A stretch of DNA of 63,892 bases, counting the filler, from Octopus bimaculoides (lineage: Eukaryota), in the NCBI RefSeq assembly GCF_001194135.2. It is 4 parts of 4 records of this genome, joined end to end, with 100 filler letters (N's around TTAATTAATTAA, not from the genome) between each part and the next. Parts side by side here need not be neighbours in the genome. Positions count along the whole stretch, not along the records: positions 34,760 to 41,259 come from NC_068989.1; 3 more parts are not named here. One strand, 5' to 3'. A program made the translations under genes and the position numbers. This document shows, piece by piece, positions 1 through 63,892 of this stretch. The first letter of the stretch is position 1; each line of letters opens with the position of its first letter. The notes under the pieces are model-generated. The model did no database searches and was not told where the DNA came from. It saw nothing but the letters and a program-made list of their open reading frames with translations.

Positions 1-199
1 ATTGAGCGGTTTTAATCGAATGAATCGACATCAGTACTTATTCAGTTTTTGTTTTCAACCTTTACTTATTCTACCGGGAATGTTTACCCAACCGCTAAGT
101 TACAGGCACTAAACGTCTAGAGGTGGTGATCGATAAACTCTCTCTCTCTCTCTTTCACACACACACACACACACACATACACACACACATACACACACA

Positions 200-262
<63 letters not shown>

Positions 263-568
263 CACGGGTTCTTTCAGTTTCTCTCTATGTGTATGTGTAA
301 CCGTATTTGTACGTTTCTGTCTTTGTGTTTGTCTTAAGCTTTCCTAAAGCTTCACACCAGGCGTTGGTTAGTTTACCTTCCAAAACTTAACGGTTCAGCA
401 AAAAGGAAATAATTGAATGTGTACCAAAATGTAAAAAAATAAGTATGAGGGCGATTTATTCGGCTAAAACTTAGTCTGCAATCTGAGGAAAGCAACGAAC
501 AAGACAAAAGTTGTATAGAACATCGTATATTAAATATCTATATTATATTGTATACCTATAACTTATAT

Positions 569-680
569 CAGTGGTTCTCGACCATTTTTTGCCTATAGGC
601 CCCTATAAGCCCCTTCCATTCCTATTTTACACAACTGGACAGTCTTAGCCTTTCGATGAATGCAAAAATAAATATTTTTG
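569..680 (+). mobile_element. hAT MITE left-end fragment
   Basis: cagtggttctcgaccattttttgcctatag is homologous to the start of the 29300 element. Confidence 0.55.
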
Positions 681-1345
681 TACTGAAGAAGGTTAATCAG
701 TTTATTACACATCAATCTTAGAACGAGAGTCATATATGAATCCCTAAGAGAATTTTCAAACGAAGAAAAGAATCGTTCTTTTAATGAGAGTGTGACACAT
801 GTATTTCTGGAACGCAACTCACAACAGATAGCTTAGAATATGTCATATGAAGTAGGCAAACATGTTCACATATTCGCGTCTGAATATACTACGCCGATCC
901 TGTACTAGTTCTTCTTATCGAAAGCAAATTAGAGGATTGAAAAGTGGGTGGAGTAGTTATTATTGTTAATATTAAGATGGATTGAAACTTTGTAGAGTTC
1001 GCCATAACCAAAGAAAAGGAAACATAATTACAGACATGTGTTGTCTGATTTACCATGTTATTAACAAAGAAGGGAAGGAAAACAAATTGCACACAAATTT
1101 TACAAAGTTTAAACAACAGGCTACGTACAGCGACACTCACACACACATACAATGTAAGTGTGTAGGAGACATTTTCCGGAAATTGGATATGATTTAGAAT
1201 AAGAATAGTAATACATGAGTGAAGAACGAACATATGGTGCCTGTGTTTATTTGGTAAAAAAAAATATGACCATACCGAAATACAACAATATCTGTTTCAA
1301 CACACGACTTCACATTAGGAGTCTTGCAACACAAATTCATAAACG

Positions 1346-1387
<42 letters not shown>

Positions 1388-3365
1388 NNNNNNNNNNNNN
1401 NNNNNNNNNNNNNNNNNNNNNNNNNNNNNNNNNNNNNNNNNNNNNNNNNNNNNNNNNNNNNNNNNNNNNNNNNNNNNNNNNNNNNNNNNNNNNNNNNNNN
1501 NNNNNNNNNNNNNNNNNNNNNNNNNNNNNNNNNNNNNNNNNNNNNNNNNNNNNNNNNNNNNNNTATATATATATATATGATTATCAATAAATTTGACTAG
1601 TGTGTTAGAAACACCTATATTAGGGATAAAATGCCCTATTACAATAGTCAAACCACATAATTGTATGTGTGTGTGTGTGTGTGTATGTAATATTGTGTTA
1701 GTGTTTGCCCCACACCACTGCTTGACAACTTGTGTTGTTATGTTTACGTCCGTAACTAAGCGGCTTGTGAAAAAAGTGTCCATTTGATTAAGTACCAGAT
1801 TGAGAAAAAGAAAAGAAATACATACTATGATCGATTCATCGATTGTTAGTGTAAACCTTTTGAGCCTGTGTCACGGCATAGCTACAGTCCAATGGCTGAA
1901 GCAAGTAGAAGATAAAAGATAAGGCCGAAACGAATAAGAATACTTCAGAGATTGGAGCATAACATTAGAGTTTGAAACTGTGAAGTCGCACTTATTGTAG
2001 TAACATAGGTTATTGTCAACCAAATACTAAAGAAATCTCATTTCAGAGTCGAAGATTTGTGGCCTGCATAGTACTGTTATTGATCAAACATCACATATAC
2101 TCGTTAACCTACACTGCTTTGCACTAAGTGATATTTATTGGGGTTTATGATATTTTAAAATACTTCTAAGTATTCATATTTATCCTTTGTCTTAAAAGCT
2201 GAAGATTAGTGTATTACATCATTGTTATTGAATAATATATTGCTATTAGTTTTCTTCAGCTTTTGCCATGTTGCTTGAAAGAAGTAATATGAGCGTTGGC
2301 GTTTATGAAAATCATTAATAATATACACTTTAGCGGTTTGCTCATGTTATAAACTAATCTTACTAGTGCCGCCAGCCCCTTAAGCTATGGGTCATCGAAG
2401 ATATTAGATTTGGACTCTTATTTCTTTATTATATAGAGATGGCTCCATTGCTTTGATTGCGGATGGCATTTAGCTGTTACGAATCTGAAGTTTTTACGTG
2501 AAAATTTCTCGAAAAAAATATACCTTTTCACACATGCGGTTGATTAACTGTCTCAAGTTCTCAATTATTTTAAACATGAGCGAAGGTGCGTGAGTTAGAG
2601 TGTAAGGTATTCGGCTTGTGATTGTGAGGTCACGAGTTCGATTCTTGGTTAAAAGCGTTGTATCCGTGAACAAGTGTTATGTCTCAAGCTACTGCTATCT
2701 AGCACCTTCGGATGATCTCTACTCAACCGCTACACAACTGCTACTCGACTGCTTCTCAACACACCTACCACATACAGTTGTATGAAGGTGCATTGGAGAG
2801 TATTTCAGCTCGTATGGATTGATTATACGTGCATGTTGCAAGTCAAAAATGAAACATACTAACTGTTGTCCTCACTATGAATCATAAATATTACAGGTGT
2901 TGAATCATTTCTCCTACCTCTGTGTAATTGGCAGGATTTTCTGTTACTTATTAAAATCTATGTAATCGTCATACGGATCTGAATTTTTAGAATTTAATTT
3001 CGTCTTGACACTTTCTAAAATAATCGGATTAATTTCCAAATTTCTCTTTCGTCAAATCAAAACTTGGTGACCCTCAAGAGTTTTGTCTCTTTCACTTTGA
3101 TCCATCTAAGTAATCTTATTTAAAAACGACTCTTCCGAGTCATAGCAACCACACGAATGTATGAATTGATCGTTTCAAATTTTGGCACGATTTCGGGGAA
3201 ACTGGTCAATTCGATTTCATCGCTCTACGTGCTCAAATGGTTAATCTTATCGACCCCTGAAAGGATGAACTGGAAACTTGACATCAACAGAATTTGAACT
3301 CAGAGCCTAAAGACGGACGGAATGCTGCAAAGTCTTTGCGCATCGTGCTAAAGATTCTGCTAGCT

Positions 3366-3527
3366 CGCTGTTTTATTGCCTGAATTATTAACATCTATAA
3401 ATCTATGGCATATACTAGAATTTTCCCTAAGAAAATTGCACTGAGTTTTCGCTGTTGTATTGCTTGAATTATTAACATCCATAAATCTATGGCATATATT
3501 AGAATTTTCCCTAAGAAAAATGCACTG
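3366..3527. repeat. 84-bp tandem duplication
   Basis: cgctgtt..attgc.tgaattattaacatc recurs at 3366 and 3450. Confidence 0.9.
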
Positions 3528-4243
3528 ATTACATCATAAACTTTTGTAATATGAAGTGTAAATTAACTCTGATTTACACTGATTTTTGTTATATAATGAT
3601 CGCACATTTGTGTTTCACAGGGCAAGATTTGAAGTATGAATAATAAAATAGCTGATAATATTTCAATGTGTCTGCATTTAGGGTCTCCACAGAAATAAGT
3701 TCACGACCTCTGAATATAAAATGAGTGAGATTGGCTATTCATTATTCTATCTTACATTTTCCCTTTTGTTGTCATTAATATGTTAATTATATATATATTG
3801 CGATTGGCTATCTTATAAGATATTTGAATGTTGCTTGAAACATGATTTGTAAATATGCGTGAGTTTGTGTGTGTGTGTCTGTTTGCGCGTTTCTGTGTGT
3901 TTGTGTGTGTTTATGTGTGTTCGTGTATGTACATGTCTGTTTGCGCACGTTCATTTAACAACATCATTAATAATATTCAGCTTAACGGATTGGCTGTGTT
4001 GTGTGCTAGAGTAACTGAAATGCTTGATGTCTTTGAGCAATGTGCCTTGGAAGGAATTAGAACTTTGTTTGAACCTTATCTTTCTTTTCATATTAAGAAG
4101 ATTAATTTCGAATACTTCATTGCCTTGATCTCTTTGGCGTTTTCTTGATACGAATCCAAAGTTCGCTTAGGAAAAGTCTGAAAGAAATATATCTCCCACC
4201 CCCCGCATGCATTTTCCAACGTATTCCGCCTTCTCCATAAATG

Positions 4244-4315
<72 letters not shown>

Positions 4316-5181
4316 CTATCTATTTATATATCTATGTATCAATCTGCATGTAAGCGTCTGTTCGAGTGTATGTTTACGTTTGGACCAAACCAAAACAAAG
4401 CAACTCACATGTGAGAATGAAGAGAACCACTTACCTCAGTATAGACTCCCATACGACTTCCCAAGAACTCTAAAGGTTGCTTAAAAAATTCAGATCCGAT
4501 ACACACAGGTTTTAGGCTGTCTAAGATTCAGAATATTTTGCACATTATTTTCCGAAGGGGATTTGGGACTTCGAGCTATTTATTGCCTTTCTGTCCTGTA
4601 ACATTGATAAATATTTTTTCAGTCAATAATAATTTCATTTCCATATAACGGTGTATTAAATCGCTAAGTATAGAATTCTGTGCACACATAAATANNNNNN
4701 NNNNNNNNNNNNNNNNNNNNNNNNNNNNNNNNNNNNNNNNNNNNNNNNNNNNNNNNNNNNNNNNNNNNNNNNNNNNNNNNNNNNNNNNNNNNNNNNNNNN
4801 NNNNNNNNNNNNNNNNNNNNNNNNNNNNNNNNNNNNNNNNNNNNNNNNNNNNNNNNNNNNNNNNNNNNNNNNNNNNNNNNNNNNNNNNNNNNNNNNNNNN
4901 NNNNNNNNNNNNNNNNNNNNNNNNNNNNNNNNNNNNNNNNNNNNNNNNNNNNNNNNNNNNNNNNNNNNNNNNNNNNNNNNNNNNNNNNNNNNNNNNNNNN
5001 NNNNNNNNNNNNNNNNNNNNNNNNNNNNNNNNNNNNNNNNNNNNNNNNNNNNNNNNNNNNNNNNNNNNNNNNNNNNNNNNNNNNNNNNNNNNNNNNNNNN
5101 NNNNNNNNNNNNNNNNNNNNNNNNNNNNNNNNNNNNNTGTGTGTGTGTGTGTGTGTGTGTGTTTCTGTATGTGTGTGTGTT

Positions 5182-5224
<43 letters not shown>

Positions 5225-6269
5225 GTGTGTAGAAGTAGTTTCGTTTATAATTCATCCATAGTTTATTCCTAACCGATATCTTGGTATGAAATTAAAAACG
5301 CAATTAAAATTCACATAAGCAACAGTAGTCTTTAAAGTTAGATTTGCATTCCTGTAAACGTCAATATGTAAACTTACATTTATATTGATTGTACACAGCA
5401 CGATATTCCAAACAGGAAAGAATTCGGTTTAGTTCCATCACTATAAAATAATCGTTTGATTCCTGTTTAAGACAGATTTGGAATGAAAAACTACATATAT
5501 ATATAAACTAAAATGAAATATTCGATTTCATAAATTCCAGGGGAAATGCGTTCGTTTACAAAGTTATACGAAACCTATAAGCTGATAACCTTTAACAGGG
5601 TTATGCCGCTAATTGTTAAAACATATTCCTTATGATGTTCATAGTAGAGCTATATGTAAAGAGATATTCAAACAACCTCTCTTTCAACACATATTTAGAT
5701 ATTGCATGCCAACACACTGATTGTTTGTTAAATGCATTTCATACGTGTATCAATAATACGGTAACTAACATTCTGTATGTAAGTATTTTCCCTCCGGAGT
5801 TGCAGCTGTTTATTTTGCTAATGGTGTTGATCAATGTAACCGTATAGCTTATATGTTAATTTGTCTACAATATTTCAATTCTCCTTCACTAAGTTATATC
5901 AGTTTTATAAAATCCTTTAGTTTTATAAGTATCCAAGTATGTGAATGAGCAAGTATGGCATCAAAATCAAGCAAAACATTTATAGATTAATGTCATTCAT
6001 CTCTTTTACATCGACTCCAGTACCCAACTGGTTACTTATTTTATAAATACTGAAAGCATTAAGGGCGAAAATCCACCTCGACAGAACAGGAACTCAGAAC
6101 GTAAAAACGGACGAAATACCGCTAAGATCTGTGTTTTACATTCAGTTATCGAGCGTTTATTTTTTTTTTTAACCTCAGTGGGATGAGCTTGCAGAACTGC
6201 ATAGAATGCCTTGTGGCATTTATTCTGTATTTTTCCACTGTATGTTCAAATTCAGTCTTGGTTAAATTA

Positions 6270-6453
6270 ATAGTCCAAGACGATGCGTCAACTGGTTACG
6301 GTCAAACAACTGAGAAGCAAATCTGTGGTATTGAGCAGAATATTTGCTGTAGCCCATCTTTTTATACCAAGACAAAACAATGTACATGATAACACATCCA
6401 AACGATTAAGATCAGAAGCCATGAGAGCCACTGCCTGGTACTGCATCCGGGCA

Positions 6454-6455
<2 letters not shown>
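6270..6455 (+). repeat. Dispersed repeat family C
   Basis: Homologous to 40100-40170 (ggttaaggtcaagcaactgacaatcaaatatgtggtac) and 56525-56575 (agaagccatgaga.ccac.gcctggtac). Confidence 0.7.
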
Positions 6456-6486
<31 letters not shown>

Positions 6487-7794
6487 ATTATTATTATTAT
6501 TATTATTATCTGTCTGACCCAGAATCCAATAAATTATGCTGCTCATAAATAGGCAAACCACATAAAATGAATACGAATATAGATGAAATACATATTTTAC
6601 AGACCCCAGAATGATAGAAAAGATGATCAATTCCAGACGGACTTGAACTCGCAACGTACTACATGTGAAAATCAAATTAAATGTTGCTTTATATAAATCA
6701 CATGACTGTATACATCATTTTTTTCTTCTGTATTTAATTAGTTTGTGTATTCAAACATTGATGATCTATATATTTCCAATGATTGTAGAAATTAGGATTT
6801 TCATCAGAAAAATAATTAACTATAGCAGAAAAATACTATTTGATTAATTTTCAAATACTTTTTTATTACGTAACTTAATCTTTATAGCATTTTTCACCAC
6901 ATTCTCCTTGTCTACAAATGAAAATGTCAACAACAATTTACAAATTCGCAATTTACAAAGTTCAAAAAATTCTCGGAAAGACAGACGGCGTTAACATTAT
7001 TCACATACAAGTAATCAACAAAACGGATGTTCTTTTTCTTTTTTTTTCTTTTTTTTTTGTCTTATTACGTTTGTTCTATATGTTTTTTTCCCCTCACCTC
7101 ACCTTAATTAGGAAACAAGCTGTATCACAAACAGCCTGCCAAAATTCAAGAGGTGAAATCCGTGAGAAAACAAATTAGTGAAGAAAAATAATGTTTTGTA
7201 TATTATTTGCTTGTTTTTGTGTGTGTATGTGTGTGTGTGTGTGGTGGGGATGTGAATGCGCGAGTGGGGTGTCTGTGTGTGTGTTCGTCGTGTTGTGTAT
7301 GTGCATATGTTTATACATATATAAACATACACATGAATATATACAGATATATAAATACAGTATCTATGTTTATATATACAGATTTATATATATATATATG
7401 TTTATATTCACTTATATACCCATATACATATATCATTATATTGTTATACACATACAAGCATATACACATACAAGCATATACACATACAAGCATATACACA
7501 ACAAACACATACATACATACAAACATACGTACGTACATAAATGCATATATATGTGTGTGTGTGTGTGTGTGGTAAGAAGCTTGCTTTCCAGCCACATGGT
7601 TTGATAAATGTTTCCACAATGAAAACACGATACTCACCCGTCCAATACATGTTGGCAACTGAAAGCAAAATAAAGCAAATTGTCACAGACTGCGCTTATT
7701 GAAACAAAATGGCATTATATGTGCATTTTGATAATAAAAACGCATCTTTTGTTTTTTACTCCCTTTCACTTTTTATTAAACCTACAAATGTGAG

Positions 7795-8200
7795 AGGTCA
7801 TTTTGCCGCACCCTGTAGAAGCTAGAAGGCCTGGTTTGGTAGCAATAGATAAAGGGGATAGAAAGTCCCAGATAATTGACTTTATAGTCCCAAATGGTGG
7901 AAAAATCAATATGAGAGGTATAGAAAAAATAGCAAAGCACCAGGACCTAGCTATCGAATTGCGGACTATTGAAAATGTAGGTAAAATGTATTCCAATATT
8001 TATAGGTGCATTGGGAACTATCCCTAAAGATCTGAACAAATGAATAGAGGAAATAGGCATAAAACCCAGTTTAGTACAGCTCCAGAAAACAATGTTTTTT
8101 TAGGGACATCTAGGATAATTAGGAAGGTTCTTGGCATCTAAGACTACTTGTAGCCCGATGTAAGGATACTTTTCTTTTCCAACAGTCTAATCTGTTGAAT
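7795..8200 (+). mobile_element. R4/Dong-clade LINE 3' end (RLE domain), decayed
   Basis: Encodes RRPGLVAIDKGDRKSQIIDFIVPN...IEKIAKHQDLAIEL, then PKDLNK*IEEIGIKPSLVQLQKTMFLGTSRIIRKVLGI*. A trinucleotide tail (AAG/AAC/AAT)n follows. Confidence 0.85.
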
Positions 8201-8276
8201 GTAGAAGAAGAAAAAAGAAGAAGAAGAAGAAGAAGAAGAAGAAGAAGAAGAAGAAGAAGAAGAAGAGGAGAAGAAG

Positions 8277-8330
<54 letters not shown>

Positions 8331-9259
8331 AATAATGATGATGATGATAATAATAAACAATATTAATAATAATGATTTCAAATTAATGCCACAAGGGCAG
8401 CTTGGGGGAGGGGATTAAGTCGATTACATCGACCCCAGTGCGTAACTGGCACTTATTTATTCGACCCCGAAGGCATGAAAGGCAAAGTCGACCTCGGCAG
8501 AATAATAATAATAATAATAATTAGTCATTATGAATGAAGAAGGACAAGAACTAATATTTCACGTGAAGGAAGCTTAGAAAATGTGTGACAGAGAGAGGTG
8601 GTTAAATATAGAGAGTGTGTAGGAGAAAAAGAGAGCATAGAAGGAGGTGGGAGGGAGATTTATGGAAGGAAGAGAGGGGTGGAGAGAGAGAGGTAAAGAG
8701 GAGAGAGAGGTAAAGAGGAGAGAGAGAGGTTCAGAGAAGAGATAGAGGAGTGGAGAGAAGGAAAGGGAAGAATCGATGTAAGGGAGAGAGAGAGTGTGGA
8801 AGAGGGGAGAAAGGGAGACGGGAAGAGAGGAAATGGGGAGAAAGGGTGGTGAGGCAGAGGATCAGGCAATTAAAGAAGAGAGGGAGTGGGAAGGTAAGAG
8901 AAGAGAGAAAGTGTGAGAGATGGGGATAAGTGATGGGAAAATGGGAAGCGTGCAAAACGGTTAATTTCAAACAAATTCTGTTGGGTGGGGTGGGGAGTGT
9001 AAAAGAAATGCAATTCAATTAGAAATACTTTATTGAATTTTTTTTTTTTCTTTTGGTTAATCCTGAAAGAAAAGTGGCTGATCAAAGTTCAATCCACCGG
9101 TGAAAAAAAAAACTGCGAAAAATATTGAATATGGAAGTATTTGGACGTTTGAAGAGGTTGCGACTTTAATATTATAATTACAGAAATATTAATGTGCTAT
9201 AGCCTTCTTTCACTAAATCAATCTATGAAACTGAATTAATGGCAGTTTAACCATTTGTG

Positions 9260-10365
9260 GTTATAACGAGGGAATGAGATTAGCAGGGGATGATTTAACG
9301 ATAAGAAGTTTAGCAAAACCAACGATAAAGCTCTGATGAGTGCAAGGTGGTTGAAAGGGAGGGTGGTCTGAGGAAGAGAGGTGAAAGGGAGACGAGAAGA
9401 GAGGAATTGGGGAGAAAGGGTGGAGAGACAGAGGATAAGCAGTTAGAGGAGAGAGAATGCAGGTAGGAGCAGGGGGAACACGGTAGCTAGATCTACTAGA
9501 AACAACAGCCAAATTTCCCAAGATAAAAGGGAATTATTTACCGATAAGATATTCAGCAAAACCAACGATAAAGCTCTAATGAATGCAAGGTGGTTGAGAG
9601 GGAGGGGGTTGAGGAAGAGAGGAGAAAGGGAGACGGAAAGAGAGGAAGTGGGGAGAAAGGGTGGAGAGACAGAGGATAAGCAGTTAGAGGAGAGAGAATG
9701 CAGGTAGGAGCAGGGGGAACACGGTAGCTAGATCTACTAGAAATAACAGCCAAATTTCCCAAGATAAAAGGGAATTATTTACTGATAAGATATCCAGCAA
9801 AACCAACGATAAAGCTCTAATGAATGCAAGGTGGTTGAGAGGGAGGGGGTTGAGGAAGAGAGGAGAAAGGGAGACGGAAAGAGAGGAAGTGGGGAGAAAG
9901 GGTGGAGAGACAGAGGATAAGCAGTTAGAGGAGAGAGAATGCAGGTAGGAGCAGGGGGAACACGGTAGCTAGATCTACTAGAAATAAAAACCAAATCTCC
10001 TCAGAGAGAAGGGATCGATTTACCGATAAGATATTGAAGAAAAACCAACGATAAACTTAGACATCATGCATGGGATGAATACGAAAAATTTAAAACTACT
10101 GAGTGCAGTGTTATTTTTCTACGGTAGCTAAACATTCTAGAAATAGCAGCTAAGTCTCCTGAGATAGAAGGGACTATTTAGCGATAAGAAATTTAGCAAA
10201 AACAGACGATAGCATCTGACATGATGCATGAATGGACAAGAAAAGGTTTTTATCTGCCGAGTGCAGTGTGGTTTCTGCATGGTAGATAGTCTTACAAGAA
10301 ATAACAGCCAAATCTTCTGAGATACAAGGAAAAGATTTAGCGATTAGAAATTTAGAAAAAGGAAC
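9260..10365. repeat. Tandem array of ~241-bp units (3 near-identical) plus ~160-bp degenerate units
   Basis: agcaaaaccaacgataaagctct recurs at 9312, 9555 and 9796, and in degenerate form at about 10037 and 10195. Confidence 0.95.
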
Positions 10366-10399
10366 GATTAAAATTTGCGATTATGTTTCAGATAAATAA

Positions 10400-10610
10400 A
10401 GCAGCGAACTGGCAGAAACGTTTGCACGTCGGCCAAAATGCTTAGCGGTATTTCGTCCATCTTTACATTCCAAGTTCAAATTTCGCCGAGGTAGCCTTTG
10501 CCTTTCATCCTTTCAGAGTCGATAAAATTCGTACCAGTTGAGCACTGGGGTCGATGTAATTGACTCGTCCTCTTCCCCAAATTCACTGGCCTGCTACCAA
10601 ACTTTGAAAT
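10400..10610 (+). mobile_element. SINE family B
   Basis: Collinear with the 13010-13192 element. Confidence 0.85.
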
Positions 10611-11185
10611 CAATATTTCTCCGATAAATGAAAACCCCTATGATAAATAGCAGATTGAACAACAAATTCTGGGGACAATTAAGTCGACTGAAGACTTCCA
10701 AGATGTTGTTCCTACATAACCTGCCTCCAATGGCTAAACCAAATAAGATTCTAAAGAATAATTATATAACAAAACAACAATGCAGTATACAATAAAAATT
10801 TTCACGCAAAAAACAAACTTCAATTATAGTCTTTGGAGACTGCTTCGAATAAATATTTTATATGGAAATATTCTACCAGGAATATTGACAGCTACATCAT
10901 GAAACCCAGCGAAACCAACCAGCGAAATATTTGCTTAATAACCATTAAATTTGTATGGCTTCCTAAGAAACATAAATTCTTGCCTTCCAATACTTGAATT
11001 CATATAACGCAATCGTTAAATTGTATTGATTTTAGTTTAAAAATTACAAACTAAATTTTTATGTTTAAATTTCATTAATTGAGCAAAAGTTTTCGTAAAT
11101 AGCATCTCTTGAGTAATTTCTATAGCCCAATAGATATCAAAGTATTCCGTAGGTATTTCTGAATAATGTTCGACACATTTAAGGA

Positions 11186-11370
11186 GGTGAAATGCTTAGC
11201 GGTATTTCGTCTGTTTTTACGTTTTCAGTACAAATTCCGCCGAGGTCGACTTTGCCTTTCATCCTTTCGGGGTCAATAAATTAAGTACCAGTTGAGTACT
11301 GGGGTCTATCTAATCGACTGGCCGCTCCCCAAAATTTTCGAGCCTTGTGCCTAGAGTAGAAAAAAAAAAG
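11186..11370 (+). mobile_element. SINE family B, 5'-truncated
   Basis: Collinear with family B, with an A-rich tail. Confidence 0.85.
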
Positions 11371-11719
11371 AATATTCGACAAATATGATTAATGATTACT
11401 GAAATTCACGAACCTATTGGTATTTATACAACTTCATTACTTTCACAATTCATTTGCTAAAGTTTTCTGGCATTTCATTTTGTTTCAAATGTTATTTGGT
11501 TTATAAAACAAAAGTGTATATTCCTCTACACGAAGACTGGCACATCTAAGAGTCATAGAGTAAGATTATGACGTAGTTTTTGACTTGTTTGTGACGTAAA
11601 ATTGCGACGCGTGCGCAATGAAGTCTCACTGAAATGAAGATGCTTCACAGAGCTTCCGCAAGCTTACATCAAACCAGCGGAGAAAGTTATACCAGTCTCT
11701 CGGCCTGCTAAGTGGTACT

Positions 11720-11945
11720 CTCTTCTTTTTTTTTTTACTCTCTTTTACTTGTTTCAGTCGTTTGACCGCAGCCATACTGGAGCAGTGCTTTTAGTCGAGC
11801 AAATGGACTCCAGGACTTATTCTTAGGAAGCCTAGTACTTATTCTATCGGTTTCTTTTGTCGAACTGCTAAGTTACGGGGACATAAACACCAGCATCGTT
11901 TGTCAAGCGATGGTGGGGGACAAACCCATATACATACTCAAATAC
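11720..11945 (-). mobile_element. SINE family A 3' half
   Basis: Reverse complement of the 40400-40580 region; CpGs retained. Confidence 0.85.
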
Positions 11946-12049
11946 ACACAAACCCACACACGTCTATGGGTGTATACATATAGACTTGATGAATATACAC
12001 ATAAATACTCTTATAAATATATAGATATATGCATATATTTATATATTTT

Positions 12050-12105
<56 letters not shown>

Positions 12106-12379
12106 TATACATTGTTTTGAATATGTACAAACGTGCGTATTTTGTATATACATACGTGCAAGTATGCTAATTTAAACCTAGATATTCCCATTTATGGATG
12201 CTAATGTACACACTTTTGTGTCTAATATTATTTGTCATGAAAAGTACCTCCAAAATTGATCATTCAACTGTGAGCCTTTTTGCAGTAACTGGTGATTCTT
12301 CTGATCATCTTCATTGAAGAAACCTTTTATTCACAAATCGTTGTCATTTTCATCTCAATTTTCAATTCCCCAAGCAGAG

Positions 12380-12720
12380 ATTTCCTAATAACAATATGGA
12401 TGGACATGACAATATCAACTACAATGGCTAAGAATCAAAGGAAAACAAGACGAAGAAAGATACACAGATTATTTTGGTTTTGGCTATAGAAGAAACTGGA
12501 AACATAAAGCGCAATTTCTTGGAGTTATGCAATCACTAACGAGCTATTTAATTGCAATAAAAATTTCAAAATAATCCCTCTGTTGGCTATATGAAAAGAA
12601 TGAAACGATTCTGGGCGAACATTACCCAGAGCTAACTTTTTCATCGACAAAACAATTATACCGCATGTGACATTTGTTGAACGCGAGAGTTACTAATAAT
12701 TTTATTCCAAGAAAATGATG
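12380..12720 (+). mobile_element. Probable R4/Dong-like LINE N-terminal fragment
   Basis: Degenerate GYMKRMKRFW-EHYPEL motif resembling the N-terminal region of R4-clade ORFs. Confidence 0.4.
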
Positions 12721-13009
12721 CGTATGATTTTATTACCATAAGTGTTAATATCGTACGAATAACACTAAGCTTCAAAACCCATTCTCCCAAAATGGACCTG
12801 CCTGTAACATAGATGTTAAAGCGTGTCGCAACGGGTACATTTGTTATTAATATGATATCACGAAGGGATAACTGTCTTCAAAATATCTACGATTTTGGTA
12901 CATTGACGCTGGAAGAGTGAGATGAATATTCAGTTGAAATATAGTTTTGCAAAAATCGTTCAAGAAAACTTAAAATTCATCTAAAAATAACTCATACTAA
13001 AAGAGCCGT

Positions 13010-13192
13010 AATTTGGGGGGGGGGATATTAGATTAGATCGAACCCTGTACGCAACTGGTACTTAATTTATCGACCCCGAAATGATGAAAGACAAAGTCGA
13101 CCTTGGCTGAATTTGAACTCAGATCGTAAAGACAGACGAAATATCGCCAAGCATTTAGCCCGGCGTGCTAACGTCTCTGCCAGCTCGCCGCC
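13010..13192 (-). mobile_element. tRNA-derived SINE, family B
   Basis: ggcggcgagctggcagagacgttagcacgccggg head and ctgagttcaaattc B box. Other copies at about 3200-3370, 6000-6130, 8400-8500, 24400-24730, 25325-25460, 47000-47140, 54250-54420, 57330-57530 and 61560-61720. Confidence 0.9.
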
Positions 13193-13599
13193 TTGTGTGA
13201 GACGTCATATCACCAATAGTTTAGAATCCTGTGAAAATTCAACTTGCAATCAACCAGTCGATGTAACGTAGTTAATGACCAAGCGTTTATTTCTACACGC
13301 TTTGTATGTGTATATGATCTGTTGGTGTGCCCACGTGTAAAAAGGACTTTAGCAAACTGCATATTCGGCATTGTGTGCTTTAGGAATTTCCGAAGTGCAA
13401 CAAAGCAGTGAATATATATGATCTCTATATATTGCTTATATAGATGTTCGTAATGCCAATTGTGCTTTAGCAATTTTCAAAAGCAAATTTTAAGATTTAG
13501 TTGATAATCAATCGGGAACAGCAACTGTTACCAATATTGAGCAGTGAAAGCCGTAACTGAACAGAATTCGCAACAAAGTATCAGGGACTGATCCTGGAC

Positions 13600-14102
13600 A
13601 CTTAATAAATCGTGTCCTACACTGCATGAGCAGCTTAGGCGGTTTGGTGAAGTGTATAGATGAGGGCTGTTACTGACTCATAATAATCCACCATAATGCA
13701 AGGAAATATTCAGCGACGACAACACAACAAAAAGTAAATTAATCTGGTTGTGAAGGTCTACCTCACGCTCTCGACTCTACTGACCTAGCACCATTAAGTT
13801 TTCCCTAATTTAGGTCGCTTAAAATGTTTGCCAAGAGAAGAACTTTCCGAAGCTACGAATAGGTCGAGAAAGTTTTCGAAACATTTCCCTCTTTAACAAC
13901 TGAAAAAAAAAAATCTGATTGATTTTTTTCTTCTTTGCATAACGTATCAGGCACCTGACTGCGACATTGTAAAATGTTATTGTAAAATGTTATTGTTAAC
14001 AGTGACCATTATATTTTGAATGAATAGACACATTTACGATATGTTATATGCTGATTTAATCTCATTATATGAAATGCGACATTACTTTCCTACCAGCCTA
14101 AT
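13600..14102 (+). mobile_element. Mariner transposase 3' relic with right TIR
   Basis: GCEGLPHALDSTDLAP resembles WEVLPHPPYSPDLAPSD. The end ...cattactttcctaccagcctaa resembles a mariner TIR. Confidence 0.75.
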
Positions 14103-14194
14103 TCACACACGCATACATACACGCACACAAACACGCAAGCACATATATGTAGACAGATACATATAAATAAATATATGTGTGTGTACTCTGGGTA

Positions 14195-14234
<40 letters not shown>

Positions 14235-14235
14235 A

Positions 14236-14325
<90 letters not shown>

Positions 14326-15179
14326 ACACGACCGCCTATGTGTATAGATGTAGATATGTTTTGAAATGTGTTTGTAACTAAGACGTTTTATGTTTGAGTT
14401 GGAGATGTGTGTTTCCCGTATTTTACGTTGCATGCTGAATGAAGTTAAAAGTCAGTTCTACTCACGGAATAGTAACAATTGTTTTGGTGTGAATTATTAC
14501 TTTTACGTATAAAGCAAGAAATAAAACGCAGCTTGCACAAATGGATTAAAGTGATACCTATTAAGACCAATTTGATTAGAAAATGATTGGCTTGTGTACT
14601 GTAACTATTTGTTTAGCAAAGACTGTTTATTTTAAGATAACAAAATGCTATGTCATTTGTTGCTGTATTGAAATACCTTACTGTGCTATTCATTGTTTTC
14701 CCCTTCCGTCATTTAAAAGGTCGGAAAGGACTAAAATCTTGTCTGTTGTTCCATCCATTAGATATTATTGATTTTAACATAATACCAAATCTTTCAGTCT
14801 TTGTCGAGTAACTGTTGTGTCAACGCTATTTTATTAACGTCAGTTATAATCATTCAGTGAGAAAAACAGCTTGACTGGTTTATGAATGTGTAGTCTAAAT
14901 GTGTTTCCTTTCTTCTGCAATCGCAAAGTGGTCTTAAATACAATTTGGTCATGAATGTCACTGGTGTGTCGTTGTTATCACTCAGATATCTATTATGTTC
15001 TGTTGTCAAGATTTAAATTCTCTTTTCTGAAATGAAAAACCACTTCTTAACTTTTTGAATATGAAATCACTATAGCCGCCGATATCCCTGCGCCACCAGT
15101 GCCTTCTAAGGAAATTTGGGAGACAGGAGCTGTCTGGAAACCCGTCGTATATAAATATACGCTCACACGCACATTTCAA

Positions 15180-15545
15180 TTCATAAGTTTTTGTGCTTGC
15201 TTTAGTGTTTGGATTACAGCCATGCTACGGCATCGCCTCGATAGATTTAGTCGAAATATCGACGCTGGTACTTATGTTTTTAAGTCTAGTACTTACTTGT
15301 TCTATCTGTCACTTTTTACCGAACAACTAAGAGACGGGGATGGAAACAAACCATCACCTATTGTTAGGCAGTGGAGGCCAAGCATCACACAAGGACACAC
15401 GTACGACGAGTACACACATTGATCACACATTGATACATATATATATCATATAGATTTTCCTTCTATCAAATCCTCCCACAAGCCTTTAGTCGAGCAGATC
15501 TACGGTGGAAGACACTTGCTCAAAGTGCCGCACAACTGGACTGGT
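15180..15545 (-). mobile_element. SINE family A, diverged
   Basis: Reverse-complement homology to the family A tail and head. Confidence 0.7.
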
Positions 15546-16414
15546 GTCTATGGTTGGTTGTATTAATTGTCTTGTGCATCGTATATTCATGGATCTCTTA
15601 ATTAAAGTAATTAAGAAGATAGTTGCGCATATGTAATTTTCCTAGGATTTGATTTACATTGTCAACACTCGGTTTCCGATGAAGGATTATGAAGGCTTAA
15701 GAATAAGGGAGTTCTTTCTTATTGCTCTATTTCGGATTATCATATTCTGATGACCACACCTTCGCACAAAGAATTCTACATCTACAATTTCTTTGACGTT
15801 GCAGTTGCTTTCAAGACCAGGAGCATGAACGAAATCAGAAAATGATTTCATTTTTTTTTTTTGCTAGTTTCGTTTATTCATTGTTGTTCATATTTTCTTT
15901 TTAATTTAAATCTAAATTAAAGTGCACGCTAAAAATGGTTACGTGTGTGTGTGTGTGTGCGCGTGCGTGTGTGTATGTGCGTCTGTGTGCGCGCGTGGGC
16001 GTGCATCAATGCATAGTTAGAACAAGTAATTCTGTTCATCAGTTGTGGAGGGGGTTCGATATTTATGTTCGTTGGTTTGATTTAGTATGAGTAGTATGTA
16101 TGAGATTTGGTAGTCAGCAAACACACATATATGTGTATATATGTATATCTATACATATATANNNNNNNNNNNNNNNNNNNNNNNNNNNNNNNNNNNNNNN
16201 NNNNNNNNNNNNNNNNNNNNNNNNNNNNNNNNNNNNNNNNNNNNNNNNNNNNNNNNNNNNNNNNNNNNNNNNNNNNNNNNNNNNNNNNNNNNNNNNNNNN
16301 NNNNNNNNNNNNNNNNNNNNNNNNNNNNNNNNNNNNNNNNNNNNNNNNNNNNNNNNNNNNNNNNNNNNNNNNNNNNNNNNNNNNNNNNNNNNNNNNNNNN
16401 NNNNNNNNNNNNNN

Positions 16415-16687
16415 CCACACAGATTGCACCTCTGATTTGCACTACCAATACCTGCAAGTAAGTTCTGCTCATTGTGGATCCTAACATGTCTTTTAAGACC
16501 CCCATTGGATTTGCAAACCCTCTGGCACACACCACATTCAAACGTGTGCACAGACATATAATCAGAATAGCTGGATGAGGTTTGTTTTCCATGGGTTCGC
16601 AGGTGAGATTTGAGGCCAGCCAAGGACAGACATGGTCTGTCACAGACTGTGCACACAAAAAGGTCCTTGTCATTTACCTTCTCAGTC

Positions 16688-16692
<5 letters not shown>
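16415..16692 (-). mobile_element. Tandem C2H2 zinc-finger coding segment (likely LINE ORF2 C-terminus; ZNF exon not excluded)
   Basis: Encodes CTVCDRPCLSLAGLKSHLRTH and CGVCQRVCKSNGGLKRHVRIH, with a third finger (CNLC) cut by the N gap. The frame is open and lacks TGEKP linkers. Confidence 0.55.
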
Positions 16693-16719
<27 letters not shown>

Positions 16720-17335
16720 CATACATACATACATACATGACACTGGTGTTTGATTTAGATGGAATTAGGTTTCAACAGACAAGTAAATAATTCGTAATTT
16801 ATAAAAAAAAAAAGTATTTCTCTGATTTATTGGACGAGTAATTCTACGAGAGAAAAAAAGTGATGAAACGTATGTTATGAATACCTATCGGATGTGAAAA
16901 AACAAGACAAGCATAAAACTTGCTATTATCTAAAAGAAAACTGAAGATGAAAGTTAGAAAAAAAATTCTTATGGATTATTTCACAAGAAGTTGACCAAAA
17001 GTCTACCACTGCGTAGCGATAAAAAAATATATGAAAACAAATATCTACATTAGAGAGAAAACAGTTGAAGGAGAGTGTCTCGACGAGTGTAAAAAAATTA
17101 TACCGCGTATAGAAATGTTTCTATGCAATAAAATATCAATCCTATATATATATATGTGTGTGTGTGTGTGTATGTATATGTATGTATGTATGTATGTATA
17201 TTATAAAAAGAAACAGAATGATGATTTACATGTATCTATTTCTCTAATCTGGTATACACGGTTGGTGTGTATTTGAGCGTATTCAAATCCGCTTTTTTCT
17301 TTTAACTCTCTCACACTTACTCATTCTCTCACTCG

Positions 17336-17412
<77 letters not shown>

Positions 17413-17565
17413 TGGAGACCTAATTCCGTCTAAATCAAATACCAGTGTCATTATGTATGCATTTATGATGTATGGTATCTATCTATCCATCCATTCATCT
17501 ATTTATTGATATATCTATCTATCTATCTATCTATCTTTCTATCTATTGATCTATCTATCTATTTA

Positions 17566-17659
<94 letters not shown>

Positions 17660-18183
17660 ACTATATATATTCTGAAAGCTGTCTATCAAATTTAACTTTC
17701 AAGAGTGGTTTTAAACAAGAGGACCTGGCCTAAAATGCTTAGCAATGGGTTCAATCTCGGAAGTTGGTTTTACATGTACAATCAACTCTGTCTTCATATA
17801 AGAGTTAATTTTCACCATAGTAACACTAAGTTGAACTCTAGCCCTTGCATGCTCTTAGAAAGTAAGAGAAATCATTTACATCATATTCAAAATCGAAACG
17901 TGAGTGAGAATGATAGGGGAGGGCATAGAGAAAGAGATGTGGACTGACATGCATATTATTTGTACCAGTCTTAAACCCCCGAGAAATAATCTTACCTTTC
18001 AAATCTCATTGTTTCCATTAAAAAAGGCATTAAATATTACAGAATGCACTCCACAATAAACCAGCCGTAAAGATAAGATATTCACAACGAGAATGCCTTT
18101 GAGCAGAGATGAAAAAACAAAAACAAAAAATAACAAACGCTAACCTGGGATTTAAAAGCAACAACGTTTTTGATTGAATAAAG

Positions 18184-18279
18184 AAGCAATTGGTGCAGTA
18201 GCCGACCTGTTATCTGGTAAACTTGAAACTGGATGTGGCACGGATTTTGAGATATTTCGGTTTCTTAAAGACAGCCTAA
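18184..18279 (+). CDS. Candidate 96-nt phase 1-1 exon
   Basis: Open, protein-like AIGAVADLLSGKLETGCGTDFEIFRFLKDSL with a GTATGT donor; the acceptor is weak. Confidence 0.25.
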
Positions 18280-18859
18280 GTATGTACTTAATTATAAAAT
18301 AAACTATGAAAAGTAAATAACTAAATAGTATTTTTATTTAAATATTTTCAGTGTTTCAGTGCTATGTATGAAAATGTCTTTTGTTTGTTCTAGGGCGTGT
18401 CTTATCGACATCTTCTATTGAATGTCGTCTAGTAAAGAAAATATTTTTCAAAAGTATCTTTTATTTTTTTCTATAAAAATGACAGATAAAAGGCTAAAAG
18501 AAAACTTCTCACCTCCTAGAGTAACAACCCCGTCTAGTAAGATGCTTAAATAGCAATCCTAGTTTTGGAAATCTCGGGAAATTGTAAAGCTTAAACGACA
18601 GAACAAAGAGGGCTGTCTTATGAACACCAATTGTAAAAACAACGATATTTACAGAAAAAGACATTTTCAAAATAGCTTCGCTATCTAATATTTAATACAA
18701 AATGTCGGACTGACGCACCTACTCCAACGATTATATACATTTGCATCTCAACACACGTGAAGAGAGTAAAGATTACAAATGCTATTCAATCATTTAAAAA
18801 TGGATAACGTATCTAGGGGTTTTGGAGGCAAATAAACGTACATTTGATGACTCATAAAA

Positions 18860-19140
18860 CAGTATCACCATCGTCGTCGTCGTCATCATCATCTTCATCA
18901 ACATTGTCATCGTCAACATTGTCATCGTCAACATCATCATCATCATCATCATCATCATTGTCGTTATCATCACCATCATCTACAACAATATCGTCGTCGT
19001 CGTCATTATCATCATCACCATCATCATCATCATCAACATTATCATCAACATTGTCGTCATCAACATCATCATCATCAACATTATCGTGGTCGTCGTCGTC
19101 GTCGTCATAATCATCATTATCATCAACCTCAACATTGACC
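18860..19140. repeat. Degenerate (ATC/GTC/ACA) trinucleotide array
   Basis: Seen directly in the sequence; it explains the poly-Ser and poly-Asp ORFs. Confidence 0.95.
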
Positions 19141-19675
19141 ACATCCCCCGGAAGCAAGACTAATAATGTCATTCATTCATTAAAGCCACAGCTATTATAA
19201 TCGTTATTAATGTTGTTATCGTAATAATCGTCCCAGCCACCATCATTGACATACTAAGAATAATATTGATGAGGATCATCGAAAATGATAATGCAAAATT
19301 CCTATGGGATGTTTTATATTTGAGATTTTGAAATCGCCATTTTCTAGTTTGTCGAAATTGCTTTCAATTTCTGTGGTAGCGATGAGTGAAGAGAGGCACA
19401 ATTCACAATATAGTCGGCATTGATTACGCCCCGCTACCACCAACGTAAATATTATAAAAATAGCATAAACGCAGATATTTTTAAAACAACACACACAAAA
19501 GAAGCGAAAATGGCAGTTATACAGTGTTGCAATTACAATCAGCCATTTATGACTTGACAAATAGAAGCCAAAATTTTAATTTTCATACTAGATTTAGTAA
19601 TGCTAAGGCATGACTACGTGGATAAGAAACATAACAACATGGCTGCGTAAACATAATGCCGGTGGAGACAGACAG

Positions 19676-19751
<76 letters not shown>

Positions 19752-19851
19752 NNNNNNNNNNNNNNNNNNNNNNNNNNNNNNNNNNNNNNNNNNNNTTAAT
19801 TAATTAANNNNNNNNNNNNNNNNNNNNNNNNNNNNNNNNNNNNNNNNNNNN
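19752..19851. other. Scaffolding spacer 44N-TTAATTAATTAA-44N
   Basis: The identical 100-bp construct occurs three times in the window. Confidence 0.95.
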
Positions 19852-21164
19852 AGGAAAAAGAGAATGAAGAGTATATAACATACTAGAGAATATATGAATT
19901 CTAAGAAACTATTTTAAGTCTATTTCAACTATTTCAACAATGATGGGGTTACAGCCCAGAGAGAGAGTGTGGAGAGAGAGAGAGTGGAGAGAGAAAGAGT
20001 GGAGAGAGAGAGAAAGAGTGGAGAGAGAGAGAAAGTGGAGAGAGAGAGAGAGTGGAGAGAGAGAGAGTGAGTGGAGAGAGAGAGAGAGAGAGAGTGGGGA
20101 GAGAGAGAGAGTGGAGAGAAAGAGAGTTAGAGGGAATTCTTTAGCTTCTAAGAGAGAAACCAGCTCCCTGAGCTTACTATGTATTATATATTCTTTCACC
20201 ACCACAACCACTTCTTGTACTGTTAACAAAAACTCTCAACCAAACATCAAATGGCATTTCATCATTGCTCTATCTGCTAACTACTCCTGAACATGTGCAT
20301 ATTTAAAGCCTTGGTTCTCTGGCAGACAGCATAACAGAGATACCACTGCACCTGTACCATTATTTCTACTGAGCACTTGTTCTTTCCTTACATACCAAGC
20401 AAAGACATCTCTCAGACAAAAACACCAAGATTATAAGCTTTCTCTCTGACTAGAACTTAGGTTTGTTTCTTAGAAACAGAGCAGTATGAACATCAGAGAA
20501 AGAATTTCTTGTCAAAAGAGTGGTTGACCCTCCCGAAACAAACTACGAAATTTGGCCACATTGAACCAAATTATGTCCTTCCTTTTTAAAAATTCGTGAT
20601 TTGGAGGAAATTTGGCTGACATTTCTAGCAGCTCTTATGACTCACTTAATAAGTTAATGTGTTGTTGCTATACTGGTGGTTGTTTCTGAGGAAAGTAATC
20701 AGTAAAAGAAAGAGAAAGAGAATGACAGAGGACAGAAGTGAAAGAGAAAGAGAGCGAAAGAGAGAGAGAAAGAGAGCGAAAGAGAGAGAGAGAGAGGTGG
20801 GGGGGTGCAGTTTTTGGCAATGTTTTCTTTTGAGTAAGAATGGAGTTATGTTGAAATCCAAGAAAGGTGCAACAGCAGTTAAGGAGAGAAATGGATTCCA
20901 CAATTCTCAGATCAGTCGATGAATGTGTTTTGTTACTTTCAGCAGTTGTTTATTTAGTTGCATTTTTTTTTTTTTATTGGGTTTTTTTTTCCATAAACTG
21001 TTAATGACACAGGAAAAAAAAAATCAACGGCGTAGGTACAAGTAAATGAGAATATGAATTTGTGGGGGAAGGACATTGAGTAAATGAAAGGAGAGAGAGA
21101 GAGGGGGAGAGGGAGGAAGGAGAGGAAGAGACAGATAAAAAAAGAAAAAGTGAGGCAATTATGT

Positions 21165-21630
21165 ATGTGCATGTACGTGGCTGTGTGGTAAGAAGCTTGC
21201 TTCCCAACCAACATGGTTCCAGGTTCAGTCCCACTGCATGGCACCTTGGGCAAGTGTATTCTACGATAGACTTGGGCCGACCAAAGCCTTATGAGTGGAT
21301 TTGGTAGACGGAAACGGAAAGAAGCCTTTCATATATGTGTGTGTGTGTGTGTGTGTATATATACACACACACACACACACACATACACACATATCTATGT
21401 ATGTACTTATATGTGTGTCTTTGTGTCTGTGTTTGTCACCCCCACCATCGCTTGACAACTGGTGTTAGTGTGTTTACATCCCCATAACTTAACAGTTTGG
21501 CAAAAGTAACTGATAGAATAAGTACTAAGCTTTAAAAATAAGTCCTGAGATCAATTTGTTCAACTAAAACCCCTTCAAGGTGGTGCTCCAGCATGGCTGC
21601 AGTCAAATGACTAAAACAATTAAAAAGAAT
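21165..21630 (+). mobile_element. SINE family A, full length, diverged
   Basis: Collinear with 40176-40580. Confidence 0.85.
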
Positions 21631-22123
21631 AAAAGAAAAAAATGAAAGAACGTGTGTGTGTGTGTGAGTATGCATGACCATGTGTACAGATTACATATAA
21701 ACATATGCATAGGTATGTATATATAGAAATCGACAGTCACTAATAATTACTTCTGGCATTCTGTAGACCCCTACAAAAAGCAAAGATATTTTCATTGAAA
21801 GTTTGTGTGTGTGTGTACTGTGCATGTGTGTGTGTGTGCTGTGCATGTGTGTGTGCCTGCAAGCATGTGCATGTACACCATTTAAGTACATCACTACCTA
21901 CTTATTTAAATTTATGTCATTGACCAGCCCACTTAATTTATTTCCATCATCATCGCTGTGTTGTTTTTTTTTTTTACGTCCCCTTGGTGGTTCAGCAAAA
22001 GTGACCAAGAGAATAAGTACCAGGTTTGGAAATAATTCTTGGGGTAGATTCATTTGACTAGAAACTCTTCAAGGTGATGCTCCAGCATGACTACAGTCTA
22101 ATGACTGAAACAAGTAAAAGATA

Positions 22124-22165
<42 letters not shown>

Positions 22166-22699
22166 AAAAGGTGCAGGAATGGTTACATGGTGAAGAAGTT
22201 CACTGCAGAACTGTCATTCAGAGTTCATTCCCACTATGCAGACACTGTTAGCTAGTGTCTTCTACTACAACATGGGCTGACAAATGTTGTGAGTAAAATC
22301 TGGTTGATAGAAACTGGAACAAGCCCATTGTATAAATGTGTGTGTATATGTGAATGTGTGTGTGTGTGTGTGTGTGCATAGGTGAGTATGAGTATGTTGT
22401 GTTCCCCTTGTCTAGACATGCATGAGCTGATTGTAAATGGAATCGCTGACAATACAAACAATCTCATTTGCTGGTAATTCTCTTTAAAAACCATGCTCAG
22501 ACCATTCAATATTTGATAGACAAGGGGAAATATTGCTTCAGTTGGAAACAGGTAAGGGTTAGAGACAAACATAAGAATATCTGCTCACATAAAATTATTG
22601 AATGACCCATGCAAGCATGGAAAAGTACAAATTAAAATGAGGATGATGACAACAGTTATATANNNNNNNNNNNNNNNNNNNNNNNNNTATATATATCGT

Positions 22700-22890
22700 G
22701 GCACTATGTTGGTTACAACGACAAGGGTTCCAGTTGATCCGATCAATGGAACAGCCTGCTCGTGAAATTAACATACAAGTAGCTGAGCACTCCACAGACA
22801 CATGTACCCTTAATGTAATTCTTGGAGGAGATTCAACATGATACAGAGTGTGACAAAGCTGGCCCTTTGAAATACAGGGTGAAAGAGTAG
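22700..22890 (+). mobile_element. SINE-like interspersed repeat central domain
   Basis: GC-richer block ggttccagttgatccgatcaatggaacagcctgctcgtgaaattaac... recognised as an octopus interspersed repeat. It is a single copy in this window. Confidence 0.4.
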
Positions 22891-23941
22891 AGCAGAGTTC
22901 GCCACCACCCCTTGTTGGAGCCTTGTGGAGCTTTAGGTGTTTACATTCAATTAACACTCACAACATTTGGTCTGGGAATCAAAACCATGATCCTATGACT
23001 GCAAGTCCGCTGCCCTAACCACCAGGCCATTAGGTGCAGGAGTAGCTCTATGGTAAGAAGTTTGCTTCCCAACCACATGGTTTTAGGTACTGTCCCACTC
23101 TGTGGTACCTTGGGAAAGTGTCTTCTACAATAATAGCCTCGGTGTCCCAGCATGGCTGCAGTCTAATGACTGAAACAAGTAAAAGAATAAAAGGTTTTAA
23201 AAAATGAAATTTTTGAAATATCAATAAGATCATTTGCTTTCTATTCTTCCTAATATATTTTGCTCTGAACATTTGTTTTAGCTCATTCCAAACTTTATGC
23301 AATATCAACTGTTTGCATTGCAGAAATTGAGCTCTAGAATTCTGAGGATATGAACTTTTCTTGTAGATTAGCACTAATTATATATATATATATATATNNN
23401 NNNNNNNNNNNNNNNNNNNNNNNNNNNNNNNNNNNNNNNNNNNNNNNNNNNNNNNNNNNNNNNNNNNNNNNNNNNNNNNNNNNNNNNNNNNNNNNNNNNN
23501 NNNNNNNNNNNNNNNNNNNNNNNNNNNNNNNNNNNNNNNNNNNNNNNNNNNNNNNNNNNNNNNNNNNNNNNNNNNNNNNNNNNNNNNNNNNNNNNNNNNN
23601 NNNNNNNNNNNNNNNNNNNNNNNNNNNNNNNNNNNNNNNNNNNNNNNNNNNNNNNNNNNNNNNNNNNNNNNNNNNNNNNNNNNNNNNNNNNNNNNNNNNN
23701 NNNNNNNNNNNNNNNNNNNNNNNNNNNNNNNNNNNNNNNNNNNNNNNNNNNNNNNNNNNNNNNNNNNNNNNNNNNNNNNNNNNNNNNNNNNNNNNNNNNN
23801 NNNNNNNNNNNNNNNNNNNNNNNNNNNNNNNNNNNNNNNNNNNNNNNNNNNNNNNNNNNNNNNNNNNNNNNNNNNNNNNNNNNNNNNNNNNNNNNNNNNN
23901 NNNNNNNNNNNNNNNNNNNNNNNNNNNNNNNNNNNNNNNNN

Positions 23942-24007
<66 letters not shown>

Positions 24008-25087
24008 TTATATACACACATACATTACATATACATGCATGTAATGTGTGTGCTTGCTATCTGCTCACTTGTGGACAAGCAGCTGACTTAATGCTGGATG
24101 AATTCCAGTTCAAATATCAGTTTCACTAAACATTTCTCTATTAACACCATCACTATCAGGACCACCATGATGACAATGACAGTGATGACGATGATCACGA
24201 TGATCACCACCACCACCACCACCACCACCATTAATAACAATACCAGAATAACCATATGACCAACTAAACAATGCGAATCAAAAATAGAAAAGTTAGAGCA
24301 ATCATACTACAATTTAGTCTTGGAAACAATGATGATGATGATCATCATCATCATCATGGTGGTGATGGCGGGGGTGGTGGTGATGATAATGATTGTTTCC
24401 AATTTTGGAACAAGGCCAGCAATTTTGAGGAAATGAGGAAAGTTGATTACATGGACTTCACTAAGCATTTTGCCCAGCATGCTAACATTTCTGCCAGCTA
24501 GAACAAATGTTCTTTTCTACTCTAGGCCCAAGGCCCGAAATTTTGGGGGAGGGGGGGCAGCCAATTAGATCGGCCCCAGTATGCAACTGGTACTTAAGTT
24601 ATCAATCCCGAGAGGATGAAAGGCAAAGTCAACCTCAGTGGAATTTAAAATCAGAACATAAAGACAGACGAAATACCACTAAGCATTTTTGCCTGGTGTG
24701 CTAACATTTCTGCCAACTTGCCACCTTCAGCTACAACAAATATTGCAATGTATTTTGTCATATATTGTAATGATTTTGCCACAAAGTTTATAGGATTAAC
24801 AGGACAGTACATCAAGAAGTTACAAAAGTTCTCTTATTTACAGTAAAACTGAAACGGGGAAGAACAAAGAAAATGAAAATAAACAGTATATAAAATTCTA
24901 TAATGCTGCTAGTGGGGGGACTTTATATCACTCCTTCCTTTCTCCATTGCTTTTACTTTCTCTCTCTCTCTCAGTCAGGACTATTACTCTCACTACTTCT
25001 CCTTTACTGAATTACTATTTTCTCTCCTCTTCCTTTACTTATACTACTCTTTCTCCTACTCTGTCCTACTCCTACTCTGTGATTTCG

Positions 25088-25154
<67 letters not shown>

Positions 25155-25462
25155 ACACACACAAACACACAGAAATATATAAAAACACTACGCTCATTAT
25201 CATATTAGGAGATGATGATGACGATGATTCTTTATATGCAGGAGATAGTGACTTAAAGTATATTTTTTGAAACTTTTTTTTTAGGACATAGTACATATTG
25301 TGTTAATATGTAAAATGATATTAAGATGGCGTGCTGGTAGAACCATTAGTACATGGAGCAAAATGCTTAGCAGCATTTCATCTGTCTTCACATTCTGAGT
25401 TCAAATTCCAGCAAGATCAACTTTGCCTTTCAACCTTTTCAGGTTAATAAAATAACCATCAG

Positions 25463-25650
25463 TGCAGTGCCACATAAAAGCACCCAGCACACTGTGATAT
25501 GGTTGGTGTTAGGAAGGGCATCCAGCTATAGAAACTATGCCAAATCAGACTGGAGTCTGGTGTACCTCTTCAGTTTGCCAGCTCTGGTCAAACCATCCAA
25601 CCCATGCCAGCATGGACAACGGGTATTGAATGATGATGATGATGATGAGC
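25463..25650 (+). mobile_element. Dispersed retroposon tail, family D, ending in (GAT)n
   Basis: ttaggaagggcatccagc...aacccatgccagcatgga...atgatgatg. Copies at about 28000-28160, 43725-43890 (-), 44400-44575, 51850-51950, 54590-54810 and 58150-58300. Confidence 0.75.
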
Positions 25651-27282
25651 ACTGAGGTCAATGTAATCAACTTACTCCCTCCCCCTCTATAATTGCTAAC
25701 CATGTGCCAAAATTTGAACCTAATATGTAAAATAATGTGTAGATGAAAGTGTGGTTGTGTAATAACAAGTTTGCTTCCTAATCATATGATTTCACAGATT
25801 CTGTTCAACTGCATGGCACCTTGGGCAAGTATCTTCTACTGTAGCCTAGGCCAATCAAAACTTTGTGAATGGATTTGGGAGAGAGAAACTGAAAGAAGCA
25901 GCCTGCCATGTATAATTGTGTGTGTGTGTGTGTGATTGTTATTGTCATCTTTCCACGGCTTCAAAGATTAGTTGTAAATGAGCATCATCATCATCATCAT
26001 CATCATAGAAGTGGTGTTCCTTTTTTTCCAATCTTAATATATAAAGCTGAAGTTGTGTGTCTGTGTGAAGCCTTTTTGAAAGTTTATAGAAATCCACATT
26101 TTCCATTTTTCGTAAAAAATTTTTACATCAATGGAATTTTCTCGATCTGAACTTTCCAGTGCAGTGATTAGATTTTTAAAATTCCGTTTACTTTGTGTGA
26201 TTTAAGGGAGATTTGGCTGTTGTTTCTAGCGACTTTTATATTTCATCCCTTCTACCTGGAACGCCATTCTTACACACGCGCTCAACATAAGAATATAGAG
26301 AGTAAGAGTAAAAGAGGGAGAGGGAGAGAGAGAGAAAGTGATACATACAACGTCATAGNNNNNNNNNNNNNNNNNNNNNNNNNNNNNNNNNNNNNNNNNN
26401 NNNNNNNNNNNNNNNNNNNNNNNNNNNNNNNNNNNNNNNNNNNNNNNNNNNNNNNNNNNNNNNNNNNNNNNNNNNNNNNNNNNNNNNNNNNNNNNNNNNN
26501 NNNNNNNNNNNNNNNNNNNNNNNNNNNNNNNNNNNNNNNNNNNNNNNNNNNNNNNNNNNNNNNNNNNNNNNNNNNNNNNNNNNNNNNNNNNNNNNNNNNN
26601 NNNNNNNNNNNNNNNNNNNNNNNNNNNNNNNNNNNNNNNNNNNNNNNNNNNNNNNNNNNNNNNNNNNNNNNNNNNNNNNNNNNNNNNNNNNNNNNNNNNN
26701 NNNNNNNNNNNNNNNNNNNNNNNNNNNNNNNNNNNNNNNNNNNNNNNNNNNNNNNNNNNNNNNNNNNNNNNNNNNNNNNNNNNNNNNNNNNNNNNNNNNN
26801 NNNNNNNNNNNNNNNNNNNNNNNNNNNNNNNNNNNNNNNNNNNNNNNNNNNNNNNNNNNNNNNNNNNNNNNNNNNNNNNNNNNNNNNNNNNNNNNNNNNN
26901 NNNNNNNNNNNNNNNNNNNNNNNNNNNNNNNNNNNNNNNNNNNNNNNNNGATGTATGTACATTTCAAGCATGTAGGAATTTTGAAGGAAACAACTGCAGG
27001 TTATTTTTGAGAAGTGTTCCCCACTCGGTGGTGTTTCAGAGCAAGTCGTCCATATTTGTTTCATTTTTCTCTATTATGTGCTTATGTGCATCCTTAGATT
27101 TCTAATGAAGTAATAGGCAGTGAAGAGAAGCAGTCATAAGAAAACTTTTAACTACCCCTATTCCTTTCTCTCCCCCTCTCTACCTCTTCCTCTCTCAAAA
27201 GCATACACGTGCAAGTACACAATCATTCAGTAAAATATAACTCATGTTCGTCAATGTTTTGTAAATTTACCACGATTTTCAC

Positions 27283-27357
27283 TAGGGCGTTAGGGTTAGG
27301 GTTTTAGGGTCAGGGTTAGGGTTTAGGATTAATGTTATGGTTACATTTTTTAGGGTC

Positions 27358-27388
<31 letters not shown>

Positions 27389-27390
27389 GG
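27283..27390 (+). repeat. Interstitial degenerate (TTAGGG)n array
   Basis: TTAGGG, TTTAGGG and TCAGGG units flanked by the inverted repeat cacgatt (27271) / aatcgtg (27393). Confidence 0.9.
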
Positions 27391-27450
27391 GCAATCGTGC
27401 GGGTGTTAATCTGAAAAATTACAGATATGTGAAAAGTACCGACCCTGCCA

Positions 27451-27995
27451 TCTATTATAACTTTTGTTGTTCTGTTTAATATATACATAGATTATGCCTC
27501 CAAAGAAGAGAGTTTGCTGGGGAAAGACAGTAACCGGTTTAAAATGACAGCCACAGACTGCAGCAATTCATCACATTCCAGTAGCTACTTTGAACATAAT
27601 GCAAAATGGTGCATCAACACCTTCTGCCAAATCTGATAGAATTCTGGCAAAACTGTTTAGCAACAGATCGCCAGCAATTGCTTCATCACAAATTGCCATC
27701 CTAGCTCCTGTGAAAAGGGATTACCCTGCTATGTATAATCAGGGCAGCGCAAAAAGTTGTTTTGCATTTCTATAGCCAATTACACGGATGAAATTTACGT
27801 ATGCTTAATAATTTTACGCAAAACAGCCTTCAGACTTTCCCTATTAATTTCATTGTCTTTTGAATTATGAACATATTTACATCATAAGGGTTTTTTCGTT
27901 GTAAGGCTTTCTTTTTTAGTTGATTTTCAGCTAGCAAGACTTATTGTAGATGGCATAATAAGTCACACCCGGACAAGGTCGGGTTATGCTGCTAG
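27451..27995 (+). mobile_element. Non-autonomous Helitron
   Basis: 5' A|TCTATTATAA, internal MPPKKR... ORF start at 27494, 3' hairpin acccggac-aag-gtcgggt about 10 nt before CTAG|T. Confidence 0.65.
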
Positions 27996-29299
27996 TCTTC
28001 TATAAAAACATGTCTGGTCATGAGGAAATATTTTCCTGATTAGAAACAGTTGAGGGTTGGTGACATGATGAACATCCAACAGCTGAAAATCCACCTCAGC
28101 TAATTCCATCTAATTCATACAAGCATGGAAAAGTAGGCAGTAAATGATGATGATGATGGGAACTTATTTAGTTAACATTAACTATTATTTATAGTATTTA
28201 AGTGAAATATTGACTTTTTTTTCCTAACCAAATTTATGGCTTTTTTCTGTGACTTTGCAGCTGTTAAAGCTTTACTTTCTGTTTGCCTTCTATAACAAAC
28301 TAGTAATGGTGATGGTAGTAGTTATGATGGTGATGGGGGACACAAGGAAATTCTATTTCTTTCTCTATGCTTTTCCTCTCTGTCTTAAATATTAACTGTT
28401 TCACTGTCTCAATAACACCTTAACCAAAACATTAATGAAAATTTCCAGTTATTAACAAACAAGAAAAAAATAACACCACCATTACTACAACTGCTACCAC
28501 CAACACCACAACCACTTCCACTACCACCGCCACCACAACTACCTTCCACCACTTCTTCCTCAACAGAAATCTACTTACTCATGTCATCACTTCAACTTTC
28601 AAGATACCATCCCATTGGTTCATTAGGAAGTTACTTGGTTAATTAATTAATTTAGTTCATTAGTAAATTGGTTGGCCAGTTAAGTGTTTGGTTGTTCAAT
28701 TTGTTGAGTGAGTTATTTAGCTAACCGTTGTTGTTGTTGTTGTTTAGTCATAGGTCGGTCTTAATCCAGCTGACCCATGATCAAAAATGTTCCAACTGTG
28801 ACTATCCCATCTTTTATTCAGCCATTGTATATTTTGGACTACGCTATCTAATGTATAGTAGAGTAGTTGGAATTAGTGGCTAAAATTGTTGTCATTGTTT
28901 AGTCCTAGGTAAGTCCTGATTAAGTAGATATTCCAGCAGTAACCATCCTATTTTTTAATCTAGCAGTGTGTAGAACTAAATTATTTAATGTCTCCTTTGT
29001 TAAGGTTGTTTAATATTTTAACATTCACATTATTCTGTCAAATGTAATGCTTATTTATTCATATATTTTTTTCAATATATCATGCATTATCTCATAATTT
29101 TGAGATATCAGTGCTGAAATTGTTTATTTTTAAAATGACATTGCAGGCTAGATGTGAATGGCCAGATCTGGGCAGTTTGAACATAAAACAAGTAGAATAG
29201 TTGGGCCAGATTTGGCTGGTTTAAATGCAAAAGGGTTAAGTTGTGATTTGAGGGAAAATTTGAATGCTATTTCTAACCGGCTTGAACGACGATGTAAAC

Positions 29300-29538
29300 C
29301 AGTGGTTCTTAACCATTCTATGCCTACAGACTCCCTTTGATTCCTATTTTACTCAGATGGACCCTCATAGCCATTTGATGTTTAAAAAAATCCTATTATA
29401 ATTTGATAATTATATTTTATTAGGAAGTGTATGAAATATTTTGTGTTCTATGGAAGTATAACCAATTTTATGACAAATCTTAACAGCAAAATCTTATATG
29501 AACCCCCAAGGCCCCTATGGATCCCAGTTGAGAAACAG
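29300..29538 (+). mobile_element. hAT-type MITE
   Basis: TIR-like cagtggttcttaacc ... cagttgagaaacag, flanked by the 8-bp direct repeat atgtaaac. A related left end occurs at about 569. Confidence 0.75.
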
Positions 29539-29630
29539 ATGTAAACACTCCTATATTAGTTTATTAGGTCGCTCTAATTTAGACTAGTGGTTTTTAATTC
29601 CTGTGATCTCGTCACCCTATCTCTCCCTGT

Positions 29631-29857
29631 TTAACCTTTTAGCATTTAATCTGATCATATCTGGCCCAAATATGCTACCTGTTTCATGTTTAAACTGGCA
29701 AGATCTATCCTCTTACACTTATCCTACAATATTATTCTAAAAATAAACAATCACACCATCGAAACCGTGAAGCTTCATGATAATGCATGATTAATACAAA
29801 ATTATGTGAATAAATAAATATTCTTTTGAACAAATAATCTGAATGCTAAAAGGTTTA
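29631..29857 (+). mobile_element. TTAA-flanked (piggyBac-like) MITE
   Basis: ttaaccttttagcatt ... aatgctaaaaggttta inverted ends. Homologous copies at about 29035-29239 and 57545-57773. Confidence 0.65.
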
Positions 29858-30679
29858 GGTTAAGAAATAATTTTAGAGAAAATAACAAGACCAGAGAAAA
29901 CATTGTAACATCACTATTGTCCATGACACTCCAGGGTATTGCAATACCCTGGTAGACTGTAGTTTAAAAGATGGGTTGTATACAGTTGTTAAGTCCATTT
30001 GTGGGTTATTGAGTAAGTCAACAATTAACCATAGCAAACCAGTGAAGAAAACGCTACATGATGGCTTCATCTGCAAGAAATAACAACCAAATCTTTCTCG
30101 AATTCCATTCTTATAGTCTTATAATAACAATGTGATTGTCTAAGCTACATATTGTCTCCCTGGGAAAACAAGACATGAAGGTTATGGCTAGAATGCCTTT
30201 ATATAGACTAGAACAACTAGTTAAGTTTGTTGACATGTTAGGTGGGTAGCCAGTTAGACAATGCAATGATTTGATCAATTAATAAACTAGTTAATTAGAT
30301 AGCCAACCAATTAACAAGTTACTTATATAAACAGGTGTTTAGATAGATAGCTAATTGCTTTATTTAGTCAATCAAGTAACAAGGAATTTAACCTCTTAAT
30401 CAATCAGTTAGCTTGCTAATTAGTCCGCTAATCAGTAAATTAACTATTTAGACAGTAGGTCAGTCAGTCAGCTTGTCAATTAGTTAGCCAGTAAGAAAAT
30501 TATTTATTTAGGCAATTGGTTAGTCAACTAGTTAATTAGCCAACAAGAGAATTTACTATTTAGGCAATTAATTCTTCAATTAACTAGTTGGTGAGTTAGT
30601 TAACCAATCAGTAAATTAACAGCTGTTAATTAGTTATTTAGTTTTGTAGCTAACTTAACAGTTAGTTAACATTTTCATG

Positions 30680-31065
30680 ATAACCTGTTTGAGCCTTCCC
30701 CTAGTTCCATGATACAAATTCCTGTTTTGAAGTTATCTAAATTAAAGCCTTATATACAAATTTCATATTAAGTTGTTTCAAACACCAGCAGTTATTTTAC
30801 TAAATTCTCCATTATTTTCGAAATTAATTGGAACAACTGCAGTATATTTTAACAGAAATATAGCTCTTTCATCAGGTTTGTCTTAATCCTCCTGATACCA
30901 AACTGTCTGAGATCATCTCTGGTTCTGATCTAAAGTAAATCCTTCTATCCGAGATTCATGTCAATTTATGTTTCAAACACTAAATAATGATAAAGTTATT
31001 TCACTACATTCTTTATTAGTTTCAAAAGTAACGTAGTATATTTCAACAGAAATAAAAGAGTTAAT
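30680..31065. mobile_element. Two decayed copies of a second MITE-like repeat
   Basis: 30680-30870 and 30880-31065 share aaatttcat..aagttgtttcaaacacc..agttattt.actaaattct..attattttc.aaa. Confidence 0.45.
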
Positions 31066-31943
31066 CAACTTAGCCAGATAATCAATCAATCTATCAATCA
31101 GTCAATCAGTTACCTACACTTATTAGTTATTTAACTAATCAGGCAATAGACTAGCTATTTAGCCAGGGTTCCATTGGTGGACATAGATATAGCTGTGTGA
31201 TTAAGTTTGCTTTTAACTACATGATTTTCATTTCAATTCCATTGCATGGTACTTTTGTCAGATGTTTCAACCATAGCTTCAGGTCATACAATACCACATA
31301 AGTGAACTTTGGTAGATGGAAACTGTTTAATAGCCTGTTTCTGTTCTTGGATGGTGGATTTAATCAACCTATTGACCAGTTTAACATCACCACATGGTCC
31401 TTGAGTATAGACTTAGTCCACCACCCAATTTCCTGAGTGACTTTAGTTAAGTCCCCTTTGTTGCAAGCATTCACACCAGGTCAGAGATCTTGGAAAATCA
31501 TCATAGCTGCTGCCAATTTTTTTTTTGTTTCTTTTTCCTTTTGCAGCACTTAGGGATGCAAGGTTCTTTTGCTTATGACATTGATCATATTCTGTCTCCA
31601 GCACATTGCTTTTCATGGGAGTAGACGTAGCTGACTTAGGCAGATCCTGTGGATTGAGGACAACACTGAAAGTGACCCCAAACAACAGCTTCAGGGAGTT
31701 GATGATGATGTCTCCTCCTCTCTTCATTCAGTCCCTGAGTTTGGTTTCAAAGTGCCCTACTCCAGCACCAGATATGGACATTCATGCCTTCCAATTAACT
31801 ACCAGGGACTCAAATGATCGGGAGGTACAATATGTAAAATAAGAGACTGCTTATCCCTTATATCAGAGAGCCTCTGAAGACGGAGGGAAGCCATCTTTTG
31901 GCATCAAACAGAAGACATTGTCTGAATGTCTGTAACTCTACTG

Positions 31944-32008
31944 AAATCCACCCAGGAGTTAGGTGTTAGTATTAAACTCCACCCAGGAGTCAGGTGTTGG
32001 TATTAAAC
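31944..32008. repeat. ~32-bp tandem duplication
   Basis: tccacccaggagt.aggtgtt.gtattaaac occurs twice. Confidence 0.85.
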
Positions 32009-33039
32009 AAAACAATGGATTAACCATCCCAAAACTTCAGAAAGCAAAGGGCTGAAACAAATACTACAAGGAATGTCTGATACTCTATTCTGTCAATCCA
32101 CCAACTAAAGTAGGCAGGAAGCCAATCAGTAAATCAGTGATCTTTTTCATCAGATCAACTACCTAACTTATTAGTTCATTGATTAATTAGCTGGTTAAAT
32201 GTGTAAATATTTTTCTTGCACGAAATAGATCTGATTTCGCGCGCGCGCGCGTATGCATAACCTAGATCTAGCAAACCTATACTGTTCCAGCTATGATCAT
32301 CCTGTCATTTTCTAATTTTTATTAAGAGTGTATAGTACTACGTTACCTAAGGTATTCTTTTCTTAAAACAGTAGGGTGAGGAGAGAGAAATTTGGCTGCT
32401 ATTTCTAGCTGACAATAGTATTATGTGCATGTGCGTGTGAGAAGAGGAGGGAGAGTGCAGTTTACCTAATCTAACAAGTTTGTTTTCATGCAAGACTTAT
32501 CTGTGTGTGTGTGTGTGTGTGAATCATTTAGTCAATGGTATTTAGTGGTTATCAGAGCGGATTAAGAGGTTAATGGATAAATGTCAGGAAAAAGAACAAT
32601 GTAGGATTAGCGAGAAAAGATATGAACAATTCAGAAAATACAGATAGTTACAAAGTTATAAGTATAGACAGGAGAGAGAGAGAAGCAGACATAAGATAAA
32701 CAAATAGAGAAAGATAGATAGAGAAAGGGATAGTGGACAAGTGACACCACAAGCAGACACACACCTGTACATATATATATATATATATANNNNNNNNNNN
32801 NNNNNNNNNNNNNNNNNNNNNNNNNNNNNNNNNNNNNNNNNNNNNNNNNNNNNNNNNNNNNNNNNNNNNNNNNNNNNNNNNNNNNNNNNNNNNNNNNNNN
32901 NNNNNNNNNNNNNNNNNNNNNNNNNNNNNNNNNNNNNNNNNNNNNNNNNNNNNNNNNNNNNNNNNNNNNNNNNNNNNNNNNNNNNNNNNNNNNNNNNNNN
33001 NNNNNNNNNNNNNNNNNNNNNNNNNNNNNNNNNNNNNNN

Positions 33040-33097
<58 letters not shown>

Positions 33098-34435
33098 CGA
33101 GAAAGGGAGAGATGTATGATAAAAAAGTGTTTGTATGAGATTAAGATATTGGATGAGTAAGCAAAGAATTGTTTGGACATTAAATGAAGGATTATAAATA
33201 AACTGAATGAATGAGGACATATTTAGGAAAATTCAATGAGGATGAGAATATTAAAGAAATAGATGAATGAAACTATGAAAGAATAAATGAAAAAAGAACA
33301 ATATAACTGTAATACTGAGGAAGGTAAAAATTGTAATGAAAGGAAACCAGCAGAGGAAAAATTGTATTGAAGGGAAACAAGTAGAGAAGAAAGAGGGAGA
33401 GAAAATGTTAAAAAGAAAATATAGGTGAGAATTGGAGCGAGAGAGGCATGAGAAAAGGAAAAGGAAAGAGAAGATGGCGAAGAAGAGATGAAGAAAAACA
33501 GAAAACATAGAAGGGAGAGAGGAGTGCGAGGAGAGAGAAAGAAAGAGAGCGAAGACAGATGGGAAGAAAAGTGAGAGGTTACAGAAGGAGAGAGGAAGAT
33601 ATTGCAAAATCCATGACCCACGATTAGATAACAACGTTGAAGAATTTCTCAGGGCTGCCTTCTGCATGAACAGTATAAAGTTAAATGCAAGCTGACTTAC
33701 TAAGTGTAGTGAGCTAAACGTTAAGCTCCCCATATTAACTATGTTAAACCGCACTTAAACATGGATTAGATAATTTATGAAAGCAACAAATTTTATATGT
33801 GTATGTATTGAATGTAATATATTTATATATAAGTATATGAAGTAACTGTGTGTGAATGTTTTGTGTTACAACATCGTGTCGTGAGTGTGTATGTGTGATT
33901 TTAGTAGGTATAAAAACGCATGCATTCAAAAAGAAACAAATACATAAATACACATATTTAAGCGTACGCATACATTCATACATGAATATATACACAAATA
34001 TAAGTACTTATTCGCACATATATACATGTATACGCATACATAAATTAGTCACACGTACATAGGTTGAATAGAGACTGACTGGCAAGCGCTCAGGTAAGAT
34101 TGTGGAAAACAAAGGTGGATTTAAAAGTCAGTTGAAAATTAAAAGAAAAAAGTTTCTGGGAATCAAACTTAGTTTTTATAATCCTTTTGCCTTAAGTGAA
34201 ATAAAGCTTCAGATAAGGGACTTGCACACACTTAAATAATCACACATATAACATACACATCCACACATACATTCACATACTCATATACATACAACTTTCC
34301 CACACACTCATACTCATTCACACGAATACACACATTCATTGCACAAACACATATTCACCCACTCAGACATTTTCCGACCGATTTCATTCCACATGTTTCT
34401 AATTTCCCGCTTATTTTAAGTTGTACTACAAAATA

Positions 34436-34659
34436 CAGTGCTCCCTCTCTATAACACAGGTGATGGAGTCCAAGAAAACCAACTGCGTTCTATCCGGGTT
34501 GCAGATTCACGGGTAAGGCGATAATAGAAGGAAATGAGATATTTGGTTTGATTAGTAAAGTGCATCAAAGAAAAAAAAACATATTCAATCAAGTTTAACA
34601 TTTATTATACAATACCAATAAATACCAACTGTATTTACATAACTCCCGCGGTTAGCCTC
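34436..34659 (+). mobile_element. pogo/Tigger-like MITE, truncated by gap
   Basis: TA|CAGTGCTCCCTCTCTATAAC resembles a Tigger TIR preceded by a TA target. Confidence 0.5.
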
Positions 34660-34759
34660 NNNNNNNNNNNNNNNNNNNNNNNNNNNNNNNNNNNNNNNNN
34701 NNNTTAATTAATTAANNNNNNNNNNNNNNNNNNNNNNNNNNNNNNNNNNNNNNNNNNNN
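34660..34759. other. Scaffolding spacer
   Basis: 44N-TTAATTAATTAA-44N. Confidence 0.95.
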
Positions 34760-35460
34760 ATAAGTTATGGCTGACACAGTTGACTGAACAAGTCCAGTGG
34801 TAGTACTAAACAATCAATGCTCTGAATATTTCTGTCAAGTGTTTGTAGAGAATGAACACATGATTAAGTTTAGAACCTTCTGTATGTTTCCCCACTATGT
34901 CTATGCATTAGTGTCAAGTGGCAGTATATTTAGTGCCTAAAATGAAGGCCGATACAGTTGCGTGAACATGTTTAGTTGCAATCAAGGCACTCCATATTTA
35001 ATCTGTTTGGTGGGAGAGTAGACAGGAGTCGTTTGTATGGAGTCCAGTAGCTAAAGTTTAGGTTGTTTGCTGTGTAGGTTCCTTATGTTAAGTGGCAGAA
35101 TAAGTCTTGTGTGTGAATAATTATTTTTGTATGTACTTTGTTCAAGTTTGTTAAGTCTGGGTTTGTACTTTTGTATGAAAGTATTTTCTTTGTTTGTCTA
35201 TGTTTCATCTGTGGTATTCACTTAAAATAGGTAGAGTGGAAAAACCTGGAATTTAGTGGACTTATTTTTGCACATATGTCTATGTGTCCACTCAGTGGAA
35301 TCTGTCTAGAACTGGGGTCTCGTATTTGTTGTCGGTGAATGGTCAGTCTATTTCTTACAGTAAGCTTTGTTTGACCTATGTTATCTTCATACACTAGTCA
35401 GAAGCAAAACAGCTGCGGCATAAGCCATGTCTTTCAATTTCAAATTTTTGAAAAGCAGTG
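34760..35460 (-). mobile_element. Penelope-like element fragment (GIY-YIG endonuclease end)
   Basis: Minus strand encodes IGQTKLTVRNRLTIHRQQIRDPSSRQIPLSGHIDICA followed by KENTFIQKYKPRLNKL, a typical PLE GIY-YIG C-terminus. Confidence 0.8.
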
Positions 35461-35584
35461 TAAACTATAAAACTGGTTAAATCTTTAAATATAATAATAA
35501 AATATATATTAACTATTCTCAGTGCATTTTCAACTTCTAATTTTCCTATATTTCTACCCATGTGGAATAGAATAACTTTGTTTT

Positions 35585-35659
<75 letters not shown>

Positions 35660-36570
35660 CAATGGGTTTTTTGTTTCCATCTACCAAATTCACTCCCAAA
35701 ATTTTGGTCAGCTTAGGGTTATAATAGAAGACACTTGCCCAAAGTGTGACATGATTGGAAAAATAAGCTTCTCAGGTACACAGCCAGTTCATTTACAAGA
35801 TACCACTGGTACTGATGATGTACCAGTCTGTTGCAGGGTTAAGCCACAAGTAATAGGGTAGATTCACTAGCTGCCATACGTACTGATAATACTTCAGTTT
35901 GTTGATAGGTTAACCCACTAGCTGCCAGTGGTGTTGAGGGTACCCTAGCCTATTGATGGGTTAACCCACTAGTTTCCACTGGTACTGAGGGTACACCACA
36001 TCACCCTGAAATGCATTCTCTGCATTACCTTCCACCTACTAGCTAGATTGTGATCGCCATTCACTTCTACAGCACCATCTATCTATACCTTACCCCTCCC
36101 TTACTCTCTTACCCACCCATGCATCACCCTCTATCCATACACCCACACTCACACATCATCATCATCGTCGTCATCTTCACCCATTTCTACCCTCTACTCA
36201 ACCAACACCCCAGCAATAACAAGAAGTAATAAAAATCAAAGAAATGTTGATAACATTGATAACATAAATTTCTTGAATCTTAACACAACAAAATATCTTT
36301 CAAAGAACTATTAATCAGGATATTGTCCAAAATATACTGGTCCCCTATGATTAAAAAAGCTTTAGTGGCTCAAGCAACTGTTAATTCCTGACCAACGAAA
36401 TTTTCACAACATTCCTTGTCGTATTTCTAAGCAGTCTGCGAAAAACTCGTGACTCTGTCCATTGCAGAGGCTAAGTCAACAAGGAATGACTTTTGATTTC
36501 AAAGTAACTACTTAAAGAATTAAATTGTACAAACGAATTTGGCCAAAACGAATTCGTTATTTCATAAAGA

Positions 36571-36847
36571 ATGCATAACATTCTATGGTCAACGATAATT
36601 GTTTTATACTGTTTCCAACCAGTGCAGACAACATGGTGGAATATATGTATTACCAAAAAAATAACTCCATGGTCTGCCTGCAGACATAGATGCAGTGATA
36701 TCTCTAAAAGACAGGTAATTGCCCAATGCTCATTTATTAAAAACAACTTACAGATATGTGCTTACTACTGTGGAATCACAGACACCAGAACATCAAAGCC
36801 ATGTTATCCGAGTGGATGCCACTCATCACAATATTGTTGTCCAAATC
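36571..36847 (+). CDS. First coding exon of secreted Cys-rich TSP1-like protein, copy 1
   Basis: Encodes MHNILWSTIIVLYCFQPVQT-TWWNICITKKITPWSACRHRCSDISKRQVIAQCSFIKNNLQICAYYCGITDTRTSKPCYPSGCHSSQYCCPN (92 codons + 1 nt). It has a hydrophobic signal-like N-terminus, a WSxCxxxC motif, 10 mature Cys and a C|GTGAGT donor at 36848. An open paralog lies at 39533. Confidence 0.8.
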
Positions 36848-36868
36848 GTGAGTACTTACTGTTTAATA

Positions 36869-37374
36869 TTTTTTTTTTTATATCGTTTGCTAACTACTTG
36901 AAGATACAATATATATATTGCAAACAACTTGCAAGTACAAGTGCTACAGGTTGAAAGCTCCGCATACCAGATGCTAGCAAGTTTATGATGTCATTGGAGA
37001 GAATGTGTGCCATTTTGGGGCCTTCCTCTCTGTAGCATCATTGTGCAAACCACCCATCCTCATTGAAATGAAGCCCTGCTTAATAGATCAACTGGTTATT
37101 AGCTTTCGCTCAATATTCTTTCTTGCACATTGTCTCTTTTTTAACCAAATCTAGCGGCTCGCCTTCTCCACTGTAGTCTGGATGTCACTCATAGTGGTAT
37201 TTGTTCTATGATGAGTTAGGCCTAGCAACAACAACAGTCACCTCACACTGTGTCCAACAAATCCTCTACATCCAACTTCGATTGGAAAATGCTCTGTTTT
37301 CCAGCCTGCATCTTCAGATTCCTCAAGGAGGTTTTTATAGCAGTCGATCTTTCAATCCTGAGTGGCATCCACCA
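36869..37374 (-). mobile_element. 5'-truncated HERO-like (RLE) non-LTR retrotransposon
   Basis: Minus-strand translation is CYKNLLEESEDAGWKTEHFPIEVGCRGFVGHSVR*LLLLLGLTHHRT..TTMSDIQTTVEKASR*IWLK, with stops and a frameshift. EVGCRGF and the EKASRxIWL C-terminus are typical of HERO-clade RLE domains. A T11 run (poly-A on minus) sits at 36869-36879. Confidence 0.75.
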
Positions 37375-37460
37375 GGATGTCACTCATCACAATATCATTG
37401 TCCAAACCATAAGTACTCACTACTTTATAACACTATTAATATTCTCTTCCTAATTTCAGT
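37375..37460 (+). pseudogene. Decayed duplicate of exon 3' end, donor and intron start of copy 1
   Basis: 37375-37417 matches 36814-36856 with 6 transitions in 43 nt. The donor GTGAGT has become ATAAGT. Confidence 0.75.
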
Positions 37461-37639
37461 AATAAGTTTATTATTATTTAAACACACAGATGTGGCTGTG
37501 TGTCTAAAAAGCTTGCTTCCCAATCACATGGTTTCAGGTTCATTCCCACTGTGTGACAACTTCAACAATTGTTGTCTACTATAGCCCTTAGGGTGACCAA
37601 AGCCTTATCAGTAATCTACAATAAGTCTCCATAAAGTAT

Positions 37640-37960
37640 CAAAAATATAAACTGCGCTCAGCATCAGGCTCACAATCATGAGGTAGTGAATTCAATTCCC
37701 AGACCAAGCTGTGTGTTGGGTTCTTGAGCAAGTCACTTTATTTCACGTTGGTCCAGTTCACTCAGCTGTAGAAATTAGTTGCAATGTCTCTGGTGCCAAG
37801 CTGTATCAACCTTTGCTTTCGTCTTGGATAACGTCGGTGACGTGGAGAGAGGAGGCTGGCAGGCAAGGGCAACTGCTGGTCTTCCATAAACAACCTTGCC
37901 TGGACTTGTGCCACAGAAAGTAACTTCCTAGGTGCAATCCCATGGTCATTCATGACCATG
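37640..37960 (+). mobile_element. tRNA-headed SINE, family E
   Basis: B-box-like gaattcaattccc followed by ttcttgagcaagtcactttatttcacgttg. A related head occurs at about 2580-2690. Confidence 0.6.
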
Positions 37961-38199
37961 GCGGGGGGGGGGGGGGGGGTCCTTTATAATTACAGATAAT
38001 ATAGGGCCACTGTAAGCCTTTTCACTGGGCCTTTCACAAGGAGTTCATTATGATACATAAGCAGCAGTTATAATTTGAGAAAAATATTTCTTGGGAAATC
38101 TTCAAATATATTTAATGTTTTGCACTGGGCAAAAATGTCTTATTATTTCTTTTATATGATTACAACTTTAAATGTTGATGTCTCCTGTACTCTGGGATG

Positions 38200-38410
38200 C
38201 TTTTAAGGAACCAGCTTTTAGTTAAGTGTGACAAGATTCAAGTAGAAGAAAATTATGTCCCTTAAATATGGAAATGGCAGTTACTGTCACACAAGTTACT
38301 CTAGTGAACTGTCCCAGTGATGTTTGAATTGTACTCTCCAGTGTGTTGTCCAGTTGTATCTCACCAGTACAGAGTGTTCAATAGGATCTAAATCTGGGCA
38401 GTATGTTATT
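38200..38410 (-). mobile_element. Possible Tc1-like transposase relic
   Basis: Minus strand encodes PDLDPIEH, similar to the Tc1 motif SPDLNPIEH. The rest is degenerate. Confidence 0.35.
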
Positions 38411-39532
38411 CAGAATAGGTTTTAGCCCATGCCAGTGGGTCCCAAACCCTCCACGTCACTGATGTGTCCAAAGAAGCAGCATGTGTCCATAAGAAATGAG
38501 CTTCTTAACCACACAGCTAGTCCGTTGCAAGACGATTTCACCAAGCTACCACTAGTACTGATGATGCCAGTCTGTTGTAGGGTTAAGCTACCAACAGCCA
38601 CTAGAAGTGAGGGTAAAGTAGTCTGCTGAGGGTAAACCTATCAGCTGCCACAGATACTGAGGGTACTCCACTTTCTTGTTGGGTTAGCCCACAAGCTGCC
38701 ACTGGTACAGACAGTACCCCAATCTGTTGCAAGGTTAACCCACAGATATCCACTGGAACTGAGGGTACATGATATTACCTTGGAATTTATTCACTTCTCT
38801 ACCTTCCACCTACTAACAACATTGTGGTCACCCTAATTCTACGCACGCACTACAACACCTTTTTTCTCCCTTCTACCCTTCGGTCCACCCACTATTGTAT
38901 TGCTTTCTACCTACCCTCTATATGAGCCTCTTTTTACCTTTTATTACCAACCACTACCCACCAACTAGATTACTTTACAGCCACCCTCTACCCCCATATA
39001 CTTCTTGATCACCTTCTACCAACATCTTATCCATTCCTACGTCACCCTCTGTCTGGCCACCCCACACAATCATCATCATCACCATCATCATCATCGTCAT
39101 CTTCCTTTTCTACCCTCTACCCAACCACCACCACAACAACAACAACAAGTAATACACAGCAACTAATCGTTAGGGTGTTGACAATATTGATAACCTATAT
39201 TCCAATCAAAAAGAAAACAAAAACACAAAATATTTTTCAGATAACTATTATTCATGATATTCTCAAAAATGAATTAATCCACCTTGATTAAAAGAGGTTT
39301 AAGTGGCTCAAGTTAACGTTAATCTCTGACCAATGAGATTTTTGCTGCGTTCCTCAGCATGTTTCAAAGCACTTTGCAAAATGATATTCACAATGTCCAT
39401 TACAGTGGATAAGTCAACAAGGAATGACTGTCAATATCAAACTTTGGTGCAGTAACTATTAAAGAATTGAATTGTGTGCAAAAATTGAAGAAAATAATTG
39501 TGTGAAAAAAAGAATTCTTTATCTCATAAACA

Positions 39533-39833
39533 ATGCATAGCACTCGATGGCTAATGATAATTGTTTTAGTCTGTCTCCAACCGGTGCAAACTTGGTGGCT
39601 GGGTAAAGGCCGTAGTAAATCTCCAAACAAATGTTCTTCTAAACGAATTACTTCATGGTCTGCCTGCACACATAGATGTGGAGATATTTCTAGAAGACAA
39701 GTAAGTGCCTCTTGCACAGATCATGGAAACAGCTTACAGCAATGTGCTTCAGTCTGTGGAATCACAGACACCAAAACATCAAAAGCATGTTATCCGAGTG
39801 GATGCCACTCATCACAATATTGTTGTCCAAATC
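39533..39833 (+). CDS. First coding exon of secreted Cys-rich TSP1-like protein, copy 2
   Basis: Encodes MHSTRWLMIIVLVCLQPVQT-WWLGKGRSKSPNKCSSKRITSWSACTHRCGDISRRQVSASCTDHGNSLQQCASVCGITDTKTSKACYPSGCHSSQYCCPN (100 codons + 1 nt). It has the same 10-Cys spacing as copy 1 and the same phase-1 GTGAGT donor at 39834. Confidence 0.82.
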
Positions 39834-40175
39834 GTGAGTACTCATTACATTATAATGCTCTTAACATTTTCTTTCTGATTTCAATAACACTATGTAACAA
39901 GGTCTTTGTCCTTGGATAGAAACTGTTATTTCCTACTTACTTGCCCTGAGAAAGTATGAAAAATGGCTAATATTTCCTTCAAACTTTGCTTCTATTACAG
40001 TTATTCAAATCCTCAAAAATACCTCTCAGCACATGGCTATAATGATCCCTCACTACTCCTGCTCACAATCAGAGATGCCAATTCTGTCAGCCATTAAGGG
40101 ATATGCTTAAGTGGTTAAGGTCAAGCAACTGACAATCAAATATGTGGTACTAAACCGAATATTTGATATAATATA

Positions 40176-40580
40176 GGTGCAGGAGTGGCTGTGTGGTAAG
40201 TAGCTTGCTTACCAACCACATAGTTCCAGGTTCATTCCCACTGTGTGGCACCTTGGGCAAGTGTCTTCTACTATAGCCTCAGGCCGACCAAAGCCTTGTG
40301 AGTGGATTTGGTAGACGGAAACTGAAAGAAGCCCGTCATATATATATATATATGTATGTGCGTGTATGTTTGTGTGTCTGTGTTTGTCCCCCCAGCATCA
40401 CTTGACAACCGATGCTGGTGTGTTTACGTCCCTGTAACTTAGCGGTTCGGCAAAAGAGACCAATAGAATAAGTACTAGGCTTCCAAAGAATAAGTCCTGG
40501 GGTCGATTTGTTCAACTAAAGGTGGTGCTCCAGCATGGCCACAGTCAAATGACTGAAACAAGTAAAAGAGTAAAAGAGTA
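40176..40580 (+). mobile_element. Near full-length tRNA-derived SINE, family A (CORE-like; octopus OR-type candidate)
   Basis: A box gtggctgtgtggta, B box ggttcattccc, CORE-like ttgggcaagtgtcttcta, internal (TA)/(TG) tract and (agtaaaag)n tail. About 20 homologous fragments occur in the window (e.g. 1690-1925, 7565-7670, 22170-22345, 23030-23195, 25740-25910, 37485-37620, 43575-43720, 52130-52290, 59890-60060). Confidence 0.9.
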
Positions 40581-40862
40581 ATGATATTTCTACTTCAACA
40601 ACTCAGTGCTGAATCTGTCTGAAATGTAATGGAAAATAGGTCAGTTTCAAAATATTGATATCCAGGTCACAAAAGCAAAGTTTGAAGGGAATAGTTGTTA
40701 TTTTGTTTGATTTTTAGAGAGAAGCAAATAGGAAACAACACTTACTGACCAAAGACTAAAATAAAGTAAATCTCAATCCACAGTGCAGCACAACCATGGT
40801 CATGTGTCAAAAAAGCTTGCTTCCCAATCACATCGTCTCAGGTTCAGTCCCACTGTGTATCA

Positions 40863-41048
40863 TTTGTACACGTTCCTGTCAAGACATCAGGTGCTCTCGG
40901 ACCCCACACAGCTGATTTCCTTGGCAAAGTCAAGATGACAGCAACTCATTTGAGAAATGAGCCCTGCAAGGTGGAATGGATGTTGCAAGTGTCACTGGCC
41001 ATTCTCCATGGCAACATCTTTGCATTTATGTCTATGAGGCATGGCTGA
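40863..41048 (+). mobile_element. CRE-clade-like non-LTR retrotransposon 3' ORF fragment
   Basis: FVHVPVKTSGALGPHTADFLGKV...EWMLQVSLAILHGN resembles the CRE RLE C-terminal consensus FVPxAVETxGxxGPxA..LQRLSxAIxRGN. Confidence 0.65.
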
Positions 41049-41259
41049 ACATACCATTTGGACTAGAATGTACAACCTGTTACTCCCTCCCCTGCCATCC
41101 TTTGTTGCTTAATTCCATCCCTCCACTTTTCCTTTGCTTTGTGTCCTAGGTGAAGTAATTCTGGCAGGGGTGGGGTGGATCTTAATAATTTAATATTTTA
41201 TACTTTTAATTTTTTTTTTTTTCTTTTCTTCTTGTAAAAAAATATGTTGTTAAATAAAA

Positions 41260-41359
41260 NNNNNNNNNNNNNNNNNNNNNNNNNNNNNNNNNNNNNNNNN
41301 NNNTTAATTAATTAANNNNNNNNNNNNNNNNNNNNNNNNNNNNNNNNNNNNNNNNNNNN
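41260..41359. other. Scaffolding spacer
   Basis: 44N-TTAATTAATTAA-44N. Confidence 0.95.
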
Positions 41360-41361
41360 CA

Positions 41362-41395
<34 letters not shown>

Positions 41396-44320
41396 GGTTT
41401 CTAGTTTATCTAGCCAAGTATTTGTATTACCGTCTTGTAGAGATGGAAGCATTTGCCAGTATATAGATGTTTTGTGTATATTTTTCTACACCCATGTACT
41501 ATACGTAAGGGTATGTATGTGTGTGTGTGTGTGTATATGCACATACACTCATTTTTGCTTTTAATCTACAAACGTATTAGTAAACATTTGGTTAGAACAT
41601 GATAGTATTAAATAAATAAATAAATTTTCCAAATAATAATAATAATAAAAGCAACAAAATGAAAAATAAATAAATGAATAAATTTCATATTTAGCTTGTT
41701 CTCTGGAATAGGTTTGCTGAAGCAGAGAAATGGAATGAAGTAGAGGCTTGGTGGTGGTGGTGGAGGGGGAGGGTGGCGGTGTTGTTCGTCATGATTATGA
41801 TGACATTGGTGATGATGATGATGATGACGATGGCAGTGGTAACAATGACAGTGTTGATGTTGATGATGATGATGATGGTGGTTGTTTCTGTGCAAGAGTC
41901 TGCTGCTGTTGCTGCTGTTGTAGCTAAAATGTTTTGGGTTGTTTACAAGTGTCCTGTTAATTTACATTAAACTAAGTATAGAACATGTAGAGACTTCCCC
42001 CCCCCCACATGCGCACGCGCATGTGTGTGTGTGTGTGTGTGTGTGTGTACGCATGTTTGCGTGTGTGTGTGTGTTTTTCACCATCATTTCCATCTTCTCT
42101 TCTCTCTCCAACTGACTGCTTTTAGCAGACTTAACTGGAATATTCCAGGTTGTGTCTGTGTGTATGCTCATATATCTGTGTGTGTGTTTGTGTGTGTGTG
42201 TGTATGAGTGTGAGGTATGTGTGTGTGTGTGTGTGTGTTGAAATTCATTTACATTCTAGCTCTCTTCTCCTTTTAACTTAAGCTACAGAGAAGGGACAGA
42301 GCCACATGACTGTTGCTACCAGTCATGATGGTGATGATGGTGATGATGGTGATGATGATGCTGCTGCTGCTAGATATAGTAATATACAGTATTAATAATA
42401 CAGTTAAATCCCATTCTTGCTTATGCGCACACACAACTCTATGACTATGTGTATTTATGTGTGTACGTCTGCATGTGTATATACTTGTGTGTGTATATAC
42501 TTGTGTGTGTATTTACTTCTGCACACAACCATACACACACTACACAAATATATAGCAGTGTCTATTTCTGTTTCTGTGTGTATATATGTGTGTGTGTGTG
42601 TGTTGACTTTTACTCACATCCATACCAACAGGAGTTGAACTGGTTTGCTAGACAATAGTTAATTATCTATAAGTCTACGTAGCATCCCATAACAGCCACA
42701 ACATCACTTCTGTCAAATTATTTCATGGCTTTTATTAATTGAAGAATTTTATTTCGAATTTTTTTTTTTCTTATGGTTGAAATAACTTTCCCTTTGTCAA
42801 CTTTTGTGGCAGTTTAGGGCTAAGCATATTTATTCTGACATACAATTGAAGTCAAGAGCTCCTCTGATGGATCTTTAGTGTTATTTCTGTTCCATGTAGC
42901 ATTGCACATCCATGCCATTAGGAAAAAGAAGAGGATTATGTTTTGGGCAGAGTTCTTTTCTGAAGAGTAGCAGTCATTTTGTTGTATGATGTGTTTTACT
43001 GTTATTACAATTGATACCATTATTCTGCAGATGATGACAAGGAATCTGATGATGATGGAATTGGTGGTGGTTGTTGTGGTTGGGTTGTCGTCAGGGCTAA
43101 TGATATTTTCTTTCTCGCTTTCCATGCAAACTTCATTGTAATTATTTGTCACAGAGAAAATATAATTAGTTTTACTGTTAAATTAACAAAACAGCTAAAG
43201 AGTGAAGTGTGCTACCAATGCAATCAGGAACACATTTTTCTGCCAAACAAACAACGATTCTAAAGAGAATAACTTAAATCTACTTGGACCCTGTATCATG
43301 TTATTTGATGTTTTTCAAAACAGAACGAAATAAAAATGTTTTGAAACAAAAGGTTCACCTCTCAATTACAAAACTGTGGCATGCCCTCAGCAAAATGTTT
43401 AATGTTGGATTCATTGAAGTTAATTTTAGTTTTAGTTGCAAGTATATTAATTTACAGCATAAACGTATGTTCTTTCACAAATGGTATTTGTTCTTTGTGA
43501 TTTTCAAGAGGATAAGATACTGAAATTTTCATAGGATTTCTCCCCCCCCCCCTTCCTATTGTATCTTTAACAGTTATGGTTGTATGGTTAAGAAGCTTCG
43601 TTTCACAGCTACATGCTTTCAAGTCCAGTTTCATTTTACAGAATCTTGGAGAAATGTCTTCTACTGTAGCCCTGGGCCAACCAATGCCTTGTGAGTGAAT
43701 TTGGTAGTCAGAAACTGTGAAAACTCATTCTGTATATCATCATCATTGAATGTCTGTTTTTCATGCGGACATGGATGAATGATTTGAGAGAAGCTGGCAA
43801 GGCTAGGGGACTGCGTTACGCTCCAGTTGTCTTCTTTGGCATGGTTTCTATGGTTACATGCCCTTCTTAATGCCAACCACTTTACAGAGTGTATGTGTGT
43901 GTATATGTATATCCTTGTGTTTGTCCCTGCTATTGCTTGTTAAGCAGTAGTAAGGACACACAAGCACACATGTGATGGGCTTCCACACAGTTTCCATTTA
44001 CCAAATTTACTCACAAGGTGTTGGTCATTTTCCATTTCTGAGATTAATTTTCTGTGGGTCAATCATACACAACTTCTTTCCATATTGTCTTTTGTTTACA
44101 AACACACACAAACACAAATGGCAGATCTAATGAATGTTGTTCAATCACTTATTACACAGCATAAAGCACAGCCAATGGATCAGTTGAGTTGACCAGTGGT
44201 GCAATGTGGTGATGCTAAGAATTCTAAATAAATATACAATGAACTACTTGTAGAAAATGTTTCTTTGAAGCGTGAAATGTAGTGTGTTAAAATTCCATCA
44301 CACACACACACATACACACA

Positions 44321-44375
<55 letters not shown>

Positions 44376-44585
44376 GGTTTTCTGTTTTAGACACATTAAT
44401 GTATTCTTAGCATCCAGGACACATTGTAATGTGGTTGTTGTTAGGAAGGGTATCCTGCTATAGAAACCATGACAAAGCTAACATTGGAATTGGTCTTGCA
44501 GCTCCCTAGATTCTATCAAACCACCCAACCCATTCTACCAGCATGGAAAAAAGGATGTTGAATGGTGGTGATGTATATATATGCT

Positions 44586-44633
<48 letters not shown>

Positions 44634-45046
44634 TGCATAACCAACTTTTGAACTATCAATTTGGATCTGAATTATTATAATTTACATATTTCCTTGCCCA
44701 ACAACATCCAACTGGCTTTCACTGTATAGTTTGATCGTAATGTATCATAGCACAATCACTCTATGCCGCTTCCTAGCAACAGTGAGCTGTCCTATTGCTG
44801 TTCTATAAGGTTGGTATTAAGTAGACTTAACTATAAGAGATTGTCTTTTAGTGGCAAAGGCAAAAACTGTTAATTTTCATAATGGACATTATTATAGTCC
44901 CACACAAAGTTAATCTTTCTGAGGATTTTTAACAGAAGCATTTATATTGAAATGTGATGAAACTGAATCCTGCCTGTTTTCTCTTTGTTATTTTTATTAT
45001 TAAAATTAGCTTGTGTAAGACTCTGGGGATATATATATATATATAC

Positions 45047-45077
<31 letters not shown>

Positions 45078-48000
45078 TATACTTATAAACACACACACAC
45101 ATGCACACATTATGTAGATATATATAAATATATACACCCACACATACACCCACATACAGTCATGTATATATATATATATATATAGAATATATTGTATATA
45201 ATAAATCATGTGCACAGTGAACAGGATTGTTATTACATATATTATATGCATATATATTATAATATACTTGTATATTATACATGTATGCTACATGTATTAT
45301 ACATGTGTATTTATATGCAACATAGATATATTTTCTACATAATATGCTTGTATGTTATATAATATATAAATATGTATGTGTGAATATATGTGTGGAAAAG
45401 CTTGGGATAAATATTAAGCCTCCACCAAACAGAGGCCTTCTTAGAAGCTTCAGGGACGGTTTCTGCTATCTGTGAAGTGAATGGTTTTATTAAAAGGAAT
45501 TGGAATAAGTACTTCACTCTTCTCGTTAGTCATAGTTTGAAACTCTTTCATCTGTCACGTGTTGATTGGTTCTTTAGTTTTGGCCATTAGAAACGCTGCG
45601 TTTTGCTTACAGTTGCAATTAACCATGATCAACCTTGCATTCAATAGCTTCATTTCCATTCTTTGCTCTCATGAGGGGCTTCTATAGGCTCGGTTCCTGG
45701 AATGACTTAGTTATCCTTCGGTTATTATCATTCATGAACAATAATAATAATAATGATAGTAATGATGACAACATTGCTGGTTCAACTGAATTGCTGTGGC
45801 AGCCATGTTAACTGATTATTAGTGTTGATGTAGTTACTGGTGTCTTGCATTGGTGGCTTCATGTTTTATCACCAGACCTCTTCAGTCGCAGTTATAGGTT
45901 TCTCATTCACTTCTCATTATATAGAATAAACTCAGTTAAATTTTGGGTTTAGCTGTGGACAGTATCAACTCTTGATTTTTAATTCTTTAATGTCTCAATT
46001 CTTTCCATTTTCTTTCCTTTTTCTTTCTCTTTTTTTTTTTTGCAATATTAATGTATCTAACATTACTTTTTGCCATTATTACTACTACTACAACTATTAC
46101 TACTACTACTACTACTACTTGTTTATTTTATTATCTAATGCAATCTAATTAAATTGCGTTGTGAAGATGTGGAATTCCATCACCATTATATTCTCTGAAC
46201 TCATCTCTTTCTCTCCTCGGTTAATGTCTGCATTATTGTAGTTGTTGTAATAATTGTTGTTGATGTTCTGCGTACAATTTCAACATCTAACCTTTGTAAC
46301 TCAAAATGTCTGCATTTATTAAGTCAGTGCGTGTTCTTGATATTGTCTCGTGTAAAGTCAGCTTACTTCTCGTTGTCTTCTTCCTCTCTTTCACCATTTA
46401 AAGCAATATGGCAGTATTTCTGAAGGCCAATTCGCTTTTACTTTTTTTTTTTTCACATTATTTCTTCCTTTTCCTTTTATTTATATCCACACACACACAC
46501 GCGCACACACACACATGCACATACACACACGCACACGCACACACACATACACACACACACATGTGCATGTGTGTGCATTTATATATACACACACACACAC
46601 ACGCACATACATATATTTGACAAAAACAAGCCAGGTCGTTGTTGTTGTTGTTGTTATTGCTATTCCTATTTACACTTTAAAAAAAAAAATTTTTTCTATG
46701 ATGTCAACTAAAATTTTCATTTTAATGTTTGTGATTTCCATTATTTTCATCTTCTTCACATTTTAAAATTAATTTCAAATTTTTAATATATACATGCATA
46801 TTTTTTTTTTTTTGTCTCAGTTTTAATGATATTCTGCATAATTTTCCTTCTGATCCAGTTAAGAGTGTATATAAATATATGTATATAAATATATATATGA
46901 TTATATATATATATTTCCCTGGCCACATCTGGTCCACATCTTATCAACGTTTATTAGACAGTCTGCAATAACAACCTAAATGTTGATTTCTTTTGACTAG
47001 GCACAAGACGAGATTTTGTAGGGGAGGTGCGCAGTCATTTGAATCAAAGCCAGTATATTACTGGTACTTATTTTATCGACTCTCAAAATGATGAAAAGCA
47101 AAAATCAACCCCATCAGGATTTGAACTCAGAACAGTGAGGTACTGAACTATACATGGGAAAAAGAAAAGAAAAAAATAAAGAAAAAAACACAAAAAGAAT
47201 ATGTAAACAAATATATATAAAAAAAAAACAAAGACAAAATATGCACTCTACTCTGTTGGTTATCCTCCCCTCTTCCTTCCCGCACAGACAGTGATGTTAT
47301 CCTTGGTAGATTTGCTGAGTCCTTATGTGTCCTGACAAACCAGACAGACTGAAAATGCGTGTGTTATTCTTAGGCGTTTGATTGGTTACTACCTCCATGT
47401 CATAAGTGTGCTTGGCAGGACTGATCTCTGCTACTACTTAACAACTGAAACAACAACAACAACAGCAACTTTTTGTGGACATAAGCATCGCATTGGATAA
47501 ACACTTCTACAAATGCAGACAAATTGTTTGCGAATTGTTCAAATCCGTATTTCATGGTTGGATGAGGTACTCTTTAGCTTCAGCCTATAAAAAGTGTGTC
47601 TGAATAGGACTATTTTTATCACTTGGTCAACCAATTTAAATAGCCGAGTCTTTTACCGAAAGATCCAAAGCAATTCCTGCATTGTTTTTTGTTTCTTAAT
47701 TAGACATGGATAGTCTATTTATTTATTTTGTGTTGTGTTGTGTTGTGTGTATAGGGTAATTCTACCCGACTCAGCAACATTGTAACACAAGCATTTATTC
47801 TGTTGACACAGTCACCTGGAGGAATAGAAGACAAACGGGTCAGGATATAATTCGAACCCTCACATTATATTCTGATGTCTTTAAATATCTATCAAGTATT
47901 TAGTCCAGAACTTTGCTGCTTTTTTCTCTTTCTGTTTCATTTTTTATTTCTTCTTCTGCCGGCATGCTGTTCTCGTTTCATAAAATTATTGAAACTAGAA

Positions 48001-48999
48001 ATGGGTTTTCTTGGAATGTACACATATAGATGTTTGGCAGCAGCAGCAGCAGAACAATTCAAATAACGATCCTAACTGAAGTTATTATGATGAAGAATTC
48101 TGTTATAAATAAAACTGAAGGAGTGTAATTTGTAGAGAAAGTGACATGAGTTGGACATTGGGCCTTGTGCAAGGAGTAGTGGCTTAGGTCTCGAACCATG
48201 GCTCCTATATTGTCACAGTCTTAACACACAAGAAACGAAGGAGAGCAAAAAGAAACTGTGGGTGCCTGTAGGGGTAAGATATAAAATCAATTGAAGTCTT
48301 CGTCATTTAACTCTTCTGTATTAATAAAAGCCTGACTTGGAAAGTTAACTTCAATATTGGCTTTCTCGTTTTGTTTACTCAACTTGATGGTGTTCTACAG
48401 CAACTACAACAGATTAAGAAACAATGGGTTACAGACATTGAGACACAAAGTTTGCTTGTTTCAACAAAGAAGAAAATCTGCCATCATTATCATCATCATC
48501 ATTACAATCTTCTCATGAACAACTTGCTTCATAAAAAGGATACCTTTGTTTTGGTTTTTGTTTTTTTGTTATTTTTGCATTGCTGAGACTGGCTCCAGTA
48601 ATTTGTCTCACCCATCTCTCCTCTCTCCTTTTTTTTTTAATGAGGAAACTCTCTAGAAAATCCAAATAAATATTCACCCATGATGGAATATTGCTCTGAC
48701 AAATTGAGGCAACCAGCGTAATACCAGTTATTGAACTTGTGATATTTTAAGTAACATTCAGCAGAAGGACATCCTTCTTCTATTTAGTCAGAAATAAACT
48801 CTCTGTCCTTCTCTCTCTCTTTCACTGCAAGCCATCATGGCTTCCTACAAGTCATCATGTTATCTGCTCTTAGTATTCTATAAAGACGAAAAAAAAAAAA
48901 AAAGAAATTGCTGGCTGTGAACCCATCTGCACATAAAAAGCCATTGTCACTGGATAATGTGATTCCTGACAACAACTATATCTGGAAATGATGAGATGG

Positions 49000-49500
49000 T
49001 CATGTTTGGAACACTTTTGATCATAGTTCTGCTAAATCAGGGTTGTCCTGAGGTTAAGCAACAACAACAACTGCCACTGTACCTACAAACAAAGGCTGGA
49101 GCCCTTATCTGATCATTTGTCCTCTAGACAGAGCAGTTTCCCTCAAATTTACATCATATCATGAAAACAGATTGACACATTAGATAATGTAGTCCAAGAG
49201 ACAATATGGGAAAACAAGATGGGATGGTCATGGCAGGAACAGTTGACTTGATGTTAAATAACAACAACCACCACTGTGCTTATGAGCCAAAGATGAAGCC
49301 CCTACACACTCATTTGCCTGCTAGAAATAGTGATCAAATCTTCCTCAAATGTACATCATATCATTGGTAAAAAAAAAATTGGACACATTAGATAATGTAG
49401 TCCAAGAGACACTATGCCTGGAAAACAAGATGGGATGGTCATGGCAGTAAATCCTTTGATCCACAGATCTACTCAATCTGGACTAACCTGGGACTAAACA
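49000..49500. repeat. ~200-bp tandem modules of the dispersed 'agaaataacagccaaat / gatgggatggtcatgg' family
   Basis: 49141 and 49343 share gacacattagataatgtagtccaagagac. Related pieces at 28760-28990, 30060-30200, 32280-32410 and 58720-58870. Confidence 0.7.
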
Positions 49501-49971
49501 ACCACTGTATACTGTGTTTCTCACCAACATCCTTTCATTAACCAATCAACCAAGCACTATGTTACATCATTCTTGGGAACAGCTACGTCATGGAGCTAAG
49601 TTCTCCCCCCCCCTCACCCCTACTATGTGACCATTGAGTACATAAAAAAAATCTAATTTTGCAACTGCCACATGGGACAGACTTTCATTCATTCCTTTAC
49701 CATTCTGATCTGTAGAGACCACCCAATGTGATGGGTAAATGTTCCTTCTCAGAACAAGCTGATAAAATAAAAAAACTACAGGAAAATATTCTAATCTATT
49801 GCTTAGTTATATTATTTTCATATCTGTCGACTTCCCTCTTTGCACATTTGTACGTGTCTATTTACCTGTGTGAGTGTGTGTGAATTACATATAATATTTT
49901 TAATAATAGTTTGCCTCAACTCCACATGACTTGAAGTTTTGTGGGTGGGTAGGACGTGGTCATCTCATCAG

Positions 49972-50052
49972 ATGCTAGGAACGGACTGCTTCTAGAATCT
50001 GAAAGAACTGTCGGTCATGTTGAGCTGAGCCGAGCCACTATTAAAAATATAT
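49972..50052 (+). CDS. Candidate 81-nt phase 1-1 exon
   Basis: Open frame ARNGLLLESERTVGHVELSRATIKNI, GTAAGT donor, and CpG-rich relative to its flanks. Confidence 0.25.
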
Positions 50053-51254
50053 GTAAGTCCTACCAAATATATTGAATGCTACTTTCTTTTGTTTGTTCAC
50101 TCACTCGTGTGTGTTTGTGTGTATGTATGTGTGTGTTTGTGTGTATGTATGTGTGTATACAAGTATGTATGAATGTGTGCATGTGTACATATCTGTGTAT
50201 GTATACATACATGTCTCTCTCTGTATGGAAGTTTCTGTGTGTGTGTGAGTGTATTTATATATTTATATGTTGACAGGCAGATGTCTGACACAATAAATAG
50301 CACAAACAGCAGCTGATTTGGAATGTTATGTCGTTAAAGACGTTGGCTTTCTCTTCTCATATAAGCTGTTTACTCAATTAGTTGAGCTGTGCATCTGTCT
50401 TCACCTTTCAGACTCTTTCAGTTTGGACGGTTGATGACTGCATAAATATGTTACAGCAACCAATGATCAAGTCAACAGCAAAGCTAGGGGGAGATGGAAA
50501 GGATTAAGTCTTTGGTGTTGTTGTTGTTATTATTCTGTATATATTTGTTTTATTAGTATTTGTTTTTTATTTTTTGCTGTTTATTTTTAATCAGCAGATA
50601 ATTAATAATAAACTGCCATAAATATTTTTTTTTTTGTTGCTGATGACACTCTGAAAGATAATGCTGGGGCAGATGGCATGAAATTAATAATTTCTAATCG
50701 GAAATTATGTAAATCTAAAATTCAAAGAAAGAAACAAACAAACAAACAAACATATAAAGAAATAAATATACTAGCACTTTCAGCTTTAACTTTAACTGAA
50801 GGATTAGAAAGAAAAGAAAAAAAAAACTGAAAGAAATAACAAAACAAAGCTAAAAAGCTGGGTGGTGGGGATTTACGTATTTAAAAGCATTTTTTATTTG
50901 GTCAGTTTATGCTATTATCTAATACCTTATGATTGCTGTGTACATATGTGTGTGTGTGTATGTGTGTGTGTGTGTGTATGAGTTTCTCTCTTTCTCTCTC
51001 TCTATATGTGTGTGTGTGTGTGTATTTGTCCATACATTGTTTTTAAGTTTGAAAGAATATGATTTTTAAACAGGTGAGGAAATCCAGAATTGAAAGTAAA
51101 ATGAAACAGGAAACAGCTTCTGTTACCATTGTGGCATATTAATTAATTCCGTATTAATGCCATTGCATATTCTCTCCATTATTCATCAGTGACATTCTAT
51201 AGTGTTGGCCTCTCTCTCTCTCTCTCTTTCTTTCCCCACTTCTCACTCATATCA

Positions 51255-51303
<49 letters not shown>

Positions 51304-51474
51304 ATCATCTCTTTACTTTATCACCTCCCCCATCACCATCCATCCAACACCACCCCCAACCATAAACTTTGCTATATTTGTGTCTGCAAGATCAATGCAG
51401 TGTCATTGTTTTTGCATAGGCATTTTTGATTTTCAATTTAATGTGTGTGTGTGTGTGTGAGTGGTGGAGAGGGG

Positions 51475-51640
51475 GCATGGGTGTGTAGGTAAGAAGTTTG
51501 TTTCCCAGCCACATAGTTTTGAGTTTAATTCCACAAAGTGGCACTTGTGACAAGTGTCTCCTGTTATGGCCCTGGACTCACCAAAGCCTTGTCAGTGGAT
51601 TTGGGCAGACAGAAACTGAAAGAAGACCATCATATAGATG
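51475..51640 (+). mobile_element. SINE family A 5' half
   Basis: Homologous to 40176-40340. Confidence 0.8.
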
Positions 51641-52004
51641 TGTGTGTGCGAGTGGTGGAGAGAGAGAGAGAGTGTGTGTGTGTATGTGTGTGTGTGTGTG
51701 TGTGCGTGTGTGTGTTACTGACCTTTTGCTATGACATCGCATGATAATTTTAAATGAGTGTCCCTTTCTTATGAGCTGTGTCCTTTTTTTTCAGTCTTCT
51801 GTGAAAACATGTTTGGTCATAGGGAATTGTTACCTAACTTACGAAACAGGTGAGGGTTGGGGACAGGAAAGGTTTCTCGCCACAGAAAATCTGCCTCAAC
51901 AAATTCTGTCTGATTCATTTGAGCATGGAAGAGTAAGCGTTAAATAATGACATTGATGTGACATATATGTGCGTATGTATATATATGTATATNNNNNNNN
52001 NNAG

Positions 52005-52036
<32 letters not shown>

Positions 52037-52754
52037 TCATGACTGTCACCATGGCCAAATGTTTGTTTTTTTTTCATAGAAAACTAGAAGTGAACAACAT
52101 TGCTTGTAGAATGGAGATGCTTGTTTGCCAAGGGCACACACATACATACGACAGGCTTCTTCCAGTTTTCATCTGCGAAATCCACTCACCAGATTTTAGT
52201 TGACCCAAGGCCAAGGTGCCTTGCACTGGGACTGACCCCAAGACCATGTACTTGGGAAGTAAACCTCTTACCTCACAACCACACCTGCATGCCCCCCTCC
52301 CTCACTCCTTGTCTATCTCTTGATAGCTATTTAACCATTTTATTCCTGATACACATCAAGGTATTATAGCAATACATACATGTGTTGTTGTTCAAATCTC
52401 CATAGAAAGCCAGTGTTTTCCTTTCTGTTCACCCACCTACCTGTCCATCCACCTTTCGTTTTCTAATTTCAAGTTTATCATTGCACTCTGATAGTTGTAT
52501 ATGTATTGTTATTGGTGCTCTGTTGAGTAATGGCCAAACAAGTCTTGTCTCTTAAGTATGGGGGAGATAGGGCAGAACTCATCCAGCTCTTCTTATAATG
52601 GATTATACACACACACACACCTACATATGTATGTATTTATGTACGTGTGTGTATAATCAGCTATAAAAAGCAATAGAGCTGTCTAGAGCCATTAATTTCC
52701 TTACTTTTTTTTTGTTGTTTCTTATTTTCTTTTAGCTCTTTTGTCATGTCCATA

Positions 52755-52773
52755 GATATTATTATCATTATTA

Positions 52774-52837
<64 letters not shown>

Positions 52838-52857
52838 CGTTATCGTTATTATTATTA

Positions 52858-52900
<43 letters not shown>
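52755..52900. repeat. (ATT)n microsatellite
   Basis: Seen directly in the sequence. Confidence 0.95.
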
Positions 52901-52901
<1 letters not shown>

Positions 52902-55032
52902 TCAAATAAATTTTTATCATTTTTTTTCGCTTGCTCCATAATTAAGTGAAAGAAAAAAAGGTCCAGCATTTAAAAAAATTACATATAAAAATAAAAGAAT
53001 GCACGGTTTTGTATATGATGATGATGATTGTGATGGTTAAGAAGGGAAGAAAGATAATGAATGTTGTGAAGGCAGAATACATAGATAAAGCATTGTGGAG
53101 ATGATGACGATGATGATGATGGTGGTAGTGGTGATGGTGGTGATTGTGGTGATATGTGTGTGGTTGTAACCATTAGTAAAATGATGACAACAGTAGTAAT
53201 GATGACAGTTAGGTGTGTGTGTGTGTGTGGAGTCATTTAAACTCGCAAATGATAAAAGCTGCTGTCATTTTTGAGCTACTCAGAGTTTTGAGTAAACAAA
53301 AAAAATGTGCCCCAAATCCTCTCCACCCCTTCACACACACTCCTACACATCCACACTTCCTGGAATGCTTTTAGCCAATAATTTAACACTCCTAATGAAT
53401 AACAACACTCACCACTTTCCTTCTACAATCCTCCACCCCCACCCCCCACACACACATACACACCTCAGAAAGCACTCAATAGAATGGCAGAGGAGGAGGA
53501 GGAGGAGGTGAGGTAACTGGTGGTAGTGGTGGTGAGCTGGAGGACAAGAGGACAGGATTGGAGTGGCACCAGTTTTTCTGCTCCCTTTCCTTTAAAGGAT
53601 CAGCTATTTATTAGATTACGTACCCTCCCCCATCCTGCCCGCCACGCCTGCCACCTTTCCTCATCTTTCTTTCTCTTCTTTGGTCTCTTTGATGTCTTGT
53701 TTGTTGCCTAGGTGAAAGGGGGTGTGGGGGGGAATGGAGGAGGAGTTGTAAAGAGGAGGGGGAATTTTGAAGAAGTATTTGAATTTGGTGATGTGGGAGT
53801 GTGGAGGCATTAGTTTTTATATATTTTCGATTCTCCCCCCACCCCCATCTCAGACCCCCACACTTTACTATCAGCTGTTCAAAATAAAAATAAAAAAAAG
53901 CGAAACAAGAAAAACTGAGTTTGGGTGTGGCTCAACTAGCAAAATAAAACCGATTATACTAATTATACTAAATATATTGTATTTTAAGTGGATTATCATT
54001 AAAACTTATATATGCAAATATATATATCCTTCAAATTAGCTTAGTCATCAGAAATTTTTTTATAATTTATTTAAAAATATTCGTTGAGGAAAAGACAAAT
54101 TTCACCCTTTCTTTTTATTTTATTATTTGCAATGATGGGAGGCGAATTTATATTTTTTGTTATTGAAATAAATTTGTTCCATTTTTCTTACTTCTTTGGA
54201 AGACATCTATTTTAATCAGTGATAATGTCATTTACCAATTAGTGCTGCCAAAATTAGTGGAATTTAAATTCTTTATTTGCTAACATGATATTCTGAGTTC
54301 AAATTCCAGCAAGGTTATCTATGGCTTTCATCTTTTTAGGGTTGATAAAATAAGTACCAGTGACACACTGGGGTCATTATAATCAGCCAAGATTCTCCCC
54401 CAAAATTTCAGACCTTGTCCCTATATTATTATTATTATTATTATTATCATGATCATGATCATCATCATCATCAACCAAAAGGCTTTTCAATCCCTAAAAT
54501 GATCACAGTAAGTGGCTTCTCCTATATTTTTAATATTCCCAAATATTTCTAATGCGAAACATATAAAGTTGTTTCCGTAATTTGGGGTTTCACTTGCAGG
54601 CTGCATGGCAACTTCAGTAGCTCTGGTGGCACCACGAAAAAGCGCCCAGCACTCTGTATAATGTAATGTGGTCAGCATTAGGAGGGATGACCATGTCAAA
54701 GCAGACAACTGGAGCACAATGCAGTCCTTGGGCCTGTCAGATCCTGTCAAACTGTCCAACCCATTCCAGCATGGAACACGGATTGTAAATGATGATGATG
54801 ATGATAATGGTGATCTCTACTAGAATTTGCAGAGTGAATTCTATTTAGGTTTGTTGATAGATGGGTTGTTGGTTGCCATGACAAGAAATAGTTCAGTAGA
54901 ATAAAGATCCTACAAAAAAGAAAAAGAAAAAAAGTAAAAAATACAAGAAAGAAGAAAAATAAGCGATGAATGTTAGAGTAGTTTTGAAGAAAATAAAACT
55001 TCATTCCCTTATTGAATAAATGATTTTCTTAC

Positions 55033-55149
55033 CTGGAGATTTACCCTGGCTCTCGTTACAGCATTTGGACATAATCACTTTTTTTTTTGTTTTGATTTTT
55101 TTCGGCTGATTTGAAATTGTGTTATATAAACTTGAAAATAGTTTTATCC
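55033..55149 (-). CDS. Candidate 117-nt exon containing MSKCCNESQGKSP
   Basis: Acceptor ttcccttctattacag| and donor cag|gtaaga. ATG at 55072, phase-1 end, and the frame is open across the whole exon. Confidence 0.4.
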
Positions 55150-56210
55150 CTGTAATAGAAGGGAATTGAATAAATGTAATAAAATAACTAAATTAGTGAA
55201 TTGGAAGGTAAAAAAGAAAAAAGGTAATTGAAATGATTCTCTTAGATATCAAGGCTGAAAGTAATAACGATGATAANNNNNNNNNNNNNNNNNNNNNNNN
55301 NNNNNNNNNNNNNNNNNNNNNNNNNNNNNNNNNNNNNNNNNNNNNNNNNNNNNNNNNNNNNNNNNNNNNNNNNNNNNNNNNNNNNNNNNNNNNNNNNNNN
55401 NNNNNNNNNNNNNNNNNNNNNNNNNNNNNNNNNNNNNNNNNNNNNNNNNNNNNNNNNNNNNNNNNNNNNNNNNNNNNNNNNNNNNNNNNNNNNNNNNNNN
55501 NNNNNNNNNNNNNNNNNNNNNNNNNNNNNNNNNNNNNNNNNNNNNNNNNNNNNNNNNNNNNNNNNNNNNNNNNNNNNNNNNNNNNNNNNNNNNNNNNNNN
55601 NNNNNNNNNNNNNNNNNNNNNNNNNNNNNNNNNNNNNNNNNNNNNNNNNNNNNNNNNNNNNNNNNNNNNNNNNNNNNNNNNNNNNNNNNNNNNNNNNNNN
55701 NNNNNNNNNNNNNNNNNNNNNNNNNNNNNNNNNNNNNNNNNNNNNNNNNNNNNNNNNNNNNNNNNNNNNNNNNNNNNNNNNNNNNNNNNNNNNNNNNNNN
55801 NNNNNNNNNNNNNNNNNNNNNNNNNNNNNNNNNNNNNNNNNNNNNNNNNNNNNNNNNNNNNNNNNNNNNNNNNNNNNNNNNNNNNNNNNNNNNNNNNNNN
55901 NNNNNNNNNNNNNNNNNNNNNNNNNNNNNNNNNNNNNNNNNNNNNNNNNNNNNNNNNNNNNNNNNNNNNNNNNNNNNNNNNNNNNNNNNNNNNNNNNNNN
56001 NNNNNNNNNNNNNNNNNNNNNNNNNNNNNNNNNNNNNNNNNNNNNNNNNNNNNNNNNNNNNNNNNNNNNNNNNNNNNNNNNNNNNNNNNNNNNNNNNNNN
56101 NNNNNNNNNNNNNNNNNNNNNNNNNNNNNNNNNNNNNNNNNNNNNNNNNNNNNNNNNNNNNNNNNNNNNNNNNNNNNNNNNNNNNNNNNNNNNNNNNNNN
56201 NNNNNNNNNN

Positions 56211-56350
56211 TTTCACGCAGCTATCCTCCTCCATTCTCACCACATGTCCATACCAGCGCAATCGTCTCTCTTGCACGCCACAACTGATGCTTCTAATGTT
56301 CAGCTTTTCTCTCAAGATACTTACACTCTGACGGGTATTCACATTGACAT
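56211..56350 (-). mobile_element. RTE-clade LINE ORF2 fragment
   Basis: Encodes QSVSILREKLNIRSISCGVQERRLRWYGHVVRMEEDSCVK, containing the RRLRWxGHVxRM motif. It runs into an N gap. Confidence 0.85.
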
Positions 56351-56404
56351 TGTATGTATTTACACACACAGGTCCAAATATATATATAAAAAATAAAATG
56401 TATG

Positions 56405-56462
<58 letters not shown>

Positions 56463-56860
56463 TACATACATACACGTGTATGTATGTGTGTATTTATGTT
56501 AATATCTGGGCATCATTTCATTTGTTTTGCTCAGAAGCCATGAGAAACCACAGCCTGGTACATTTATGAATTAGGGCATTTATTATTATTATTATTACTA
56601 TTATTATTATTATTATGCAACATCTTGGATAGCAGAAAAAAATGGTTAATTAGCATATTTTATTCTTCCATCATGAAGCGTAAGAGATAATCTCATTTTC
56701 ATAATTTTTTAGTGAAGTTCTTTCTTTTTCATTAAACTCATAAATCAGCTTTTTTTTTCCCCTTTTAGTTGTCAATGTCTATACAATATGATTTTGTGTG
56801 TTTGTGTGTGTGTGTGTGTGTGTGTAGATATGTGTGTGTATGACTATGTTTATATGTCTA

Positions 56861-57038
56861 TATATGCATGAGTGATTATCTGTATATATGTCTATATATG
56901 TTTTTATGACTATCTGGATATATGTCTATATGTGTATGGATATATGCATGAGTGATTATCTGTATATATGTCTATATATGTTTTTATGACTATCTGGATA
57001 TATGTCTATATGTGTATGGATATATGCATGAGTGATTA
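56861..57038. repeat. 80-bp perfect tandem repeat (about 2.2 copies)
   Basis: tatatgcatgagtgattat occurs at 56861, 56941 and 57021. Confidence 0.95.
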
Positions 57039-57544
57039 TATGTGTGTGTGTGTGTGTGAGTATATGTAGATATATTAACTTTAGAGGGAGAGGATGATAG
57101 AAGGAATTAGTGTTAGTTACATTAATTATAGTTTTAAACTGCAATGTAGCGGTAAGGATAATGATAAACTTTAAATTTTTTTCTTTTATTTGTATTTTTC
57201 GGTCTGTTATGTAATTATGCATTATACCTGTTTGGCCTTGAGGCTTGAGGACTCTTTAACCAAGGTTAGAATTATTTCATTTGTTACAAAAAAAAATAGA
57301 AAGAGAAACGAAACTAATAATAATGGGTTCAAAGTTTGCACAAAGCCAGTAATTTTAGGGGACATAGGTTTGTTGGTTCCATCGACCCCAGTACCTGACT
57401 GGTACTTTATTTTATTGTTCTTTGAAAAGATGAAAGGTAAAGATAACCTTGGAGGAATTTGAAATCAGAATGCAAAGTGCCAGGAATGAGTAAAGTATTT
57501 GGTCCAAGCCCACAATGGGTCTATCAACTTGCTGCCTTACAGAC

Positions 57545-57773
57545 AAACCCTTGAGCATTCAGATGGCCCCCATCAAATGTAATGCTTATTTATCCACATC
57601 GTTTTGAGTTTATAACACATTATCTCCTAGCTTTGAGATTTCAATAATCTGCTTGTTTATTTTTTCAAAGGACATTGTAGGGTAGGTGCGAAAAGTAAGA
57701 TTTGACTGCTTTGAATGTAAAACAGGTAGAATATTTGAGCCAGATATGGCCAGTTTAAATGGTAAAGGATTAA
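57545..57773 (-). mobile_element. TTAA-flanked (piggyBac-like) MITE
   Basis: Collinear with 29035-29239; ends in aaaggattaa. Confidence 0.6.
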
Positions 57774-57867
57774 AATTAAAATAAAATGTATATTCTGTCA
57801 ATGCTAAGAAAGTCCATGTTTGCAGGACAGTCTATTTGTCAGTGATACTCTCTCTAATTAATTCTTA

Positions 57868-57898
<31 letters not shown>

Positions 57899-58432
57899 TT
57901 AATTTAGCATTTAACTGAAATTGTGCTGAGTATAGTCAATGATGAGGAAAAACTAGTTTCTTTTTGTCCAAATTGTTAATGGCAATTGTAGAAAAAACAA
58001 CACATTATAGACATTTTGGTTTGACAGAAAAGAAAGAATCCCTCTTTTATGCAGATTTTTTTTTATTGAAGCTGATTGACAGGTTGAACCCCAGCATGAT
58101 CAACCATAAAGGTACTCTCCTTGTAAAGTGTGTGTGTGTTCTTGCCTTGGCATCGCATGATGGATGTAAGCAAGTGCCACCCATTATAGAAGCAGTGTCT
58201 TTCATTTCCAATCTTTGTCACAGAAAATCTGCCACAGCAAAGTCTGTTTGACCCATGCAGGCATTGGAAAAGTGGTCGTTAAATGCATTAAATGATGATA
58301 TTCCCATACACACACAAGCAGGTGTGTGTTCGTCCTGTAACCTACTTTCTGATCTAAATTAATATTTTCATTTCCACCTCTCCTCTGTTGCTGTCTGTAA
58401 GGTGTTCCAACAACTAATGAACGCTGCCAGTC

Positions 58433-58464
<32 letters not shown>

Positions 58465-60074
58465 TCAAGTAAATAGTAGTTGCCACACCAGACAAGTTGT
58501 AAGATTAAATTGCTATGTTGCTTGACCTGTCCAGTGTCTGCTATTTAAGTTTTATTTTCTATTAGGTTATAAGGTTTCACTCGTTTAGTTTTAACTCTCT
58601 TCACTGGAAATGATGAAGAGGACTCGGTTATCTTTCCATGATTTTAAAATGATCATCTTGTCATCATAGTAGCAAGAGTTGTTGTTGTTGTTGTTGCTTC
58701 GTCCCTGGTCAGTTCTTATTGAGTGGGGTCAATGATGTGAGACATTCCAACTATGACTATCTTGTCTTTTTCCTGTGGCCAGAGAGCCCAACATCACATT
58801 AAGGCTCTAGGATGCAATTTGAGGGAGATTTTGCTGTTATTTCTAATAAGTCATGTAATCATGTAGAAACTTTTCCATTGACTAGTGGTGGTGGTAGTGG
58901 TGGTGGTGGTGATGGTTTCATTTTCAGTCATAAATAGCGAAAGTGGAGAAATACCACAGGGTTTTGACAGACTTGGGACATTCATGGTGTAGTGTCCATG
59001 ACTTTGTCTTCCATCCGTACAGGACTGGTCAGGGTGCTGAAAGAATTAAATAACACAAGTAGGAACACCACATGTAAAAGGGGTCAAATTAGTTCAGATC
59101 ATTAATTAGACTGATTGGTTACTGTTAATTCTGAGTGGAAATTAATTGAAGTGAAGGAACTGCTGCTGCTTGTTGAGGTCATCTTCATTTGTCTCTGATT
59201 TATTGTTATTTGATTGTTTCAGCCTAGTCAAAGATGCTCGTTGTAAATAAACGAATACACAAACGACATAATCAGTTTGTAAATGGCTGCTTATCATTTC
59301 AGGCTTCTCCAAATCTCTGGCTTTCCTTGTCTCTAATATTAAAAGTTTAAAATATATTGACTAACACTTCACTTTGTCTCCTTTTACTAATGAACCACAC
59401 TTCCCGTTTCCTGTTCAGGTGTACTTTCCCCCCACCCCTTGTTTCCTGATGATGAAACATGACTCTCCACCCATGCCCCTTACTGATGAGATATTGGAGA
59501 CAAGCTCATACCATGAATGCTTGAAAAATTTGAGTCACAAATCTGCATCTGTATTCAATTACAGTCATTGTAGTTTCCTTAAGCAAGGCACTTAACTCTC
59601 AGTTATTTCCTTCCAGTTCACCTGGCTGCATAATTAGAAGAGGTTTGACAAGAGGCAATGGATTTGTTTCATGACTTGATGGTATTGATACCATCCAACC
59701 CAAAACCACCTCTGCTTTTCAGATGGCAAAACCCCATTAGTTTTAGAATGTTCCAATTTAAATTAAAATCTTCTGTATTAAAATTTTAGGTTTCTACCTT
59801 ACATTTTAAACTCCAAATTGACAATGACATTGTTAGTGAGTTTTCTAAGTAAATTCAAATTTCTGACTATTTTCAAATTTGATTTAAACACACAGGTGCA
59901 GCTCACTTACACCTGGAAAGCTCACTTTCCAGCCACATAGTTTCAAGTTCAGTCCCACTGCTTGGCACCTTGGATGTATGTTTGACATGATTTATCCTTA
60001 AGTTGACCAATGTTTTATGAGTGAGTTGATCAATAAAAACTGTGCAGAAGCCCGTCATGCATGCATGTGTGTGT

Positions 60075-60433
60075 GTCTACTTTTTTAGCACCCCAGACCG
60101 GTTTCGTGCAGGACACTTTTTCCACAGACCAGGACATCATAATATGTATAAGAAAACAATAAAATGCACAAATATATTATCTGATTGTTACATATATGAT
60201 ACCTGTACATTACATACATAATGTGGATATAATATATATATATATATATATATAATATACATACATTTTACATATGTATTACATATGTATAACATATATA
60301 ATGCAAAAACATCCTGCGGACTGTACTAGTCAATAGAATAGAAATTAAATTTTAAAATTTATTCTTTTCATGTGGCTTGGGACCAAATGCTTCACGGCCT
60401 GGTACTTCTGTGCTTTTGTTGTCGGGGACCCCT
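60075..60433 (+). mobile_element. hAT/Charlie (MER1-like) MITE
   Basis: Contains gaccggtttcgtgcaggacactttttccacagacc near the left end and gtcggggacccct at the right end. Confidence 0.6.
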
Positions 60434-61925
60434 AATGTAAGGGTTTTTGGGAAACCAAATACTGGTGGAATCATTGTGGATGTTGTGAAATAACCAACTC
60501 AACTATAGTAGTTGTATTTGTCTGTTGTGAAATCAAGGGAACAAAGCTCATATGTGCTATACTGCAGCTAATTTCTGACATTGGCAGAAGGTTAAGAAAA
60601 GTCTTTGAGATGAGTGATTCTGTTAACTGCACTACATGCCTGAAGCCTGTCTTACCATTCCTTGGGGAGCAACTAGCAAAGTTGGTCCTGTCAGGATTTG
60701 AATCCAGAACATAGTATGACAAGCAAAATCTTCTAAGACATTTTAGTTTGACAATCCACCATTTTTGCTTCTCCAGTTGTAATTGTGATCAGCTGACATT
60801 CTACATTTCTCCAGCCATTTTACTATTTCTGGATCTATGTGTGTGTGTGTGTGTGCGTGTGTGTGTGTGTGTTAAAATGTTCTTATGCCCAGTATTATCA
60901 TGTCACTATTTTATCATTATTAGAGTTTCTAAAAGATCTTAAGTGAAATAATTTTTTGTGAAAAGTTAAAGAATCTGACATTTCAAAATTTAACCCATCT
61001 TTTGTGAGGCTGAATCTATAGAAGTTGTCACCATGGTCACTCTTCACATTCTTCTAAACATGAAATTAAATTTATTATGTTTTATACAAACATTTTTACA
61101 TTTTTATTCAGTAAAGGGATTATCCTTCTGTTGCAGTACACTATATAGTTTCACTGTGATCAGTTCTTCAGGTAGAATGGTTCTTATCCATTTTTATTCT
61201 TTGATTGGTGAGATAATGAAATAATCATAATATAAAAATGGATTAGAAATTCAAGGTCAAAGCTGTGATCACTGAATGACCTTCTCTACAAAGACCGAGT
61301 GTGACTCACATCAGAGTGCCACTCCTGTGTGAGACAGCCTTGCTTCTACTGCATGCATGAATATGCAAATGATAGTGATTTGGTTGATTGGCTTTTGTTT
61401 TTGTTTTTCTTTTGCAATCCGGTCATGTATATCACAGAGCTAACAACAGGATCATCCGAGATATTTGAGAAATATTCTAATAGAAGTCTCGGTTGATTTT
61501 TGTAGAGATTTATCTGTAAGTTCAAGAGGTTTGTTTTAACATTGGGCCTTGCCACTTGTCACAGTCCTTTGTCGTCATGTCTGCTTTGGGTGCCAGTTAA
61601 GCACCAGAGTTGATACTTTTGACTCCAGTACTTGACTGGTACTTAAATCAACCCCAAATGGATGAAAGGCAAAGTGGACCATGGCAGGATTCGAATTCAG
61701 AACATAAACGGCTGGAAGATCTATTCCAACACCCTGAGTGTTAATCCCTGTCCTTTCCATAATAATGATAATGACGATAATAATAATACATAATGATCTC
61801 ATAATTATACTTATTGACCACCAAATCTATGGGTAAGAGATGGAAAGCTAATCATCTGTAATTACAATATATTTACAGCAGCGATTGATTCCAAAGTGTT
61901 GTCATAATAGCAAACCAATCCTCAC

Positions 61926-62096
61926 AGGTATTGAGGTGAATAACGAGCATTTCTTTTGGGATAGGCACCAGATTGGTATTTAGAATAGAAGTACCAATGT
62001 GTACCACCAGTTTGTATTTCATTAAGATAAGTTCTCGGTTCCCTGTTTTGATTTGTGCACAAATTACTTCCTCTTTTTTCGCATATGTCTTGTCTG
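61926..62096 (-). CDS. Candidate 171-nt internal exon, unidentified gene
   Basis: Acceptor ccttattttcag| and donor |gtgagg. Length is divisible by 3, and two of three frames are open (DKTYAKKEEVICAQ... and RQDICEKRG...HWYFYSKYQSGAYPKR...). Confidence 0.4.
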
Positions 62097-62431
62097 CTGA
62101 AAATAAGGTAGAACAATTGTTTTACTGACGATCACACTTAAATGAGTCTGAAACATATGTCCACAGCTGTCCTCTTATCTTCATACAATTAGACTGTCTT
62201 TTCTTTAATAGAATGTTAATTTCAGAAAAATTCTTGATTCTTGAGATTATTTCCCCTTCTCATTTGGAATTTGTAACAACTCCTACTGAACGATTGGTCT
62301 CTCTCTTCTCTGGAAGTGAACATATTTTGAGTAAATGAAGGATTTATCTTGTAGGCTTTTTAATATACCCTTATTCATATTTGGTCTTCAAATGCGTGCC
62401 ATTGACCACTCTAGGTTATTACTCTTGGCTC

Positions 62432-62530
<99 letters not shown>

Positions 62531-62887
62531 GTTTTGCTTTGTCTCAAAGTATGTGCTGTAAAGAATTATTTTACTCACAAACAAACACACACACAAACAC
62601 ATACGCACACACAATGCTCTTTAAATATTTACCAAACATATATGGTTTGATGAACAATGTGTTTTTGTATTTTTACTTTTGTTTTCTTCTCTTATTTTTT
62701 AATATTTATTTTTCTTCTCCAATTTCTATCTTTACCGCAATTATGTATGTTTATATCGATACATTAACACACACACACACACACATTTATGCATACACAA
62801 ATATATGTTCGTATGTAATGTGTCCATCCATCCACACATACATATATGCATACACACATACATACCCACATATACATACACACATAC

Positions 62888-62921
<34 letters not shown>

Positions 62922-63742
62922 GCACACATACAAACACATCCATCCATGGATGTATGTGTGCATGCACACACATACGTACACACACACACACATACCTACA
63001 CACACAACAAATCTTGCTGCAATAATCTGTCATTGTTACTCTTATTCCCTGTTTGCCTTCTTTCTTTCTTTCTTTCTTTCTTCTCTTCCTTCTATCTTTG
63101 TCGTGTCTCTTATATTTTTTGCAGACAATCAGCAACATTGTTTTCTCAATAAAGCTGTGAACATTTTTCCTTTAGTTTTTACCTTTTCTTTTTCACTCCC
63201 TCCACCCCCACCCCATCCTTTTTATTTTTATTTTTATTCTTATTTTCATTTGTTTCCTTTTCCTGTTCTTGTTATCATTGTTGTTGCACTCCCTTGGCAT
63301 TTCTCTTTAGCACACACACACACACACACACACACATGTATGCATGCATCAACGTACACATGTGCCATGCACAAATACATTTACGTATGTACACGTTCGC
63401 TCGTGTACACGTGTACATATGAACAGTCGAACATGCACTTACATATACATACATGTGTGCATTCACACAAACACATATATACACACACACACAAAATTAG
63501 CTTTATTATATACTATCAGGTTAAACAAGCCTGCAAAGGATGGATAGAGCGAAGGAAGAATGAACGAACGAATGAATGAATGAACGAATGAACAAATGAA
63601 TGAATGAAATGGCTTGAAAGTGAAGGAATGAAAAAATCTTTTGTTTTTATTTCTTCATTCTCAAACACCACCACCCACCCCAACCTAATAATTCACTCAA
63701 ATTTCTTATTGCTGGGTTTATAATGTTTTTCTGTTCTCAATA

Positions 63743-63774
<32 letters not shown>

Positions 63775-63892
63775 TGCGTGCGTGCGTGCGCGCGTGTAAT
63801 TTGCAGGTTTGTGACATTCCACCAGAGATGCATTGCATTGATGCAGTTTCGAAGCTACAGTGTAATTGCAATTAATATGTAAATAAACTAGA

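Follow-up and report, generated by a model that had tools for sequence, protein, structure and literature searches.

A candidate tandem array of lineage-restricted, secreted cysteine-rich proteins in Octopus bimaculoides

Background

Lineage-specific secreted genes are believed to lie behind novel traits of cephalopods, among them venom, the biology of skin and suckers, and reproduction; those rich in cysteine are a source of new disulfide scaffolds. Among described families, WAP domains display an eight-cysteine core, C-xn-C-xn-C-x5-C-x5-CC-x3-5-C-x3-4-C, while Ly6/uPAR domains are marked by an N-terminal C-x2-C and a C-terminal CC-x4-5-C-N. Thrombospondin type-1 repeats adopt a layered fold of three strands, free of helices. 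WxxC is a known consensus for C-mannosylation, and phase-1 exon boundaries are frequent among extracellular modules.

The window considered here is a stretch of 63,892 nucleotides, filler included, composed of four joined parts of the O. bimaculoides genome; positions 34,760 to 41,259 come from NC_068989.1, and all coordinates refer to the window. An earlier, sequence-only reading had described a tandem pair of "TSP1-like" exons in this part, named after the thrombospondin type-1 repeat (TSR).

Structure of the two exons

36571..36847, + strand: exon A; ATG, 20-aa signal-peptide-like start, 72-aa basic ten-cysteine domain (TWWNIC...CCPN), phase-1 end
36848..36853, + strand: splice-donor consensus GTGAGT after exon A, read from sequence; A-B identity falls from 80 % to 49 %
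39533..39833, + strand: exon B; ATG, 20-aa signal-peptide-like start, 80-aa basic ten-cysteine domain (WWLGKGRSKSPNKC...CCPN), phase-1 end
39834..39839, + strand: splice-donor consensus GTGAGT after exon B, kept in the orthologue; identity falls from 91.4 % to 76.2 %

Exon A extended from its ATG at 36571 to a final base at 36847 (277 nt) and exon B from 39533 to 39833 (301 nt), both therefore ending in phase 1. An in-frame TAA lay two codons ahead of each ATG and an A occupied position -3 relative to it. The peptides read MHNILWSTIIVLYCFQPVQT followed by TWW in A and MHSTRWLMIIVLVCLQPVQT followed by WW in B, and shared 64 % identity (BLASTP, E 6e-44); the exons differed at 50 nucleotides (80 % nucleotide identity). 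In a three-way alignment exon A displayed one in-frame deletion of 24 nt, in contrast to many indels in the flanks. The two paralogous open exons of the sequence-only reading, with WW in each and GTGAGT at a phase-1 end, were confirmed, and sequence constraint stopped exactly at the donor. Likewise supported is its view that the two are paralogous coding exons which open the reading frame of a secreted protein rich in cysteine.

The signal peptide was assigned by rules (n-, h- and c-regions; small residues at -1 and -3). The first 20 residues comprised a basic or polar n-region, a hydrophobic core of 9-10 residues and V-Q-T/S at -3 to -1, the regions reading MHSTR / WLMIIVLVCL / QPVQT. Hydrophobicity of the 9-mer at residues 4-15 was KD 2.54 in A and 3.69 in B. 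Position -3 was V, and position -1 was T, with S, a conservative change, in the orthologue. By this rule-based test, both copies displayed the features of a classical signal peptide.

The mature part within the exon measured 72-80 aa and carried 10-12 K+R against 2-3 D+E, for a net charge of about +8 to +9 (about +8 in A). All ten cysteines were conserved in the spacing C-x10-C-x3-C-x11-C-x9-C-x3-C-x10-C-x4-C-x5-CC, which direct reading found identical in both copies, as had been claimed; the domain probably has five disulfides. Features of cationic cysteine-rich effectors were assembled at this locus: a small exon-coded mature part, net positive charge, invariant cysteines, lineage restriction and tandem duplication. 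The word "small" may be wrong for the whole protein, whose final size depends on downstream exons. AlphaFold modelling, which had been proposed for the disulfide topology, returned low-confidence models with two helices (AF2, pLDDT 57 and 68; four of five mature-peptide models at 40-51). An internal duplication of the half-domain C-x10-C-x3-C-x11-C was considered and rejected, since only the spacing repeats (hhalign probability 0.65 %).

Comparison with known families

The WSACxxxC motif noted earlier was present in both copies, while the glycine that follows it in the TSP1 signature was found only in B, A displaying CS. The "TSP1-like" label itself did not survive. The HMMER/Pfam check suggested for TSP_1 was run as an hmmscan of both peptides against Pfam-A, TSP_1 included, and returned no family at E<=10. 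Comparison by hhalign with a TSR alignment of seven sequences gave a probability of 9.8 % over 14 columns (residues TSWSACTHRCGDIS). The WxxWxxW ladder was lacking, W42 alone preceding the cysteine with I at -6 and S or K at -9; instead of an alternating RxRxR after the motif there was an adjacent RR in B and KR in A. Neither CTHRCG nor CRHRCS carried Ser/Thr before the second cysteine, as in the POFUT2 site C-x-x-S/T-C-x-x-G, and the count of ten cysteines, as well as their spacing, differed from the six in about 55 aa of a TSR. Foldseek of the AF2 models (pLDDT 57, 68) against the PDB gave no match at E<=0.001, TSR structures included. By profile and motif the domain is not a thrombospondin type-1 repeat, and the short WSxCxxxCG motif is by itself no evidence for one.

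The domain did not match two further families either. WAP/crustin membership found no Pfam match, and the exon stops right after CC-P-N, so that two closing cysteines would need another exon. Ly6/uPAR membership also lacked a Pfam match, the domain ending ...C-x5-CC-P-N without a further cysteine. The framework C-C-C-C-C-C-C-C-CC is not known to match any described one.

A sequence profile search of the PDB gave no match at E<=10, and the Foldseek comparison of the two AF2 models with the PDB uncovered no relative. When 5.8 billion protein clusters were searched by word index (queries B and A), and 1.84 billion representative proteins exhaustively with an HMMER profile, only P0001, the orthologue described below, was retrieved; metagenome and viral scans retrieved no relative. 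Peptide strings and the name Octo-SAP gave no match in the papers searched, no transcript, spliced read or annotated protein with exon A or B was found in any searchable collection, and exact look-ups of both read-through ORFs for further flanking contigs had no match. The earlier admission that the family could not be named holds, because Pfam, the PDB and 1.84 billion representative proteins contain nothing related beyond that orthologue.

The duplicated unit

35796..36570, + strand: upstream (promoter-side) part of unit A, with an inverted SINE-like fragment at its upstream edge
36473..36492, + strand: palindrome AAGTCA-N8-TGACTT of unit A, ~100 nt before the ATG of A (three-way alignment)
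37330..37410, + strand: relic of a third unit, last ~27 exon codons only (family D4; tblastn E 7e-6 to 1e-5)
38542..39532, + strand: upstream (promoter-side) part of unit B, its proximal 240 nt better conserved across species than the distal part
39411..39430, + strand: palindrome of unit B (last base G), ~120 nt before the ATG of B (alignment)

Exons A and B sit within a tandem unit of roughly 2.96 kb which combines ~1 kb of upstream DNA with the exon. That the ~1 kb before each ATG is also duplicated was uncovered by self-BLAST and is absent from the earlier note. Identity between the two upstream parts climbed toward the ATG (35796-36075 against 38542-38846, 69 %; 36107-36856 against 39025-39842, 72 %), and stood at 70-75 % upstream versus 80 % in the exon. 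Upstream DNA of unit A belonged to families D3, D6, D8 and D9. Compared with the orthologous DNA (L001), the far and middle upstream parts of unit B were 81-82 % identical and 39291-39532 reached 86.7 %. In the three-way alignment A and B shared the palindrome, and the orthologue kept both of its arms with two spacer bases changed; it is a candidate cis-regulatory site.

The relic at 37330-37410, which the earlier note did not mention, reads GFYSSRSFNPEWHPPGCHSSQYHCPNH; one cysteine is lost (CC to HC) and its donor has changed from GTGAGT to ATAAGT. Its first ~50 nt of intron (to 37462) resembled the intron of B, 37375-37462 and 39800-39887 sharing 82 % in self-BLAST. Differences between A and B amounted to 26 % in the 5' part of the exon versus 7 % in its last 100 nt (P=7e-5), and synonymous codon differences in these last ~100 nt numbered one between A and B versus four between B and the orthologue. 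The array, of two intact units and one relic, displays birth-and-death and apparent gene conversion, and would be a compact case of both processes in a lineage-restricted secreted family.

Rfam and tRNA scans of the piece 34,760-41,259 gave no match. Derivation of the exon from a SINE was rejected: tblastn gave a weak match (E 0.011), while DNA alignment against shuffles was inconsistent and at chance level for B and the orthologue.

Selection on the reading frame

The orthologue (P0001/L001), from a related species, displayed 86 % protein identity to B. It was low copy, with one contig per individual in five sequencing runs and three near-identical alleles. Between B and the orthologue, dN/dS was 0.33 overall, with 0.26 for the mature part alone, at a dS of 0.19, and synonymous changes were in excess (P about 0.006-0.017). 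Identity was 91.4 % in the exon against 81 % in the flanks (P=1.7e-5) and fell to 76.2 % in the 80 nt past the donor (P=6e-4); for A and B the exon stood at 80 % and the following 75 nt at 49 % (Fisher P=2.6e-7). Exon A kept Met1, an open frame and every cysteine, for which the chance probability is about 0.00025 with 50 differences placed at random, and its cysteines were kept in the non-converted 5' two-thirds as well.

Plus-strand frame 0 was the sole frame open in both species, and omega was lowest there. Antisense ORFs at 36471-36746 and 39400-39717 (minus strand) were rejected; stop codons interrupt them in the orthologue, and the low omega of these frames only mirrors shared third positions. 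These patterns of substitution indicate that the reading frame of the exons is under selection. On the branch leading to A, omega derived from the dN/dS analysis was about 0.7-0.8, which fits relaxed as well as diversifying selection.

High-copy spread with dN/dS near 1, regarded by the sequence-only reading as evidence against its own proposal, was not what the B-orthologue comparison (0.26-0.33) and the low-copy orthologue displayed. Its "cephalopod-expanded family" is putative: the copies found amount to two intact ones plus the relic at this locus, together with one orthologue of low copy number in a related species.

Downstream exons

41150..41193, + strand: candidate terminal exon, from acceptor and ORF enumeration; speculative, could be chance

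As both exons end at a phase-1 GTGAGT, at least a short C-terminal piece would come from a downstream exon. Among pyrimidine-rich acceptors past B, the best, ttcctttgctttgtgtcctag, immediately precedes the candidate exon at 41150. Read in phase 1, this exon would append REVILAGVGWILII followed by a stop codon; an AATAAA lies at 41253-41258. A search for its orthologous DNA with the adjacent 57-aa ORF gave no match. Beyond this candidate no downstream exon was identified; the continuation into EGF or sushi modules that had been envisaged is hypothetical.

Discussion

The locus is best explained, with a probability of about 0.6, as a tandem array (two intact units and a relic) of an unannotated gene family, restricted to one lineage, whose secreted and strongly basic products probably contain five disulfides. 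The product would enter the ER, where the signal would be cut after VQT; the basic domain would fold as a compact five-disulfide knot before export, and at least a short C-terminal piece would be supplied by a downstream exon through the phase-1 GTGAGT donor. Such a small, cationic protein with a fixed cysteine scaffold, tandem birth-and-death and taxonomic restriction would be typical of extracellular effector peptides, and in one paralogue fast-changing loops were indeed observed on the fixed cysteine scaffold. Effector classes that may be envisaged are host-defence/antimicrobial, venom/salivary and reproductive/pheromone; a cationic host-defence or toxin-like effector is preferred, with low confidence, on general features only.

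The alternatives differ in whether the ORFs are genes at all and in what the domain is. The ORFs might be unexpressed or recently dead duplicates, or repeat cargo that merely looks constrained. Searchable collections yielded neither expression evidence nor annotation, the locus is crowded with SINE-like repeats, one unit is already dead, the A branch has an omega of about 0.7-0.8, and gene conversion from B could keep the 3' end of A intact-looking. Such a reading is nevertheless unlikely, given a B-orthologue dN/dS of 0.26-0.33, a rise in identity that is limited to the exon, a low-copy orthologue, exon-SINE DNA similarity at chance level, and cysteines retained in A beyond its converted end. 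It is less likely still that the domain is a highly divergent TSP1 repeat, which might form the N-terminal module of a bigger extracellular protein with TSP1 and EGF/sushi domains. B does display WSAC-x3-CG followed by basic residues, exactly the motif selected by hhalign, its WxxC matches the C-mannosylation consensus and phase-1 boundaries are common in extracellular modules; but the absence of a Pfam match at E<=10, an hhalign probability of only 9.8 % over 14 columns, a single Trp, RR/KR adjacent rather than R-x-R, G replaced by S in A, ten cysteines at non-TSR spacing and no POFUT2 site all speak against it. The low-confidence AF2 models contain helices and found no TSR by Foldseek, and protein searches uncovered no annotated multi-domain protein with the exon.

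Other alternatives concern the gene model. A single gene may use A and B, and once the relic too, as alternative first exons, every one with a promoter and a phase-1 donor of its own and all spliced to common constant exon(s) past B; this is possible, though the odds are against it. The duplicated unit consists of upstream DNA, exon 1 and at most ~50 nt of intron, and self-BLAST found 36850-38540 to have no homology to 39890-41259 downstream of B, SINE-like repeats aside, so that A is kept intact although no copy of a downstream exon can be recognised for it. A and B share one donor sequence and one phase, their last ~100 nt are homogenised, and 41150 offers a candidate constant exon. On the other hand, this exon could be chance, the real downstream exons of B may lie outside the piece, and A could instead splice to some short, unrelated exon within 36850-38540, or it could be a truncated duplicate whose decay is recent. 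Such a model is compatible with the description as an orphan secreted protein and changes the gene model. Tandem promoter-plus-exon units with same-phase donors, as in variable first exons, were found at 35796-36853 and 38542-39839, with the relic at 37330-37410. More doubtful is the further step to a miniature variable-exon array, whose units would carry different versions of the new ten-cysteine domain, one at a time being joined through an identical phase-1 donor to constant exon(s) common to all, for which the short hydrophobic tail exon at 41150 may be a candidate; if true, the octopus would use promoter choice to diversify a secreted or surface-tethered protein on a fold without known relatives. 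Least probable is that no splicing occurs and the ORF reads through GTGAGT into a 127-133 aa protein, its hydrophobic C-terminal tail (EYSLHYNALNIFFLISITLCNKVFVLG, then a stop) acting as an anchor of membrane or GPI type. The frame does continue for ~24 codons past the donor in B, the relic and the orthologue, and the tails are hydrophobic, but T-rich intron starts give hydrophobic residues by default, and the tail of A is unrelated in sequence and length. The idea was rejected on the loss of constraint past the donor, where identity drops from 91 % to 76 % across species and from 80 % to 49 % for the two paralogues.

On present sequence evidence, the preferred reading of a secreted, lineage-restricted array would amount to a solid find of an ordinary kind, an orphan pair of genes for secreted proteins rich in cysteine. 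If expressed, it would represent an unannotated, taxonomically restricted family whose cysteine framework, and probably fold, are unmatched in protein and structure resources.

Compared with TSP_1 (PF00090), the domain shares W-S-x-C-x3-C-G followed by basic residues, an extracellular, disulfide-rich nature and a phase-1 exon boundary; it differs by the lack of a profile match, of an Arg ladder and of an O-fucosylation site, by its one Trp and ten instead of six cysteines, by a motif Gly not conserved in copy A and by a predicted model with helices. Ly6/uPAR proteins resemble it in size (about 80 aa), in their ten cysteines, in a CC pair close to the C-terminus with N after it and perhaps in a hydrophobic tail, whereas here there is neither an N-terminal CxxC nor a final C-N after CC, and the hydrophobic tail is intronic or speculative. 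Vertebrate clustered protocadherins and UGT1A also consist of tandem units of a promoter and one large 5' exon with same-phase donors, unduplicated downstream exons and homogenised neighbouring units, while here only two units are live, constant exons are putative and a small secreted domain replaces the cadherin ectodomain or enzyme. Big defensins, macins, crustins/WAP-type and conotoxin-like frameworks gave no sequence, profile or fold match, and unlike in invertebrate defence and toxin peptides the whole domain and its signal peptide lie here on one exon. They nevertheless share with the octopus pair a signal peptide ahead of a small basic multi-disulfide domain, a fixed cysteine scaffold with variable loops, tandem birth-and-death and a narrow taxonomic range, and the tail C-x4-C-x5-CC recalls the C-x5-C-x5-CC of the WAP core.

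Tandem units and their exons

The two open plus-strand exons proposed in the sequence-only reading were recovered in the piece 34760-41259 (NC_068989.1) with exactly the positions and features claimed. They are listed here with the associated elements.

36571-36847, +, exon A from its ATG (277 nt), followed by GTGAGT at 36848-36853
39533-39833, +, exon B from its ATG (301 nt), followed by GTGAGT at 39834-39839
37330-37462, +, third unit, reduced to a relic (~27 terminal exon codons and the intron start)
36473-36492 and 39411-39430, palindrome AAGTCA-N8-TGACTT, ~100-120 nt 5' of each ATG (in orthologous contig L001 at about 1157-1176)

Given their lengths, both exons finish in phase 1. Each displayed an in-frame TAA two codons 5' of the ATG and an A at position -3, and both were therefore considered first coding exons rather than internal ones. 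The peptides shared the elements MH...IIVL.C.QPVQT, WW, ten cysteines of identical spacing (C-x10-C-x3-C-x11-C-x9-C-x3-C-x10-C-x4-C-x5-CC) and a terminal CCPN. Their signal-peptide-like starts, matching cysteine spacing and 64% identity (BLASTP, E 6e-44) bore out the description as secreted cysteine-rich paralogues.

The exons formed part of a tandem duplication whose units lie ~2.96 kb apart (roughly 35796-36856 and 38542-39842). Units A and B each consisted of ~1 kb of upstream DNA, the exon and at most ~50 nt of intron, with nucleotide identities of 69-72% overall and 80% in the exon. The A-B interval and the DNA 3' of B were homologous only in SINE-like repeats. In the relic, the CC pair had become HC, with loss of one cysteine, and the donor ATAAGT; GTGAGTA was retained in A, B and the orthologue. 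The intron start of the relic (82% to B) was nearer B than A, which implies more than one duplication event.

In the alignment, A, B and the orthologue all retained the palindrome arms, with differing spacers, and the palindrome may represent a candidate regulatory, possibly transcription-factor, site. Between the conserved upstream block and the ATG of B, a 26-nt tandem duplication (39458-39510; ATTAAAGAAAAGAATTGTGTGAAAAA, n=2) was present in the orthologue as well but not in A. The distal upstream parts (35795-36000 and 38541-38770; 36154-36179 and 39069-39148) displayed ~50-nt degenerate repeats (…CCACTGGTACTGAGGGTAC…GGGTTAA…), possibly an old mobile element, followed by a C-rich tract with CAT/ATC and CAA triplet runs.

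The remainder of the piece was mainly composed of SINE-like repeats, a (TA)36 tract and a G17 run, and Rfam and tRNA scans detected no RNA genes in it. One SINE-like repeat, presumably an abundant octopus SINE, occurred as four copies or fragments in 6.5 kb (37492-37612, 40185-40303 and 40803-40858, +; 35641-35746, -). Its inverted copy, with a (TA)36 tail (35584-35656), lay directly 5' of unit A, and a comparable inverted fragment lay 5' of unit B (about 38503-38541). A second, distinct SINE-like element (about 37650-37979) ended in 17 G (37963-37979). SINE-rich genomes have been reported for octopods (PMC7656900).

Orthologue and coding constraint

The sole relative among 5.8 billion protein clusters was P0001, 86% identical to B. 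This ORF was called on ~1.7-kb Logan genomic contigs (L001-L005), a single project having supplied all five runs (SRR11869384, -85, -90, -91 and -94). As their alignment with the B unit covered 1393 nt and showed 80% identity, the contigs were assigned to the B orthologue of a related species. Identity to B was 81% far upstream, 82% mid upstream, 86.7% in the proximal 240 nt, 91.4% in the exon and 76.2% in the first 80 nt 3' of the donor (exon versus flanks, P=1.7e-5; exon versus post-donor, P=6e-4). For the exon as a whole dN/dS was 0.33, and for its mature part 0.26 (dS 0.19), with an excess of synonymous changes (binomial P 0.006-0.017). Plus-strand frame 0 was the only one of six open in both species and displayed the lowest omega. 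Antisense ORFs of 91 and 105 aa overlapped both exons (36471-36746 and 39400-39717, -); they were interrupted in the orthologue and were therefore rejected as genes, and they probably arise as a side effect of the sense frame.

In copy A, the initial methionine, the open frame and all cysteines were retained together in only 0.025% of random placements of the 50 A-B differences. The single gap in the exon alignment was in-frame (24 nt), with flanks full of indels. A-B dN/dS was 0.66-0.70, and three-taxon branch arithmetic on the dN/dS values gave an omega of ~0.78 for the branch to A, so that its loops appear relaxed or diversifying on a conserved scaffold. Non-functionality of the A and B ORFs is considered unlikely.

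Five individuals of the related species displayed six SNPs in 1716 bp, one of them exonic (P88S). Each yielded one contig, which indicates a low-copy gene. All five contigs had two break points in common, and L001 lost its homology to the window at positions 331 and about 1657. The orthologous locus thus has different flanking DNA, probably a repeat. An A-type ORF of this species was absent from the protein collection.

Apparent sequence exchange between copies

Exon divergence between species was uniform, at 18/210 for the 5' part and 9/100 for the 3' part. The paralogues differed at 48/186 positions (26%) in the 5' part but at 7/100 (7%) over the 3'-most 100 nt (P=7e-5), a tract that included the donor (36757-36856 in A, 39743-39842 in B). 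With the orthologue as O, sites of the pattern B=O≠A prevailed by 39 to five in the 5' part, and those of the pattern A=B≠O by seven to five in the 3' part (P=0.0017). Over the last 33 codons, one synonymous codon difference separated A from B and four separated B from the orthologue. These patterns suggest that, once the species had separated, gene conversion acted on the exon 3' end and the donor, with a tract stopping just past the latter; very strong constraint on CYPSGCHSSQYCCPN is a less favored reading that keeps some weight.

The predicted protein

Residues 1-20 displayed the three signal-peptide regions, with V and T/S at -3 and -1 (rule-based). The mature parts of 72 aa (A) and 80 aa (B) began with WW, contained the ten cysteines and were cationic (K+R 10-12 versus D+E 2-3). 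WxxC fits the C-mannosylation consensus. An internal repeat (C-x10-C-x3-C-x11-C, then C-x9-C-x3-C-x10-C) was rejected, only the spacing being recurrent (hhalign 0.65%).

The sequence-only reading had left the family unnamed, and so it stays: Pfam gave no match at E<=10, PDB sequences nothing related, an exhaustive search of 1.84 billion representatives with a HMMER profile the orthologue only, and JGI metagenomes and IMG/VR no relatives. The exons were not annotated in any resource queried. AF2 models from a shallow alignment were of low confidence (pLDDT 57 for the full exon; 68 with pTM 0.51 for the mature peptide, the remaining four models at 40-51) and displayed two short helices; Foldseek found no meaningful match to them in the PDB.

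Competing interpretations

The preferred reading, with a probability of about 0.6, is that a lineage-restricted family arranged in tandem encodes a secreted cationic domain, probably with five disulfides. The phase-1 donor announced earlier agreed with the exon lengths and with the loss of similarity beyond it. Interspecies identity, 91% in the exon, was 76% just 3' of GTGAGT; for the paralogues the corresponding values were 80% and 49% (P=2.6e-7). This sharp loss supports a splice donor over unspliced read-through into a hydrophobic-looking tail, which appears highly improbable. Among pyrimidine-rich acceptors in matching phase the next exon was not identified; one attractive candidate (41150) would contribute REVILAGVGWILII before a stop codon, and AATAAA lies at 41253-41258; orthologous DNA was sought for this candidate without success. 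Within the exons, phase 0 donor-like sites (CAG|GTAATT at 36715 in A; CAA|GTAAGT at 39701 in B and in the orthologue) could be cryptic or alternative donors, cutting the domain after the third cysteine.

The main structural rival holds that the units are alternative first exons joined to one or more shared downstream exons. It would account for the duplication of promoter and exon 1 alone and for an intact A lacking downstream exons of its own, and we regard it as a serious minority view. The thrombospondin type-1 (TSP1) likeness claimed from the sequence fared worse. WSAC-x3-C was present in both peptides and the completing G in B, but A displayed S, and the likeness was limited to TSWSACTHRCGDIS (hhalign 9.8%, 14 columns). 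In contrast to TSP1, the Trp ladder, the alternating Arg ladder, the six-cysteine pattern and the O-fucosylation site were missing. The domain was therefore not filed under TSP1, and a divergent TSP1 or large modular protein is very unlikely.

For the tandem family of secreted domains, generic hallmarks hint tentatively at a host-defence, toxin-like or reproductive effector. Octopod-specific genes are reported to show their highest expression in male reproductive tissue (PMC7656900), which keeps a reproductive role in play. Should the units prove to be variable first exons, or the fold prove new, the locus would gain in interest. Compared with known systems, the domain is a new cysteine framework inside the familiar category of orphan secreted disulfide-rich proteins.
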